Positions 1 through 64,000 of a stretch of 64,000 nt of DNA are shown here, in pieces. The notes beneath the pieces are model-generated. The model was not told the DNA's origin. It did not search any database and saw only the letters and a list, made by a program, of their open reading frames with translations. The DNA comes from Callorhinchus milii (Eukaryota): positions 33,792,001-33,856,000 of the forward strand of contig NW_024704742.1 of NCBI RefSeq assembly GCF_018977255.1, read 5' to 3'. Each line of letters starts with the position of its first letter. Within the stretch, counting starts at the first letter, position 1. The translations under genes were made by a program, and so were the position numbers.

Positions 1-231
1 CTTACTCCACACAGAGCCTAATAATAATCCCTCCAAAACCAAAAACAATAATAAATTGGTCACTTTCAATCTACGACAGTTTGTGGGACATTGCTGTGCG
101 CAATTGGCTGCCGCGTTCGCCCACAAATATACAGTCAATTCACTTTACAGTGTGTTCTGTGAAGCGCTTTGGGACGTCCAACCGAAGTGAAAAGTGCTAT
201 ATCAAATGCAAGGATTATTATTATTATTATT
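1..231 (+). mobile_element. Young tRNA-derived SINE (head cut by window edge)
   Basis: Near-identical to the copies at 20085, 59435 and 62360; (TTA)n tail. Confidence 0.93.
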
Positions 232-2479
232 AAAGGGTTAAATATCACACAGCACACATCTGAGCAACAGGAGTAAGTCTAAAGCTCAGCAAATAAACTA
301 CAATCCTGCTCTGTTTGTGGTAAAAAGCACCAATTGCATTTTGAACTCCGGTTCATTGGGTCAACTTGTCACCCTGAGGAGAAGGGTCCACTGATCCTTA
401 TCACACTTTTCTCCTGAGTGACCACTTCCTGGAGCAAGATACTGAAGAGCCATCCCTAAGTTAGTCATTATTGGGATTCTTTATACACCTTGACTGGAAC
501 AAAATTGATTCAAGTCACTGGAGGATATCATCAAGAAGGTGAACTAATTCCTGGCCAAATGAAGCAGTTAAAGATACTCAGTTTAAAGGGTAGTAATAGG
601 ATTGCCTGGTTTCAGTTAGGTCTTTCTTTCAAGAAATAGCAATTTATCTGTATGCACTGATCCACTATCTCCATGTTAGATCAGGGTGAAATTGATCTTG
701 GGGTCGTGATGGTTGATCGGTCCCACTGAAAGGTACACTCTACTCACTGAAAACACTGCAATCTGTAACCGTGTCATCTCGGATCTTTTACTCAATAATA
801 AATGATTAGAAGCGGGGGCAAGACTGAGCTCGGCTGAGACCACCTCGAGGCTGACCAGCCCAACAACACTCACTGCCAAGACTAACACGTGAACAATGGC
901 CACCTGGTCAAGGTACCAGCGCCCATAGAATTGCACCGCTGTGGAAAGGAATGATAAAACCCTTCAGAAGAGGTGAGAAAATTGGAGGAGAAAAATTGGT
1001 GACATTGAAAAATAGTGGGAAGCTGTTTAAAGTATTTTTAGCAATTCTGTAGTTTATAAAGAAATAGGTTGGTCAATTGTTGATCCTAGCATTTGTTGAA
1101 GTGCATTTTACGTCAGGTGGACATCTCAAAAGTGTTTCACAGGATTTACTATAAAGTGTAGCGATTGTGTATTTATAGGCAAACACGGCAGCCAATTTGC
1201 GCACAGCAAAGCCCTGCAAACAGCAAATGATCAAATCCTTTTCAAATCCTCTGGCAAGTATCGCATTTTGTGACCTTCTCATAATGTTTAGTTCAGTGTG
1301 GAGCCCAGGCAGCAGGTGGCTAGGGTTGGAGGTTTAGCCCACCCTTCCCCAATCGATCTACCAACTCACTAACGTTTCTCCGGTTTTAGCTATACACTGG
1401 CCAACAGCCAAAAGCCAGCAGCCTCGCACTGCTGCTTACTAAACAGTGTAGTGCCTTACCCCTCAAACAGGTCCTGGCTTCCTTCCATTGCACTTACTGA
1501 GGAAGAGCTTTGCAAATGCGCTGCAAGCACCTTCCTTGTGTAGAATATCTCTTTAAGTGGCGCTAGTCGAGGAAAAGCCCTGAACCCTGAGGAAGACCAC
1601 AGCAAGTCCTCCAAACAGCCCCACCTGTAGCATCAGTCGCACCCCTCCTCCACCAACTGCAATCTGTAACCGTATCATCTCTGATCTTGTATTAATAATA
1701 AATGATTATAAGTGGGAGCAGGGTGGATCTAGGCTGAGAACACCCTGATGGTTTGGGAGCTGCTTGTGGGGTATCCTTGCCTCTGAATGGCTGATGGAAC
1801 TGTCAGTCAAGCAAACGGCTCACCTGTCTTCAAGGGGATTGTAAGTAGTAATCTTAGTAAACTTTGCATTTGATATAGCGCTTCATCAAGTCGTTGAGAC
1901 GTCTCAAAGCGCTTCACAGGATATACTGTAAAGTGGATCAACTGTGTATTTTGGGGCGAAACTCCCACAAGACTGTCTCTTTAACTTTAATTTATTACTT
2001 TCTTTGTGTTTATTTTATAATGATTATTTTGCTTCATTTTGTTTTATATGTCGTTTTTCGTCGTTTTATCTTGTGTTATTTCGTATTTGTGAGAAACACA
2101 TAAGAATCATGCAATTCTGAACGGGAAGAAATGTTCCTGAGCACAGTAGCTATTTAGTTTTACTCAGCCCCCCTCCCACCCAATAATATTTTTTTACCAC
2201 CAACTATGGTCTGGAGTCAGTGTGTATCAGAACATTTAGGACTATTACTGACTCTCATAGAATAAACACCTTACAGTACAGCAGGCCCACATTATCCCCT
2301 GTTACAGCTTTGGACTATTATTAGGCATTTCATTACTGCCTTGGGAGTGTGAGTTTAACAGGAAAATCCTTTTATAGTCTCACACCATCAAGTCCGTAAA
2401 ATCTTCCCCAGAGTCACATAAACTGCAGTCAGTCTTCTCTTTAAACTGAAACAGAGAAATACGAGGCTACCATTTGATG

Positions 2480-3800
2480 TTTATATCCCCCCAAAAGAAT
2501 AAAAGGGTCAGGACAGAGATTTTCTTTCAACCCAAAGAGTTGTTAGAATGGGGAACAATTTACCACAAATCGCAGTATGAGTTGAAGCTACAACAGAATT
2601 TAAAAGGGAATTGAATAAACAACCAAGGAAGAATAATATCAACGAGCACAGGGAAAGAGTAGAGTAGATGGGAGTTCAATCTACAGAATTCCTTAATGAG
2701 AATCTGAGTTTACAAAAATGTCCTGTAAGAGACTTGAAAGAAATAAAATAAATCTAAAGGCTAACAATACAAAAGAAAATCAGACAGAGTATAGAAAAAT
2801 AGAGGTGAAGCGAACAAAGAAATTGTAGAGGCCAAGCAGGGATATCAGCAAAGGCTGGCAGGTCACAAGAAAATGGTTGAAGGATTCTATGAAAAATAAA
2901 AGGTAAAAGAAAAAGCAGTCCATGTTAGAGTCAAAAAGGGAAATCTAGTCATCAAAAATGAAGAGGTACCAAATGAGTTTTTTTCCACAGTTTTTACAAA
3001 AAAAAGTATAATGGTGAGATATAGTGTGCAAAAGAAGGATGTGCAAGAATTGAAACGGACAACTGGGAAGGGATACCTGTAGAAAAGGTAGCGGTACTAA
3101 AATAATTGATGGATTTCAGTGGACAAAGTCACCAAGGCCTGATGGCAGCATCCGAGAATGCTGAACAAGGAGGATATAGTAGATGCTCTTCGAACATCCT
3201 TGGATACAAAATTTGTGCCATAAGACTGGAGGGTTACAATGTAACACCTGTCTAAAAAGAGACAACAGAACATAACATCAATATTGGACAAACCTTTAGC
3301 GGCAATGGTATTGGATATAAACACTTAGAAAGATATAGGTTGACCAAAGACAGTCAGCAAGGGTTTGCTAAAGGCATTTCTTGCTTGACAATTAAAGTTC
3401 TTTGATGAAAGAATACATAAATAGGCGTAGAGAGTGCAGAGGAGATTTACTAGGGTGATACCGAGGGCGAGTGGTTTAACCTATGAGAAGAGACTAAAAG
3501 AGCTGAATCAATTTCCAATAGAACAGAGAAGGTTGAGGGATGATCTAATAGAGGTCTATAAAATTATAAGCAGTTTCTTGATAAGTCGACAGGAAGAAAT
3601 TATATTCACTATCGGTGAGTCAGTGACTAGAGGGCATCAATTTATCGTAACAAACAAATGGGAAGATTAGGATTTGTTACATACAGAGTTGTTAGGATGT
3701 GGAATGCCTGTTGGATGAGATGGTTGAGGTAGAGTTCATATTGACCTTCAAGTTGGTATTAAGTAGACATCTAACAAGATGCAGCTGTATTGTAAGGCAG
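2480..3800 (+). mobile_element. Degraded CR1 LINE fragments
   Basis: Peptide QRRFTRVIP...LTYEKRLKEL...EQRRLRDDLIEVYKII...TRGH (3434-3670) is the CR1 ORF2 C-terminus. Confidence 0.85.
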
Positions 3801-4879
3801 TAGTTAGGGGTCAATAAAATCTCAACCCGCCTATAACAATTCATATTTATATAGTGCCCTTCACATAGGAGCACTTTACAGGGACATAGGCTGGACGCTG
3901 AGCAAGAGAAAAGGGTGAAGAGGAGGAGGTCCCACATTTGAAGAGGTAGGATTTGAGGTGGGACTTAGATAGAAAGAGAGGTGGCAAGCTGGACTGTTAG
4001 AGGAGGGAGGTCCAGAGACAAGGGGCTAAGAACTGAAAACTTGGCCACTGACAGTGGTATGAAGAGGGCAGGGGACACACATCATTTCTTCCTATCAGCT
4101 CCATCAAACCTGCTTCTATATTCAACGTGCACGATGTTGGCTGGCTTGCCTTCTGTACGCTTTCTGATTCCCCCGCTTAAAAAAAAAAGCCGACTTCCGG
4201 GTCGGGTGGATTGCTCTTTCAAAGAGGCAGCAAAGATACAAGTTTTTTTCTGTGCTGTAAACATTCTAAGATTCTGAATCCAGGTATTAGAGGTTGGCAA
4301 AGCAATAAGCTGCAGAGCCCTGTGAAGTGAACTCTCCTCTCCAAAGTGAGGTGCTTTGACCACAGCTGCTGAGAGCAATTGTGCTGGTCATGTTAGCCTC
4401 TTTATGCCCAAGAGTAAAATAATACATTAACTCCAAGTCCAAAGGATTCAGTTCAGTGCTGGTTCTTAGAGAGACCACTGTTTTGATCAGCTGATTTTGG
4501 TACAAACAAGTGTATGTATACAAGACGGTGCAGTTATGTAGGTTCACCTGGTTTCCACAATCAACAACAACAACTTGCTTTTGTATAATGCCCCTCAGGC
4601 AGAGTAGCGTCCCAGAGCGCTTGCTAGGCTACATAGGTAGTGCTATTTCCCACCTCCCCTTTACCTTCCCCCCTCTCTTTACACTCCCCCAACTCCCATG
4701 TGTTGATAATGCATGTAAGTATATATTGAGAGAGGATGTACAACATAAAAACAAAGAGAAAGCGAAAGAGAGTGATGTGTACTGGATGTGTTAGACAAAT
4801 CGCAGCGGGAGCAAAAAGACTCGGAACTAGTGAATATCAGATATGCTGTGGCTGATTCTCCAGAGCAAAGCTCAGATGC

Positions 4880-5280
4880 CTTTACAACACAGAATAAGGC
4901 TATTCGGTCCATTGTGTCCTTGCTGGCCTTTTAAAAGAGTAATCCATTTGGTCTCATTTACCTGCTTTGTTACCCAACCCTCTGTGTATTATTGATTTTT
5001 AAATATCTATTTTGTTCCCTCTTGAAAGCTAATAGGGATCCTGCCTTGACTGCCAGACACTGCAAAATATTCCACATCCTAATAACACTGTGTAAAAAAA
5101 ACTTCCCCTAATCTGCCCCTTTGCTCCCTTGCTAACTACCTTCAATTGATCCTCTTAGCCACTGACTCAATGACCCGTAAAAATATTTTTTCTGTATCAA
5201 ATCTAGCAAAACTTCTCATAAATTTAAAGACCTCTGTATCTGGTCTCCACTCAACCTTTTCTGTCCCAGTGAAAACAGAC
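4880..5280 (-). mobile_element. CR1 LINE 3' fragment
   Basis: Resembles the CR1 copy at 52760-53250. Confidence 0.7.
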
Positions 5281-5827
5281 TTCACAGAAGTCAAAATGGA
5301 AGTAGCCAAGGGGAATATCAGAGCTTTGGCGGCAACACAGCCTGGATTTCTTAATTATAAATACTTTTTTGACTCCAGCAAATTAGATGTCGCTATCTTT
5401 CATACCCTAAATCAATTTCTTCTCTAAATGTATACAAGTGTTTGATTACCTGTTTGCTAGCAATCTTTGTACCAAAATACTTCTTTTAGGCTAGGGGTCT
5501 TGCCGTTTGCTGCAAGTGTGCTGAGAATATATGCGCAGGAGTAAACTCGTCTGTCACCCACACTCGCAACAATTATTCACCTCCTTGTGTTTATTGGAGC
5601 TTAAAATGAGAACTGACAGCAATTCACTGTAACAAAGTGTGTTTCCCCCCTACTCAAGGCCAAATCCTATTCATGTCCTGTAAATCCAGTTATTTCTCAA
5701 CCCTCGTCTGCCAAGACAAGAAAGATAGGGCAGGAGCAAGAGCGCGTGGTTGCCCGTGGATGGATCTAGCGCCCCCCGCTGGCATTAAATCGCGCCCCTT
5801 TGCTGCAAACTCCTTCGGAATTCTCAC

Positions 5828-5936
5828 CTTTGCAACGCTGGTACTCTGTCTTGTCCTCCTCTGACGGTTTCACTGGGGGTCCATCCAGGGCCCTCTTGCA
5901 CTCTTGTAGGAGCGCTTCCACCTCTTGGTTATTCAT
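5828..5936 (-). CDS. ALPK1: Alpha-protein kinase 1 (ADP-heptose sensor), first coding exon
   Basis: Reverse strand reads ATG AAT AAC CAA... = MNNQEVEALLQECKRALDGPPVKPSEEDKTEYQRCK plus 1 nt, then the donor g|gtgaga. This resembles the recalled human ALPK1 N-terminus MNNQKVVAVLLQECKQVLD...SEEDKSEDQRCR. The acceptor cttcccatag| puts the exon start at 5990, so it includes 5'UTR. Adjacency to TIFA supports the call. Confidence 0.92.
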
Positions 5937-6339
5937 GACCACTCGCTCGCCTATGAATTGAACGTCCCTGGGTGTTGGATGATCAATTACCTATGGGAAG
6001 ACACAAAAGCTAGATAAAGGATCCTTCAGGCGAACTACCTGGTGAACAAAAGGGAGAAATGATTAACTAAACCGTCATCAATTATCTGTAAGGCTCAAGC
6101 AGGGCGAGATAATGCTCACACTGCAGCAAAATACACAAGAGCCTCCTCCCTCTGTGGATGTCGCGTGTGAATTTCTGGCGGGGGTTGGTGCTGAGGCGTC
6201 GGCAGCTGGGACACTCTTCCCACATACAAATGCATACAGGCACTGTCTGCACCCCACTTTCCAGCACGGACACCACTGGTTTTAGTTTGTAAAATAACTG
6301 TACAGTCTGGCTTTGTTGTAACATATTGCAGCGTACAAC

Positions 6340-6630
6340 GAGTCAGACATACCACAGTAACGTGGGAGAACCCCGCAGTACATTGACTTCCTGTGGAGTA
6401 ACAGCAGGGCTCCGTGATTTTTTGGGGTCTGACACACGCGGAAACCCATCACCACGCTTAAGAGTATCCAAACCAAGCTGAGATTTCCATGCATCCCATC
6501 TATGCATGGAAATCCCAGAGACAGATTGTTGGAATGGAATGCGCACTCTCTCCCTGGAGGGATGTATCCTGTTTACCTAATTCCAGAAAGTATTAGGCGC
6601 AGTTTGGCAAGAGCAAAGGTTTGAGCCCTC
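6340..6630 (+). repeat. Unclassified interspersed repeat
   Basis: Homologous copies at about 18490-18650, 36130-36380, 36690-36800 (reverse) and partially at 57060-57100. Confidence 0.8.
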
Positions 6631-7139
6631 ACTAGGTATATCGGCGATATACTTTGCAATATCAAAATATAATAAATATATAATAATATAACTCCAACCG
6701 AGTGTGAGCGGCTGTGATGTAAAGTTCTAACAGGGTTGTACTGTATGTATCCACTTATTGTAGAGTCTTCAGGCATGAAATGCAATACAGTCAGTGTAGA
6801 TTACAATACATTTTAACCTAGAATAATGTTACTGACATGCGCCCATACACCTGCAGCAGTGCCTGAGATTAAACAATGTCCCGTAGATGTGCACTTGCCC
6901 CCAGAGCTGGTTACTGCTGTGGTTGGGGTTGACATTCTTGCTCCAGCAAAAGGTCCATTAGCCCTGTCCCCACATGCACACCCCACCCCCAAATGCACGC
7001 TGCGCCCCCACACGCACACCCCGCTCTCACACGCTCACCCTGCCCCCACACGTACGACCCCCTGCCACACACCTCATGTGAAGGTGGACATCAATAATTC
7101 AGAAGCTAAGATTCACTTTGATTCACTTAAAATAAAATA

Positions 7140-7560
7140 ATCATTGTATTTGGTATGAGGTCCTTTCACATTAGCAAAACTTCTCAAAGCACGTCACAGG
7201 AATTTACTGTTAAGTGTAGTGACTGTGCATTTTGTTGTTAAACAATGGCAGGCAACTCACACAGAGCAATGTCCCACAAACAGCCATGAGGTGAATGGCC
7301 AATTATACTTGGGGTCATACTAGCCAGGACACAGTGAGAAATTCCCTTCTCGAATAGTGCCATAAGATCTTTGACATCCACCTGAACAGGCCGAAGGGAC
7401 CTTGGTTTATCATCTAATGGATGGCATTGCTGACAATGCAGCTTCTCCAGCACTGTACTGCAGTGTCTGCCTGGACTCTGACTTCAATGCCCACATGGAG
7501 CTTGAACCCACAACCGTCTGACTCAGAGGCGTGAGTGATATCAACTGCGCCAGGCTGACT
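7140..7560 (-). mobile_element. Old Deu-domain-like SINE (SacSINE1-type)
   Basis: Head gtcagcctgg...ctctgagtcaga..gggttcaag, central ggatg...taaaccaaggtcc...caggtggatgtcaaagatc, shared tail. Family name is recalled, not searched. Confidence 0.75.
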
Positions 7561-8109
7561 CTTTGACAGTACTTTGACACTGTATCTGACAAACCATAAA
7601 CACATTCTTCCGTGAGTGGAAAACTTGACCCCAATACTGTGTCAGGGCTCTTGTGGGCGTTAACTGTTTTTTAAAATTAATTGAAACTGTATGTACCTTT
7701 TAATTTTCTGATGTAATGTTATAATAATAATAATAATAATCCTTGCATTTGATATTTTGATAAAATGACTGCATTAAAATGGAAGGAGAAAGGATTGAAG
7801 TTAAATAGCTACTTTTAATATGAAAAAATTCTGATTCTCAGATTAGTAGATATATTACCTCAGGGTCAATAACTAGTTATCTGTCAATCTTGGACAAAAG
7901 TGCATCTCACCTGATTTATTTTGAACTTATTGAAAGGACAGCCCTAAATACGACAGGGACATGTGAGCAATTGTCACACCTGCCTGCCCTGTCCACACTA
8001 TTGCACAAGGACAAAAAACCTGTGTGTAAGAACAACGAGTTTAGCACAGCTGTACAGGCACCAGGGTGGAAGGTTGGATACAGTTAATGGGTGGAGAATG
8101 TAGCGTTTG

Positions 8110-8365
8110 TGGAGTCCTGAGCGTATTGGTTAGTACGCTCGCCTCGCATGCCAGAGGACTTGGGTTCATTTCCCAGGCAGGGTGTAATGTTGGGCAAGTT
8201 TCTTTACTCCACTGTTTACCTAGCAGTGAGTAGGAATCTGGTTGTTAGTCGACTGGCGGATCACTTTTCTGGGGTTAATAATCCCTTCAACAATAAATAA
8301 AAATAATAATTTGGTCACTCAATCCAGGATTGTTTGTGGGACACTGCTGTGCACAATTGGCTGCA
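8110..8365 (+). mobile_element. Older long-form tRNA SINE (CORE-like central segment)
   Basis: Related head plus the extra segment ctgtttacctagcagt...gttagtcgactggcggatc. Confidence 0.85.
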
Positions 8366-9925
8366 GGAAATCCCATCTGAAAACAATAACCTAGGCTTCC
8401 CAGAGTGCCAGAAATCAACTTTATCTTAATTTCCAACGTTAATCTTCAACTCTTCCCATCCTTAAACTTTAACTGAGCAACTTACAATTTCTTTCAGCAA
8501 TCTTATTGTAGGATTGGATTAATGACATGCAGAATAAAATTAAACTCTATTGTACGCCAGACATTCTGGTTTTTAATATGCATTGACATGAAGGGTTTCT
8601 TACTGAAACCCCTCGATTCTTATTCAGCCTGCCATCTAAAAATAGAGGGAGGATCTCAACTGGCATCAAACTCAGCAGTGACCCAAGAGGTAAACTACAT
8701 TTACATTACTTTCTGACAAGAATCAAATTAGGCCTTTTGGACACAAGAACAGGCTTCTAGACTGCAACAGATGGGGCTGTGAATGTGCTCCCTAGGCAAA
8801 CTATCAGCGACATCTGTAGCCTTCGAATTCTGCTGGTCTCAACCAATTAACAGGGAAGAAAAGGAGGCCTCATCCATCCGTCCAGTCAGAGCAGCAGCAC
8901 GCATGTTATTGAAACTGAAACCTGCGTTGGCTAAAATGAGGATTAATTCTCCCCCCCCCCCAATAAAAAGGGCAAAACTAAACCATCGCAGAAAGAGACA
9001 CTGATGAATAAATTGAGGGGAGATACAGAACAGGCAACAATATATATTGCAGATTTTTTTAAAAAAATCATACTTTTATTTCCCTTGTGGAAGAAGGAAG
9101 AAAGGAATTTGATCCACAAATTGTATTTCAGAGCACTCTCATTTCCAATCACTTGTTTTCAAATAATAGGAAACAATTGTCTTTATCCAATTGAGCGTTT
9201 TTGGGGAGGGGAATACGCAGCCTACAAAGTACATAGCCACTGCACTACACAGTATATCCTCTGAAGCACTTTGTGACGTCCTCCTGACATGAAAGGCACT
9301 ATAACAAATGCAAAAATTATTATTATTATAAGCATTTAGCAAATAACACCCTTGCTGCGAATGATAATCATGAGGAAGGCTAGTCCAAAGACTCAGTGCT
9401 TCAGTTAATCTGATGATGCCTCAATACATTTCTATTTGCCTGGTTTTGCGGAGTTGCTAACACCCACAGCTTGAGATATTCTTTGTCAATGTTAATGAGA
9501 GCTGGACAGGCTTCTCCTTTCATACATATGTATGATCAGGGGACGTCTGCTGTGGCAAACTCACACAAGTGTAAGCAATAAAGGCGATGAATGCACTGAA
9601 ATGCTATTAACTAATGAATCCGCACGCTTTTAAAATAATGCTTTTTTAAAAAAAGACTATTGAGCGGGATTGTTTTGCAGAAATGTGCTTTATGAGCTTC
9701 TAATGACAAAACTAAAAGTGCAATAAAGTTTAGCATTTTCCCATTTCTAAATGCTACGGGCATTCTCCAGTACAGAGCCCAAACCTTGTCCAACAATATC
9801 ACACACAAGATCACAATATTCAAGCCTGAATCTGTTCTGTTTTGTTTTAACAGGAAACAAATGGGATCATTTAATCATCCTTGCACTCGAAATAGCGTCA
9901 ATCATTATTACTATTATTATTTTGG

Positions 9926-10331
9926 TGTCAGCCTGACTCAAATAATAGCACAACTCACCTCCAAGTCAAAGGTTTGTGGGTTCAAACCCCACATCTGAAC
10001 TCTGAACTCAGTCTCGGCTGACACTCCAATATAGTCTGGGACAGCACTGCATTTCTAGAGATGCCATTTTTGGATGAAATCTGGTCCCACCCACCCGTTT
10101 AGGTGGATGCTATAGATTCCATAGCACTGTTTGAGAAGGGAGTTTATCCTGGTCCTGATCAACAATCCCCCCAAACAAAAATTGGTAACCCACTCTCCAT
10201 GGCTGTGCATAAATTAGCTACCATGTTCGCCTATAAAATGCAGTCACTATACATTATAGTAAATCCTGTGGAGCTCTTTGAGCTGTCTCTCCAATGTGAA
10301 ATGCACTATATTAAATTAAGTTTTTATTATT
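9926..10331 (+). mobile_element. Old Deu-domain-like SINE
   Basis: Diverged full-length copy. Confidence 0.75.
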
Positions 10332-10849
10332 ATACCGTACAATATCTCAGAGGCTGCGCAGGTGTCAGGACTTGCTGTCAGGTAAAGTGGTGTTGGGTTT
10401 TACTCAACCCAGGGTGTCTGTATGATCACTTATTCTTTGGTGAGGATTTATTGCCCATTCCTGGTTACCCTGAGAAGGTGATATTCAGAAGGTGCCCTGG
10501 GGTGGAGCTCTTTAAACAGTGTACTTGTAAAGATCTGAAACTAGCTGAACATGACACTTGGGAGATTCCAAATAGTCCAAAATATTTTACCAGAGAGAAA
10601 ATACAGATGAAGCATTTTTATTATTATTTCACCTATTCATTTTGGATTCTATGATTAACCCCATCTTTTCAAAATTACCTTTTAAAGCCAAAGCCCGAAC
10701 TGTCTGAGTCAGCATCTCAGAGCTCGCAGCAGATCAGCTGTGATCACAGTGACGGAAATGTCTTTTGTCTCCAGCATTACAGTAGATGGTCGGCTGGTGT
10801 TGGCCGTTTGAGGATGATTGAATAATAAATAATAATTCTTACAACAATG

Positions 10850-11220
10850 TCATGTCATTGAGACATCTCAAAACACCTCACAGGATATACTGTAAAGTGG
10901 ATTGACAGTGCATTGTGTGGGCGAAACATGGCAGCCAATTTGAACACAGCAATGTTCTGTATATGTCCCAATAGCCATGGGGTGAGTGACCATTTTTGAG
11001 GGGGGTTTATTGGCCAGAACACTGGGAGAAACTCTCTTCTTGAATATTGCCATGAGATCTTTAAAATCCACCTGAACAGGCAGATGAAATCTTGGTTTAA
11101 CATCTCATCCGAAGGACGGCACCTCCGACAATGCAACATCCCCCCAGCACTGCATTGGATTGTCAGCTTAGACTGCATTACACTCAGAGGCGAGAGTGCT
11201 ACCACCGTGCCAGGCTGATC
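10850..11220 (-). mobile_element. Old Deu-domain-like SINE
   Basis: Diverged reverse copy. Confidence 0.75.
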
Positions 11221-11798
11221 TCAGCTGGGTAGGCAGTGGGTCACCCTGGACCAAAGATGGTGAATAACCACCTGGATCTGGACCACCTGGACCACCTGAT
11301 TGTTATCCAATGACACCTGTTGGAGGATGCATATCCTCGGACATTGGATGAGTACAGGATCAGCCTAGGCTGTGAGGCTATTCATCGTCTACACATGTGA
11401 AGGGCAGCTATTTGGGTGAGGGGGCAGTGAGGCGTTGGCAGCTATAAAGCATTGAGGAGAGGAATCAAATAAACTGATTTTAATCTGAGAAATCAGAGTG
11501 TAATACTGCAGACAAATTGTTTTTGAAACGCAAATAAATTAAGGGAAGTTCTTCCGATGCAGGTGCTAACTCGGGCTTGGATGTAGTTCACAGGTACCAG
11601 CCGCTCCCTGATTTTACACTCGACTTCTTCACTTTCAAAACCTGTCTTAAAAACCTCTCTTGATTGTACCTATGGCCACCTCCCATCTATCTCTTACCCT
11701 GCTTAGGCTCCCACTCAATCTCTGTAAAACACCTCGACAGTTTCTCTGATGTACAAATCACTAAGGAAGAGCAAGGTATTGTTGTTATAATAATAATA

Positions 11799-12109
11799 TA
11801 ATAATAATCCTTGCATTTGATATAGCGCTTTTCACGTCTTCTAGATGTCTCAAAGCGCTTCACAGAATATACTGTAAAGTGAATTAACTGTATATTTGTG
11901 GGCGAAACGCGGCAGCCAATTGCGCGCAGCAGTGTCCCACAAACAGTCTTGGATTGAAAATGACCAATTTATTATTGTTTTGTTTTTTAGAGGGATTATT
12001 ATTAGGTAGGTGGAGTAAGGAAACTTGCCCAAGGTTTCGCCCTGCCTGGAATTAAACCCAGGTGTCTCACTTGCAAAGCGAGTGCTCTAACCACTGAGCT
12101 ACAGGAATC
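11799..12109 (-). mobile_element. Young tRNA-derived SINE
   Basis: Reverse copy with head (aaccactgagctacagga) and tail. Confidence 0.9.
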
Positions 12110-12159
12110 CACTGTTGACGATCTGCCTCCTCAAACCAAGTAGACCTGGTGGGAGGGGT

Positions 12160-12790
12160 TATTGGAGGTGGGAGGGGAAGCAGGAATCTTCTCTGTTGAT
12201 TCCTAATAGATCTCTGCAAGCTAACATCATCAAGGCATCTCAAAGTGTATCACACAAATTTACTGTGACGTGTAGCCAATGTGTATTTAGTGCAAATGTG
12301 GCAGCCAGTTTGCACACAAAATCTCCCACAAACAGCTAAGAGTGAATGATCAATTTGTATCTGGGGGCTTGTTAACCAAGACATGGGGAAATGCTCCCTT
12401 ATCTTTTTGAATAGTGCTAAAGAATCTTTGATACACATCTGAACTTCCGTTTAATATCTCACCTGATGGAAAGCACCTCTGACAATGCAATTCACCCTCA
12501 GCCAACTCCTTAATAATTATAGTAACAATTAATAATAATCCTTGCAGCTGAAACAACACCTTTCGAACTGGGAGGATGTCCCAAAGCACCACTCATTTCT
12601 TTTTTTGAATAGTGTCATGGGATCTTAGCGTCCACTTGAACAGGCAGATGGGACCTTGGTTAACATCTCATCCGAAGAACGGTACCTCCAACAATGTAAC
12701 ACCCCCCCAGCACTGCATCGGTGTGTCATCTTAGACGATTTGATTCCAAGTCCTGACGTAACATTCTGACTCAGAGGCGAGTGTTACCAC
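12160..12790 (-). mobile_element. Two partial Deu-domain-like SINEs
   Basis: Two consecutive reverse partial copies. Confidence 0.65.
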
Positions 12791-12794
12791 TACA

Positions 12795-13690
12795 TTGGTA
12801 TTTGCCTCCAGTACCAACTCCAGCTTGTCTGGCAGACATCAAGGCCTGGATGAGTGTAAACTTCCTGCAGCTGAATGTGGACAAGACGGAAAGCCATACT
12901 TCTTGGCTCCCTTCAACGTTTTCACTCCTGCGGATTTAAACTCCTCAAACTCCCTGGGCTCTCCCTCGGACTCACCAAACCAGTGCGCATCCTAGGCGTC
13001 CCGTTCGACACCCAACTGTCCTTCCTCCCCCACATCTTTGGTCCCCGACTGCTTTCTTCCACCTCGGCCACATTGCCAGCCACCGTCCGTACCTTACCTC
13101 AAATGCAACCGAAACTCTCGTGTATGCGTTTGTCACCTCTCGCTTGGATTACTCCAATACACTCCTCACCGGTCTCCCCAGCTCCACCATTCACAAGATC
13201 CAGCTCATTCAAAACTCTGCCGCCCGCATACTGACCCAGACCAAACTCTGTACCCACATCTCACGAGTTCTGGCCAGGCTCCACTGGCTCCCCATCACTG
13301 AATAGGTCAACTTCAAGATCCTCACTCTCGTGTTCAAACCTATTCACTCCCTGGCACCTTCCTACCTCTCTGACCTCCTCACTCCCCAGTCCACCACCCG
13401 GCGCCTCCGCTCGACTGGCACCGGCCTCCTACTTATGCCTCGGACCTTCCGCCCCACCATCAGAGGTTGTGCTTTCAGCCACTACGCTCCAAAACTCTAG
13501 AACACTTTCCCTCAATCCCTCCGCCTTGCTCCCTCTCTCCCCTCTTTCATGTCTCGCCTGAAAACTTTCCTGTTCGACCGTACTTATGGTTACCTCCCCC
13601 CGGTTCGGAGTCAGGCTCCGCCACTGTTAAGCGTTCTGAGATGTTACCCTGCGTGGAGGGCGCTAAATAAGTGCAAGTTGTTATTGTTGT
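12795..13690 (+). mobile_element. L2 LINE 3' part
   Basis: AFVTSRLDYSNTLLTGLP...QLIQNSAARILT...LHWLP is the typical L2 ORF2 C-terminus; tail ends in (TTG)n. Confidence 0.92.
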
Positions 13691-16267
13691 ATTGGCAATT
13701 AAAATAGGATTTCTGAAATGGGTCACATTCATCTTTCCTTTTCTCTCCAACTCCCTCCCTTTCCCACCCCACCCCTGCTCTACTGAAGCCCTCACTTCAC
13801 CTGCTGAGCCATTGCCTGCCATCTTGGTATCTCAGTGATCATTCTGGCAAGTGTTGGCTATGAAACAAGTTACCATCTGGCACCGCCATGTGGGCAGCAA
13901 AGATACTGAGCTCAACTGTGCCTAAAACAAGCTGAGTCAGTGCAATAACAAGGAGACTTGTAAATGGAGCCATACCCCTCAGCTTGGTTTGAACAGTTTT
14001 CATGTGGATTCACATTTTTTTTCAAGTGACGCAAATAAATTGACATCCTTTCAAATCCTGCTGCTTTTTTAAAATTCATTGTGAGAGCGTTTCCAATGTA
14101 GCAACTGCAATCATGTCAGGGCATTGACACCCAGCACAAACTTTACCTTCAACACGTCAGTGACTGTGTGTCGAAAAATAAATCAGTCAAAAGATTATGC
14201 TGACCCATATAGTGGAAAAGGTTTGTTAGCACATGCGGAGATGGCAAAATCATAAGAGGTGTTTGGATAAAAAGGGAAGCCCATACGATCTCCTCCTATT
14301 AGAATTTCAATCCTATCTTCTACCCTCTACGGTAGCAATCTGGTTCAGTCCTAGCCTCAACCACTCATCCCTGCTAACAATTCCAGCTGTTGACCAGACA
14401 CAGTGTAAAATAAATTTCCTGTTGTCTGTCCTAAACTTACCTTCATAACCTTGATCTTGTGACCTCTCCTGCTGCCTGCCATAACTAAAAATATCAGAAA
14501 TAGAATCTGTTAATTTCCTTGGGCCAGTGTTATGTACCATGTGGGTTCGTTTGGATTCAGGAATACAGCAAAACTATGTTCTGTAATAAATTCAAAGTGA
14601 TAAACATCAGTTATTAAAAAATTGGCAAGTTTTCATTCATTCCTCAGAAGCGCTCTGAGACACTACCCTGTGTGGAGGGCACGATATAAGTGTAAATTGT
14701 TGAAATCCAAGACAATGGCTTAATCGCCAAACCAATTCTAACTATGTTGGGTCTTGCTTGGCTATTGCTAAACTAAGCTGCTTTAAGTCAGTAACCAGTG
14801 ACCTCGGCTGACACTCCAATACCCCCCATCACTTCTAAATTGATAAATTTGTGCAGATTCTGAGGTGGATAGAGTGTGCCCTCAAGTGGCAGAACGAAGA
14901 ATGGCAGAACGAAACCTAATCTCAATTTAAATTCCGTAAATTGCACTAATCTTATAACCAGTATACAACAATAATGATAGTCCTTGCCTTGATCAATTTT
15001 ATCATGGTTTGGGATTTTGATCAGGAGATCAGGAAAAGCTCCCTTCAAATAGTGCAATGAGGCATTTAACTTCCACCTGAACACACAGATAGGATCTTGT
15101 TTTTAGACCCCATCCGAAGGACACCACCATTGATAATGCAGCAGTCCCCCCCCCCCCCCACAGCACTACATTGGAGTGTCAGCCTAGGATGCGAGTTCAA
15201 AGTTTTGTGGGCGAAATACCCACAAAATAAACTGCAACATCGCACCCGATCTATGGGTTTGTGTTGTTAAGCATATCAGGACAACACTCTGATGTACGAT
15301 TTTAAGAATATTTTCTCTCCCTCTATGGGCACACAGAGTGTGCTGCCCGTTCAACCTCCATCAGTTCTGCTCCCTGTAGCAATATACTACAGAAAAGCAT
15401 TCTCCTAGTAACCAGACTGCTACCACTGAAGGTCACAAGAGGCCTAAATGGGCCCTGCAATCACGGCCTTGACAACAACTAAATTCAGTGACTTGTTACT
15501 CAATCAGACAAATCTGATTTGTGACAAATCTCTTGATTTTTATAACCTATAACCGTGATAAGTGTAATTTTTTTCCCCTCAAGTTATGTGATTTGGGGAT
15601 TTTCCCATAATAAGTGACTCCACTAAAGGCTCTGTAAGTTTACGATCAAGTGGAAAGTAACCCAGTTGGTTTTTCACTGTGAAGCGACTTGAATGGAGAA
15701 GACTTTCTGAGCTTCCGACTAAACAGCCTGTTCACACTGGCAGCCACAGCAATCTTCTTTTCTGGTCTACGTTCAATGTTTTACTTCAAATGATAGTTCA
15801 TGGTTCAAATACTGATCTTGCGGTGTCACGGGATCAGAAGAAATCACAAGGGACACAAGGAATAAAGAAGCCCAATGGACAAAGACCAGGAGCTCACTGG
15901 CCCAGATCTCAGTCCATGCGCTTTGGGACGTCCTCCCGACGTGAAAAGCGCTGTATCAAATGCAAGAATTATTATTATTATTATTAATATTAGTGGAGCG
16001 GCATTCAGACCATCGGGGACCAAACTTAACACTGTGACACAAAAAAAAACAACCCCCCACCACCGGGTAACAGCAGCACCGACACACCATCGGGGTCGCT
16101 CTCTCCGGTGTACACCTCCGTCGCAGCGCTCAATCTCTTTGCCCGTCTGAAACCCCGACACTGCAGTCAACGCGACCTCACCCCCCGCGCCCTCTGCGCA
16201 GTGCACAACGCACAGCGCTGCGACTTCTGAAGGAAATACGGTTTTCTTTCTCGCGACGATGCGTTAC

Positions 16268-16480
16268 CTTTTTTTTTCCTCCTCGGATTTTTTTATTTTA
16301 TTTATTTATTTATTTTTTCGCGGCCTCTTCCGGGTTAAAGGGATTCGGGAGCGGACACACACACACACACACAGTGAATTGCTCCGTAAGGTTCAGCTCT
16401 CAAAGTGACGCGCGGAAAAAGAAAAACAAAAAAAAAAAGGGCCTCTGAGAGATTGTCGGCAAAATGCAGCGGCGAAACCC
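16268..16480 (-). other. Candidate ALPK1 5' non-coding exon (start uncertain)
   Basis: Minus-strand donor AAG|gtaacg at 16268/16267, directly downstream of the kappaB/GC/CCAAT cluster. Confidence 0.4.
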
Positions 16481-16544
16481 GACCATTGGGGGGACTCCGC
16501 TCTCCGGGAAATTCCAGACCCCGCCCCAAGCGGGGAATTCCCGA

Positions 16545-16818
16545 CCCGTGTGACCTCATCGCCCCTCTGTGACCTCATCGCCCCTCTGTGACCTCACAGC
16601 TCCAGCCTCCTCGCCCCTCTGTGACCTCACAGCTCCAGAATTCCCGACCCTCTGTGACGTCACAGCTCCAGCCTCCCCGACCCTCTGTGACCTCCAGAAT
16701 TCCCGACCCTCTGTGACGTCACAGCTCCGGAATTCCCGACCCTCTGTGACGTCACAGCTCCGGAATTCCCGACCCTCTGTGACGTCACAGCTCCAGAATT
16801 CCCGGCCCTCAGTGACCT
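16545..16818. repeat. 33-bp minisatellite with palindromic CRE and kappaB-like motif
   Basis: Unit CTCTGTGACGTCACAGCTCC(G/A)GAATTCCCGACC. TGACGTCA occurs at 16655, 16714, 16747 and 16780, with shorter degenerate TGACCTCA units to the left. Confidence 0.95.
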
Positions 16819-16860
16819 GTCCCCAGCCCCGCGGGGCTCCCTCTGGACTTGTCTCCTCAA

Positions 16861-17420
16861 CCCCCCGCCCTACCCCCTCACCCCCTCACTCCCCCCTCAC
16901 CCCCCCCCTCAGCCCCACCCCCTCACTCCCCTCAGCCCCACCCCCCCCCACCCCCTCACCCCACCCCCTCACTCCCCCTCAGCCCCACCCCTCACCCCCC
17001 CCCTCAGCCCCACCCCTCACTCCCCTCAGCCCCCCCCCTCAGCCCCCCCCTCACCCCCCCACCCCCCCCTCACCCCACCCCCTCAGCCCCCCTCACCCCC
17101 CCCCTCACCCCCCTCACCCTCACCCCCCTCACCCCACCCCCTCACCCCCCTCACCCCCCTCAGCCCCACCCCTCAGCCCCCTCACCCCCCTCACCCTCAC
17201 CCCCCATCACCCCACCCCCCTCACCCCCCTCACCCCCTCAGCCCCACCACCTCAGCCCCCCCTCACCCCCCCTCACCTCACCCCCCCCCCACCCCCTCAC
17301 CCCCCTCAGCCCCACCCCCTCACCCCCACCCCCACCCTCACCCCCCTCAGCCCCCCTCAGCCCCACCCCCTCAGCCCCACCCCCTTCAGCCCCACCCCCT
17401 CACCCCGACCCCTCACCCCC
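16861..17420. repeat. C-rich low-complexity tract (CCCCTCA/CCCCTCAG-type units), G-quadruplex-prone on - strand
   Basis: About 560 bp made almost entirely of C runs separated by TCA, TCAG or A. Confidence 0.95.
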
Positions 17421-17598
17421 GGGGGCAACGATGACCAGACCACAGGAGAGCCGCGGAGGGCCTCCAGTTCCCAGGGCACAGGCGCCGCCCGGAGTGCGAT
17501 TGGTCGCTGGAGATGTCATTAACCGCAACAGCGTCGACACTAATATTTTGTTCACTCAGTGCATCTCCCAACAGCAAAGCTCTCAGTCAGTCACTCAC

Positions 17599-17720
17599 CA
17601 CCAGCGGCTCAATCCACTGCAGTGCCACAACGCCGAGGCTGAGAGCTGCAGCGCGTCTCTCAAGCAACGTTGGTACTCCCTCTCTCCCTCTCTCTCGTTA
17701 GCTCCAGTCGGAACAAGTTG
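17599..17720 (-). other. Candidate alternative ALPK1 5' non-coding exon
   Basis: Strong minus-strand donor TG|gtgagt at 17599/17598; TATA-like element about 25 nt upstream of the inferred start. Confidence 0.35.
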
Positions 17721-17774
17721 GAACAGAAGGTGTGTATATGGAGTATATATAACGGCTGCAGTTCGTCACAACCA

Positions 17775-17971
17775 TTTGTTTTAATCATCAGAAGTTAAAC
17801 GACTTAAGATTTATTCGTAAGGTATTAAGACTTAAGGTTTATTCATGTCCGGACTGATGCCCCGATAACGCCGTGAGACCGCTGCACTGTTGGAGCTGCT
17901 GTCCTTCAGTGTAAGGACATCACGGTGAGAGGTGTTGTACAAATCCAATGGCACCGTTTAGAAAAAAAGAA
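17775..17971 (+). other. Candidate TIFA 5' non-coding exon
   Basis: Plus-strand donors CG|gtgaga (17924) and AA|gtgagt (17971) downstream of the TATA-like element. The TIFA coding exon has an acceptor at 20775 that needs an upstream exon. Confidence 0.4.
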
Positions 17972-18024
17972 GTGAGTTCCGTTTTTGAATAGTGTGCCCC
18001 GGTCAACATACCCCCACATAGCAT

Positions 18025-18330
18025 CGCTTACAGCACTCGCTTTGCAAGAGGGAGACCTGAGTTCAATTCCAGGCAGAGGGCGAAACCTCGGGCAAGTTTC
18101 CTTACTCCACACTGAGCCTAATAATAATCCCTCCAAAACCCAAAACGATAATAAATTGGTCATTTTCAATCCACGACTGTTTGTGGGACATTGCTGTGCG
18201 CAATTGGCTGCCGCGTCGGCCCACAAATATACGGTCAATTCACTTTACAGTGTGTTCTGTGAAGCGCTTTGGGACGTCCTCCCGACGTGAAAAGCGCTAT
18301 ATCAAATGCAAGGATTATTATTATTATTGT
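18025..18330 (+). mobile_element. Young tRNA-derived SINE
   Basis: Same family; A-box region altered; (TTA)n tail. Confidence 0.9.
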
Positions 18331-19108
18331 TAAAGGGGGCAAGTGTGGACTGAGATTTACAACAACAACAAGATTCCATTTATAGAGCGCCTTTCACGTC
18401 GGGAGGACGTCCCAAGGCGCTACTCTACAATGACTCTACAGAAAGCAATGTTTCTATGCTTATTGACACTTGGGCAGATATTATCTGCAGAACCGTTTTC
18501 TTTTGGGCACCCGGGTATATATATATATATTTACCCGTATGCACGAATTCATCATCATGCTTTAGAGTATTCAAACCAATTCCACGCATCCCACCTACAC
18601 CTGGAAATTCCAGAGATATTTATTGGAATGCGCACTCTCTGCCTCCAGGGACTGGTGTCCTGCTGGAGCCAAACCAGCTAAACCACATAGTTTGCCATGC
18701 GGAGGATTTATTTAGATGTGAAGATTACTTGACATGTATTTTCGACCTGTTTTACTTTGGGGATCAGGGAGTATTGGTGAAGAACTTTTCTCGAAGATGG
18801 TGAGGTTGAATTCACAAATAGTTTTGGATTCAGGTAGGATGAGTGGCCTTTTCTTATCCTTTCTTTTTATTTCATTAATTTCATTTTCATTTTGCCCACA
18901 AATATACAATACTTCACACATATATAATATAAATATACAGTTAATTCACTTTACCATCGCTCAGATCTTCAGCTGTCTTTTAAAGGGACCATGAAAAGCC
19001 AAAAAAGAAGTTGCTCCTTTCCTCCTCAAAGTACAGAAACATTGCAGATTTCCTTCTCACTTTTAAAATGTAAAGAGAAGACGAGAACAGAATAAGATGA
19101 AGAGATGA

Positions 19109-19415
19109 TAATAATAATAATAATAATCCTTGCATTTGATATAGCGCTTTTCACGTCGGGAGGACGTCCCAAAGTGCTTCACAGAACACACTGTAAAGTG
19201 AATTGACTGTATATTTGTGGGCGAACGCGGCAGCCAATTGCGCACAGCAATGTCCCACAAACAGACGTAGATTGAAAATGACCAATTTATTATTCATTAT
19301 TATTGTTTTTATTTATTATTGGTTTTGGTTTTGGAGGGATTATTATTAGGCGTGTGGAGTAAAGAAACTTGCCCAAGGTTTCGCCCTCTGCCTGGAATTG
19401 AACTCTGGTCTCTTG
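19109..19415 (-). mobile_element. Young tRNA-derived SINE (5' truncated)
   Basis: Reverse copy, ends in the B-box region. Confidence 0.9.
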
Positions 19416-20084
19416 GGTTGTATATTCTCATGTTTCCTCAAGTTGTATATTCTCAAGTTTCCTCAAGTTGAGGCTTGCTTGCTTGCTTAATGTTTTTTTT
19501 AAATTAGGTTACTCACTGGTGTAGTTTTGAACTGGACAGCCCAGTTTTTTGAGTGTGATATCTAAGAGCTTCTAAAATGTAAACTTTGAAAGAAAACTTG
19601 TTTGAAGTTTTTTTTAAGAAGACCCTCTTCATATTTTGTTTTACTTCAATAGACATGAAATTCCACTTGTTGGTGGCATGCATGGAATTCTGTCTAGTTT
19701 GCAAATTCCTGATGTGCTGATACATTTCCGTGTGTGTCAGACATTTGGCTGACAAAAACAAAATTCTTAAAATTTAAGCCTTAAAATTAAAGCCTGAAGA
19801 CAAATTGTCCACAGTCTTAAATTTTAAGACATTGTCTGGTGAACTTTCAGATATTTTACTGTTGTTCTATGTAACTCTGTCACTTTCTTCTGAATTCCCT
19901 CCCATTTTGCTCACTCCCTTTCTGCTTTCAATACCAAATCCCTCTGAAACAAAACCTTACCTCTTTGACTGACTCCCTGGCCACCTCGTCTTCCTTGCTT
20001 GTCTGAATGATACAATGTCAGAGTTTGCTCCTTCAAGAAGCCAGCCATTCTTATTCCTTGCTCTTTTCCATATCCTCTAATTGC

Positions 20085-20402
20085 TGTCCTGTAGCTCAGT
20101 GGTTAGAGCACTCGCTTTGCAAGCGAGAGACCTGAGTTCAATTCCAGGCAGAGGGCGAAACCTTGGGCAAGTTTCCTTACTCCACACAGAACCTAATAAT
20201 AATCCCTCCAAAACCCAAAACAATAATAAATTGGTCATTTTCAATCTACGACTGTTTGTGGGACATTGCTGTGTACAATTGGCGGCCGCGTTCGCCCATA
20301 AATATACAGTCAATTCACTTTACAGTGTGTTCTGTGAAGCACTTTGGGACGTCCTCCTGACGTGAAAAGCGCTATATCAAATACAAGGATTATTATTATT
20401 AT
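20085..20402 (+). mobile_element. Young tRNA(Ala-TGC)-like SINE, full length
   Basis: A box TAGCTCAGTGG, anticodon arm CTCGC-TTTGCAA-GCGAG, B box GAGTTCAATTCC, body and (TTA)n tail. Confidence 0.95.
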
Positions 20403-20793
20403 AAGGATTATTATTAAGGTACTATATTAAATGCAAGGATTATTATTCTTAGTGTAGTATGTTAGTAATGTGCTGCTGATGATGGACATTGGTAAATAAT
20501 AGAGATTGTATTTTAGTCTGGGTCAGGATCTGAATAACTCTGTTTCTGTCGAGAGCGGGTAATATGCAATGGTACAATTTTGCATGGAACAAATAGCATC
20601 TGAATGACATTGAAACTATAATGGTTCTGATGGGTAGATTTTATGGTTCCCACCTGAAATTATTGCTGAGAAAGCACAAAATTGATTTGGTAAAACTCCA
20701 TGTCTTAATTGTTTTCATTCGTGGCGTACGCAGTGCAGTTATTGTGCTCATCACAAATACTTATTTGCTTTGCAGAAGAATAAACTTGACAGA

Positions 20794-21384
20794 ATGTCTT
20801 GTGACAGAACAGCCTTTGAAACTGCTGAGACGGAAGAGACCATAACTTGTCTGAACATCCATATCTACCATCCACAGCCGACCGTGTTTCAGTCTCTCAC
20901 TTTGGACAAGAAGTTGAAATTCCGAACTGATGAGGTGCTGAAGTTTGGACGTGACTCAAATATCTGTAATTTTCCGTTAATAGACAAACGGGCCTCACGA
21001 ATCCAGTTCAGCATTCAGGCTGTTAGATTCCTTGAAAGTACAGAACTTTGTTTTGAAATTAAAAATTTGAGCCTAAAGACTAAAATCTCTGTGGATTTTG
21101 CAATCTTGAATCACCTCAACAAGGTAGAGTTGTTAAGGAGGGGCCTGTTGCGGTTTGGTGAGTATCAGCTTTGCTTGGAAAAAGAAGATGGAGAATCCAG
21201 AGAACAGTTTGAAATCCTTTTCAAGTTGTCCCTCGTTCCACTGTATTCAGAGAGAGTGGTGGAGTCTCTAAACATTTCAGTTCCTGAATCTGGCATCTTG
21301 AACAATGGAGGGATTACATCTTCTCTCAGTTCTTTGGCGATTCCAGTGGAGATGGATGAAAATGACTTAAATAAACCAACTTAG
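20794..21384 (+). CDS. TIFA: TRAF-interacting protein with FHA domain (196 aa, single coding exon)
   Basis: ATG at 20794 follows the acceptor tttgctttgcag| (exon starts 20776). The protein has FETAETEET (T13 matches human pT9), FHA motifs FGRDSN, ASRIQ and EIKNLS, then RFGEYQ..EKEDGES and the C-terminal TRAF6 motif PVEMDE. Confidence 0.97.
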   Translation: MSCDRTAFETAETEETITCLNIHIYHPQPTVFQSLTLDKKLKFRTDEVLKFGRDSNICNFPLIDKRASRIQFSIQAVRFLESTELCFEIKNLSLKTKISVDFAILNHLNKVELLRRGLLRFGEYQLCLEKEDGESREQFEILFKLSLVPLYSERVVESLNISVPESGILNNGGITSSLSSLAIPVEMDENDLNKPT

Positions 21385-21689
21385 TCTCATAGCAACAGAC
21401 GACAAAATTTGCGATAAGCCTTGGTCTGTGCTGAGTAGGCTGACCTCGGCTGGAGATCAGTGTTCTAAATGACCTGAGTGGGGCCATCGTGTGCACAAAA
21501 TGGTGTACATTAAAGGGTGTATGTATAATGGCACATTGGAGAATCCCTGAGATTAACATGTAAACTGCTAGACATAACGTTATACAACAAAATCTAATAG
21601 TTGTCTATTTAGTCTCTTTTAGTATCCAATATAATTTAATTGGTATTTAATTGTAGTAATGAGTGATGATAATGAGAAAAATAATCGTT

Positions 21690-22103
21690 ACATTTGTTAT
21701 AGTGCCTTTCACGTATGGAGGATCTCTCGAAGCACTTCACAGGATATATTGTAAAATGGACTGACTATTTTGTCGGCGAAACATGGCAACCAATTGCACA
21801 CAGCAATATCCTCAAACCGCCATGGAGTGATTGACCAATTTTATTTGGAGGATTGTTGGCCAGGACACTCTGAGAAACCCCTTCTCTTTCTGAATAGGTC
21901 CATGGGATCTTTAACATCCAACTGTAAAGGCAGATGGGACCTCAGTTAAACATCTCATTTGACTGACGGCACCTCCAAGAATGCAACTCCAGCACTGCAT
22001 TGGAGTATTAGCTTAGACAATATGATTCCAAGTGCTGACGTGACATGAATGCATAACCTTCTGATTCAGAGGCAAGAATACTACCACTGAGCCAGGCTGA
22101 CAC
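21690..22103 (-). mobile_element. Old Deu-domain-like SINE downstream of TIFA
   Basis: Full reverse copy ending ccactgagccaggctgacac. Confidence 0.8.
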
Positions 22104-22578
22104 ACATTTATAGATGAATGCCGCAGTCCAATTGCACACAACAATGCTCCACAAAGTTAAATGTGAAGCCATGAAATGCATGACCAATTTTATTTTGGGG
22201 GATTGTTGACCAGGACACTGGGAGAATCTCCCCTCTGTTTTTGAGTCATGCCACGAGCAGGCAGTCAGGAACCTCGGTTATCAACCTGTCCACTCCCTTC
22301 GTTCAGCGGGCTCTGGCCTGCTCCATGTCCTCCACTTGGCCCGCCCCATCATTGGAACTCCATCCCTTCGCCTCGCTCCCTTGCCTCCTTCAAGGCACGT
22401 CTCAAGATCCTCCTCTTCGACCCTTCTTTTGGCAACCCTCCCTACCATGAAAGGCACTGTACAAGGTGAATTATATTATATGAACTTGGACAATACACAG
22501 ATTAGGTATGATAATGGAACATGGACTGACTTACACTTGTGGCTAACCACTTGAATGCATTATTATACTTGTCATGTA

Positions 22579-23691
22579 CAGTGGAAGCCGTTGAATTTGG
22601 ACACCGTTTGTTTTGGACAAACCTCCAGTTCCCAATTGTTTCAATTGTAAGCCTATTTAAACTATTCCAGATTATTTGGACATTAATCAGAATAATTCAG
22701 ACAAAATCCGGCACTGGTTGTCGCACCTGCATGGACCTTTTTTATAATCCACTCGGGTGCTGACATAGGAGCAGCACCTTTGAGAATTTGCTAAGTGTGT
22801 CTGCATGCAAAATCCATGTAATGCTCTCGCACTGTGCTTTAAAAAAGACAGAGCTCTCATCCCATCCCTCGCGATCAGTTTGTGTCAAAATCATGTCGAC
22901 GAAAGTATCTCTAATGCACCAACAGAAGCTAGAAGTTTTAGACCAAGTCAGAAAAGAGCAGCATGGAACTCCTCTATGAGGTCTAGCCAGAAGACTCAAC
23001 GTGAAGAAGTCGATGCTGGCTAACCTAATTGCCAACAAACAGAAGCTGCGCAACACAGCTGCCTTGAGGCAATGTTGGTCTCCTTAAGAAGAAGAAGTGC
23101 AAAGGAACAGATCCAGAGGTGGACTATGCTCTTCTTATGTGGTTCTAAAGGGTATCCATCAAGGGTCTGCTGCTCAATGGAACCATCCTCAAAGCTAAAG
23201 CAGAGAGCCTGGCGCGCGACCTCAGTAAGTTGGACATCTCTGCGTACCACAACATCTTGTACAACTTGATTACTGGAGTAAGACCAACCTCAGGAACTGC
23301 TCTCTTCCTACAAATGTTCTAACACATTTCAATGAAATTGTCACGAGCATTAGGGAGATATGCTATACTCATCTTGTGCAGTCTGACTTGAGAGAATTTT
23401 TTTTATTAAAAAGGTTCACATTTTTGTAACTTGAGATTTTATACAACTTGCTTTTTCACTTTATTGTAAATAAAGCCTCCTGTTTATAAAGAGACAATCA
23501 CCTTTGTAAATGATCACTGAGCATTCTTTCAGGTCTTTATTTACGTACCAGGTGTAATTAGTGCTGTAACAGGTCACACAATGAAGTAAACTGGGTGCTA
23601 TTTAATGGATTGATTTTGGATAACTTTGGATGCCAGTCGATTCAGATAAAACACCCTGCCCTGACATGTGCAATTGAAGCGGCTTCCACCG
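22579..23691 (+). mobile_element. Tigger/pogo (Tc1-mariner) internally deleted transposon
   Basis: TA|CAGTGGAAGCCG...CGGCTTCCACCG|TA termini; remnants KVSLMHQQKLEVLDQV...LARRLNVKKS and VDYALLMWF*...LLLNGTILKAKAESLA resemble CENP-B/pogo HTH domains. Confidence 0.85.
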
Positions 23692-24149
23692 TATTGGAAT
23701 GTATCCAAAGGAATAAGAATACAAAGAATTACTGCACTCGGCCCAACTAATCCATGCCAGTGTTTATACTCCACACGAGTCTCCAGGATTTGTGGCCAGT
23801 TCAGTAGAGTATGCTTCGTTTTAGAAACTGATCTTTTCCCCTCTCCTCCACCACCCTTCAGACTTATCTAGATTATAGGGCTTTCGTTCCTCTTAACTAA
23901 TGCCTTTGCACTTCTCAAAAGCAAACATAGCTGAAAAAGCATACAATTACTAGAACTTTGATCACTAACAGTGCCACAGAACCTTTATGAACCAAGGGAA
24001 ATGAGTCAATGACACCAATATAACATCTCATTGCCTCGTCTGAAGCAATGAAACTATAAATGACACCACCAAATTTGCTTTCTTGTATCTTACTGGAATA
24101 CAACAGCTGGTGGAGATGGGTAGCTGCAAACTGTAAATGACTTACAAAG

Positions 24150-25040
24150 TATTGACAAAGAATGTACACTATGGAAACAGGCCACTCGGCCCAACCAGTC
24201 CATACGTGTTTATTCTGCAAATGCACCCTACCCAGTCCTTTAATCGTTTCCACATCTTCTATTCCTCTTTCTCGTTAAGGCCAAGCTTCCTCTTGAATGC
24301 ATCTATAACTCTGATGCAACCATCACTTCAGGCAGTGAGTTCCATAATCTCCACAACTGCCCTTTGTGTGAAGTAATTCCTCCTAAATTCTTTTTTGATC
24401 CCCTAGTTGCTATCTTATATTTGTGTACCCTGGTTACGGACTCCACAGCCAGTGGAAACAGCCTATTTATGTCAACCTTATTGCCCCCATTTTTTTTATA
24501 ATTTTAAACACTTCTATTAGGTGCCCTTTAAATGTCTTTAGAGAAAAAAGATCTAACCTATCTCAATTTATCCTGATAGCAGTAACCAGCAAGCCCTGGT
24601 ATTATCCTTGTAATCCTACACTGTACTCTTTCCATCACTGCTATATCCTTTCTATAGTGCGTGGACCAGAATTAGACACAATACTCCAAATGTGATCTAA
24701 CAAAGATTTTATATAAATTCAACATCTCCTCATTCTATCTCTGGTTATAAAGCCCAATACCCTCTCAGCCTTTTATTCATAGCCTTATCTACCTGTGTAG
24801 CTACTTTTAGAGATTTGTCTATCTGAATCCCCGCATCTCTTTGCTCCTCCTCGCCTCTTAGGTTTCTACCATCTCTCGACTACAGATGGCTTCTTTATTT
24901 TTCCTGCAGAAGTGAATTACTTAGCACTTTCCTATTAAACTTCATTTACCATCTATATGCCATTCTGCTAGCCTGTTTATATCTTCTCACATTCTTCTGC
25001 AATTCCCTTTACTGTTTACCATGTCCCATAGTTTAAAATG
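24150..25040 (-). mobile_element. CR1 LINE fragment
   Basis: Reverse CR1 3' UTR (ggccactcggcccaaccagtcc) and degraded ORF2 end. Confidence 0.8.
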
Positions 25041-25859
25041 CATAAAAAACTAATTTAAGAGGAAGGTGATGGTGGAACTTCTAAAATGTTTTATTCCATC
25101 ACACTATTAATAGTATCTGTAGACAAAATGACACATCTCTTCTTGGCAGACAGGACCTTCCTCATACGCTTTACTGAAAATCTTTTGAAATGTTTTGCTC
25201 AAGGTCAGATGCATAACTTTTCAAAAGGACATTTGTTTTCTAAACATTCAAGGATTTAGTTTGAGTTACTTTGGACTGCAATGAATGCTGTTAGTTACAA
25301 ATGTTCAGGGTATCAGAATGGATGAGATCAAATGGTCTGAAGAATCTTATTCATCTTGTACCTCTCACATATGGAAAGATGCCTCTCGAGGCAGTGTGGT
25401 GGCCAACATTTATGGTTTCTAACAAAATAAATTTTCTTAATTGAATATTTCTTAATTTAGGCCATAAATCAAGAAATATCTAATTAAGAAATAATCTGAA
25501 AATGCATTAATGATCAAACATGGATTTATCTAGACTTGTGCCACTTTCAGCCTGCAGACCACAGGTGGCCTCCACTGATCGATACCTCTCTTGTTGATTC
25601 TCTAGTGAAAATACATGCTAATGTACATTATTAAACCACTATCACACATGAATCTCTCTCCAACCAGCAAAAAATCTTGATTTTGTATTGTGCTGTAATG
25701 CGATTTGATTTGGAGCATATCAAACACGATTCATTTCACAGTTGTTAGAAAACATGACTTGTAATGCATATCCACAGCATCTATTCTCCTTTTTATAACT
25801 GGTTACAATCTACATTGGGCCTTGAAAGAAATCTGATAACATTTTAGTCACTGACTCTC

Positions 25860-26300
25860 ATTCATGCTTTCATTATCTGACTATTTCCAACACTCTAGTT
25901 GACAGACTCCCTAATTCCTCCATACTCATGCTGCAGACTATCCAGAACTCAATATCCTCTCCTGCACCAGGCTCTGTGACCATATCATCTCTATGCTTGC
26001 TCAGCTCCGCTGGCTCCCCATTCTCTAGCAGATCAAATTCAAGATCTTCATGCTTATGTTCAAATCTCTCCACAGCCTCACTCCACCCTACCTCCTGCAA
26101 CTTCCTGCAACTCGACTGACCTGGCCGCTCCCTTTGATCATGTTCCTCATGCTATGGATCCCAACATCGATGGGTGAGCTTTCAGCCATTCTGCCCCCGC
26201 TCTCTGAAACTCCATTCCAGAAACCCTGCAACTTGCTCCCTCCCTTCCCAATTTCAAAGCTTGCCTCAAAACCTACCTCTTTAACTTTACCTCTTTTAGT
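25860..26300 (+). mobile_element. L2 LINE fragment
   Basis: Similar to 13100-13580. Confidence 0.75.
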
Positions 26301-27299
26301 CATCTTTTCCTGTATCTCAATACCTGTCCAGAGCGCATTGACTAAAAGGAAGTACGTTACCAATAATGGCATGAGCAACTAGGGTTCAGTAGCACAGAAT
26401 ATTACGAACATTTCCTTTGTGCCTTGAATGATTTAAATTAACAAGCAGAAAAACATGAATACAGTTAAGCATGGTGAAGAATGAAACCACAGGTTACCCA
26501 CCATCTGCAGTTTCAGCACAGAAAATTAACAGTACTTTGATAATAGCCACATTTCTGCAATTAAGACTGCACCTATGAGTCATGTTTTCCAATAACTGTG
26601 AGCATGAGTGGTGCTTGGTATGCACCAATTTAAACCACATTGAAGCACAATAAACGTTAATGATTTACGATATATCAATGCAGGTATCTATCTTCATTTA
26701 AAGGAGTATTTAAATATTTTACTTCTAGTTTGGACAGCATATTATAACTGTATTGTGTATTCTGTGCTGAAGGGATTATTATGTACAAAGTACTGTGCTG
26801 TTTTAGTTGATTGATTTCCTAGGCATTTTGATTAACTTGACCTAAACATAATTTACACACAATTTACTGAAACAAATATTTTTTACATACTGAGCATTGC
26901 ATCTCCTTTTTATAACTTGTTGCAATCAATTAATCAGTCAATAAATGTAATGTTTAGTAATGCAGTTGTTTCCGACCTTGTGTATTGTCTTTGTTTTTTC
27001 TGTTATCTTAGTATGCAGAGTTTTGTTCAAAATGAAAATGTGCTAAAGGATTTGTAGCCAAATTAAAAATATGCTTCCTTTTTGATATTTCTCAACATAA
27101 CGCTTGCGAAACATTTTCATCACTAACATTTGTGGAACTTACTGAAGGAAGCTATGAGTGAAACAGGAAGCGTCAATGTGTTTGAGAGGGAGTTATTTGG
27201 AGAGGGGAGTAGCAGGTGCATAAATCCTACTATGAACTAGTTGAACTGAATGACCTCTTACCATGCATTAATAGTGTATGCGCAGTGGAGTCCTGTAGT

Positions 27300-27630
27300 G
27301 TAGTGGTGTGAGACAGTGGCAGAGCCGGGCGATACTGCTGAGGTGAGGGAAGGCAGAGTGGGTAATGGCACGGATGTTGTGTAGAAAAGAAAGTTGAGGG
27401 TCAAACAAGATGCCAAGGTTCTGGACTGGCTTAGTAAGGTGGAGTATGCAACTATGGATGGCGATGCTGTCAGCGCCTGAGGAACGCTGCATGTGATGGT
27501 GTGGGGGCTAGAGGAGAAACCGTTTGTGGTGATGAAGTGGAGGCGGTGTGAGAGGTATGATCTGAACCCGTTAAAGCAGAGCCGTGAAGGTTGCGGTGAG
27601 AGGAGAGGCGGTGGATGAGGAAGTGTGGTC
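27300..27630 (-). mobile_element. L2 RT fragment (downstream half of split element)
   Basis: FRSYLSHRLHF...SSPHTITCSVPQ and VQNLGILFDPQLSF, both L2 RT-like. Confidence 0.75.
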
Positions 27631-27631
27631 A

Positions 27632-28675
27632 TAACATAACATGTAGGAGCAGGAGTAGGCCATTCGGCCCTTCGAGCCTGCCCCGCCATTCAATCATGGC
27701 TGATCTTCTAATCTAACTCCAGCTAATAACCTAACCCTGCCTTATCCCCATATTCCTTAATACCAATAAGAAATCTATCTATCTCAGTCTTGAATATGTT
27801 CAAGGACTGAGCGTCAACAGCCCTTTGGGGTAGTGAGTTCCATACATTCACCACCCTTTGAGTGAAGAAGTTCTTCCTCAACTCAGTGCGAAACGGCTGA
27901 CCTCTGATTTTAAGGTTGTGACCCCTGGCTTTAGTTTCTCCAACCAGGGAAACAATCTCCCACTATCTACCCTATCGTGCCCTTTGATGATCTTACAGGT
28001 TTCTATCAGCCTATCTTCGTAACTCATCCCTGGTACTAACCTAGTAAATCTACGCTGCACCCCCTCCAAGGCAAGTACATCCTTCCTTAAATAAGGAGAT
28101 CAAAACTGCACACAGTATTCCAGATGTGGTCTCACCAGGGCCGTGTACAGTTGCAGCAAGATGTCCCTACTCTTATACTCTAATCCTTTCATAATGAATG
28201 CTAACATACCGTTCGCCTTCCTAATTGCTGCTGCACCTGCAGACTAACTTTCTGTGATTGGTGTACAAGGACACCCGAGTCCCTCTGGACGCTAACACAT
28301 TCCAATCTCTCCCCTTCTAAAAAATAACCCGCTCTATTGTTTTTGCTACCTAGGTGGATGACTTTGCACTTCCCTACATTATACTTCATCTGCCACCTAC
28401 CTGCCCAATCACCTAACCTATCTATGTCTCGCTGCATTTTTTTAATGTCATCCTCTGTGTTGACACTTCCTCCTAGTTTTGTGTCATCCACGAATTTAGA
28501 TACGTTAACTTTGATGTCCACATCTAGATCGTTGATGTAGATAGTGAATAGCTGAGGCCCAACGACTGATCCTTGTGGCACTCCACTACTCACATCCCGC
28601 CAATCTGAAAAGGACCCGTTTATCCCTACACTTTGTTTCCTACCTGTTTAACCATTCCCCATTTCAGGTTAATAT
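27632..28675 (-). mobile_element. CR1 LINE 3' kb inserted into L2
   Basis: SGVPQGSVVGPQLFTIYINDLD...KFVDDTKLGG (RT motifs), EGVQRRFTRLVPG, CR1 3' UTR ggccattcggcccttcgagcc. Confidence 0.93.
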
Positions 28676-28679
28676 GCTC

Positions 28680-28930
28680 CCCCCAACGGGTCAACGGGGT
28701 CAAAGGCAGCAGAGAGGTCAAGGAGGACGAGGAGGCAGAGGGAGCCCTGGTTGCAAATGGACAGAATGTCATTTGTCACTTTGACAGGGCTGATTCTGTG
28801 CTGTGGGCGGCACGGAAACCCGATCGGAGGAGTTCGTGAAGGGAGTGGCGGGAGAGGAAGGAACGAAGCTGGGAAGCAACAACTCGTTACAAGACCTTGG
28901 AGAGGAAAGGGAGGTTGGAGATGGGGCTCA
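28680..28930 (-). mobile_element. L2 RT fragment (upstream half of split element)
   Basis: VKVTNDIL...LLVLLDLSAAFDPVD, an L2 RT motif. Confidence 0.85.
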
Positions 28931-29595
28931 ATCAATCTTGTAATCAATCTTGTAATCTACAATGATCTACAATTCAAATTGTAATCTTGCGGTCATTGCA
29001 ACTACCTTACTAAACAGAAAAATGTTATAAAATAAACTTGATGATAAATGTTGTGAACTTATGATCTATTCATTTCAAGATCCTGATCCCTTTCTTTACT
29101 GCCGTCACACTGTGCTGATGATTTCAGCACCAATCCACTAGTAACTGCAAATCACTCTCCTGTGTTGTGTCCTGTTGATGATATAGTTTGTATTCTCAGG
29201 CTGATTCTCTTTCTCTAATCTCTTCACTCTTTATATGGATGTTCGTCTACAAAATGCGCAGTCACTTCATATTACAGTATATTCCTGTGAAGCGCTTTGA
29301 CGTTGTCCTGATGTGAAAGGGGCTATATCAAATGCAATGATTATTATTATTTGTTCACATTAAATAGTGTTTATATTTGTCAGACCAAGTTCATAAACTA
29401 TTGAAATCACTCTGTGATTGATTATTCATAATTTTCGGGACCCCTAATTAATGAAATATTCTAGAAGATACGACTGGTGATATTTACTATAAATTAAGGG
29501 AAATATTACCCAAAGCTTTTGCCTAGTGACCAACAATAACAACTTGCGTTTTTTAGCACCCCTCATGCAAGGTAGCTTCCCAGAGTTCTTGGGAA

Positions 29596-29900
29596 ATAAT
29601 CCTTGCATTTGATATAGCACCCTATCAGGTTGCCGAAATATCTCAAAGTGCTTCACAGAATATATTGTAAAGTGAATGGACTGTATATTTTGTGGGTAAA
29701 ATGCGGCAGCCAATTGCGCACAGCAGTGTTCCACAAAGAGTTGTGGATTGAATAACCAAATTATTATTATTTTTTTTTGATGGGAATATTACTTCTGGAA
29801 AGCGATCTGCCAATCAACTAACAATTGGGTTCTTACTTACTGCTTGGTAAACTGAGACATGTGAAGTAAGGAAACTTGCCTAAGGTTTCTCCGTGCCTAA
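29596..29900 (-). mobile_element. Older long-form tRNA SINE
   Basis: Reverse copy with the extra central segment. Confidence 0.8.
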
Positions 29901-30494
29901 GAATTCCTGCTAAAGTTCAGGATGAATGATTAACCTAGACATGACTTGGCAACCCTCTTGCTATACTTATTTTATTAGCTGAAAGGAATAATCCTTAGGG
30001 GAAAACTAACATCTGCTGTTGAGCAACACTTCCGTAACAACTCTTACCGATACCTGGCTTTATTACATGATACAGGTACAAAGAGTGTGTTATAAATACT
30101 GTTCCTTGTGATCACATCAAACTGTAAGAGCAAAATTCAAGCTTTGTTAATTTCAACTAACCCAAAGGTCACCTTATACAAAGTCCATCAGTCACCATTG
30201 TTTTCTCTCCCCGGTATCTGACAACCCCCGGATAAAATTCCTTGCTTGCTTCACAGCTATTTGCAGGGATAATTTCAAACTTCATGCAATGGAATGAGTT
30301 TCTTTAAATGGGGAATAAAACAACTACAGTTATGACTTTCAGCACTTACTTTCACTCTGATTCATTTAGAGAGACAGTCATTAAACTAAATTACCCTTCC
30401 TTTAAAAGACAGCAAAGCCAATGCAATCCAACAATGCAGCAATTCCCAGAACTGCAGGGGTCAGTCTATCTGACTCTATTCACATTTGAGATGT

Positions 30495-30755
30495 TTAAAC
30501 CGAGATCCCTGGTTCAGGTGGACGTTAAAGATTCCATGGTACTTTTGGAAAAGAAAAGGGAGTTTCTCATAGTGTCCTGGCCAACAATGCTCCAAATAAG
30601 ATTGTTTCACAGCTGTTTGTGGGATATTGCTGTGCCCAATTGTGTTGCTGCGTTTGCTGACAAATAGTCACTCAATTCTGCAGTAAATCCTGTGAATCGC
30701 TTTGAGACGTCCTTTGGACATAATAAGTCGTTATACCAAATGCAAGGATTATTAC
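30495..30755 (+). mobile_element. Deu-domain-like SINE, 3' half
   Basis: ttcaggtggacgttaaagattccatgg through tail. Confidence 0.75.
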
Positions 30756-32879
30756 TAGATTAGTAACTAATTTACTGTTGCAATAAAAAAGGCCAGATTG
30801 TATGTAATTCCAACTCAGCCGGAGTAATGTAGAATGGGCGCTGTCGGGAGTTTAAAATAAGAATCAAGACATTCAGTTCTGGTAACTCAGGATGCAAATG
30901 ACCTTCTTGCAATGTGATGATATCTTGGCCAGTAACCACAGAGAAAGAGTAAAAAAACAAATTGAATTGCAGCATTTATGCCATGGTTGCTGCCAGATGT
31001 ATTTTAAAAATGCCACAGGAAGCAACTCTGCTTGAACAGTTTTGAAAAGTCAACCAAAGCGCACAAAGTATCTATCTATACTAATAAAATGACAATATCT
31101 GTCTGTCTGCATGCGCTTCAAGAAGGATCTCAATAACCGATTGATGTAGAGACATGATTTATACCTCATCGGAAAGGTCTTGCACCTGGGAATGACATGA
31201 ACATTTTGTTTTCAGGTATCGCATATCATTCATGAGTTATGACCTAAAATGTAACAGTGCACCAAAATGAGTTGCCCACTCAGAAAACAACATGGCCAAA
31301 ATGAGTCCTCCCACAGGAGTCCTCGCAGCTGAATATAAGTGTGTGTCTGTCTGTGTGCCGATCGACATTCCATATTGGAGCCTTTGGTTGCCATCAAAGC
31401 AGCAATGGGTACAGCTGGTTTTTAATAAGCAGAAAGAGGAACTGCAACTCGGACCAAACAAAGATGTTGATCCTTTCTCGGAAAAAAATATACTTCATTG
31501 GTTTTATTTCCTTCCACTCTTTTTGGAAATAACTGACTCAGCATGAGGTAGTTGGTTGACCTCTGGTAACTTATTCAAGTGGAATTCATGCAAGTTCAGA
31601 CAGGAGTATCAGGAGGCTTATGTGAACATGGAGTGGTGGGACAATCAAAGCCAATGCAATCCTATCCTCGCACAATACCCATATGTGCACTTCACAACAA
31701 CTGTCATAAGGCTGATTCCCCATCTGTCCTCATAGCCCAGGGGCTACGAAGGCCAATTTTGCACCACAACTGACGTCAGTTTAGTTCCACACTCATTTGA
31801 ATGTTATTAATTTTCTACAAGGAAACTGTTCGCTCCCAAATAGTCACTAAACTTTACAGTAAATTTTGCAAAGCACTTTGAGACATTCACAACGACATAG
31901 GGTGCTATATCAAGCGCAACGATTATTATTATAGTACAGTATAACTTGTAAAATGATGCATATATTATTCTACTAGCATTCTCAACTGGAATCATAGCCC
32001 CCAAAAGCCAGAAAAATACCATTTTATTTTTAAGGATAAACAAATCATTAATAAGCTTCAAAAAACATTGCTCTGCCAATCTGCAAGGATGCCAATCTGC
32101 AACATCCTTTGTAACTCAAGCTTTTCCCCTTTTTATATACTTTATCGTGTTCATTAGCCAACAGTGTGACAAGTGACCATCGTTTGCAACATTTAAAGGG
32201 CTTCCTTGATACCTTCCAGCGTTCATCATTCAACAACAACAACTTGCACTTATATAGTGGCCTCCACACAGGATAGCGTCTCAGAGCTCTTAACAGTGGC
32301 GAAGCCTGACATTCATCCCGTTAATGTTATCTGGCAAAGGATTCTCCTGCAGGGAGGCAGATGCAGTTGGGTTGTGTGTTCAAGCCCCACATTGGCACTT
32401 GAACTCACATAGTCTAAATTGACACTCCAATGCAGTGCTGGGAGGGTTTAACATTTTCAATCCCATTTAAATATTACACACCTCTATAAGGTCACTCTCT
32501 GATAAGTCTTTCAAGATGGTTTAACGTCTCATCCAAAGGAGGTGCTGTCCTTTGGATGAGACGATAAACCATCTTGAAAGGAGACATATGTAAATCCATA
32601 CTTTAGAATGAACAAATGCAGAATGAGAGAACATAGATATACAGTTACAAAAGGAAATCTCAGACCAGACACCAGGAAGTTTATTTTGCCGAGTGTAATT
32701 AACAGATTTCCAGGAAGGGTGGTTGAGCCTATGGTATGAGACTTACTTAAAAAACACACATCTTGATGTTATGATGGGAGCCAGTAAGGTGGGTATTATG
32801 TATGGATGAGATCAAATGGACCCCTCGCATAAAGGAACCTTCTTCATCCAAACTGATCTTGTTACCACTTCACCAATGA

Positions 32880-33600
32880 ACTCAGTGTTGCCCTGCACTC
32901 CAATGTGCAGTTGGAGGTGCCGTCCTATGGTTGACTTTAAACCAATATTCTGTCTGCCTGTTTAGGTGGACATTAAAGGTCCCAATGGACTACAGCAAAT
33001 CCCTGGGTTACTGGACTCCAGGTATCCAGAATTTGTACCCAGCCGGACTGGGTTTGGAATGCAATTTTTTAAAAAAAACATTTCCGCAAGCCGCATGTAG
33101 ACTCCCGCCTACCCACTCTCCAAATCACCCGGCCCCCACCTCACCATTCTTGTTGGCATTTAGTGGTCTGAGCTATTGACAGACTCAGTTTGAATCCCGC
33201 GAGCAGAAGAGAGCTTATTCGCCATCTTCTTCTCACGAGATTCAAACGATTACAATTACGGCATTTAGCAGCATTTTTTGGCACTGAAAAAAGCCAGTAC
33301 TGGCATTGTAATTACACTGAGCTGGAAATCCTGGCTCAGCTGGACCATTAGTCTGGCCAGCCAGGGGTTTAATGTATTCAAAAACGGAAGCGAGTTTCTA
33401 CTAGTGTCCTGGCCAACAATCTCCAAATTAAGAAATTATCATTTACTTAATTGTTTTTTGCAAGAGATAGATGTGTACAAATCGGCTGCTGTGTTCACCT
33501 GTGAATATAGTCAATACACTCAACAGTAATTGCAGTAAAGTGCTTTGAGGTGTTTTGACATTATAGGCACTATATCAAACACAAGGATGATTATTATTTT
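32880..33600 (+). mobile_element. Deu-domain-like SINE interrupted by a MITE
   Basis: SINE sequence stops at the TA at 32991 and resumes after the TA at 33375. Confidence 0.7.
32993..33374. mobile_element. Tc1/mariner-type MITE
   Basis: TA|CAGCAAATCCCTGG...CCAGGGGTTTAATG|TA imperfect TIRs; it interrupts a SINE exactly at a TA. Confidence 0.75.
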
Positions 33601-34088
33601 AGTAGTACCATTATAGAATGTGGACTCACGTGATCGGATCTGGACTGGATTTGAACCTACATCCCATGTCACTAATCATGCACTACGCACTCCTCACAAA
33701 CCAAATTAGAAACCCAAAACCTATAAATTCAATGTTCTCAGTGGGCAAGATTATCCGTTACCAGTTTAGTCAAGCAGCTGGATGAAGTACTTCACAGAAT
33801 TGCCAAATGATTGCCATCTTCACCCTGTCCTGCCTCCAAGAAATTGTGAAAAATGAACAGAAAAACAGAAAGTGATGCAATTACATATTCCATGGTCCAT
33901 CAACCCAACCATTTACTTGTCCTGATGGAATACTTTTAATTTTTTTTAAAAAAAGTAACAAAACGCATTTGGATGGAAAATGAGTTTCCATACTCAACTA
34001 AGAATGATTCACAACTTAACAGAAACAAGGATTCATTCATGATATGCAAATTAAAAAAACAAATTCAATTTCAAAAGGCTTCATGATA

Positions 34089-34663
34089 TAGTGGAAGCCG
34101 CTTAAGCCGGACACTGGTTAACAACAACAACTTGCACTTATCTTGTGCCCTCCACGCAGGTTAGCATCTCAGAGCGCTTAAACGTAGTTTAGATTGGTTA
34201 GCCCTTGGCGTTGGATAAACCGGACGCAACGCCCAGCCCTAATTATTTGTATTTTCAGATGCTTTAAATGTGCTGGTTAATCAGGATAAGATATCATGCC
34301 GGTCGGCCGGTCACTGTTGCGCCTACTCACTCGTGCTTTCTGTGTCTCGAGTAGCTTCGGGATGGGAATGGGAGGAGACTGATTGCAATTAATTGACAGT
34401 GTACTCCAGCCATTCACAAGCAGCTCTGGGCTGTCAATCAATGAGGGGGGCGGAGGAACAGAAAAGTAACAATGGAGAAGGGGAGGAGTCAAATTGCAAT
34501 GGACACCCTGGAGCCACTTGCGATTGGGTGGAGAGCCCATCCATTCACAAGCAGCTCCAGGCTGTCAATCACCTCAGAGCCACTGCTAATTGGTCCCTTT
34601 CCCATCCAATCAGAACAGCAATGGGCGGGACATTGAGTTGTCCCTCTTAAGCAGCTTCCACTG
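34089..34663. mobile_element. Tigger-like MITE
   Basis: TA|TAGTGGAAGCCGCTTAAG...CTTAAGCAGCTTCCACTG|TA; internal 31-bp direct repeat (34410, 34541) and a nested L2 tail (34121-34180). Confidence 0.82.
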
Positions 34664-35287
34664 TATTTATAAATTAATGCAAGAAATCAAACTTGATCAA
34701 TGGGCCAAGTTACCAATCTAGTGTGCTAACCTATAATACCAGACCTACAACCAGAATAGCAACGACCCACGTGAAAATAAATTCTTACACAACAACCATC
34801 AGGGATCTAGAAACTTTTAACCATTTATAGCATATTTTTTCCCCAATCACGTCACAGCCTTCTTTAGTTCACACCCAGAGTAGCGGGTTTTAAAAAAAAC
34901 ATTCATAAGTTTGAAGTTTACAAGAATTGCACTTATCAGAAATTGCGGGGTCTAATTTGTGGTATTTCGTAGCAGATTTCTTAATAAAGAAAGGGCATTC
35001 ACTGAATTTTTAAACACATGAAATGTGCTGAAGAATACATTTTTCAGTATTTTTTTAAAGAAATTTGATAATTACACATTTCTACATAATAATCTGTTAA
35101 GAAATATAGCAAATTAGATCCATAAGTGTGCTAACGTGATACAAATCAACCGCATTCTTTAGTGGCCTATACACAGAGTCATACACCCACTTTAAAATGT
35201 AAAAAGTCCCACGTAGATGGAAATACATTCTTGCAACATTTCAAAAGTTTGGTCTCAATCAATCCACGTCGTCCACGAACAGCACTA

Positions 35288-35550
35288 TCAACCCTGCTGG
35301 TCACTCTCTGAAGTAGTCACATCGCTAGGAGAGAGTTCTAGAACCGGGTTCACAAAACCTGCATATTCGGAATTCCCATTATCATCCAACTCGGCGCTGA
35401 CAAAATCATTTTCCCATTCCAATCCTGTGGACTCATCTGAAGCAGACATGGGGTTGCTCCCAGGCCTACGGCTGCTGTGTCTCAAGGCTGCTTGCAGAAT
35501 GTCTTCCTCTGTTTTTGAGCGTTCTCTCATTGGAATCAGTCTGTTAATTC
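35288..35550 (-). CDS. AP1AR: AP1AR last coding exon
   Basis: ttctgattcaag|ga...TGA; INRLIPMRERSKTEEDILQAAL...GLEWENDFVSAELDDNGNSEYAGFVNPVLELS..., containing the WENDF motif. Confidence 0.96.
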
Positions 35551-37869
35551 CTTGAATCAGAAACAAAAGTATTTTTTAAACACAGAATGTTTCAGAATGA
35601 AATATGGATGGTAAACAATCACAGTTCCTTTACCAAAGTTTTAAATGAAGTGTCTCAAGATGCCACTGTACGTGAAGCTGCTATATAAATGCAAGTAGTA
35701 GTTGCGTTAAATTAAATTTGGGCTTAGTTATTGCACCAACTTACAACATAAAGCCTGAGATAATGGAGACTCAAACCATTGTGTTATAATGGGGTTTCTC
35801 TGTACTAGTCACCTGGAAGCTAGAAATAATTTGTTTGATTAGATTATAGCATGACAGAATAATTACCTCCAGAAATTAGAAACTCAAGTAAAGCTTTAAA
35901 TAACAAATAACTGATTCATAAATTGCAACAGATTAACATGTTTACTTATAAGAAAAGACCACTAAAGTGGCTGCTCATTGGTCATGATACCGCTCACAGC
36001 AATATATTCGGTTAATAATTCTGCAGTGCAAAATTAACCAGTATATGAAATTGAGAATTCAATCATTGATGAACAGACATTTTGGCCCCCAAATTGTACA
36101 CTAACAAGATTAGTCCTCCAAAGAGGAAGTATTTGGACTTTCCGACTACAAATCAGAAGAACCATAACTTTCTGTTTTGGCTTCCTGGTGTCTGAAACAT
36201 GTGGAAATACGTCACCAATCGTAAGAGCATCCAAATCAGAGTGCCATGCATGCCAACCATACATGGAAATGTCCAACTTTAGAATGGAATGTGCATTCTT
36301 TCCCCAGAGGGATGTTTCTTAGTTACCTAAGTCTAGAAAGTATTAGACGCAGGTTAGCAAGAAACAAGGCTTGGAGACCACAGTGTGTGTGTTTGGGTAC
36401 TGTTGAGCTAGGACCAGTCCTCATTTAAGGGCTTTGGCTTGCAGGGCTAACAGGAATTGAGTGGTAAGAAACCTTTTCCTCAGTGAGCAATCTGCTTCTC
36501 CACGTCCGACTCATGAACCAGGCTGCAGACCCGCCTGGCTCAAGAAACGGATTACTGACATTGCCACAGAGGGTTGATTATTTCTGACATTCCTTGCCAA
36601 GTACGTCACCCTAGAGCCAGTTTAGCTCCAAGAAGACCCTGCTTACCTTTCCTCCTTCCCTGGTCAAGAGGATAGCCAGTAATTGGATGCGACAATTTCC
36701 ATATCTAGGTGGGATTCATGGAATTCCCAGCTTGGTTTGGATACTCTTAAGCATGGTGATGGGCTTTCACGTGTTCCAGACACCCAGCTGACCAAAAAAA
36801 AGCAATTTGTCATTTATTTGTTCTTGTCAAAAGTACCCCTCAACTCTAAAAATGAATTAAAAAGATGACTCATACAAGGCATCAGGAAATGGCTGCTATC
36901 ATGTTTCAGTTTCTTGCTGGAAAATCAGATCATCTGACACACATCTAAATCTCCAATGTTACATAACTTGTTTACATGTTGGCATCACCACAATCTCAGA
37001 CTCAGAGCACTCGGAAGGTTGTTACATTATGATGATGAATGACAGACTCTTCCAGTCAGCTGCACTGTAATTCTCTGCTCATAAACGATACAAGAGCTTT
37101 GTATTTCAATGCCTCAAATAGTACATTCAGCAATCTCAGCTTTCACCCCATGCGTTGTGTAGGTGGTGAAAGTGGTTAATGTGAATTTTCAGTGACAAAA
37201 GCAAAAGCAGGTAAAATTATTCAACATTTTTGTCAAATAATGTAGAAAAGGCTTTTACCAACAACTAAATTCAGAAAAATGTGTAATGGTTTCAATTGCA
37301 GAATTTGAAAACACTCACAGTTCATTTCATATAAGAACATAAGAAATGCTAGAGGAAAGACCAAGGTCCATCTAGTTTGCCCTCCACCTTTCTGGTAGTC
37401 ACATATGTCCCGAACTACCCATGTACTATATCCCATTTCACCCCTGTAGTGAAATATAACTAATGTTTTCCAGTCACTTTTGTTTTCTGCATTATACTCC
37501 CATTCCTCCTCTCCCCACCAGCTGTTTGTGTCCTAATGATGCTGAATGTGATGAGAATTCTGCCGTTAGCACTGCTTGCCATTAGCATTCACATCAATAC
37601 AGTTTGATTTGCACAGCAATGAGTCACTGCTCAGGAACTCGCAGAGAACAGAGAAGTGATTTGAAATAAAAATACCTTTCATACTTAAAAAAAATTCTTA
37701 TAATTTTCTACACAAGAGTGTGACATAATATGTACATTTGAGTAGAAGGGGCTACAAAGGGGTTTGGTGAAAAGACAGACCATTAGAATTAAAATGTCTC
37801 CCAAAATCTAATTAGCTGGTGAAACCGGTTCAGTCAGATGAACGGCCTTTTCCCATGACCTAATAAAAT

Positions 37870-38185
37870 AATAATAATCCTTGTGTTTGATATAGTGCCT
37901 TATCAAGTCATTGAGATGCCTCAAAGTGTTTCACAGGAGAAGCTGTAAAGAGGATTGACAGTGTATTTTGTGGGTGAAATGTGGCAACCAGTTTGCACAC
38001 AGCAATTTCCCACAAATAGCCATGCAGTGAGTGACCAATTTTAATTTGGGGGAATAGGGCATGGGATCTCTAATGTCTATCTGAACAGGCAGATTGGACC
38101 TCAGTTTAACGTCTCATCTGACAGACATCACCTCCGACAATGCAACACATCTCCAGCACTGGATTGGACTGTCAGCTAAACTATA
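37870..38185 (-). mobile_element. Old Deu-domain-like SINE
   Basis: Reverse diverged copy. Confidence 0.75.
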
Positions 38186-39192
38186 TGCTTCCAAAATAAC
38201 AGAACAGGCTTGATGGGTTGAATTACCTTCCTCTGTTTCAATGCTGCTATACACTAAAAACATTGAAAGATTAGCTTCACCACTTTGATTCAGTTCTTAT
38301 TTTTTTTAAAAAAAGGAACTAATCATAGCTGAAAAATTATTTTAAGATTAGTTTTGCAGCATACCCTTCCGTAATTTCTACAGAAAAGAATTCCATGTTC
38401 ACTGGGTCTGTACATTTTAGAACTGTCAGGTTAGCATTAAAGAAGTTACTTCACATGACAATAATAAGCAATTTTAACACAAGCTAATTTTGATCATTTT
38501 ATATAAACTCCCCAGTGAAGTAAAATACAGTGGACAGTAAGAGATGCAATTGGGACTGAGAGTTAGATCTGTTGCCACAATCGGTTGGAATCAAAGGGAA
38601 TAGGTTTGGTTTGTACATTGCACCTGAGAGGAAAATGACCAGTAATGCCCACAGGGCCAAACCATCCATGATAATATTGCTTACTCTAGTTACTAGTCTC
38701 TCTTCTCACAACACGAAGATTAAGGCAGCGGCATAACAGAAATATTTTAGACTGCACATTATTCAAGTATGCGAATATTACAACTTCAAAAAAGGTCTAT
38801 TCTGAAGTGAATAAAGTAGTCAGTTCCTGACCATAACAAAATTGATCTAAAATAATTAAAACATGTTCTGCACAAAAAAGAAAGTACAGTGAATTATTGA
38901 GTGTTTAAACTGAGTCTTACATAAACGTAATGGTATCACAAGGAAGCCTTTATAGAAATCAAGCACCATAGTTCACACACCGTATCCCCTGTCATTCTTC
39001 CAATTCATGGAATAGTAAAATAGGATATAAAAATATTTTCAAAAGCTATGATCACCATTATGCCTGAGGCCTGTTATACATTTCCTGTAAGTAAAAAACA
39101 AAAAAGAACAGATGGAAACCCAGTCTCTTTGCTGCTCAGATACATTTAACCTGCGAATGTCTGCGTCTATATCTAACTTGAAATAGATAAAA

Positions 39193-39597
39193 CAACAATC
39201 CTTCCATTTGATATAGCACCTTTCACACTGGAAGGACATGTAAAAGCACTTCACAGGATTTTACTATGAAGTGCAGTGACTGTAATCCATAGGTGAATTT
39301 GGCAGCCAATTTGCACACAATGATCCACAAACAGCTAATAATGTGAGTGACACATTTTATTTGGGGGACTGTTGGTCAAAACTCCTTTCTCTTTTTAAAC
39401 AGTGCCTTAACGTCCACTTGAACAGGCAGATGGGACATCAATTTTACATTTCAAAGGATGACAATGCAACAATGCAGGGCTCCTCCAGCTTGTATTAGAA
39501 TGTTAGCCGAGACCAATTTTAAAGCTCTTTCGTGGTTTTTGAACCTTCGACCATCTAATTCAAGGTGAGAGTACTACCAACTGAGCCAGGATGACAC
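39193..39597 (-). mobile_element. Old Deu-domain-like SINE
   Basis: Reverse full-length diverged copy. Confidence 0.75.
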
Positions 39598-39983
39598 CCA
39601 AGTACATTCTTTAACATTCTTCTTCAGAGTACAGGACAAATAATGCAGACTTGCAGAGTTGGAAACTTTTTAATAAAAAAATAAAGCCTTTAAATGTGGA
39701 TATATTCTCTCCAGCCTCTGATTAACACCCTCAAACGTTACACTAGTCTGTAGCCTCTGCCATTAAGAAGATGTGAGAATCTCCTTCGGATTTCCTTTTC
39801 CTGTGGGAAGCACTTTCACAGGCCTCATTCACAGTGCAGTGAGGTCAAGAACAACAACAACAAAAAGATTACATTTGTATAGAGCCTTTCACGTTGGGAG
39901 GACATCCCAAGGCGCCAGAATGTGGTAGGCGTGCAGGTTATTGTGGATGTGAACAGTAACCAAACAATATGCATGCACTGTAC

Positions 39984-40112
39984 CTTCTTCATCCTCCCAC
40001 TCGAGGTCCAGTGAAGTACTATCATCGTTTCCACTTGTTGATTTGGTTTTTACTGTCAAATCACAGCTGCTTTCAGTGTTTGGGGTCAGAATAGTAGGTT
40101 CTGAGGAGATTC
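39984..40112 (-). CDS. AP1AR: AP1AR exon with W-acidic motif
   Basis: tctgctag|ga...g|gtacag; ISSEPTILTPNTESSCDLTVKTKSTSGNDDSTSLDLEWEDEE; 129 nt. Confidence 0.95.
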
Positions 40113-40552
40113 CTAGCAGAGACACAGAAGATTCTCAACAAATCAGAACACTGCAGAATTGTGCTGAAAGGCATACACATTACAGCAATAAGAAGTGCAG
40201 GGAACCAAACAATTTTGATAGTAGTGCAGACTGGACTCCATAGCTGCCAACCTTCAAATTCTTAGCAGGTGAAATGTTCAGTAGAATAACCGTTACACTA
40301 CAACTAGCGTAGAGGAATTGGATATTTCAAGTTATAAGAGAAGTCATAGAGGAAGGACTTTCCCAGGATCATTAGACACTGCCACAAGCCACTTTGAAAA
40401 CAGTCTTGCAGCAAGGCAGCTCTGGTCAAATGTGAATCTGGGACTCCAAGGTGAAAGGCTAGTGCCCAACCCTTCTGCGACACTGAAATTTCTACCAGCA
40501 GATTTTAGTGGCCAATCACCTGGGCCAATAGTGTGCATCTCTCTCTGAGAGC

Positions 40553-40645
40553 GTGTCTCTGAGTGTGTCTGTCTCAGTGTGTGTGTGTCCGTCTGTGTGT
40601 GTGTGTGTGTCCCCGTCTCTCTGTGTCTGCGTGTCTCTCTCTCTG
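40553..40645. repeat. (GT/CT)-rich microsatellite
   Basis: Mixed gt and ct dinucleotide runs. Confidence 0.85.
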
Positions 40646-41086
40646 GGTATGTGCGCGGTCCTGGGTCCTGAGAGCTACTGTAATCTCACTGGTGTTCTCC
40701 CCTTCACCCCCACAAAAAAAATGGCCACTCATTTTTTGTTAAAGAAGGAATATAAATTTTTTTGCAACAATCTAACGTGTTATTTCCTCATGTTTAGTTT
40801 TCATCAATAAAGTGAAAAAATGCTGGTTGGCAATAAAATGTACTTCAATAACACCAAACAACTCTTCGCCATTTTTTGCAAAATTTGGCAAAAGGTTTTC
40901 CTGAAATTTTCTGCAAAATCCGCAAATCTCCCCGCAATTGGGGACAAATATTTCCGCACTTTTCTATTGGTCCAGCCAATCACTATAGGGTGCTGCATGC
41001 TCTACTTGTAATGCTCCACTCAGCCAGGAAGAGAAATCAGTGTTCCAGGTAATAGGAAACGAGCTACGTTATCAGTACAATGTGTA

Positions 41087-41700
41087 ATGAGTGCAAACTT
41101 CCTGCAGTTGAATGTGGAGCAGACGGACTTCTTGGCTCCCGTCAACGTCTTCACTCCTGCGGATCTGAACTCCTCAACCTCCCTGCTCTCTCTCCCTCAG
41201 ACTGACCAAACTAGCTCCACTATTCAAAAGAACAGAACTCTGCATCCGCGTACTGACCCGGACCAAACTCCGTACCCACATCTCACCAGTTCTGGCCAGG
41301 CTCCACTGGCTTCCCATCACTGAACAGATTGACTTCAAGATCCACATTCTCGTGTTAAAATCCATTCACTCCCTGGCACCTCCCTGCCTCTCTGACCTCC
41401 TCACTCCACCACCCGGCTCCTCTGCTCTACTGGCACCGGCCTCCTGCTCGTCCCTCGCACCCTCCGCCCCACCATCGGAGGTTGTGTTTTCAGTCACTGT
41501 GCCCCAAAACTCTGGAACACTCTCCCTCAATCCCTCCGCATTGCCCCCTCTCTCCCCTTTTTTGTCTTGCCTGAAAACCTTCTGGTTCGACCGTGCTTAT
41601 GGCCAGCCCCCCACTGGCTCGGAGTCGGGCTCTGCCACAGTTAGGTGCTCTGAGATGTTAACATGCATGGATGGCTCTATATAAGTGCAAGTTGTTGTTG
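41087..41700 (+). mobile_element. L2 LINE 3' part (internally deleted)
   Basis: Closely parallels 12850-13690; (TTG)n tail. Confidence 0.9.
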
Positions 41701-43362
41701 TGGTGCCATTCAGACCATTTTACGGGGTCAGAGCAATTTGCAGTTAATGTTAATTTGGCATGAAGATAACATAGTAGAGTAGAACCTGCATCAATCATGC
41801 GTTAACCCACTACACCGTGAAACCCTGGAAGACTCTTCCTCTATCCCTCTGCCTTGCCCCTTCCTTCCCCATCTTCAGGTCATGCCTGAAGACCTTCCTA
41901 TTCCAACGTGGCTCCAGGCACCTCCCCATTCCCTTGGTGGCTCGATCCGCCATCCTTGGCCTCTGGCTGAATTAGATGGTATTAGCCAGGCTAGCACTAC
42001 TTTAATGCCCTAGCCATGGGGGGGAAATCATTCTGGCTTCCTGCTCTTGAACACTATTTAATGACTCCTGCTGAAGCATGTGGATTGCGTCTTGGAATGC
42101 TGATCAGACTAGTTGGCTTAAAGTCTTCTTCTCAGTTAGCGGTAAAGATCCCATTATGAGATTAATGTGGCCAACAGCAGGCAATCTCTTACACACATCA
42201 AAAGATACTTAAGAAATAAGGTTATTAAAGGATATGCACAAAAAAGAATTAAAATATATACAATCAATGCATTTTACAATGTGTTTGAATGTCGAATGGC
42301 CTATTCCTGTTCTTAGCTTTCTTGTACTATATGTACACTTAAGTATAGTTTTGAAAACAATGATTCTGGATTTAAAAACACACTTTACATAGGACTGGCC
42401 AGATAGTAAATTGGCCAGTAAACAGCCTATGAAAACAGTGCCAGGTCTGTAGAACAATTTGCTCATTGTTTCGCAACAGCACCACCTACATGGCCAAGCC
42501 TGGCTGTGGTGACAGATCAATTGAAAGCTATGAAATTAAGTAGCCTTTTGTCTTGCTTATTTACATTCAGTTGATATTCAGTTTCATAGGTTTCATGGGG
42601 ATAAAGGCTGTGTCAACAATCCTTATAGCCACTAGAATTTAGCATCTGGAATATCAACCTCAATATCTGCCAAACAAAACTGTACCGATTAGAGACTAAT
42701 TTCCATTGTCGCAGGCTGGACAGAAACAGCTATTTGCATAGATTCATAGAAACTACAGCACAGTTGAGGCCATAGGGCCATCCTTCCACTTGGGGCATCT
42801 ATCCTAATCTTAATTTCTTGCTTTTGTTCAGTATACCCATTTACATTGTTCTTCAAAATGTGCTGCCCACAATTTTATTTAATGACAGGATAGCAACTTG
42901 TTACATGGACACATTCTGCAATCTTTCTGAAGACTTTCTGAATAAACGCCCAGGCCAATCAGGAAATGCCAAGGGCACATGTGGCGACATACAAATTCAT
43001 ACTTAAAAATAAATTAAACCCCTGGGGTAAATTTGATCAAATTGAATTAACACAATTAAGACATGAACCATCGTCCCTTGCAGGTCAACTAATAGGATGA
43101 TTTTTCTAAACTGATACACAAGTAACTTCAAGAATATTGGTTTCAAAACCGACTACCAAAGGTTTTTAATATCTGAAAGAAAATAAATGAGGAAAAGCAG
43201 ATGACATATTTTTGGGACAGAAATCAACTATAGAAAACAAAAATCAGATAGAAACAGAAAGGGTTAGGGTAATTAACTAAAATAGTCTGTATTGAGAGTA
43301 CTGATATTGAGAATTCCTGGCATTTAAGATTTTCTCTGAAGGTGGCTGAGGTAAGGTGATAT

Positions 43363-43657
43363 AATAATAATCCTTACATTTGAAATAGCATCTTTCCACA
43401 TCTTCGAGCCGTCTCAAAGTGTTTCACAGAATATACTGTAAAGTGAATTAACTGTGTTGTGTGGGTGAAATGCGGCAGTGAATTGTGCACAGCAGTGACC
43501 CACAAACAGTCGTGGATTGAGTGACCAAATTATTATTTCTAAAAATGTTTTTTTGAAGGGATTATTTCCCCCAGAAAAGCGGTCCGTCAATTGACTAACA
43601 GTCGGGTACCTACTTACTGCTAAGTAATTGCTCTAACCATACTCTACAGGACTCCAC
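43363..43657 (-). mobile_element. Older long-form tRNA SINE
   Basis: Reverse copy with an internal deletion. Confidence 0.8.
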
Positions 43658-45201
43658 TGGTAAACGTAGCAGACAATTTGTGTATAGCAATGTTCCACAA
43701 ACAGCCATGATGCAAATGATTAATTTTATTTTGGGGATTCTTGGCCAGGACATTTCTAATTATGAAAAAGTCCATATCGTAGATTGGCTCAATAGATTAG
43801 ATTAGATTATTCTATATGTGTCATCCAAGAACCATGAAAAACAAAATATAGTAATACTTCAATTCCAAGCATGGTGAACATATAGACTACACTATAACAA
43901 CAAAATAATTACATTTGTAAAGCGCCTTTCACGTTGGGAGAACGTCCCAAGGCGCTGAACAGTCAGGGATCAGGACTATTGATCCCTGACCGTTCTGACT
44001 CCCTAGGGAGGGACGTTTGCAAGCAAGTCATTTGTAATGTAAGATAGAATGTTTTTAAAAAGCGAGTGGGCAGATAAAACCTAATGGTATTTATTTTATG
44101 GTTTTGTACATTCCTTCATAAAGCAATTTTATTAGTGTTATTTTAGCTCCTAAAATTCTCTCTCTGAGGAAGTGATTTTCATTTGTCAGCTTTGATTGGA
44201 ATCCTTCATTCTACGCTTTGCGAATGCTTTAGTGAACCGATGTCAGTTTAGTGCACTGTTTAATTTTTAAATCTTCTCAGTCAAAGACTATTATATAAAG
44301 TGGCTCTCGGGGTTAAAACATATTTAATAATGTACTAGCTTTTAAGCTTTTTTAAAACAAATTCTCTACACTAATCCCTGAAAATGCAGTATGAGCATTT
44401 TGAAATGTCCTAACATGAAAAGCTCTATGTGAATGTAAATTGTATCATAATTAGATTGTATAATCAATAAAGTTAGAAACAAAAGGTCCAATTAAATATT
44501 TCAACTCCGAAAACATGGCAACAATTATAATTAATTGATAAACTCTTGTTCAGTTATTTGCTAAGGCTTCCAGATGCTGTAATTCAACTTCAATTACCTA
44601 TCTGCTTCAACGAAATGCATTCCTCATGCATTTCCATTGCTTAATTAATGCAGTCTTTTATGGTATTTATGATGCTTTTTAAATTGAAAGTGAGATTAAG
44701 TGGATTGAAAGAATGATTAAATATACCCAATATTAAAAATAATAGAAATCCAATACATTTTGACTTAATTTTATCACTTCTGTGTCAGCCTGGCTCAGTT
44801 TATAGCATTCTAGTCTCCGAGTCAGAAAGATGTGGGCAGAAACCCCACGTCGGGTCTTTGAATTTATATAATCCAGACCAAAGTTTCTCAACCAGTGAGT
44901 CGCAACTCAAAAGTGGGTCACCAGAATGTGTCAAAACAGATTATGAAATTTTATGCATTTTGTGTGGTTTTGGCCGATCGACAATCATCACAAAGGCCAT
45001 TCACTGAATTAATACAAACAGTGTCGCAGTTGTGGAACGTCGAGAATTTACAACCTGCGGTTCAAATTCTGTTATAAAGTTATTTAACAGCACTGAAATT
45101 TGTCAATCAAAGGCAACAATCCATCCTTTTACTGTAATCTTGCAGTGGAGAGTTTGGAACGTCAGAGAAGCTAGTCTTGTCGTCAGTGAAACGATACTTA
45201 C

Positions 45202-45278
45202 TGCATTGGTTCCTGAAGGCTTCAGACTGAGATTTTGCATTCTGTAGGTAGGATTCAAAGTCCTCCTCTCCTCCATCT
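45202..45278 (-). CDS. AP1AR: AP1AR exon
   Basis: tttttttgcag|a...a|gtaagt; DGGEEDFESYLQNAKSQSEAFRNQC (human PEDDFESCLRNMKSQYEVFR); 77 nt. Confidence 0.9.
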
Positions 45279-45435
45279 CTGCAAAAAAATACAGGATTGG
45301 CAGGTAAAACAACCCATTCAGGTAACGTATACGTTACGCGCAAGGCAAGAACATTTTATACAAGATGTGGGTCTCATTGTGTTAAATGCACAGGTGAACT
45401 TCTGCATGCAGGTGGCAGTATTTGTTCATCACCAA

Positions 45436-47089
45436 GTACACAGTAATAGCCCATTTCAATTCCTTGTACTTTTACAGTTCTATTTTATTAATTATTCACC
45501 TGGCATGAAACACTAGGTACAAATCCCCAATTAAATTCCAGGAAGGCATTAACGTTCCAGGCCTGCACACAAGCTGTACAATGAAGCAACAGGATCATTA
45601 ATTAAAGATGCAGCACACTCACAAAAAGAAACATCTCCTGAGCTTGGAGTAAGTATTATTCTAAAAAAAAGTAGGGCAGGATAATAGTCTGTGCTACAGC
45701 AAGTTCTCTGACCCTGGGAGTGAGAAAAACCTCAGCTATCTGATAATTCCTTAATTTTCCCCTCTTGGGAATTTAGGTTTAAACATACAAACAGATGTTG
45801 AACTGAATTTTCATATTGCAGCATCCGTTCTTCATGTTTGATGTTGTGAGCGAGGGTATTGCCGGGGAATTCACCAGAGAGACAAGTGCTATGTGTACAG
45901 AGGGGATTTTTGTGAATATTAGCTTCCCACAGTTTGGTGTGGAGATACGAATGGCATCCTGTCCCACTGCGGGTGCACAAACAGGATGGTGAGTAATGCA
46001 TGAAGAAATGCAAACTAAATTTTGCTTTGATCCCAGGTCAGCCAAGCAGCAGCTCTGGGGCACTAGATTTGCTCTCCGTGGCCTTTGCACATGGAAGGGA
46101 GAAGAAAACATCAGACAGTAAGCCTATTCCTGATCACAATCCAGTCGCACCTGCTGGAAAAGGTCAAGACTGGTGGGGGCTCATTTTTTTTTAATGTGGA
46201 TCCTGCCAGCAAGGAGTCACTGCCAGACCTTGTTAAGAATAATTGACCATTTGGGAAATGTACCAGAGGGAATCCGATGCTCTTGGAACTCTACCACAGC
46301 ACGAGTCAGCATCTTCAGTAGATGGAGCGCCACAATACCACTTTACTTACTAGTGGCAGTAACATCCACCTAAAGCCAAGTATCAAGTTCTGTTTGAGCA
46401 ATAGTTTTTGTCCGTTACATTTTATTCGGACCTTCGTTTCAGGAAAATATTCTCTAATTGCAAGTGAGCTCTCTTTGAGTCCGTCTAATTTAACTGTTTC
46501 TTTGACCTCCTAAAAACCTACCTTTCTAACCCCACCTATGGTCACCACCCACTTGACCCCTCGGTGTCCAGTTCTTTCATTGCAAAAGCGCTGCGAGACT
46601 TTATCCTACATGAAGGGTACAAGGCAAGCAATTCAATGTTGTAATGCTGTTGTGTACAGGGTATCCACAAGATCCTTTTACCCCGTTACAAAACAGCAAT
46701 ATGAGATTATGGAGATGCTGACACAAGCTGTCGCAAATGCACTTTGCCTCTTCACTCCATCCATGTTACGGAAGATGTTGTACCGAACATGGCTACAGAT
46801 CATTATCTGCTATGAAAATTATGGCGCTCACACAGATCCTCTGGGTGTCTAAATACAACTAAACACTTGTACTGAATACAATTAAGTACTTCTAACTACT
46901 ATTATCACCAGGAAATGCCTGTCCCAATATGTCTAGCATTATAAAACATCCTTTTTACAATTCTGTTTGGCTCCCAAAGGGACTCTTGCTCTCCTGCTTT
47001 AAATTGCTGGGGCGAGCAATGCCAGGTGAATAATTAATAAAATAGAACTGTAAAAGTACAAGGAATTGAAATGGGCTATTACTGTGTAC
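45436..47089. repeat. Perfect 71-bp inverted repeat with 1512-bp spacer
   Basis: 45436-45506 is the exact reverse complement of 47019-47089. Confidence 0.95.
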
Positions 47090-47502
47090 CTAAGGTGTTC
47101 AATTCACCTGTACAGAACTCCTGTTAACACAAGCAGCAGCAGAAGAGTGGTGACAAGATTCTCCAGGCTGCTCAACCGGCTGATTCAGCATCTCAAAGCT
47201 TCCCCCATCTCTCTTCCTTTATTGGGTTTTGGTTTTACTGCCAATTAATTGTCCTGATGTGAATATGTGGAATATCCAATGCCTTGGGACATCCTCCTGA
47301 CGTGAAAGGCGATATGCAAATGTAATTTTGTATTGTATCGTGAGGACAAAATAAGGGGTGGGGTGGGGGGGACGGGAGGTAGAAATTGCAGGGAAACGAA
47401 AATGCAAAGGAAAATCTGGAATAGAACCAATCTGAAGTCTTCATAAACTTCTATAATGCACTTGTTAAAGCTTCCTTATGATGTTAAAAAAATCTTTCTT
47501 AC

Positions 47503-47567
47503 CCTTTTTGTTGGTCAGGGGTTGCAGCAACCTTTGCTCTCCTTTTCATCTTTTGTAACCTTTGTTG
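47503..47567 (-). CDS. AP1AR: AP1AR exon (divergent sequence)
   Basis: ctttatag|caa...gg|gtaaga; QQRLQKMKRRAKVAATPDQQK(G); 65 nt, phase 0 to phase 2, which exactly bridges the flanking exons; weak similarity to human. Confidence 0.78.
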
Positions 47568-47822
47568 CTATAAAGCACATAGATCTTAAATGAGTCAACT
47601 TCACACACAGCAAACCATCCTCATCTTCAGACCAGCGCCCAGAGCAACGAGCGAAGAATGTACAAAACACACAACATATTTATCTTAAAAACTAAGCTGC
47701 TCTCAGGGTACATTTACACACATTAAGTATCAAGAGGCCTGAAGTTCCACGTATGATATTATAATAATATTCCTCGCCTTTGGTATAGCACCTTTCATAC
47801 CGGGAGACCATCTCATTGTATG

Positions 47823-48001
47823 TATAGCCTCAACCTGGCCGACCATTTTCACTTAAAATTTAAGATTGCACAGAATTTTGGAAAATTCTTAAATTCATTT
47901 CGAACTGATCCCAGATTGAGACTGAATTCAAGAATTTTCAACAATCTTAATCAATCACCATCTTAAATTTTAAGACAAAATGATCTTACAGGCTAAGACT
48001 A
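47823..48001. repeat. Palindromic MITE-like element
   Basis: Arms ...accattttcacttaaaatttaagat and atcttaaattttaagacaaaatgat are imperfect reverse complements; a related sequence lies at 19745-19840. Confidence 0.6.
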
Positions 48002-48464
48002 AGTGGAATTTCAGGCCTCAGAAATTGTGAAGCGCAAGACCTCAAATGAAATTTTCATTTTAAACCTCAAGTTGTCAGCTTTTGAACAACTAGATTCTCG
48101 TCAGCTGGATTGTCAAACAGTGTTTTTCAGGATCCTCCACCACTCCAAAACTCAACCAATGAAGAAATGCTTGTTCTGCATCTTCACCATTTCCAAGCTA
48201 CTTTGAGGAAGAAGTGCTATCAGTTCTAACACATTCTAAAAATGTTTTTGAAAAAAAGGCATACTAAACTTGTGCAATTCAGTCAGCAAAGAAAAATACG
48301 TAAATGCAGTAACTAAAAAATTGACTCAACTAACTTTAAATACTCGCAGATATCAAAAATTCTAGTTTCACATTTACTCTGTATGAAAAGATGGCACTCC
48401 AGATTTCTGAGTGTGGAAATTCTTACCATTAAACATGTCAAAGAGTGTTTTTAACACTATTATA

Positions 48465-48790
48465 ATAATCCTTATATCATTGTGCGTAATTATGTCGGCG
48501 AAACACTGCAAACAACTTCACAGGATTTACTGTAACGTGTAGTGATTGTACTTTTAGGTGAACGCAGCAGTAATTTTGCACAGCAATGTCCCACAGAAAG
48601 CCATGAAATAAATGATTAATTTCATCTGGGGATTGCTGGCAAGGACACCAGGAACTCCTCCCCTTCTCTTTTTGAATAGTATTATAGTATCTGAACAGAT
48701 GGGTGAGACCTCATTTTAATGTCTCATCCAAAGGATGGCACCTCTGGCAATAAAGCGTTCCACCAGCATCGGGACCATAAGCTCAAAGCC
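48465..48790 (-). mobile_element. Old Deu-domain-like SINE
   Basis: Reverse diverged copy. Confidence 0.65.
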
Positions 48791-48799
48791 CTGACAAGC

Positions 48800-49350
48800 A
48801 GTGGATTATTGCTATACAGTATTAAAAAGAGGGGAAGTTTTCAATTATGTAAGTTATAGACAGGATAGAAAAACTTCAAATGGATTTGGCTTATTATTAC
48901 AAATGGGATAGGAGTCTAATAGACTACTTCTGGAGTACCCTCTTTCTCTTCTGTCAGAATCACAGATACATTTCTGGCATATGGGTGAACATTTAAAGCA
49001 AGAATGTTAAAAGCCTTGCAGATTGCATGAGAAGTCAGAAAGAAGGGAATAAATTGAGGATTATCAAAGGAAGAAAAAAAAGGGAGGTTATAAAATCTGT
49101 TTTTATTTATATACACAATAGAGAACTGCAGGAATTCTATGCCACAAATGGCATTTGAGGCAATGCCCTTAACATAGCACTGCATAAAAAAATGGATAAA
49201 TACCTGAGGAAAAAATATTTAATGTAAAAGAGAAAAATACAGGGAAAGGGATCAGAAAAGGTACAGTAGCTCTAATGTGGGTTAAAGCAAGCACCAGCAT
49301 AGATACTAAAAGCCTTAAATAGACATCTTTCCATGCTGTAAACATTCTGA
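48800..49350 (+). mobile_element. Old CR1 3' fragment
   Basis: ttctggagtacc...atttaaagc...gagaactgcaggaattctatgcc...ggataaatacc, a degraded CR1-like end. Confidence 0.55.
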
Positions 49351-49466
49351 AAGTTGTTTTTAAAAACGAAGGCAGCCTGCTGTAAGTGCAGCCATTTTAA
49401 ACAGGTCTGTGTATAAGAGATTAGGTTTTGCAGATCCAAAACCAAACTGGGGCTTCATCCCCTCAC

Positions 49467-49565
49467 CTCCAAAAGCCTTTTCTGTTTTGCTGCCCTGGCT
49501 GCTTCACGCTGGGCATTATAAAATGCCTCTTCTTCTATCCTTAACTGTTCCTCTTGTGCAGCTAA
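49467..49565 (-). CDS. AP1AR: AP1AR coiled-coil exon
   Basis: tgcag|tta...gag|gtgagg; LAAQEEQLRIEEEAFYNAQREAARAAKQKRLLE; 99 nt. Confidence 0.95.
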
Positions 49566-50846
49566 CTGCATGTGAACGAAACAAAAAAGGTTAACAAAAT
49601 GATAAAACGCTTCATTGGGTAAATAAACATCAGGTGTGTTACAAGCATTCTGAGCGAAAGCTCAGTATTCTACGTCGAAACGAAATAAATATAATGTACA
49701 ACTCAATCAAACATTAAAAGCAAAAATAATAAAAACGTCCACATAAAAATAAATAACATTGAGAATGTGTTCTTAAGGGAAGGTGTATATATCAAAGGTG
49801 AATTTTTTTCTCAGGCTCAATTATTTCTGGTGTATTTCAATGCAATTCGATTCTCAGGTTGGATAAATTAAGCCCTCAGGATAAGGCGCTTAACAGGCTT
49901 CACATTCCATTCAGTTGACAGCTGCCAATTTAGCTCTGCACCAGATCATCAGTCTTTCTAGTCCCCGTCAGTCACGCAGAGCACATAGTGCAGAGATAGC
50001 TAATAAAGCAGTTTCAGGATCCAATTAATTGCCCCATAAAGAGACTACTTGAACCTGATGCATTGTAGCTTTTGTTTTATAAATTCACAACCGAATGGTG
50101 CACTATATATCGCACATTGCGAAACAGAAGTGCAGAGCAGACTGGCGCTTGAAAAGTCCAATACCTACTCAGCAGAAAGACAGTAAATGGAGGGGAATTG
50201 GTTCTTTTAATAAAACTCACACTACACTTTTATATTCCAAATCTTCGAAATCTAAGAGGCTCAAACAAACAAAATGAGCTTTCAGGATGGGAGGTTCTTA
50301 ATACAGCAATTTGCATAGTGGTGCAGGAGGTTTCTACATCAAATTGCTGTACATAGTGCACAATGGATTTAAGGATTCCATTGCAAACAAACTGCAGTAA
50401 GCCAGAACTTCCAATAACAGCAATGGCATAATACAGGATGATCCTGTAACACTGCGGTGTCTCGGGTCCATTAAATTAGATCCACGATATAAAAGGTCTG
50501 CAAAACCAATATGGTGGCAATACCACTTCTGGACAGTTGCACCTCTTCTGGCATGAATTGGACAGGTCCCTGTTCATATGCTCAGGAAGCTAGACGCTCA
50601 GCGACTACTCTCACAGCTTTCTCGAGTGCTAGAACTGCCCATGAAAACAATCACAGCTGACCAGCCAGCCTCCTGATCAGCTGGGTAGGAAGTCATGCAG
50701 TCTGTATCAAAAGCTGTTGGGTATTTTACGCCTAATAAGTGAACTCGCGCTTAAGCAAGACATGTTATAAAAAGGTCATCCTCTATTTTGTGCATGATAT
50801 TTTTGAGATGTTCAAAACAACAGAGAGCACAGAGAAACAATCCTAC

Positions 50847-50943
50847 CTCAGTTTGCAGCTGGCTGTCCACCATCCCTTGCCTCTCGGCAATGGAGTCATA
50901 ATGTCTATTCTGAAGGATTTGGATTTCATCTTCACTGATTGGT
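50847..50943 (-). CDS. AP1AR: AP1AR exon
   Basis: ttgacag|a...gag|gtagga; PISEDEIQILQNRHYDSIAERQGMVDSQLQTE (human ...RHYDSIAEKQ...); 97 nt. Confidence 0.93.
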
Positions 50944-51843
50944 CTGTCAAAATTGAAACATTCAGCAATAATAATAATTGAGCTCCCAATCTACAGTATA
51001 CACTGGAGCCATTTAATACATTTAACATGGCAAAGGTATATGCAATTGGGTCACATGTAGTGTGGCACAGTCTTAACGTTCAAAATCTCCACTTTTGATT
51101 TAAACAGTTTGAATCACATCAACAAAACGATTTAAAAACAGCTTGGTATTGATGCCAGACTTTTTAAAAATGGGTGTTACAATGAGATCACCTGTTTTTA
51201 CAGGCCAGCAGCCAAAAAAAAGCTCACAGTTTGCTGATAAACATCAATTTACAACACAAAACACCCCTTTGACTTCAAAACAGAATTTATTTATTCAGTG
51301 TTTCAGAGCTGCTGTAATTCCATAATAAGATCATGCTGTTTTAAATATGTTATCCATGACCAATGAAGGAAAACACTTAATGATTTTCAACAACAACAAA
51401 TTACAATTTGTATAGTGCCTTTCATGTCAGGAAGACGTCCCAATGCCGTGGACAGTCCAGGATCTGCACCCAACTAAGTAATATATGAAAATTGTTTTAT
51501 AACGTGATCACCTAGGCCCAATGTCTCAGGCCCTGCACTATAGAGAGGTTGGTTATAGTGGCCAACTTTCAGATCATCAAGCCATCACACCGAGGAGATG
51601 TTAATGCTGCTCGTTGTGCACAGCTGTTTGAAATGGTTAGTGTCACAATCCAATCACTTTATAAGTGAACCCACACTACCTATGGCAAGGCATATTTTAA
51701 CAGCTTTGAGATGAATTTTCAAAAAGGGAAAACAGGATCCGTTTGCGCCACTGCTTCACTGGACAGTCACAAATGCTCCAGGGTCTGCAGTTAGTTTTGT
51801 ATAGCATGCAATGTGAACATCATGCTCAGTGATACATGGGCAA

Positions 51844-52161
51844 ATAATAATAATAATAATCCTTGCATTTGATATAGCGCTTTTCACGTCGGGAGGACGT
51901 CCCAAAGCGCTTCACATAACACACTGTAAAGTGAATTGACTGTATATTTGTGGGCGAACGCGGCAGCCAATTACGCACAGCAGTGTCCCACAAACAGTCG
52001 TAGATTGAAAATGACCAATTTATTATTGTTTTTTGTGTTGGAGGGATTATTATCAGGCGTGTGGAGTAAGGAAACTTGCCCAAGGTTTCGCCCTGCCTGG
52101 AATTGAACTCAGGTCTCTCGCTTGCAAAGCGAGTGCTCTAACCACTGAGCTACAGGACTCC
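51844..52161 (-). mobile_element. Young tRNA-derived SINE, full length
   Basis: Reverse near-identical copy. Confidence 0.95.
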
Positions 52162-52346
52162 AAAAATGTGTGCAGCACAGAAGGGAACCCTTTCAGGCAC
52201 CAAGAGCTGCATTTTCTAAGTGGAGTCCTATTAATAAATAAAATTGGCTATCTTCCAGTCACACACACACACCACAGTTGATAGCAGATTCATTTAAATT
52301 ATCAATGTCACTAAAATCTTCACATTTGAGCAGTGACAGATTTAAA

Positions 52347-52721
52347 TGGAGTCCTGTAGCTCAGTGGTAAGAGCACTCGCCTCGCAAGCGAGAGACTGGG
52401 TTCGATTCCCAGCAGGGCGAAACGCTGGGCATGTTTCCTTACTCCACACGTCTCTGTTTACTTAGCAGTAAATAGGAACACGGTTGTTAGTCGATTGGCG
52501 GATCATTTTTCGGGGCATAATAATCCCATTGAAAAAATAAATAATAATAACTATTTGTTCACTCAATCCACAACTGTTTGTGGGATACTGCTGGGAGGAA
52601 TTGGCTGCCGCGATTCGCCCACAAAACAGTCAATTCACTTTACAGTATATTCTATGAAGCGCTTTGGGAGGTCTTGAAGACGTGATAAGGTGCTATATCA
52701 AATGCAAGGATTGTTATTATT
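52347..52721 (+). mobile_element. Older long-form tRNA SINE, full length
   Basis: A and B boxes, central gtctctgtttacttagcagtaaatagg segment, shared tail. Confidence 0.9.
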
Positions 52722-52759
52722 AATAAATGAATGGGTTTTGTCAGCAATAATTAAGTCAG

Positions 52760-53250
52760 TATAGAATCACAGAATATTGCAGGACATAAGGAGGCCATTC
52801 GGCCATTGTGCCTGTTGGTTCTTTGGAGGACAATCAGTCCCACTTCCCGCTCTTTTCCCATATCCGTGCAAATTTTTCCTTTTCAAGTACCTATCTAATT
52901 CTCTTTTGAAAGCTGTTATTGAATCTGTTTCCACAGCCCTTTCAGGCAGTGCATTCAGGACCGTAACAACTCTCTGTGTAAAGAAAATTCTCCTTATCTC
53001 CCCTCTGGTTCTTTTGCCGATTATCTTGAATCTACGTGCCCTGGTTACTGACCCACTGGCAAGTGGAAACAGTTTCTCCCCAACTACTCTATCAAAGCTC
53101 CTCATAATTTTGAACACCTCTATTAAATCTCTCCTTAACCATCTCTGCTCCAAGGAGAACAATCTCAGCTTCTCTAGTCTCTCCACATAACTAAAGTCCC
53201 TCATCCCTGGTAGTATTCTGGTAAATCTCCTCTGCACCCTCTCCAAGTAT
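52760..53250 (-). mobile_element. CR1 LINE 3' end
   Basis: 159-aa ORF ERVQRRFTRILPGMRDFSYVERLEKLRLFSLEQR...FFTQRVV. Confidence 0.93.
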
Positions 53251-53824
53251 CCAGAAAATTTACCAATTAGCAGGTTTAAAAAGCTACACTAAATGTATCA
53301 GCAGCCTGCATTAATAAGCTCAAGATGCAGTTAAAGCTCCATTTGAAGACATTTAATGACCTTGTATTAAGCTCTAATTATTGGTTCTAAATGTCATTTC
53401 TGATGTTAGATATTATAATCGGACAGCTGAAGGCAGCGTTAAGTTGTTCATCTGCATTCTGCACCAGACAAGTGGCACTGCGGGGTTCAGGAAAATATTA
53501 ATTCTAAGTTTCTTCAAAGGCTTTGGCATTAAACACTAAGGTGGCTCAGCCAGCACTGCATTGGAGTGTCAGCCGAGACTATGAGCTCAAAGTTCCGACT
53601 TAGGGCTTGAACTCACAACTCCCCTCCACCAACCCCCATACCCACCCCACCGCCCCGATGTCCGAATACTACCAGTTGAGCCAGGCTGACTCATTAATGC
53701 CTATTCACCTCGACTTGAAGGTTAAACAAACATGGCAGAATGATAATTTTGTGCAATGGTTTAAATGAGAGTCAAATTCCACTCCGAATACATGTCTAAT
53801 TCTAACAATTTTGTAGCTCCTTAC

Positions 53825-53850
53825 CTGGGGTTGGCTCCTGGGCTTTCACC
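53825..53850 (-). CDS. AP1AR: AP1AR 26-nt microexon
   Basis: tactttacag|GGTGAAAGCCCAGGAGCCAACCCCAG|gtaagg = GESPGANP(R); human GESPGSSHR; phase fits both neighbours. Confidence 0.88.
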
Positions 53851-55429
53851 CTGTAAAGTAAAAATCACAACATTAATGCAAAAAGATCTGCACTCAGCAA
53901 TGCTTCACAACGGAGTCATGCAGTTCCAACCTTTTTTTGGCACAGTATCCTCTCCTCCCCCATTTTTAATCTGTTTTCTTCCTCCACCTCAAATCCCTCA
54001 GGCACCATTAACAAAGAGGTTTTTCAAATGATCGAGTTCTAAGACTCTTAAGTGTTTTTTTTAGACCAAATGGGGAGATATGGAGGAGTGTGGATTTGGT
54101 GAAGGGTGGGGGGAGAAAAGAAGAGTGCACAGATTAAGTTACTTTTAAGTCTCACTCTTCTCTAAAAGCTCTTCTCAGACATTTGAGTTGAGGAGCATTT
54201 GGGAAAAATTAGGAAAATCAATCTGACAGTACTAAAAATGAGCAGCAGTTATGCTATAATTTCAGGAACAGTTAAAGGATGATTCTAGCATGCTAATTTA
54301 TTTAGCTTAAAATGTAAGTGCTTTTACAACTCAAATCTTACATAGCGAAAACTGCAACAGAACTCACACAAGTTGTATCAGTTGGGACCATAACACTTAA
54401 TGTGACACACAAAGTCCGAGTGTAGGCAAACTTGTACAAGTCGTATAAAATCCGATTTAATGAATATTCTACACTGCACATACATAATTCAATGCAGCCG
54501 GTAAGTCCGCATGTGGTAGTTCATCACTGCAGCTGGTAAGTGCACATGCAGTGACAGGTCAAAACTAAGTTTCCCGCGATCCAATGAGTCTTGACCCGTC
54601 ATCTCATTCGCACTTACCGGCAAGTGTTGAAATTGCATTGAATCACAAGAAGTGAAGTACTTCTGCGCATGCATGGGTCGAAGAATCAAGACTACGTTTC
54701 CCGTGATTCAATGTTGCTGGCCGGTAAGTGCTCATATATCGACGGGTCAGCCATTTACCGCGAATCAATGCACTGATATGTGTGGGAGTAATGGAGAGCA
54801 GGGGAGCAGTGTTACCAATTAGGAGGTGATAAATACGACCAGTGCAAAAAAATGTAAATGATCTTGATAGCAAACTGAATGGGACTCGGGTGAATGTATG
54901 AGTTAGGCGATTATACAATTTATAAAGATAAGACTTATGCAAATTTCACTGTATTACTAAACTGTTCATTTTAACCTAGATGATCGTATTGATGAGAAAC
55001 ACTTAAAATATAAATCTATATCTGAATTGTTACTGCATCAACCAAATAACTCTGCTGTTATCCAAAATGAAAAAGGCAAATTTGAAGCAAATGTTGCTTT
55101 TGGTAACATTAGGATTTAGTTCAATAAGGAATGTCACTGACGACCACACACGGGATCACTAATGTAATCTTGTTAAATTGTCATTCAAGCTCTTCAGTGA
55201 TGCCCTCTTGCACACTGAGAAAAGAGCATCAGGCCTAGACCTCTGACCCTTTGAAGATCATCTCCCAGGAAATGTGACAGATGGCGAGCCCAATTAATAT
55301 GTTCAGTGGTTTGTAATCAGTTAGGAAAGTTTCTTTTTTCATTTCCCATTAGTGTCATGTTTCACTCCCTCATGGTCAACTAGAAAAAAAATCTTTTGAC
55401 ATTGATGGTCTTCTGAGAAAGATATCCAT

Positions 55430-55930
55430 CACAAAGGGGGGTTCAGATGAAGAAGGCCCATCATCCCACTTGATCTCATCCTTCCACAACAGCATCTCAA
55501 CTAACTTCCCATTTCAATACCAAGATAGGTCTTAAATGAGATCAGTGATTTGCGTACAATCACAGTTCCCAGTAACTTGTTCTCACTGTTGATTACATTC
55601 CGTGTTTTTAAAAATAAAATGCTTTCTGGTGTTTTCCTAAAATTGCCTTTACAACCCTGAACTTGTACCATCTTGACATGTTTCCTTGGCATACTTGAAA
55701 AATTGTTCTGCGTTGATCTCCATCCCATCAAGCATCTTATAAGATTCTCTCCTCTCAGACTTTTTTAAAAAAAAATTATCCAGTTATTATTAATCACAGC
55801 TCAACACTGTCTTCAAAACGGGAATCAGCCTCATTGCTCTCTTTGTGCCTTGAGGGCCCTGGCAGCCTTACTATGTCACACTGAATAAAACTGTATTCCA
55901 GGTGTAGCCTAACTCAATTGTAGTTTTAGT
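55430..55930 (-). mobile_element. Old CR1 fragment
   Basis: Degraded; related to 32580-32850 and 63280-63560 (gatgagatcaa motif). Confidence 0.55.
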
Positions 55931-56064
55931 CCAGTTAAAATGCATGTTTAACGCTGACCTAATTACCCGGCGAGGGAGACAGCTGTGACACAGATAAATG
56001 CCAATAGCCCATGAGACACAGATGCACTTAGACAAACTCCTCAAGGGAGTGAATGCAAACATAC

Positions 56065-56091
56065 CTCATCACTCTCCACCAAATTCTCAAA
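56065..56091 (-). CDS. AP1AR: AP1AR 27-nt microexon
   Basis: tttgcag|TTTGAGAATTTGGTGGAGAGTGATGAG|gtatgt = FENLVESDE, the same as the recalled human peptide. Confidence 0.92.
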
Positions 56092-57226
56092 CTGCAAAAG
56101 AGAAATAGAACACCAGTTAAGTGCTGACTCACCGTCTCGACCTTACAACACGTACATGTAAGAATTAACTTGAGCAAGCCTCTGGTTTCAGTGAAGGAAA
56201 AAGAAACCGATCACAGTAGCTCTTCCCTAATGAAACTGGAGACCTGAAATTTTAGATTCTGTTCTTTATTAATCCAGAGCAATGCTGCTTTAACGAAATG
56301 CCTCATAACCCAAAAAATGAGACAGATTTATAACTGGTCTGAAAAAAGCCACATGTCCCCACTTCCAGGTCACAGTTTTGCTCACAAAACAGTCACGACA
56401 TTTTACAGTATATTCTATGAAGCTCTTTGAGACATCTCAATGATGTGATAAGGCACTATATCAAATGCAAGCATTATTATTATTGTTATAAACGTCACTC
56501 CTGGGGCAAACCGGCTGGCCTGCTGCACATGGGCACAGGAAGCTGGTTGGTCAGCCACATTTGCTCACACAAACATTTCTAGCACCAGAAATGTTTGTGT
56601 GAGTGGCTGAGGCTAACAATTTGGCATCCTGCCCACCTCCTCAGGAGCCAGGACATTCCGCGCCAACAATTTAAATGCACTTCTTGTAAATGCAGATCAG
56701 TAGATCCACGTTCTAAGCAATTCCGTGCTCCAGGGAAATGCTTAGTAACAATGTCATCATGTAAATAAGAATAATTGAACAAATATTGCCAAAAAGCTCC
56801 TTAAAGCAATAATGGATTGAATGTGCTGTGGAAATTCGTCAATCACGGTAAATAATCTGTCCCTCTTTCCATAGTATTCTCTAGTCAATTGTGCCAGCTA
56901 GGTCTCACAAGCAGTTACGATGAAAATGACAATTATCTGGAGATGTATATGTAAGCGTGCTCAATAAATTATCTCTCCTACACGGTACCTTAGTTTAATA
57001 GCACAACTGAAAGACAAGTTGCGGCCATACGTGTAAAATGAAAGGCTCAAAGTTTTTTTTAGTTGGCTGGATGTCTGACATGCGGAAACCCATCAGTTTG
57101 ACATATGTTCAAGGCATCACTCACCCTGAAGTGAGGATGCACAGAAGGCAAAGTTCTACATCAGTCAATTCCTATCAATTATCCTCAATAACAGAAGAAT
57201 TTTTTTTAAAAAAGGAGGGAAAGGGA

Positions 57227-57590
57227 TAATAATCCTTGCATTTCATACAGCACCTTATCACGTCTTTGAGACTTCTCAAAGTGCTTCACCGAATATACTG
57301 TAAAATGAATTAACTATATTTTGTGGGCGAAATGCAGCAGCCAATTGCGCACAGCAGTGTCCCACAAACAGTCGTTGATTCAAGTAATCAATTTATTTAT
57401 TTTTTTGAAGGAATTATTAGCCCCGGAAAAGCGATCTGCCAATCGACTAACAACCAGGTTCCTACTTGCTGCTAGGTAAACAGAGGCATGTGGAGTAAGG
57501 AAACTTTCCCAATGTTTTGCCCCGCCAGGAATCAAACCCAATCCCCTTCTTTAGAGGTGAGTACTCGAACCACTGAGCTACACGACTCCC
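57227..57590 (-). mobile_element. Older long-form tRNA SINE, full length
   Basis: Reverse copy of the 52347-type element. Confidence 0.9.
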
Positions 57591-57970
57591 CAAGGAATAA
57601 GGGTGCCAACTTTAAGGCACGCATTTTGACAGGGGGTCAGGGCCACTGGCAATTGAACCAAGTAAATCTAAACACTTTACTTCTGGGAGGCCAAACACTG
57701 CGAAATAGGTTCTCCTGCACAGTTCAACCATCCTGGAAGTCTTTTCAGACTAGATACCATTATATCAATATAATGGATCATTCTATTGCTATCTCCAGGA
57801 ATGCCATTATAAAACTATAATCAAATGAGAATACTAATTTGGATAAATGCAAAATCTATTAATTTTGAGTTTGTAAACATTTCACCCACTCAGCACTTTT
57901 GTCACTGCAGAATTATTCAATGAAGATGAACAATGCATTTCCAGGCTGCAGTAAATAATACATTACATAC

Positions 57971-58019
57971 CTCTATAGTAAAGTGTTCTCCGTGAGCGCT
58001 CGACCTAAAATACTTCGAT
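57971..58019 (-). CDS. AP1AR: AP-1 complex-associated regulatory protein (gadkin), coding exon 2
   Basis: ttcttttctag|a...gag|gtatgt; encodes SKYFRSSAHGEHFTIE (human SKYFRTCSRGEHLTIE); 49 nt. Confidence 0.92.
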
Positions 58020-58297
58020 CTAGAAAAGAAAGTGATCCGTTAGGTGTTGCTGGATGTTATTCTGACAAGGCAACAAAAATTAAACTAGTTACACTGGTAG
58101 TTACTGCAATGCTTCCTCACATTGAAACATCTTAAAACATTTCATACAATTACTGTATTTTCTTTGAAGTTCATTCGTGCTAGGAATGTAACACAAACAA
58201 TGCAAAGAACGACCAAATGTTTTTCAGCAAATTTACATGTTGCCAGGACACCACTGCAACTTCTTTTAAGATCCACCTCAGTCTAATGCCTCATTGG

Positions 58298-58604
58298 GAA
58301 GAGACCTGGGTTCGATTCCTGGCAGGGCGAAACGTTGGGCAAATTTCTTTACTCCACACGCCTGTTTACCTAAGTAGGAACGCTTAGTCGATTGGCAGAT
58401 CGCTTGTCTGGGTTGTAATAATTCCTTCAAACAATAAATAAATAAGAAATTGGTCACTTAATCCACAACTTTTGTGGGACACTGCTGTGCGCAATTGGCT
58501 GCCACGTTTCGCCCACAAAATATATAGTCAATTCACGTTCTTTGAAGCGCTTTGAGACATCCCGAAGACATAAGGCGCTATATCAAATGCAAGGATTATT
58601 ATTA
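58298..58604 (+). mobile_element. Older long-form tRNA SINE
   Basis: B box through tail. Confidence 0.85.
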
Positions 58605-58874
58605 TCTTCAACGATACACCTCTATTGGCTGAAATTCCAGTCCAAACAAACATGGACTCAAATTCTACTGTGGGGCTCAAACTCACAACCATATCACCCA
58701 GAACTAAAGTAACTCAGGAAATGTCACCAGCCATAAACAAATTGATCACTAGATGTAAATTTCACTACTCATGTCAATTGGGAGAACAAAGTAGTTCATT
58801 ACTGCCCAAAATAGTCTTCCTGTCATTTATACAGTGCAATTATTTTTAATGACTTTCCATAATAAAACCCGTCT

Positions 58875-59225
58875 CATTTGGTAGCACTTTTACCCCTTTG
58901 CCAGAAGGTTGTGAGCTCAAACCATACGTCAATACTTGAGCTCAGTGGCACTGCAGTGCAGTCCTGGGTGTGTGCTACATTTGTCGCTGTCCTTTGTATT
59001 AGATGTTAAACAGAGGTCCCAGCTGCCTGTTCATGTAGCTGAAGATCCCACTAACTATTCAAAAAGTAGCTAAAGATCCCATTAACTATTCAAAAAGAGA
59101 AGTGAGCCTCTCCTGGTCTTGGCCAACAATCCTTCAGTTCATTACTGATACAATGGCTGTTTCGGGGATCTGCTGTACAAATATACAGTCAATACTCTTC
59201 ACAGCTGTGAAGCTCTTTGAGATGG
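58875..59225 (+). mobile_element. Old Deu-domain-like SINE with an internal tandem duplication of about 30 bp
   Basis: aagatccca(c/t)taactattcaaaaag is repeated at 59042 and 59073. Confidence 0.7.
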
Positions 59226-59434
59226 AACTTTATAGCATAGAAGGCCACTGAGTCCATTGTGTCTGCTCTTTCTTTTAAGATCAATTCTTGCAGTCCCATT
59301 TACCTGCCCTTGCCCCTCTCGTTTATTCCTTTTTGGTATTTGTCGAATTCCTTTTTGAAAGCTCATATGGATTCTGCCTCAAACACTTCCTGGCAGGACA
59401 TTCCATATCCTAACTACTCTAACTACTCCTAACG

Positions 59435-59757
59435 TGGAGTCCTGTAGCTCAGTGGTTAGAGCACTCGCTTTGCAAGTGAGAGACCTGAGTTCAAATCCAG
59501 GCAGAGGGCGAAACCTTGGGCAAGTTTCCTTACTCCACACGCCTAATAATAATCCCTTCAAAACAAAAACAATAATAAATTGGTCATTTTCAATCTACGA
59601 CTGTTTGTGGGACATTGCTGTGCGCAATTGGCTGCCGCGTTCGCCACAAATATACAGTCAATTCACTTTACAGTCTATTCTGTGAAGCGCTTTGGGACGT
59701 CCTCCCGACGTGAAAAGCGCTATATCAAATGCAAGGATTATTATTATTATTATTATT
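59435..59757 (+). mobile_element. Young tRNA-derived SINE inserted in a CR1 fragment
   Basis: Full-length copy; CR1-like sequence (taactactc / tctgtgtgaaaa) lies on both sides. Confidence 0.93.
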
Positions 59758-60087
59758 ACTCTGTGTGAAAAAATACTTCAGCATTGTAGGTGCTATATCA
59801 AATGGCAGTATTATTAAACTATTTTTTAATTGCATCCATCAATTACACAGAGAAGAGCAACTTTAGCCATTCTCAATTCTGCAATGTAACAAAAGCAAGA
59901 GTAAATGGGTAGAACGTAGTCAGTGAGCATGCTCCTCGGGCTCCACCAAAATCATTCTTATCAGGTTGATCATGTTAACATGATGTAGGTATAAAACTGA
60001 TTATATACCCAAGACAAAACTGATTTTAGATATTAAATCCAAAACACAAAGTCAATAAAGGATTTGGGTTTGTTAAATTAAATTGCA

Positions 60088-60275
60088 CCGTGTGAGGCGC
60101 AGGTCTGTACGCTCGACTTGCAAGCGAGAGGACTTTGGTTCGATTACTGGCAGGGCGAAACATTGTACAAGTTTCCTTACTCCACACACACACCTCCGTT
60201 TACCTAACAGTAAATAGGAATCCTGTTGTTAGCCGATTGGGGGGACCGCTTTCCAGGGGTAATAATCCCTTTTAA
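60088..60275 (+). mobile_element. Older long-form tRNA SINE, 5' part
   Basis: Head and central segment only. Confidence 0.75.
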
Positions 60276-61342
60276 AAATATTTTTTTCAGCGAAGTTCAA
60301 TTGTGTTATTTGAATCAGATCCTTTTAAACTGTGAAACATTCGGCACAATTATAGATTTTTGCCCTTACAATCTTAGGTTGTATCTCAAGAGTACTTTGA
60401 CAGCAGTGTCAGTATCACACATCATCAAACCCTTAAGTGCTATATCACCAATGTACTGGGGATCTAGTGACAACAGTGCTCGTGCTTTTAGCCTTTTTGT
60501 TTTTAATTCAATGTGACGGCCTTCATGAATAATTAGTCTGGAAGGTATTGTGAAGTGATTTTAATGTCAGAATGGCTTTCCACAGCCACAATGATTATTA
60601 TAGCTCTGGGTTATTTTTTTCTCTCATCAATACATTGTAAGAGTTTAAGACCAATGGGTATAGTTTCTTCACTGCATGCAGTCCTAGATATTGGTTTGGC
60701 CTAGATCATGGCTGTGGATTGAATAGGTCAAATAATTGAATTGAAAAGAAAATGTAGCTGTAAAGACAACAGCGTCCAAGACAAATATATTGCCTTTAAA
60801 GAAAATATGGGATGATATCTAATTAAATAGGATAATTTGTTGAAGTACAGAGACCCCCAATTTCTCAACAGTTTGATAAGACCCACGATGAAGAGTTATA
60901 GGGAGGGACAAAGTACAATACTAATTGAAGCAGCAGCACTGTTCTGACAGACTGAAAATAGTGCAGATAAAATAAAAGCAACAATGCCTGCAACAACTTG
61001 CATGAAACTCATGATCAGAAGTGTTGTTATAAAGGCAAATACATGCAACAGGATTTACAGTATTGAGGGTAACCCTGAAGCTGTTCCATCCTTTCACTTT
61101 GTTAAAATGGATTAAATTGTTTAGATTACAAGTGCTTCCCAATACTGATGTTACTCAGTAACCAGAAAACATGCTCGATGACTCCTGGTTGGACAACTCT
61201 CAATGTCTCCAATAGCTTCTAGACATTACAGAATGCAATATATTATCTTTAAAATGTTACTGAAAAAATAGGTTATTAAAAAAATCAATAGCTTTCAATA
61301 TTAATGAAATGTGAAATGACTGAATGCATCTGATTTGTGATT

Positions 61343-61712
61343 AATAATAATCCTTGCATTTGGTATAGTGCCTATCACAATAAAACATCAAAGTGATTCA
61401 TAGACAGTTGCTATCAAGCATAGTATTGTATATTATATGTAAATGTGGCAACTAATTTTGACAAACAGCTATGATGCAAATGACTAATTTATCTGGAGGA
61501 TTGTTGACTAGGACCCCAGGAAAAACTCACTTCTATTTTTGAATAGCTATCATGGGATCTTTAATGTCCACCTACACAGGCAGATGGGACCTCAGTTTAA
61601 TATCTTATCCACACTCTTCCAATGCTGCCTAGACTGTGAACACAAAGTCTCCAACAGGTGACTTGGACCCACAATCAGAGATGTGAGTGCTACCAACTGA
61701 GCCAAACTGACA
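61343..61712 (-). mobile_element. Old Deu-domain-like SINE
   Basis: Reverse copy, head-to-head with the 61801 copy. Confidence 0.75.
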
Positions 61713-61800
61713 ATTTACTGGTAGTACAAAACCGATTTCCACTCTCATTGAGGCAATCTCTTCACATCACATTATGTAGGGTAATTATTATGTGCGTATA

Positions 61801-62010
61801 GTGTCAGCCGAGCTCAGTTGGTAGCACTCTCGGCTCAGTCAGAGGATTATGGGTTCAAGCCCACTTTGTGGTTTTGAACTCATATAGTCGAGGCTGACAC
61901 TCTCGTGCACTGCTGGAGGTGTACTACTTTTTCGGAGGTGCTGTCCTCAGGTAAGACTTTAAACCAAAGTCCTGTTCAGGTGGACGTTAAAGATCCCAAA
62001 GCACTATTTG
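61801..62010 (+). mobile_element. Deu-domain-like SINE, 5' half
   Basis: gtgtcagccgagctcagttggtagcactctc...caggtggacgttaaagatccc. Confidence 0.8.
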
Positions 62011-62359
62011 AAAAAAGGAAATTTCTTCTGGAATATATATAGATATATATTTATTTGTTGATATATATTTACTCTGGTCTCAAATAGTATCAAATCCTTT
62101 ACGGAAAAGAATATGCAACATGTTATTATCCCGTTACAGAATGCAACCGACCCAGCACCTAGTGGCGGGGGTGGCCTCCGTACACTCCACTCTGGTGAAG
62201 GAACCAAGGCTTCCTCGCCTCGGGGTTCTGCTGCCCTTTGCAGGGTACAATTACAAATGGGGTCTTATACCCCCCTCCCTATCTCTCCCTTCTTAGTGGG
62301 GAGCGGGGACAGGTTCACTGTACACAGGTTGTGCACAGTAGCTCAGTGGCTAGAGCTAG

Positions 62360-62687
62360 AGCTCCTGTAGCTCAGTGGTTAGAGCACTCGCTTTGCAACC
62401 GAGAGACCTGAGTTCAATTCCAGGCAGAGGGCAAAACCTTGGGCAAGTTTCCTTACTCCACACAGAGCCTAATAATAATCCCTCCAAAAACAAAAACAAT
62501 AATAAATTGGTCATTTTCAATCTACGACTGTTTGTGGGACATTGCTGTGCGCAATTGGCTGCCGCGTTCGCCCACAAATATACAGTCAATTCACTTTACA
62601 GTGTGTTCTGTGAAGCGCTTTGGGACGTCCTCCCGACGTGAAAAGCGCTATATCAAATGCAAGGATTATTATTATTATTATTATTAT
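62360..62687 (+). mobile_element. Young tRNA-derived SINE, full length
   Basis: Near-identical copy, preceded by a short duplicate of its A box at 62338-62356. Confidence 0.95.
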
Positions 62688-62689
62688 AT

Positions 62690-62880
62690 TTGTTTGGGAC
62701 GCTCCCTCAAAGGCCAAATCTGGGCCAAGTACAGTAACACCAAAAGCACCTCAGACATTATCACCAGGTTTTTCCCGGTGATGGAAAGCGAGCGCTGGCG
62801 CCACATCCCCAGTTTCTTCCTCACTGTATCTAGATGCTCCTCCCAGCTTTTTTGGTACGCCCCTGCCACCCCGAACTAGA
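62690..62880 (-). mobile_element. L1/Tx1-clade LINE ORF2 fragment
   Basis: KKLGMWRQRSLSITGKNLVI...LLYLAQIWP matches the W..R.LS..GK..VI motif after the RT of L1/Tx1 elements. Confidence 0.75.
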
Positions 62881-63053
62881 TTCCGAGGACCTTGCATTCT
62901 GTTCTTCACTTCATGGCTGCAACCTTGCTAGATGCACTGGAGGATACAGGCTACAACCTCACATAGAATGTATTCACTACACTGGAAGATTGTACGACCT
63001 CCACTCTTCAGTTACAGAGTTACAGTTCAGTTACAGTGATATTAATAATCATG

Positions 63054-63263
63054 AATAATAAGCCCTCCAAAAACAAAACAATAATAAATTGGTCATTTTC
63101 AATCCAAGACTGTTTGTGGGATATTGCTGTGCGCAATTGGCTGCCACGTTTCGCCCACAAATATACGGACAATTCACTTTACAATCTATTCTGTGAAGCA
63201 CTTTGAGATGTCGAGAAGACATGAAAAGCACTATATCAAATGCAAGGATTATTGCTATTATTA
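63054..63263 (+). mobile_element. SINE 3' portion
   Basis: Body and tail of the same family without a head. Confidence 0.85.
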
Positions 63264-63860
63264 CAGAGAAAGTAAACCTAGAACAATATTTTCAAATATG
63301 CCAAGAAAACAGGATGAAAGGGCACAGGGTTAAGATTGTGAAGGGTAATGTATGAATTACCACCACCAGCAGATGGTGATTTCTTTAGAATTTTTAAATT
63401 TAAAATTTCTAAATTTCTTTAGAGAGAATGTGATCAACAACTGAAATAATTTACCAGGAAATGTGTTTGAGGGTAAAACGCTGCACTTATTTTAACAGAG
63501 ACACTAGAATCAATATGCTGGACGAATGAGATTAAACGCATTGAAGGGACTTTTTCATCTGATACATTTTAAAATAAGTTTAGAAAAAAAATTAACCTGG
63601 GACTTCAGCTGAACCACAAATACAGTCCAATGTGTATCTGTATTTACTGAAAAAGTACTTTACTTACTGCTCAGTTTATACTTGACTGTTGACAAAAGAT
63701 GACATCTGAACAGCTGCCTAGAACAACTGAACATTTACCATTAATGAAGTTAATGCCAGTTCACAGTAGCAAATCCACACCACAAACTCCGGAGTTGACC
63801 AGCAAGGAGTATACGTGGTAAAAATGGATTGCTCTAATTTTTTTTTTAAGTTGGCTTATT

Positions 63861-63880
63861 ACACACACACACACACACAC
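63861..63880. repeat. (AC)n microsatellite
   Basis: Ten AC units. Confidence 0.9.
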
Positions 63881-64000
63881 AGAGCCTTCCAGTATACAGA
63901 TAATTGCATAGAATTGTCACTGCGATGATCCAGTTAAAACTTTTAACCTCTTGCAACATCTTCAGAGTTCAACAAATGACATGACCTTTACCATACACTC

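Follow-up and report, generated by a model that had tools for sequence, protein, structure and literature searches.

ALPK1 and TIFA act in ADP-heptose sensing, with TIFA as the adaptor and signalling via TRAF6. In Callorhinchus milii both genes lie within the 64,000-nucleotide stretch of contig NW_024704742.1 that was analysed (the window; positions 33,792,001 to 33,856,000 of the forward strand), and between them lies a tandem array of units bearing CRE palindromes and kappaB-like motifs. The question raised by this locus is whether the array multiplies transcription factor sites in front of a gene of the pathway, or whether the motifs were merely carried along when a GC-rich segment expanded. 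We favour the former, with a probability of roughly 0.45: a locus-specific promoter segment containing kappaB and CRE motifs appears to have been duplicated, probably multiplying ATF/CREB and Rel sites upstream of TIFA.

The kappaB module and the structure of the array

The initial annotation placed two consensus kappaB sites around a GC box at 16506 and 16532, where they were indeed found; it missed a third match at 16489 and the inverted CCAAT box that adjoins it. The features of this part are the following:

16485-16489, minus strand: CCAAT box, inverted
16489-16542, plus strand: kappaB module with three kappaB matches and a GC box
16489-16498: kappaB match GGGGGACTCC
16506-16515: kappaB match GGGAAATTCC
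16519-16527: GC box CCCCGCCCC, between the kappaB sites at 16506 and 16532
16532-16542: kappaB match GGGGAATTCCC

The consensus GGGRNNYYCC is matched at 16489, 16506 and 16532/16533. Across the whole window the broader GGRRNNYYCC is not enriched, with nine matches against 11.7 expected (81 of 100 shuffles reach nine), and four of these nine, representing three separate sites, sit inside 54 bp. In first-order Markov simulations, three or more kappaB sites within 60 bp arose in none of 5000 runs when the model was trained on 15901-16545, in 5/5000 when trained on 16401-16900 and in 2/5000 when trained on 15901-18400; the kappaB triplet is thus a non-random cluster. A scan of 15900-17760 for interferon motifs returned no GAS site, and one GAAANNGAAA lies in the same interval within an A-rich run at 16415.

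To the right, the module passes into ten units at 16545-16818, when units are cut at their TGTGAC anchors. The array is a minisatellite by the definition of head-to-tail units of about 10-100 bp, and is composed as follows:

16545-16582, plus strand: short units u0 and u1, 19 bp each, with TGACCTCA and no kappaB-like motif
16583-16818, plus strand: 33-bp minisatellite, units u2-u9, from Tandem Repeats Finder and unit cutting
u0, start 16545, 19 bp: TGACCTCA, short form
u1, start 16564, 19 bp: TGACCTCA, short form
u2, start 16583, 33 bp: TGACCTCACAG and CCAGCCTCC
u3, start 16616, 33 bp: TGACCTCACAG and AGAATTCCC
u4, start 16649, 33 bp: perfect CTGTGACGTCACAG and CCAGCCTCC, CCTCC replacing AATTCC
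u5, start 16682, 26 bp: core deleted or truncated, and AGAATTCCC
u6, start 16708, 33 bp: perfect palindrome and GGAATTCCC
u7, start 16741, 33 bp: identical to u6, base for base
u8, start 16774, 33 bp: perfect palindrome and AGAATTCCC, two changes from u7
u9, start 16807: degenerate

Tandem Repeats Finder describes 16582-16818 as a period of 33 with 7.4 copies (85% matches, score 292) and also as a period of 66 with 3.7 copies (score 327), the longer period being explained by the CCTCC and AATTCC forms that alternate in u2-u5. At 16549-16596 it finds a further repeat, of 19 bp, whose 2.5 copies match at 100%.

Four copies of the CRE TGACGTCA, each with its central CpG intact, stand at 16655, 16714, 16747 and 16780 as the annotation had them, and the 14-bp palindrome CTGTGACGTCACAG that encloses them starts three bases earlier in each case (16652, 16711, 16744 and 16777); four further units carry the CRE variant TGACCTCA. 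The window holds five TGACGTCA in all against 0.33 expected, a number reached in 0/100 shuffles, and the four copies in the array represent one event amplified by duplication rather than independent evidence. The kappaB-like motif (A/G)GAATTCCC occurs five times, at 16637, 16696, 16729, 16762 and 16795. Two of the five are GGAATTCCC, which, read as CGGAATTCCC, match HGGARNYYCC; the other three are the weaker AGAATTCCC, and array motifs outside HGGARNYYCC miss it by one or two bases. The full unit described at first, i.e., a perfect palindrome joined to a kappaB-like motif, is found in u6, u7 and u8 and not in the rest (three of ten units).

Within a unit about 15 bp separate the centre of the CRE from that of the kappaB-like motif, and about 18 bp more lead to the next CRE, according to the unit coordinates. 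At 10.5 bp per turn the period of 33 bp corresponds to 3.14 helical turns, which offsets each unit from the next by about 50 degrees, an offset that adds up along the array. The suggestion that the period keeps the sites in phase is therefore correct only roughly.

An assembly artefact, in which the number or order of units would be wrong through repeat collapse or expansion, is very improbable. An identical 33-bp pair with near-identical neighbours is hard to assemble, and short-word contigs break nearby, with cuts at 16285-16443 and three further places; against this, the differences between the units are ordered and interpretable, and the bin 16340-17006 has a depth of 12.6 in run X1 compared with 8.3-14.8 in nearby unique sequence, although X1 may be the assembled sample, so its depth is not independent support.

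Flanking genes and mapped transcript ends

The features that place the array relative to the two genes are:

5828-5990, minus strand: first coding exon of ALPK1, ATG at 5936-5934, from the ORF list and a PDB search
16868-17420, plus strand: C-rich (CCCTCACC)n tract, 553 bp, 75% C, between the array and the TIFA 5' exon
17499-17503, minus strand: CCAAT box, inverted, shortly before the TIFA 5' exon as mapped
17523-17729, plus strand: non-coding 5' exon of TIFA, donor AAG/GTGTGT after 17729, 5' limit a minimum
20776-21759, plus strand: TIFA exon 2, CDS 20794-21384, 196 aa, 3' limit a minimum

Gene identities and divergent orientation, both taken from the initial annotation, are borne out by PDB matches on opposite strands. 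Almost the entire plus-strand ORF 20794-21384 aligns with solved structures of TIFA (E=3.8e-43), and a Pfam search of the TIFA protein returned no family. The minus-strand ORF 5990-5769, which contains MNNQEVEALLQECK in the stop-free ORF listing, has ALPK1 as its sole PDB matches (5z2c and 8zd3; human residues 1-41, E=0.0022). This exon is bordered by an AG acceptor at 5992-5991 with a pyrimidine tract and by the donor AAG/GTGAGA after 5828; ALPK1 probably has one or more further, non-coding exons upstream of it, at higher coordinates.

Four runs were compared as contigs of 31-letter words, of which runs X5-X7 are presumed to be RNA. A spliced contig of 1064 letters from X7 joins 17655-17727 to 20774-21759 across a canonical junction, with AAG/GT at 17729/17730, AG at the 20775/20776 boundary and the ATG at 20794, and another X7 contig covers 17523-17684. 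Together they show that TIFA has a non-coding 5' exon extending to 17523 or further upstream; this position is the most 5' end of an RNA contig and not necessarily the true start, the runs being available as contigs. In X5, a contig of the same depth class continues for 153 further letters past the coding exon, and an 8-bp insertion, CTCTCCCT, is present at 17679. Contigs of low depth at 15318-15938 align co-linearly, overlap a SINE and are uninformative for starts.

From the end of the array at 16818 to the mapped TIFA 5' end the distance is at least 705 bp, most of it taken up by the C-rich tract, which holds 44 CACCC boxes and, on the minus strand, 17 G-quadruplex motifs. The TIFA start may lie inside or before this tract. 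Long ORFs across 16554-17784 were rejected as coding, being translations of the low-complexity C-rich tract, and an Rfam search of 15000-19000 gave no match at E up to 1.

For ALPK1, the RNA contigs of X5-X7 and a donor scan located no 5' exon or start. The bin with its first coding exon (5668-6334) has a depth of 0 in X5, 1.17 in X6 and 0 in X7, so that the 5' exon is not mappable from these runs, and these depths do not bear on the expression of ALPK1. A crude donor scan of 15000-16500 gave weak exon 1 candidates at 16182, 16268 and 16088 with scores of 7.3-7.9, whereas the two verified donors score 9.4 and 10.6. It is plausible that the first exon of ALPK1 lies in the CpG peak at 16.0-16.5 kb, beside the kappaB sites; alternatively, the gene could start just upstream of 5990, which would leave the two promoters about 10-11 kb apart.

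The CpG island and the question of a shared promoter

The array lies in the following island:

15900-18400: CpG island, interrupted by the CpG-free C-rich tract

The CpG observed/expected ratio, with a window mean of 0.42, rises to 1.1-1.41 at 15.9-16.5 kb and peaks at 1.38-1.41 immediately left of the kappaB sites, on the ALPK1 side, together with the minus-strand CCAAT box at 16485. It is 0.70 over the array (0.66-0.78 in 300-bp windows), zero in the C-rich tract and 0.76-1.0 again at 17.4-18.4 kb. The 300-bp windows of 15901-16900 have a GC content of 0.51-0.65 and a ratio of 0.66-1.38, which makes this stretch a CpG island (GC of at least 0.5 and ratio of at least 0.6 over more than 200 bp), and the 5' exon of TIFA lies inside the island. 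The sole other CpG-rich stretches are the ALPK1 coding exon and an element at 12.8-13.8 kb, which is high-copy in the runs and has an ORF that is found again at 41.2-41.7 kb and on a second contig. As this other intergenic stretch is a dispersed repeat, the array is situated in the sole unique CpG island between the genes.

Was this island the shared divergent promoter that the annotation saw in it? The term would require starts on opposite strands less than about 1 kb apart; the TIFA 5' end lies at 17523 or lower, and the ALPK1 coding exon at 5990-5828. What stands of the claim is that the genes occupy opposite strands and that the array lies in the intervening CpG island, upstream of an RNA-supported TIFA 5' exon. 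The mapped TIFA end is nevertheless distant from the array and the ALPK1 start was not located, so a shared promoter is only partly supported. In human monocytes ALPK1 and TIFA are described with separate promoters, each bound by STAT1 after IFN-gamma, in the excerpted text of PMC11758396. Among the papers listed by a literature search, none was found to deal with kappaB or CRE sites at the TIFA or ALPK1 promoter. The one paper found with the expression "TIFA promoter" concerns methylation.

The same annotation proposed a copy-number-variable element of CRE and kappaB sites in a shared bidirectional promoter, feeding back on both ALPK1 and TIFA and acting as a rheostat in the population. The divergent genes and the intervening CpG island were confirmed, the identity of u6 and u7 shows recent duplication and thus makes a change in length plausible, and ALPK1-TIFA signalling drives NF-kB and AP-1 according to the excerpt of PMC12457700. 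However, no length variant of 16485-16818 is among those listed for the four runs, where contigs of 31-letter words cannot span identical units, the ALPK1 start may be about 10 kb away, and in human monocytes the two promoters are described as separate. We regard the rheostat as improbable.

Uniqueness of the unit and CRE minisatellites in the genome

The 27-base composite unit GCTCCRGAATTCCCGACCCTCTGTGAC has five matches with at most two mismatches in the 991.5 Mb genome, all five in the array and none elsewhere. Its 17-base core CCCTCTGTGACGTCACA is found 24 times in the 991.5 Mb, of which four are here, 17 in one further array on contig C4 and three are singletons. The C4 array, with 18.8 copies of a 34-bp unit, thus has CCCTCTGTGACGTCACA in common with the TIFA array, its unit being unrelated in the other half. 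The singleton cores have unrelated flanks in promoter-like contexts with GC boxes, CCAAT and ETS motifs. We give almost no credence to membership of the array in a dispersed family of transposable elements or satellites: SINE and LINE fragments abound in the window and the C4 array has the same core, whereas the composite unit is confined to the array and the singleton cores stand in unrelated flanks. Transposable-element origin was rejected on the count of composite units.

Pairs and triplets of CREs and of other palindromes at 15-45 bp spacing were counted over the whole genome:

CRE TGACGTCA: 12037 sites, 795 pairs, 336 triplets, 2.8% triplets per site
Reversed palindrome ACTGCAGT: 31856 sites, 117 pairs, 34 triplets, 0.11% per site
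CpG-containing E-box palindrome TCACGTGA: 9251 sites, 18 triplets, 0.19% per site
Control palindrome AGTCGACT: 0 triplets

CRE triplets are thus 26 times as frequent per site as those of ACTGCAGT and 14 times as frequent as those of TCACGTGA. Palindromy alone is weakened as a cause of CRE arrays, as ACTGCAGT, TCACGTGA and AGTCGACT form far fewer, and since one of the controls is a CpG-containing promoter-type palindrome, palindromy or location in CpG islands is by itself insufficient. Among the triplet matches listed, 50 distinct ones fall into 21 places on 14 contigs. Twenty arrays were examined, namely the present one, C4 and 18 of the 19 other listed places, the one left out being a near neighbour of two that were included; the sample is not random and consists of the first places per contig. 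Tandem Repeats Finder reports an array in 19 of the 20, with base periods of 18-52 bp or higher-order multiples, and in 16 of the 20 the 600-bp flanks have a CpG ratio of at least 0.6.

CRE minisatellites are therefore a distinct and over-represented class in this genome, with unrelated units in at least 20 other places. They resemble the TIFA array in their period (18-52 bp), in their copy number (2-19), in having one full CRE per unit and, mostly, in their CpG-rich flanks. They differ from it in that their non-CRE halves are unrelated, and a kappaB-like motif with adjoining consensus kappaB sites occurs only at the TIFA array. Because so many CRE minisatellites have unrelated units, the CRE half of our array is one case of a recurrent phenomenon and not a bespoke element, and the idea of a pathway-specific design of the CRE array is weakened accordingly; what sets the ALPK1-TIFA locus apart is the kappaB-like half of its unit together with the three consensus kappaB sites next to the array. 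The excess of CRE arrays, mostly in CpG-rich DNA, suggests either that multiple CREs are selected for or that some mutational process is linked to CRE sites, and may matter more than the single locus.

Possible origin of the array

We propose that the array arose by tandem duplication of a promoter segment which already held the kappaB site GGGGAATTCCC followed by the CRE-like TGACCTCA. That the array grew from the site at 16532, as had been suggested, is supported by a common junction, GAATTCCCGACCC(G/TC)TGTGAC, which reads GAATTCCCGACCC-G-TGTGAC at 16536 and GAATTCCCGACCC-TC-TGTGAC in the array units. Early units would have alternated between a CCTCC form without the kappaB-like motif and an AATTCC form with it. 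A later C-to-G change would have given the perfect TGACGTCA inside the 14-bp palindrome, and the units with perfect TGACGTCA, in which u6 equals u7 and u8 is two changes off, would be the most recent expansion. This mode of birth is generic: in many of its CpG islands the genome makes or retains minisatellites that bear a CRE.

The top strand of 16640-16810, folded as single-stranded DNA, has a predicted energy of -34.9 kcal/mol, compared with -15.0 ± 2.9 kcal/mol for shuffled sequences (z = -6.95; 0/200 as good), and the predicted fold consists of 14-bp stems that pair palindromes of different units. Such pairing between units is a plausible driver of slipped-strand mispairing. The CRE variants of the older units are TGACCTCA and not the deamination products TGATGTCA or TGACATCA, of which TGATGTCA is named as a product of CRE deamination in the excerpt of PMC1796609, and the CpGs of the units are retained; both observations fit an unmethylated island or a young array.

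These properties bear on the main rival to multiplied sites, a neutral by-product, in which a GC-rich promoter segment would have expanded by slippage or unequal exchange, aided by its palindromes, with the motifs as passengers without selected effect. We rank it almost as likely as the multiplied-site reading. It would account for the strong predicted pairing between palindromes, for the heterogeneity of the units with their deleted and degenerate forms, for the many CRE minisatellites of unrelated unit elsewhere and for the position of the array at least 705 bp from the mapped TIFA 5' end. It fits less well with the 14- to 26-fold excess of CRE arrays per site over arrays of control palindromes, with the direct adjacency of the array to a non-random kappaB triplet and with the CpGs kept in the units.

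Proposed function and comparison with known systems

If the sites were multiplied to effect, as we prefer, the array and the three kappaB sites would together form a multimerised docking platform upstream of the gene, with bZIP proteins (CREB/ATF1, ATF2/c-Jun) and Rel dimers as the predicted binders. Transcription of TIFA would be raised or made inducible, and likewise that of ALPK1 if its first exon is in the adjacent CpG peak. Since signalling through ALPK1, TIFA and TRAF6 activates NF-kB and AP-1, a bZIP/Rel module would give positive feedback; if this is true, the adaptor gene of ADP-heptose sensing would be self-amplifying, and the strength of the effect could be changed by gain or loss of units. 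Against the docking platform are the gap to the mapped TIFA 5' end, the weaker AGAATTCCC in three of the five motifs and the presence of only three full units among ten. A bolder version, in which the array would be a lineage-acquired bZIP (ATF/CREB/c-Jun) and Rel enhancer of variable unit number that channels TRAF6-TAK1 output back onto the adaptor and possibly the sensor, and in which CpG-island CRE minisatellites would make up a genome-wide class of copy-number-tunable promoters, appears unlikely.

At present the finding amounts to a motif array in a fitting position, a minisatellite in a promoter region that would multiply factor motifs. Formally, its closest kind is the promoter minisatellite that carries factor sites, e.g., HRAS1. 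Promoter minisatellites can carry NF-kB sites, with copy number affecting binding, and the HRAS1 minisatellite bound by rel/NF-kB, the INS VNTR and the Sp1 VNTR of XRCC5 are cited as examples in the excerpt of PMC8096271. As in the systems described there, our units measure tens of bases, lie near the 5' end of a gene and bear motifs, here a CRE and a kappaB-like one; because each unit carries factor motifs, the unit number could set the number of sites. In contrast to them, the TIFA array combines two types of motif in its unit and stands beside three consensus kappaB sites that are not repeated; for those VNTRs, length polymorphism, binding and an influence on expression are documented, while for the TIFA array they are conjectural.

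The best functional analogy, that of a signal-responsive enhancer, is the major immediate-early enhancer of HCMV, which has 18-bp NF-kB/rel, 19-bp CREB/ATF and 21-bp Sp1 repeats according to the excerpt of PMC6116278. Both have interleaved repeated CRE and kappaB motifs and GC boxes upstream of a core promoter. The enhancer described there belongs to a virus, has its repeats scattered within it and has been examined by experiment, while the array is cellular and head-to-tail, with a mostly imperfect kappaB-like half and a putative enhancer role. If Rel and bZIP proteins bind it, the array would be a natural case of a cellular enhancer made by tandem duplication, comparable to that of CMV. With canonical vertebrate CREs, as portrayed in the excerpt of PMC1796609, the array copies share the full palindromic TGACGTCA, the intact central CpG and the location in a CpG island. 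In mammals, the same source finds CREs clustered 1-150 bp ahead of transcription starts, unlike the array CREs, which precede the mapped 5' end of TIFA by 736-868 bp.

A further comparison concerns cellular composites in which a CRE-type bZIP site stands beside a kappaB site, as it does in our units. The IFN-beta enhanceosome and the E-selectin promoter are composites of ATF-2/c-Jun and NF-kB sites that integrate JNK/p38 and IKK outputs, and these composites are single-copy, precisely spaced and highly conserved. The units of the TIFA array, on the other hand, are repeated, with a centre spacing between CRE and kappaB-like motif of about 15 and then 18 bp. The kappaB match at 16506, GGGAAATTCC, is presumably the same 10-mer as IFN-beta PRDII.

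CRE-bearing minisatellites across the genome

Minisatellites with a CRE form a recurrent class in the whole genome searched (G000, 991.5 Mb). The CRE palindrome TGACGTCA occurs at 12037 sites, among which we counted 336 triplets with a spacing of 15-45 bp, while the control palindromes ACTGCAGT and TCACGTGA yielded 34 triplets from 31856 sites and 18 triplets from 9251 sites, respectively, and AGTCGACT gave 0 triplets in the same genome. Examples lie at the following genomic positions:

C2:81355812, CRE-bearing minisatellite
C5:26257930, CRE-bearing minisatellite
C9:21498217, CRE-bearing minisatellite
C10:7410102, CRE-bearing minisatellite
C96:104065, CRE-bearing minisatellite

The units of different CRE minisatellites show no kinship with one another, and some of them also contain an ETS site, GC boxes or a TATA box. 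CpG-rich flanks were found in 16 of the 20 examined arrays, a non-random set made up of the TIFA array, the C4 array and 18 listed places. Apart from the TIFA array, the window holds a single full CRE, at 31771-31778.

Other copies of the 17-base core

The core CCCTCTGTGACGTCACA of the TIFA array, for which we estimate a chance expectation of about 0.1 copies per 1 Gb, was found at these places in stretches taken from the genome:

L002, about 1470-2100 (G000:C4:19305993-19306613), 34-bp minisatellite, 18.8 copies
L011, L012 and L030, position 1501 in each, single copies of the core (n = 3)

The C4 unit has this core in common with the TIFA array, its second half is unrelated to that array, and a long CA-rich microsatellite comes after the minisatellite. 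The surroundings of the three single cores are unrelated and promoter-like, with GC boxes, CCAAT boxes, ETS cores and an E-box nearby; in L030, the core is directly followed by GGGCAATGGGGTCAATGGGCATTGG-type minisatellite units.

Repeats on the TIFA side of the array

Two further repeats lie here:

16868-17420, (CCCTCACC)n tract, 553 bp, between the TIFA array and the TIFA 5' exon
17676-17694, (CTCCCTCT)n micro-repeat, within the TIFA 5' exon

The tract is 75% C and free of CpG; it has 44 CACCC boxes, and its minus strand carries 17 G-quadruplex motifs. The sequencing run X5, RNA by our guess, contains one additional 8-bp CTCTCCCT copy after 17679, and the length of the micro-repeat therefore differs between samples.

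Dispersed elements in the window

12800-13800 and 41169-41684 (also L031, 1595-1921), dispersed CpG-rich element
15650-15995, SINE-like element with (ATT)n at its end
28201-28647, minus strand, ORF, LINE reverse-transcriptase-like fragment
52767-53288, minus strand, ORF, LINE reverse-transcriptase-like fragment

The dispersed CpG-rich element, the ORF of which includes ...LARLHWLPI...DFKI..., is high-copy in the sequencing runs mapped to the window and, in the ALPK1-TIFA interval, imitates a CpG island. On its left, the CpG island that contains the TIFA array directly adjoins the SINE-like element, whose bin is covered very deeply in every run. Judged by eye from their translations, the two minus-strand ORFs look like putative LINE reverse-transcriptase fragments.
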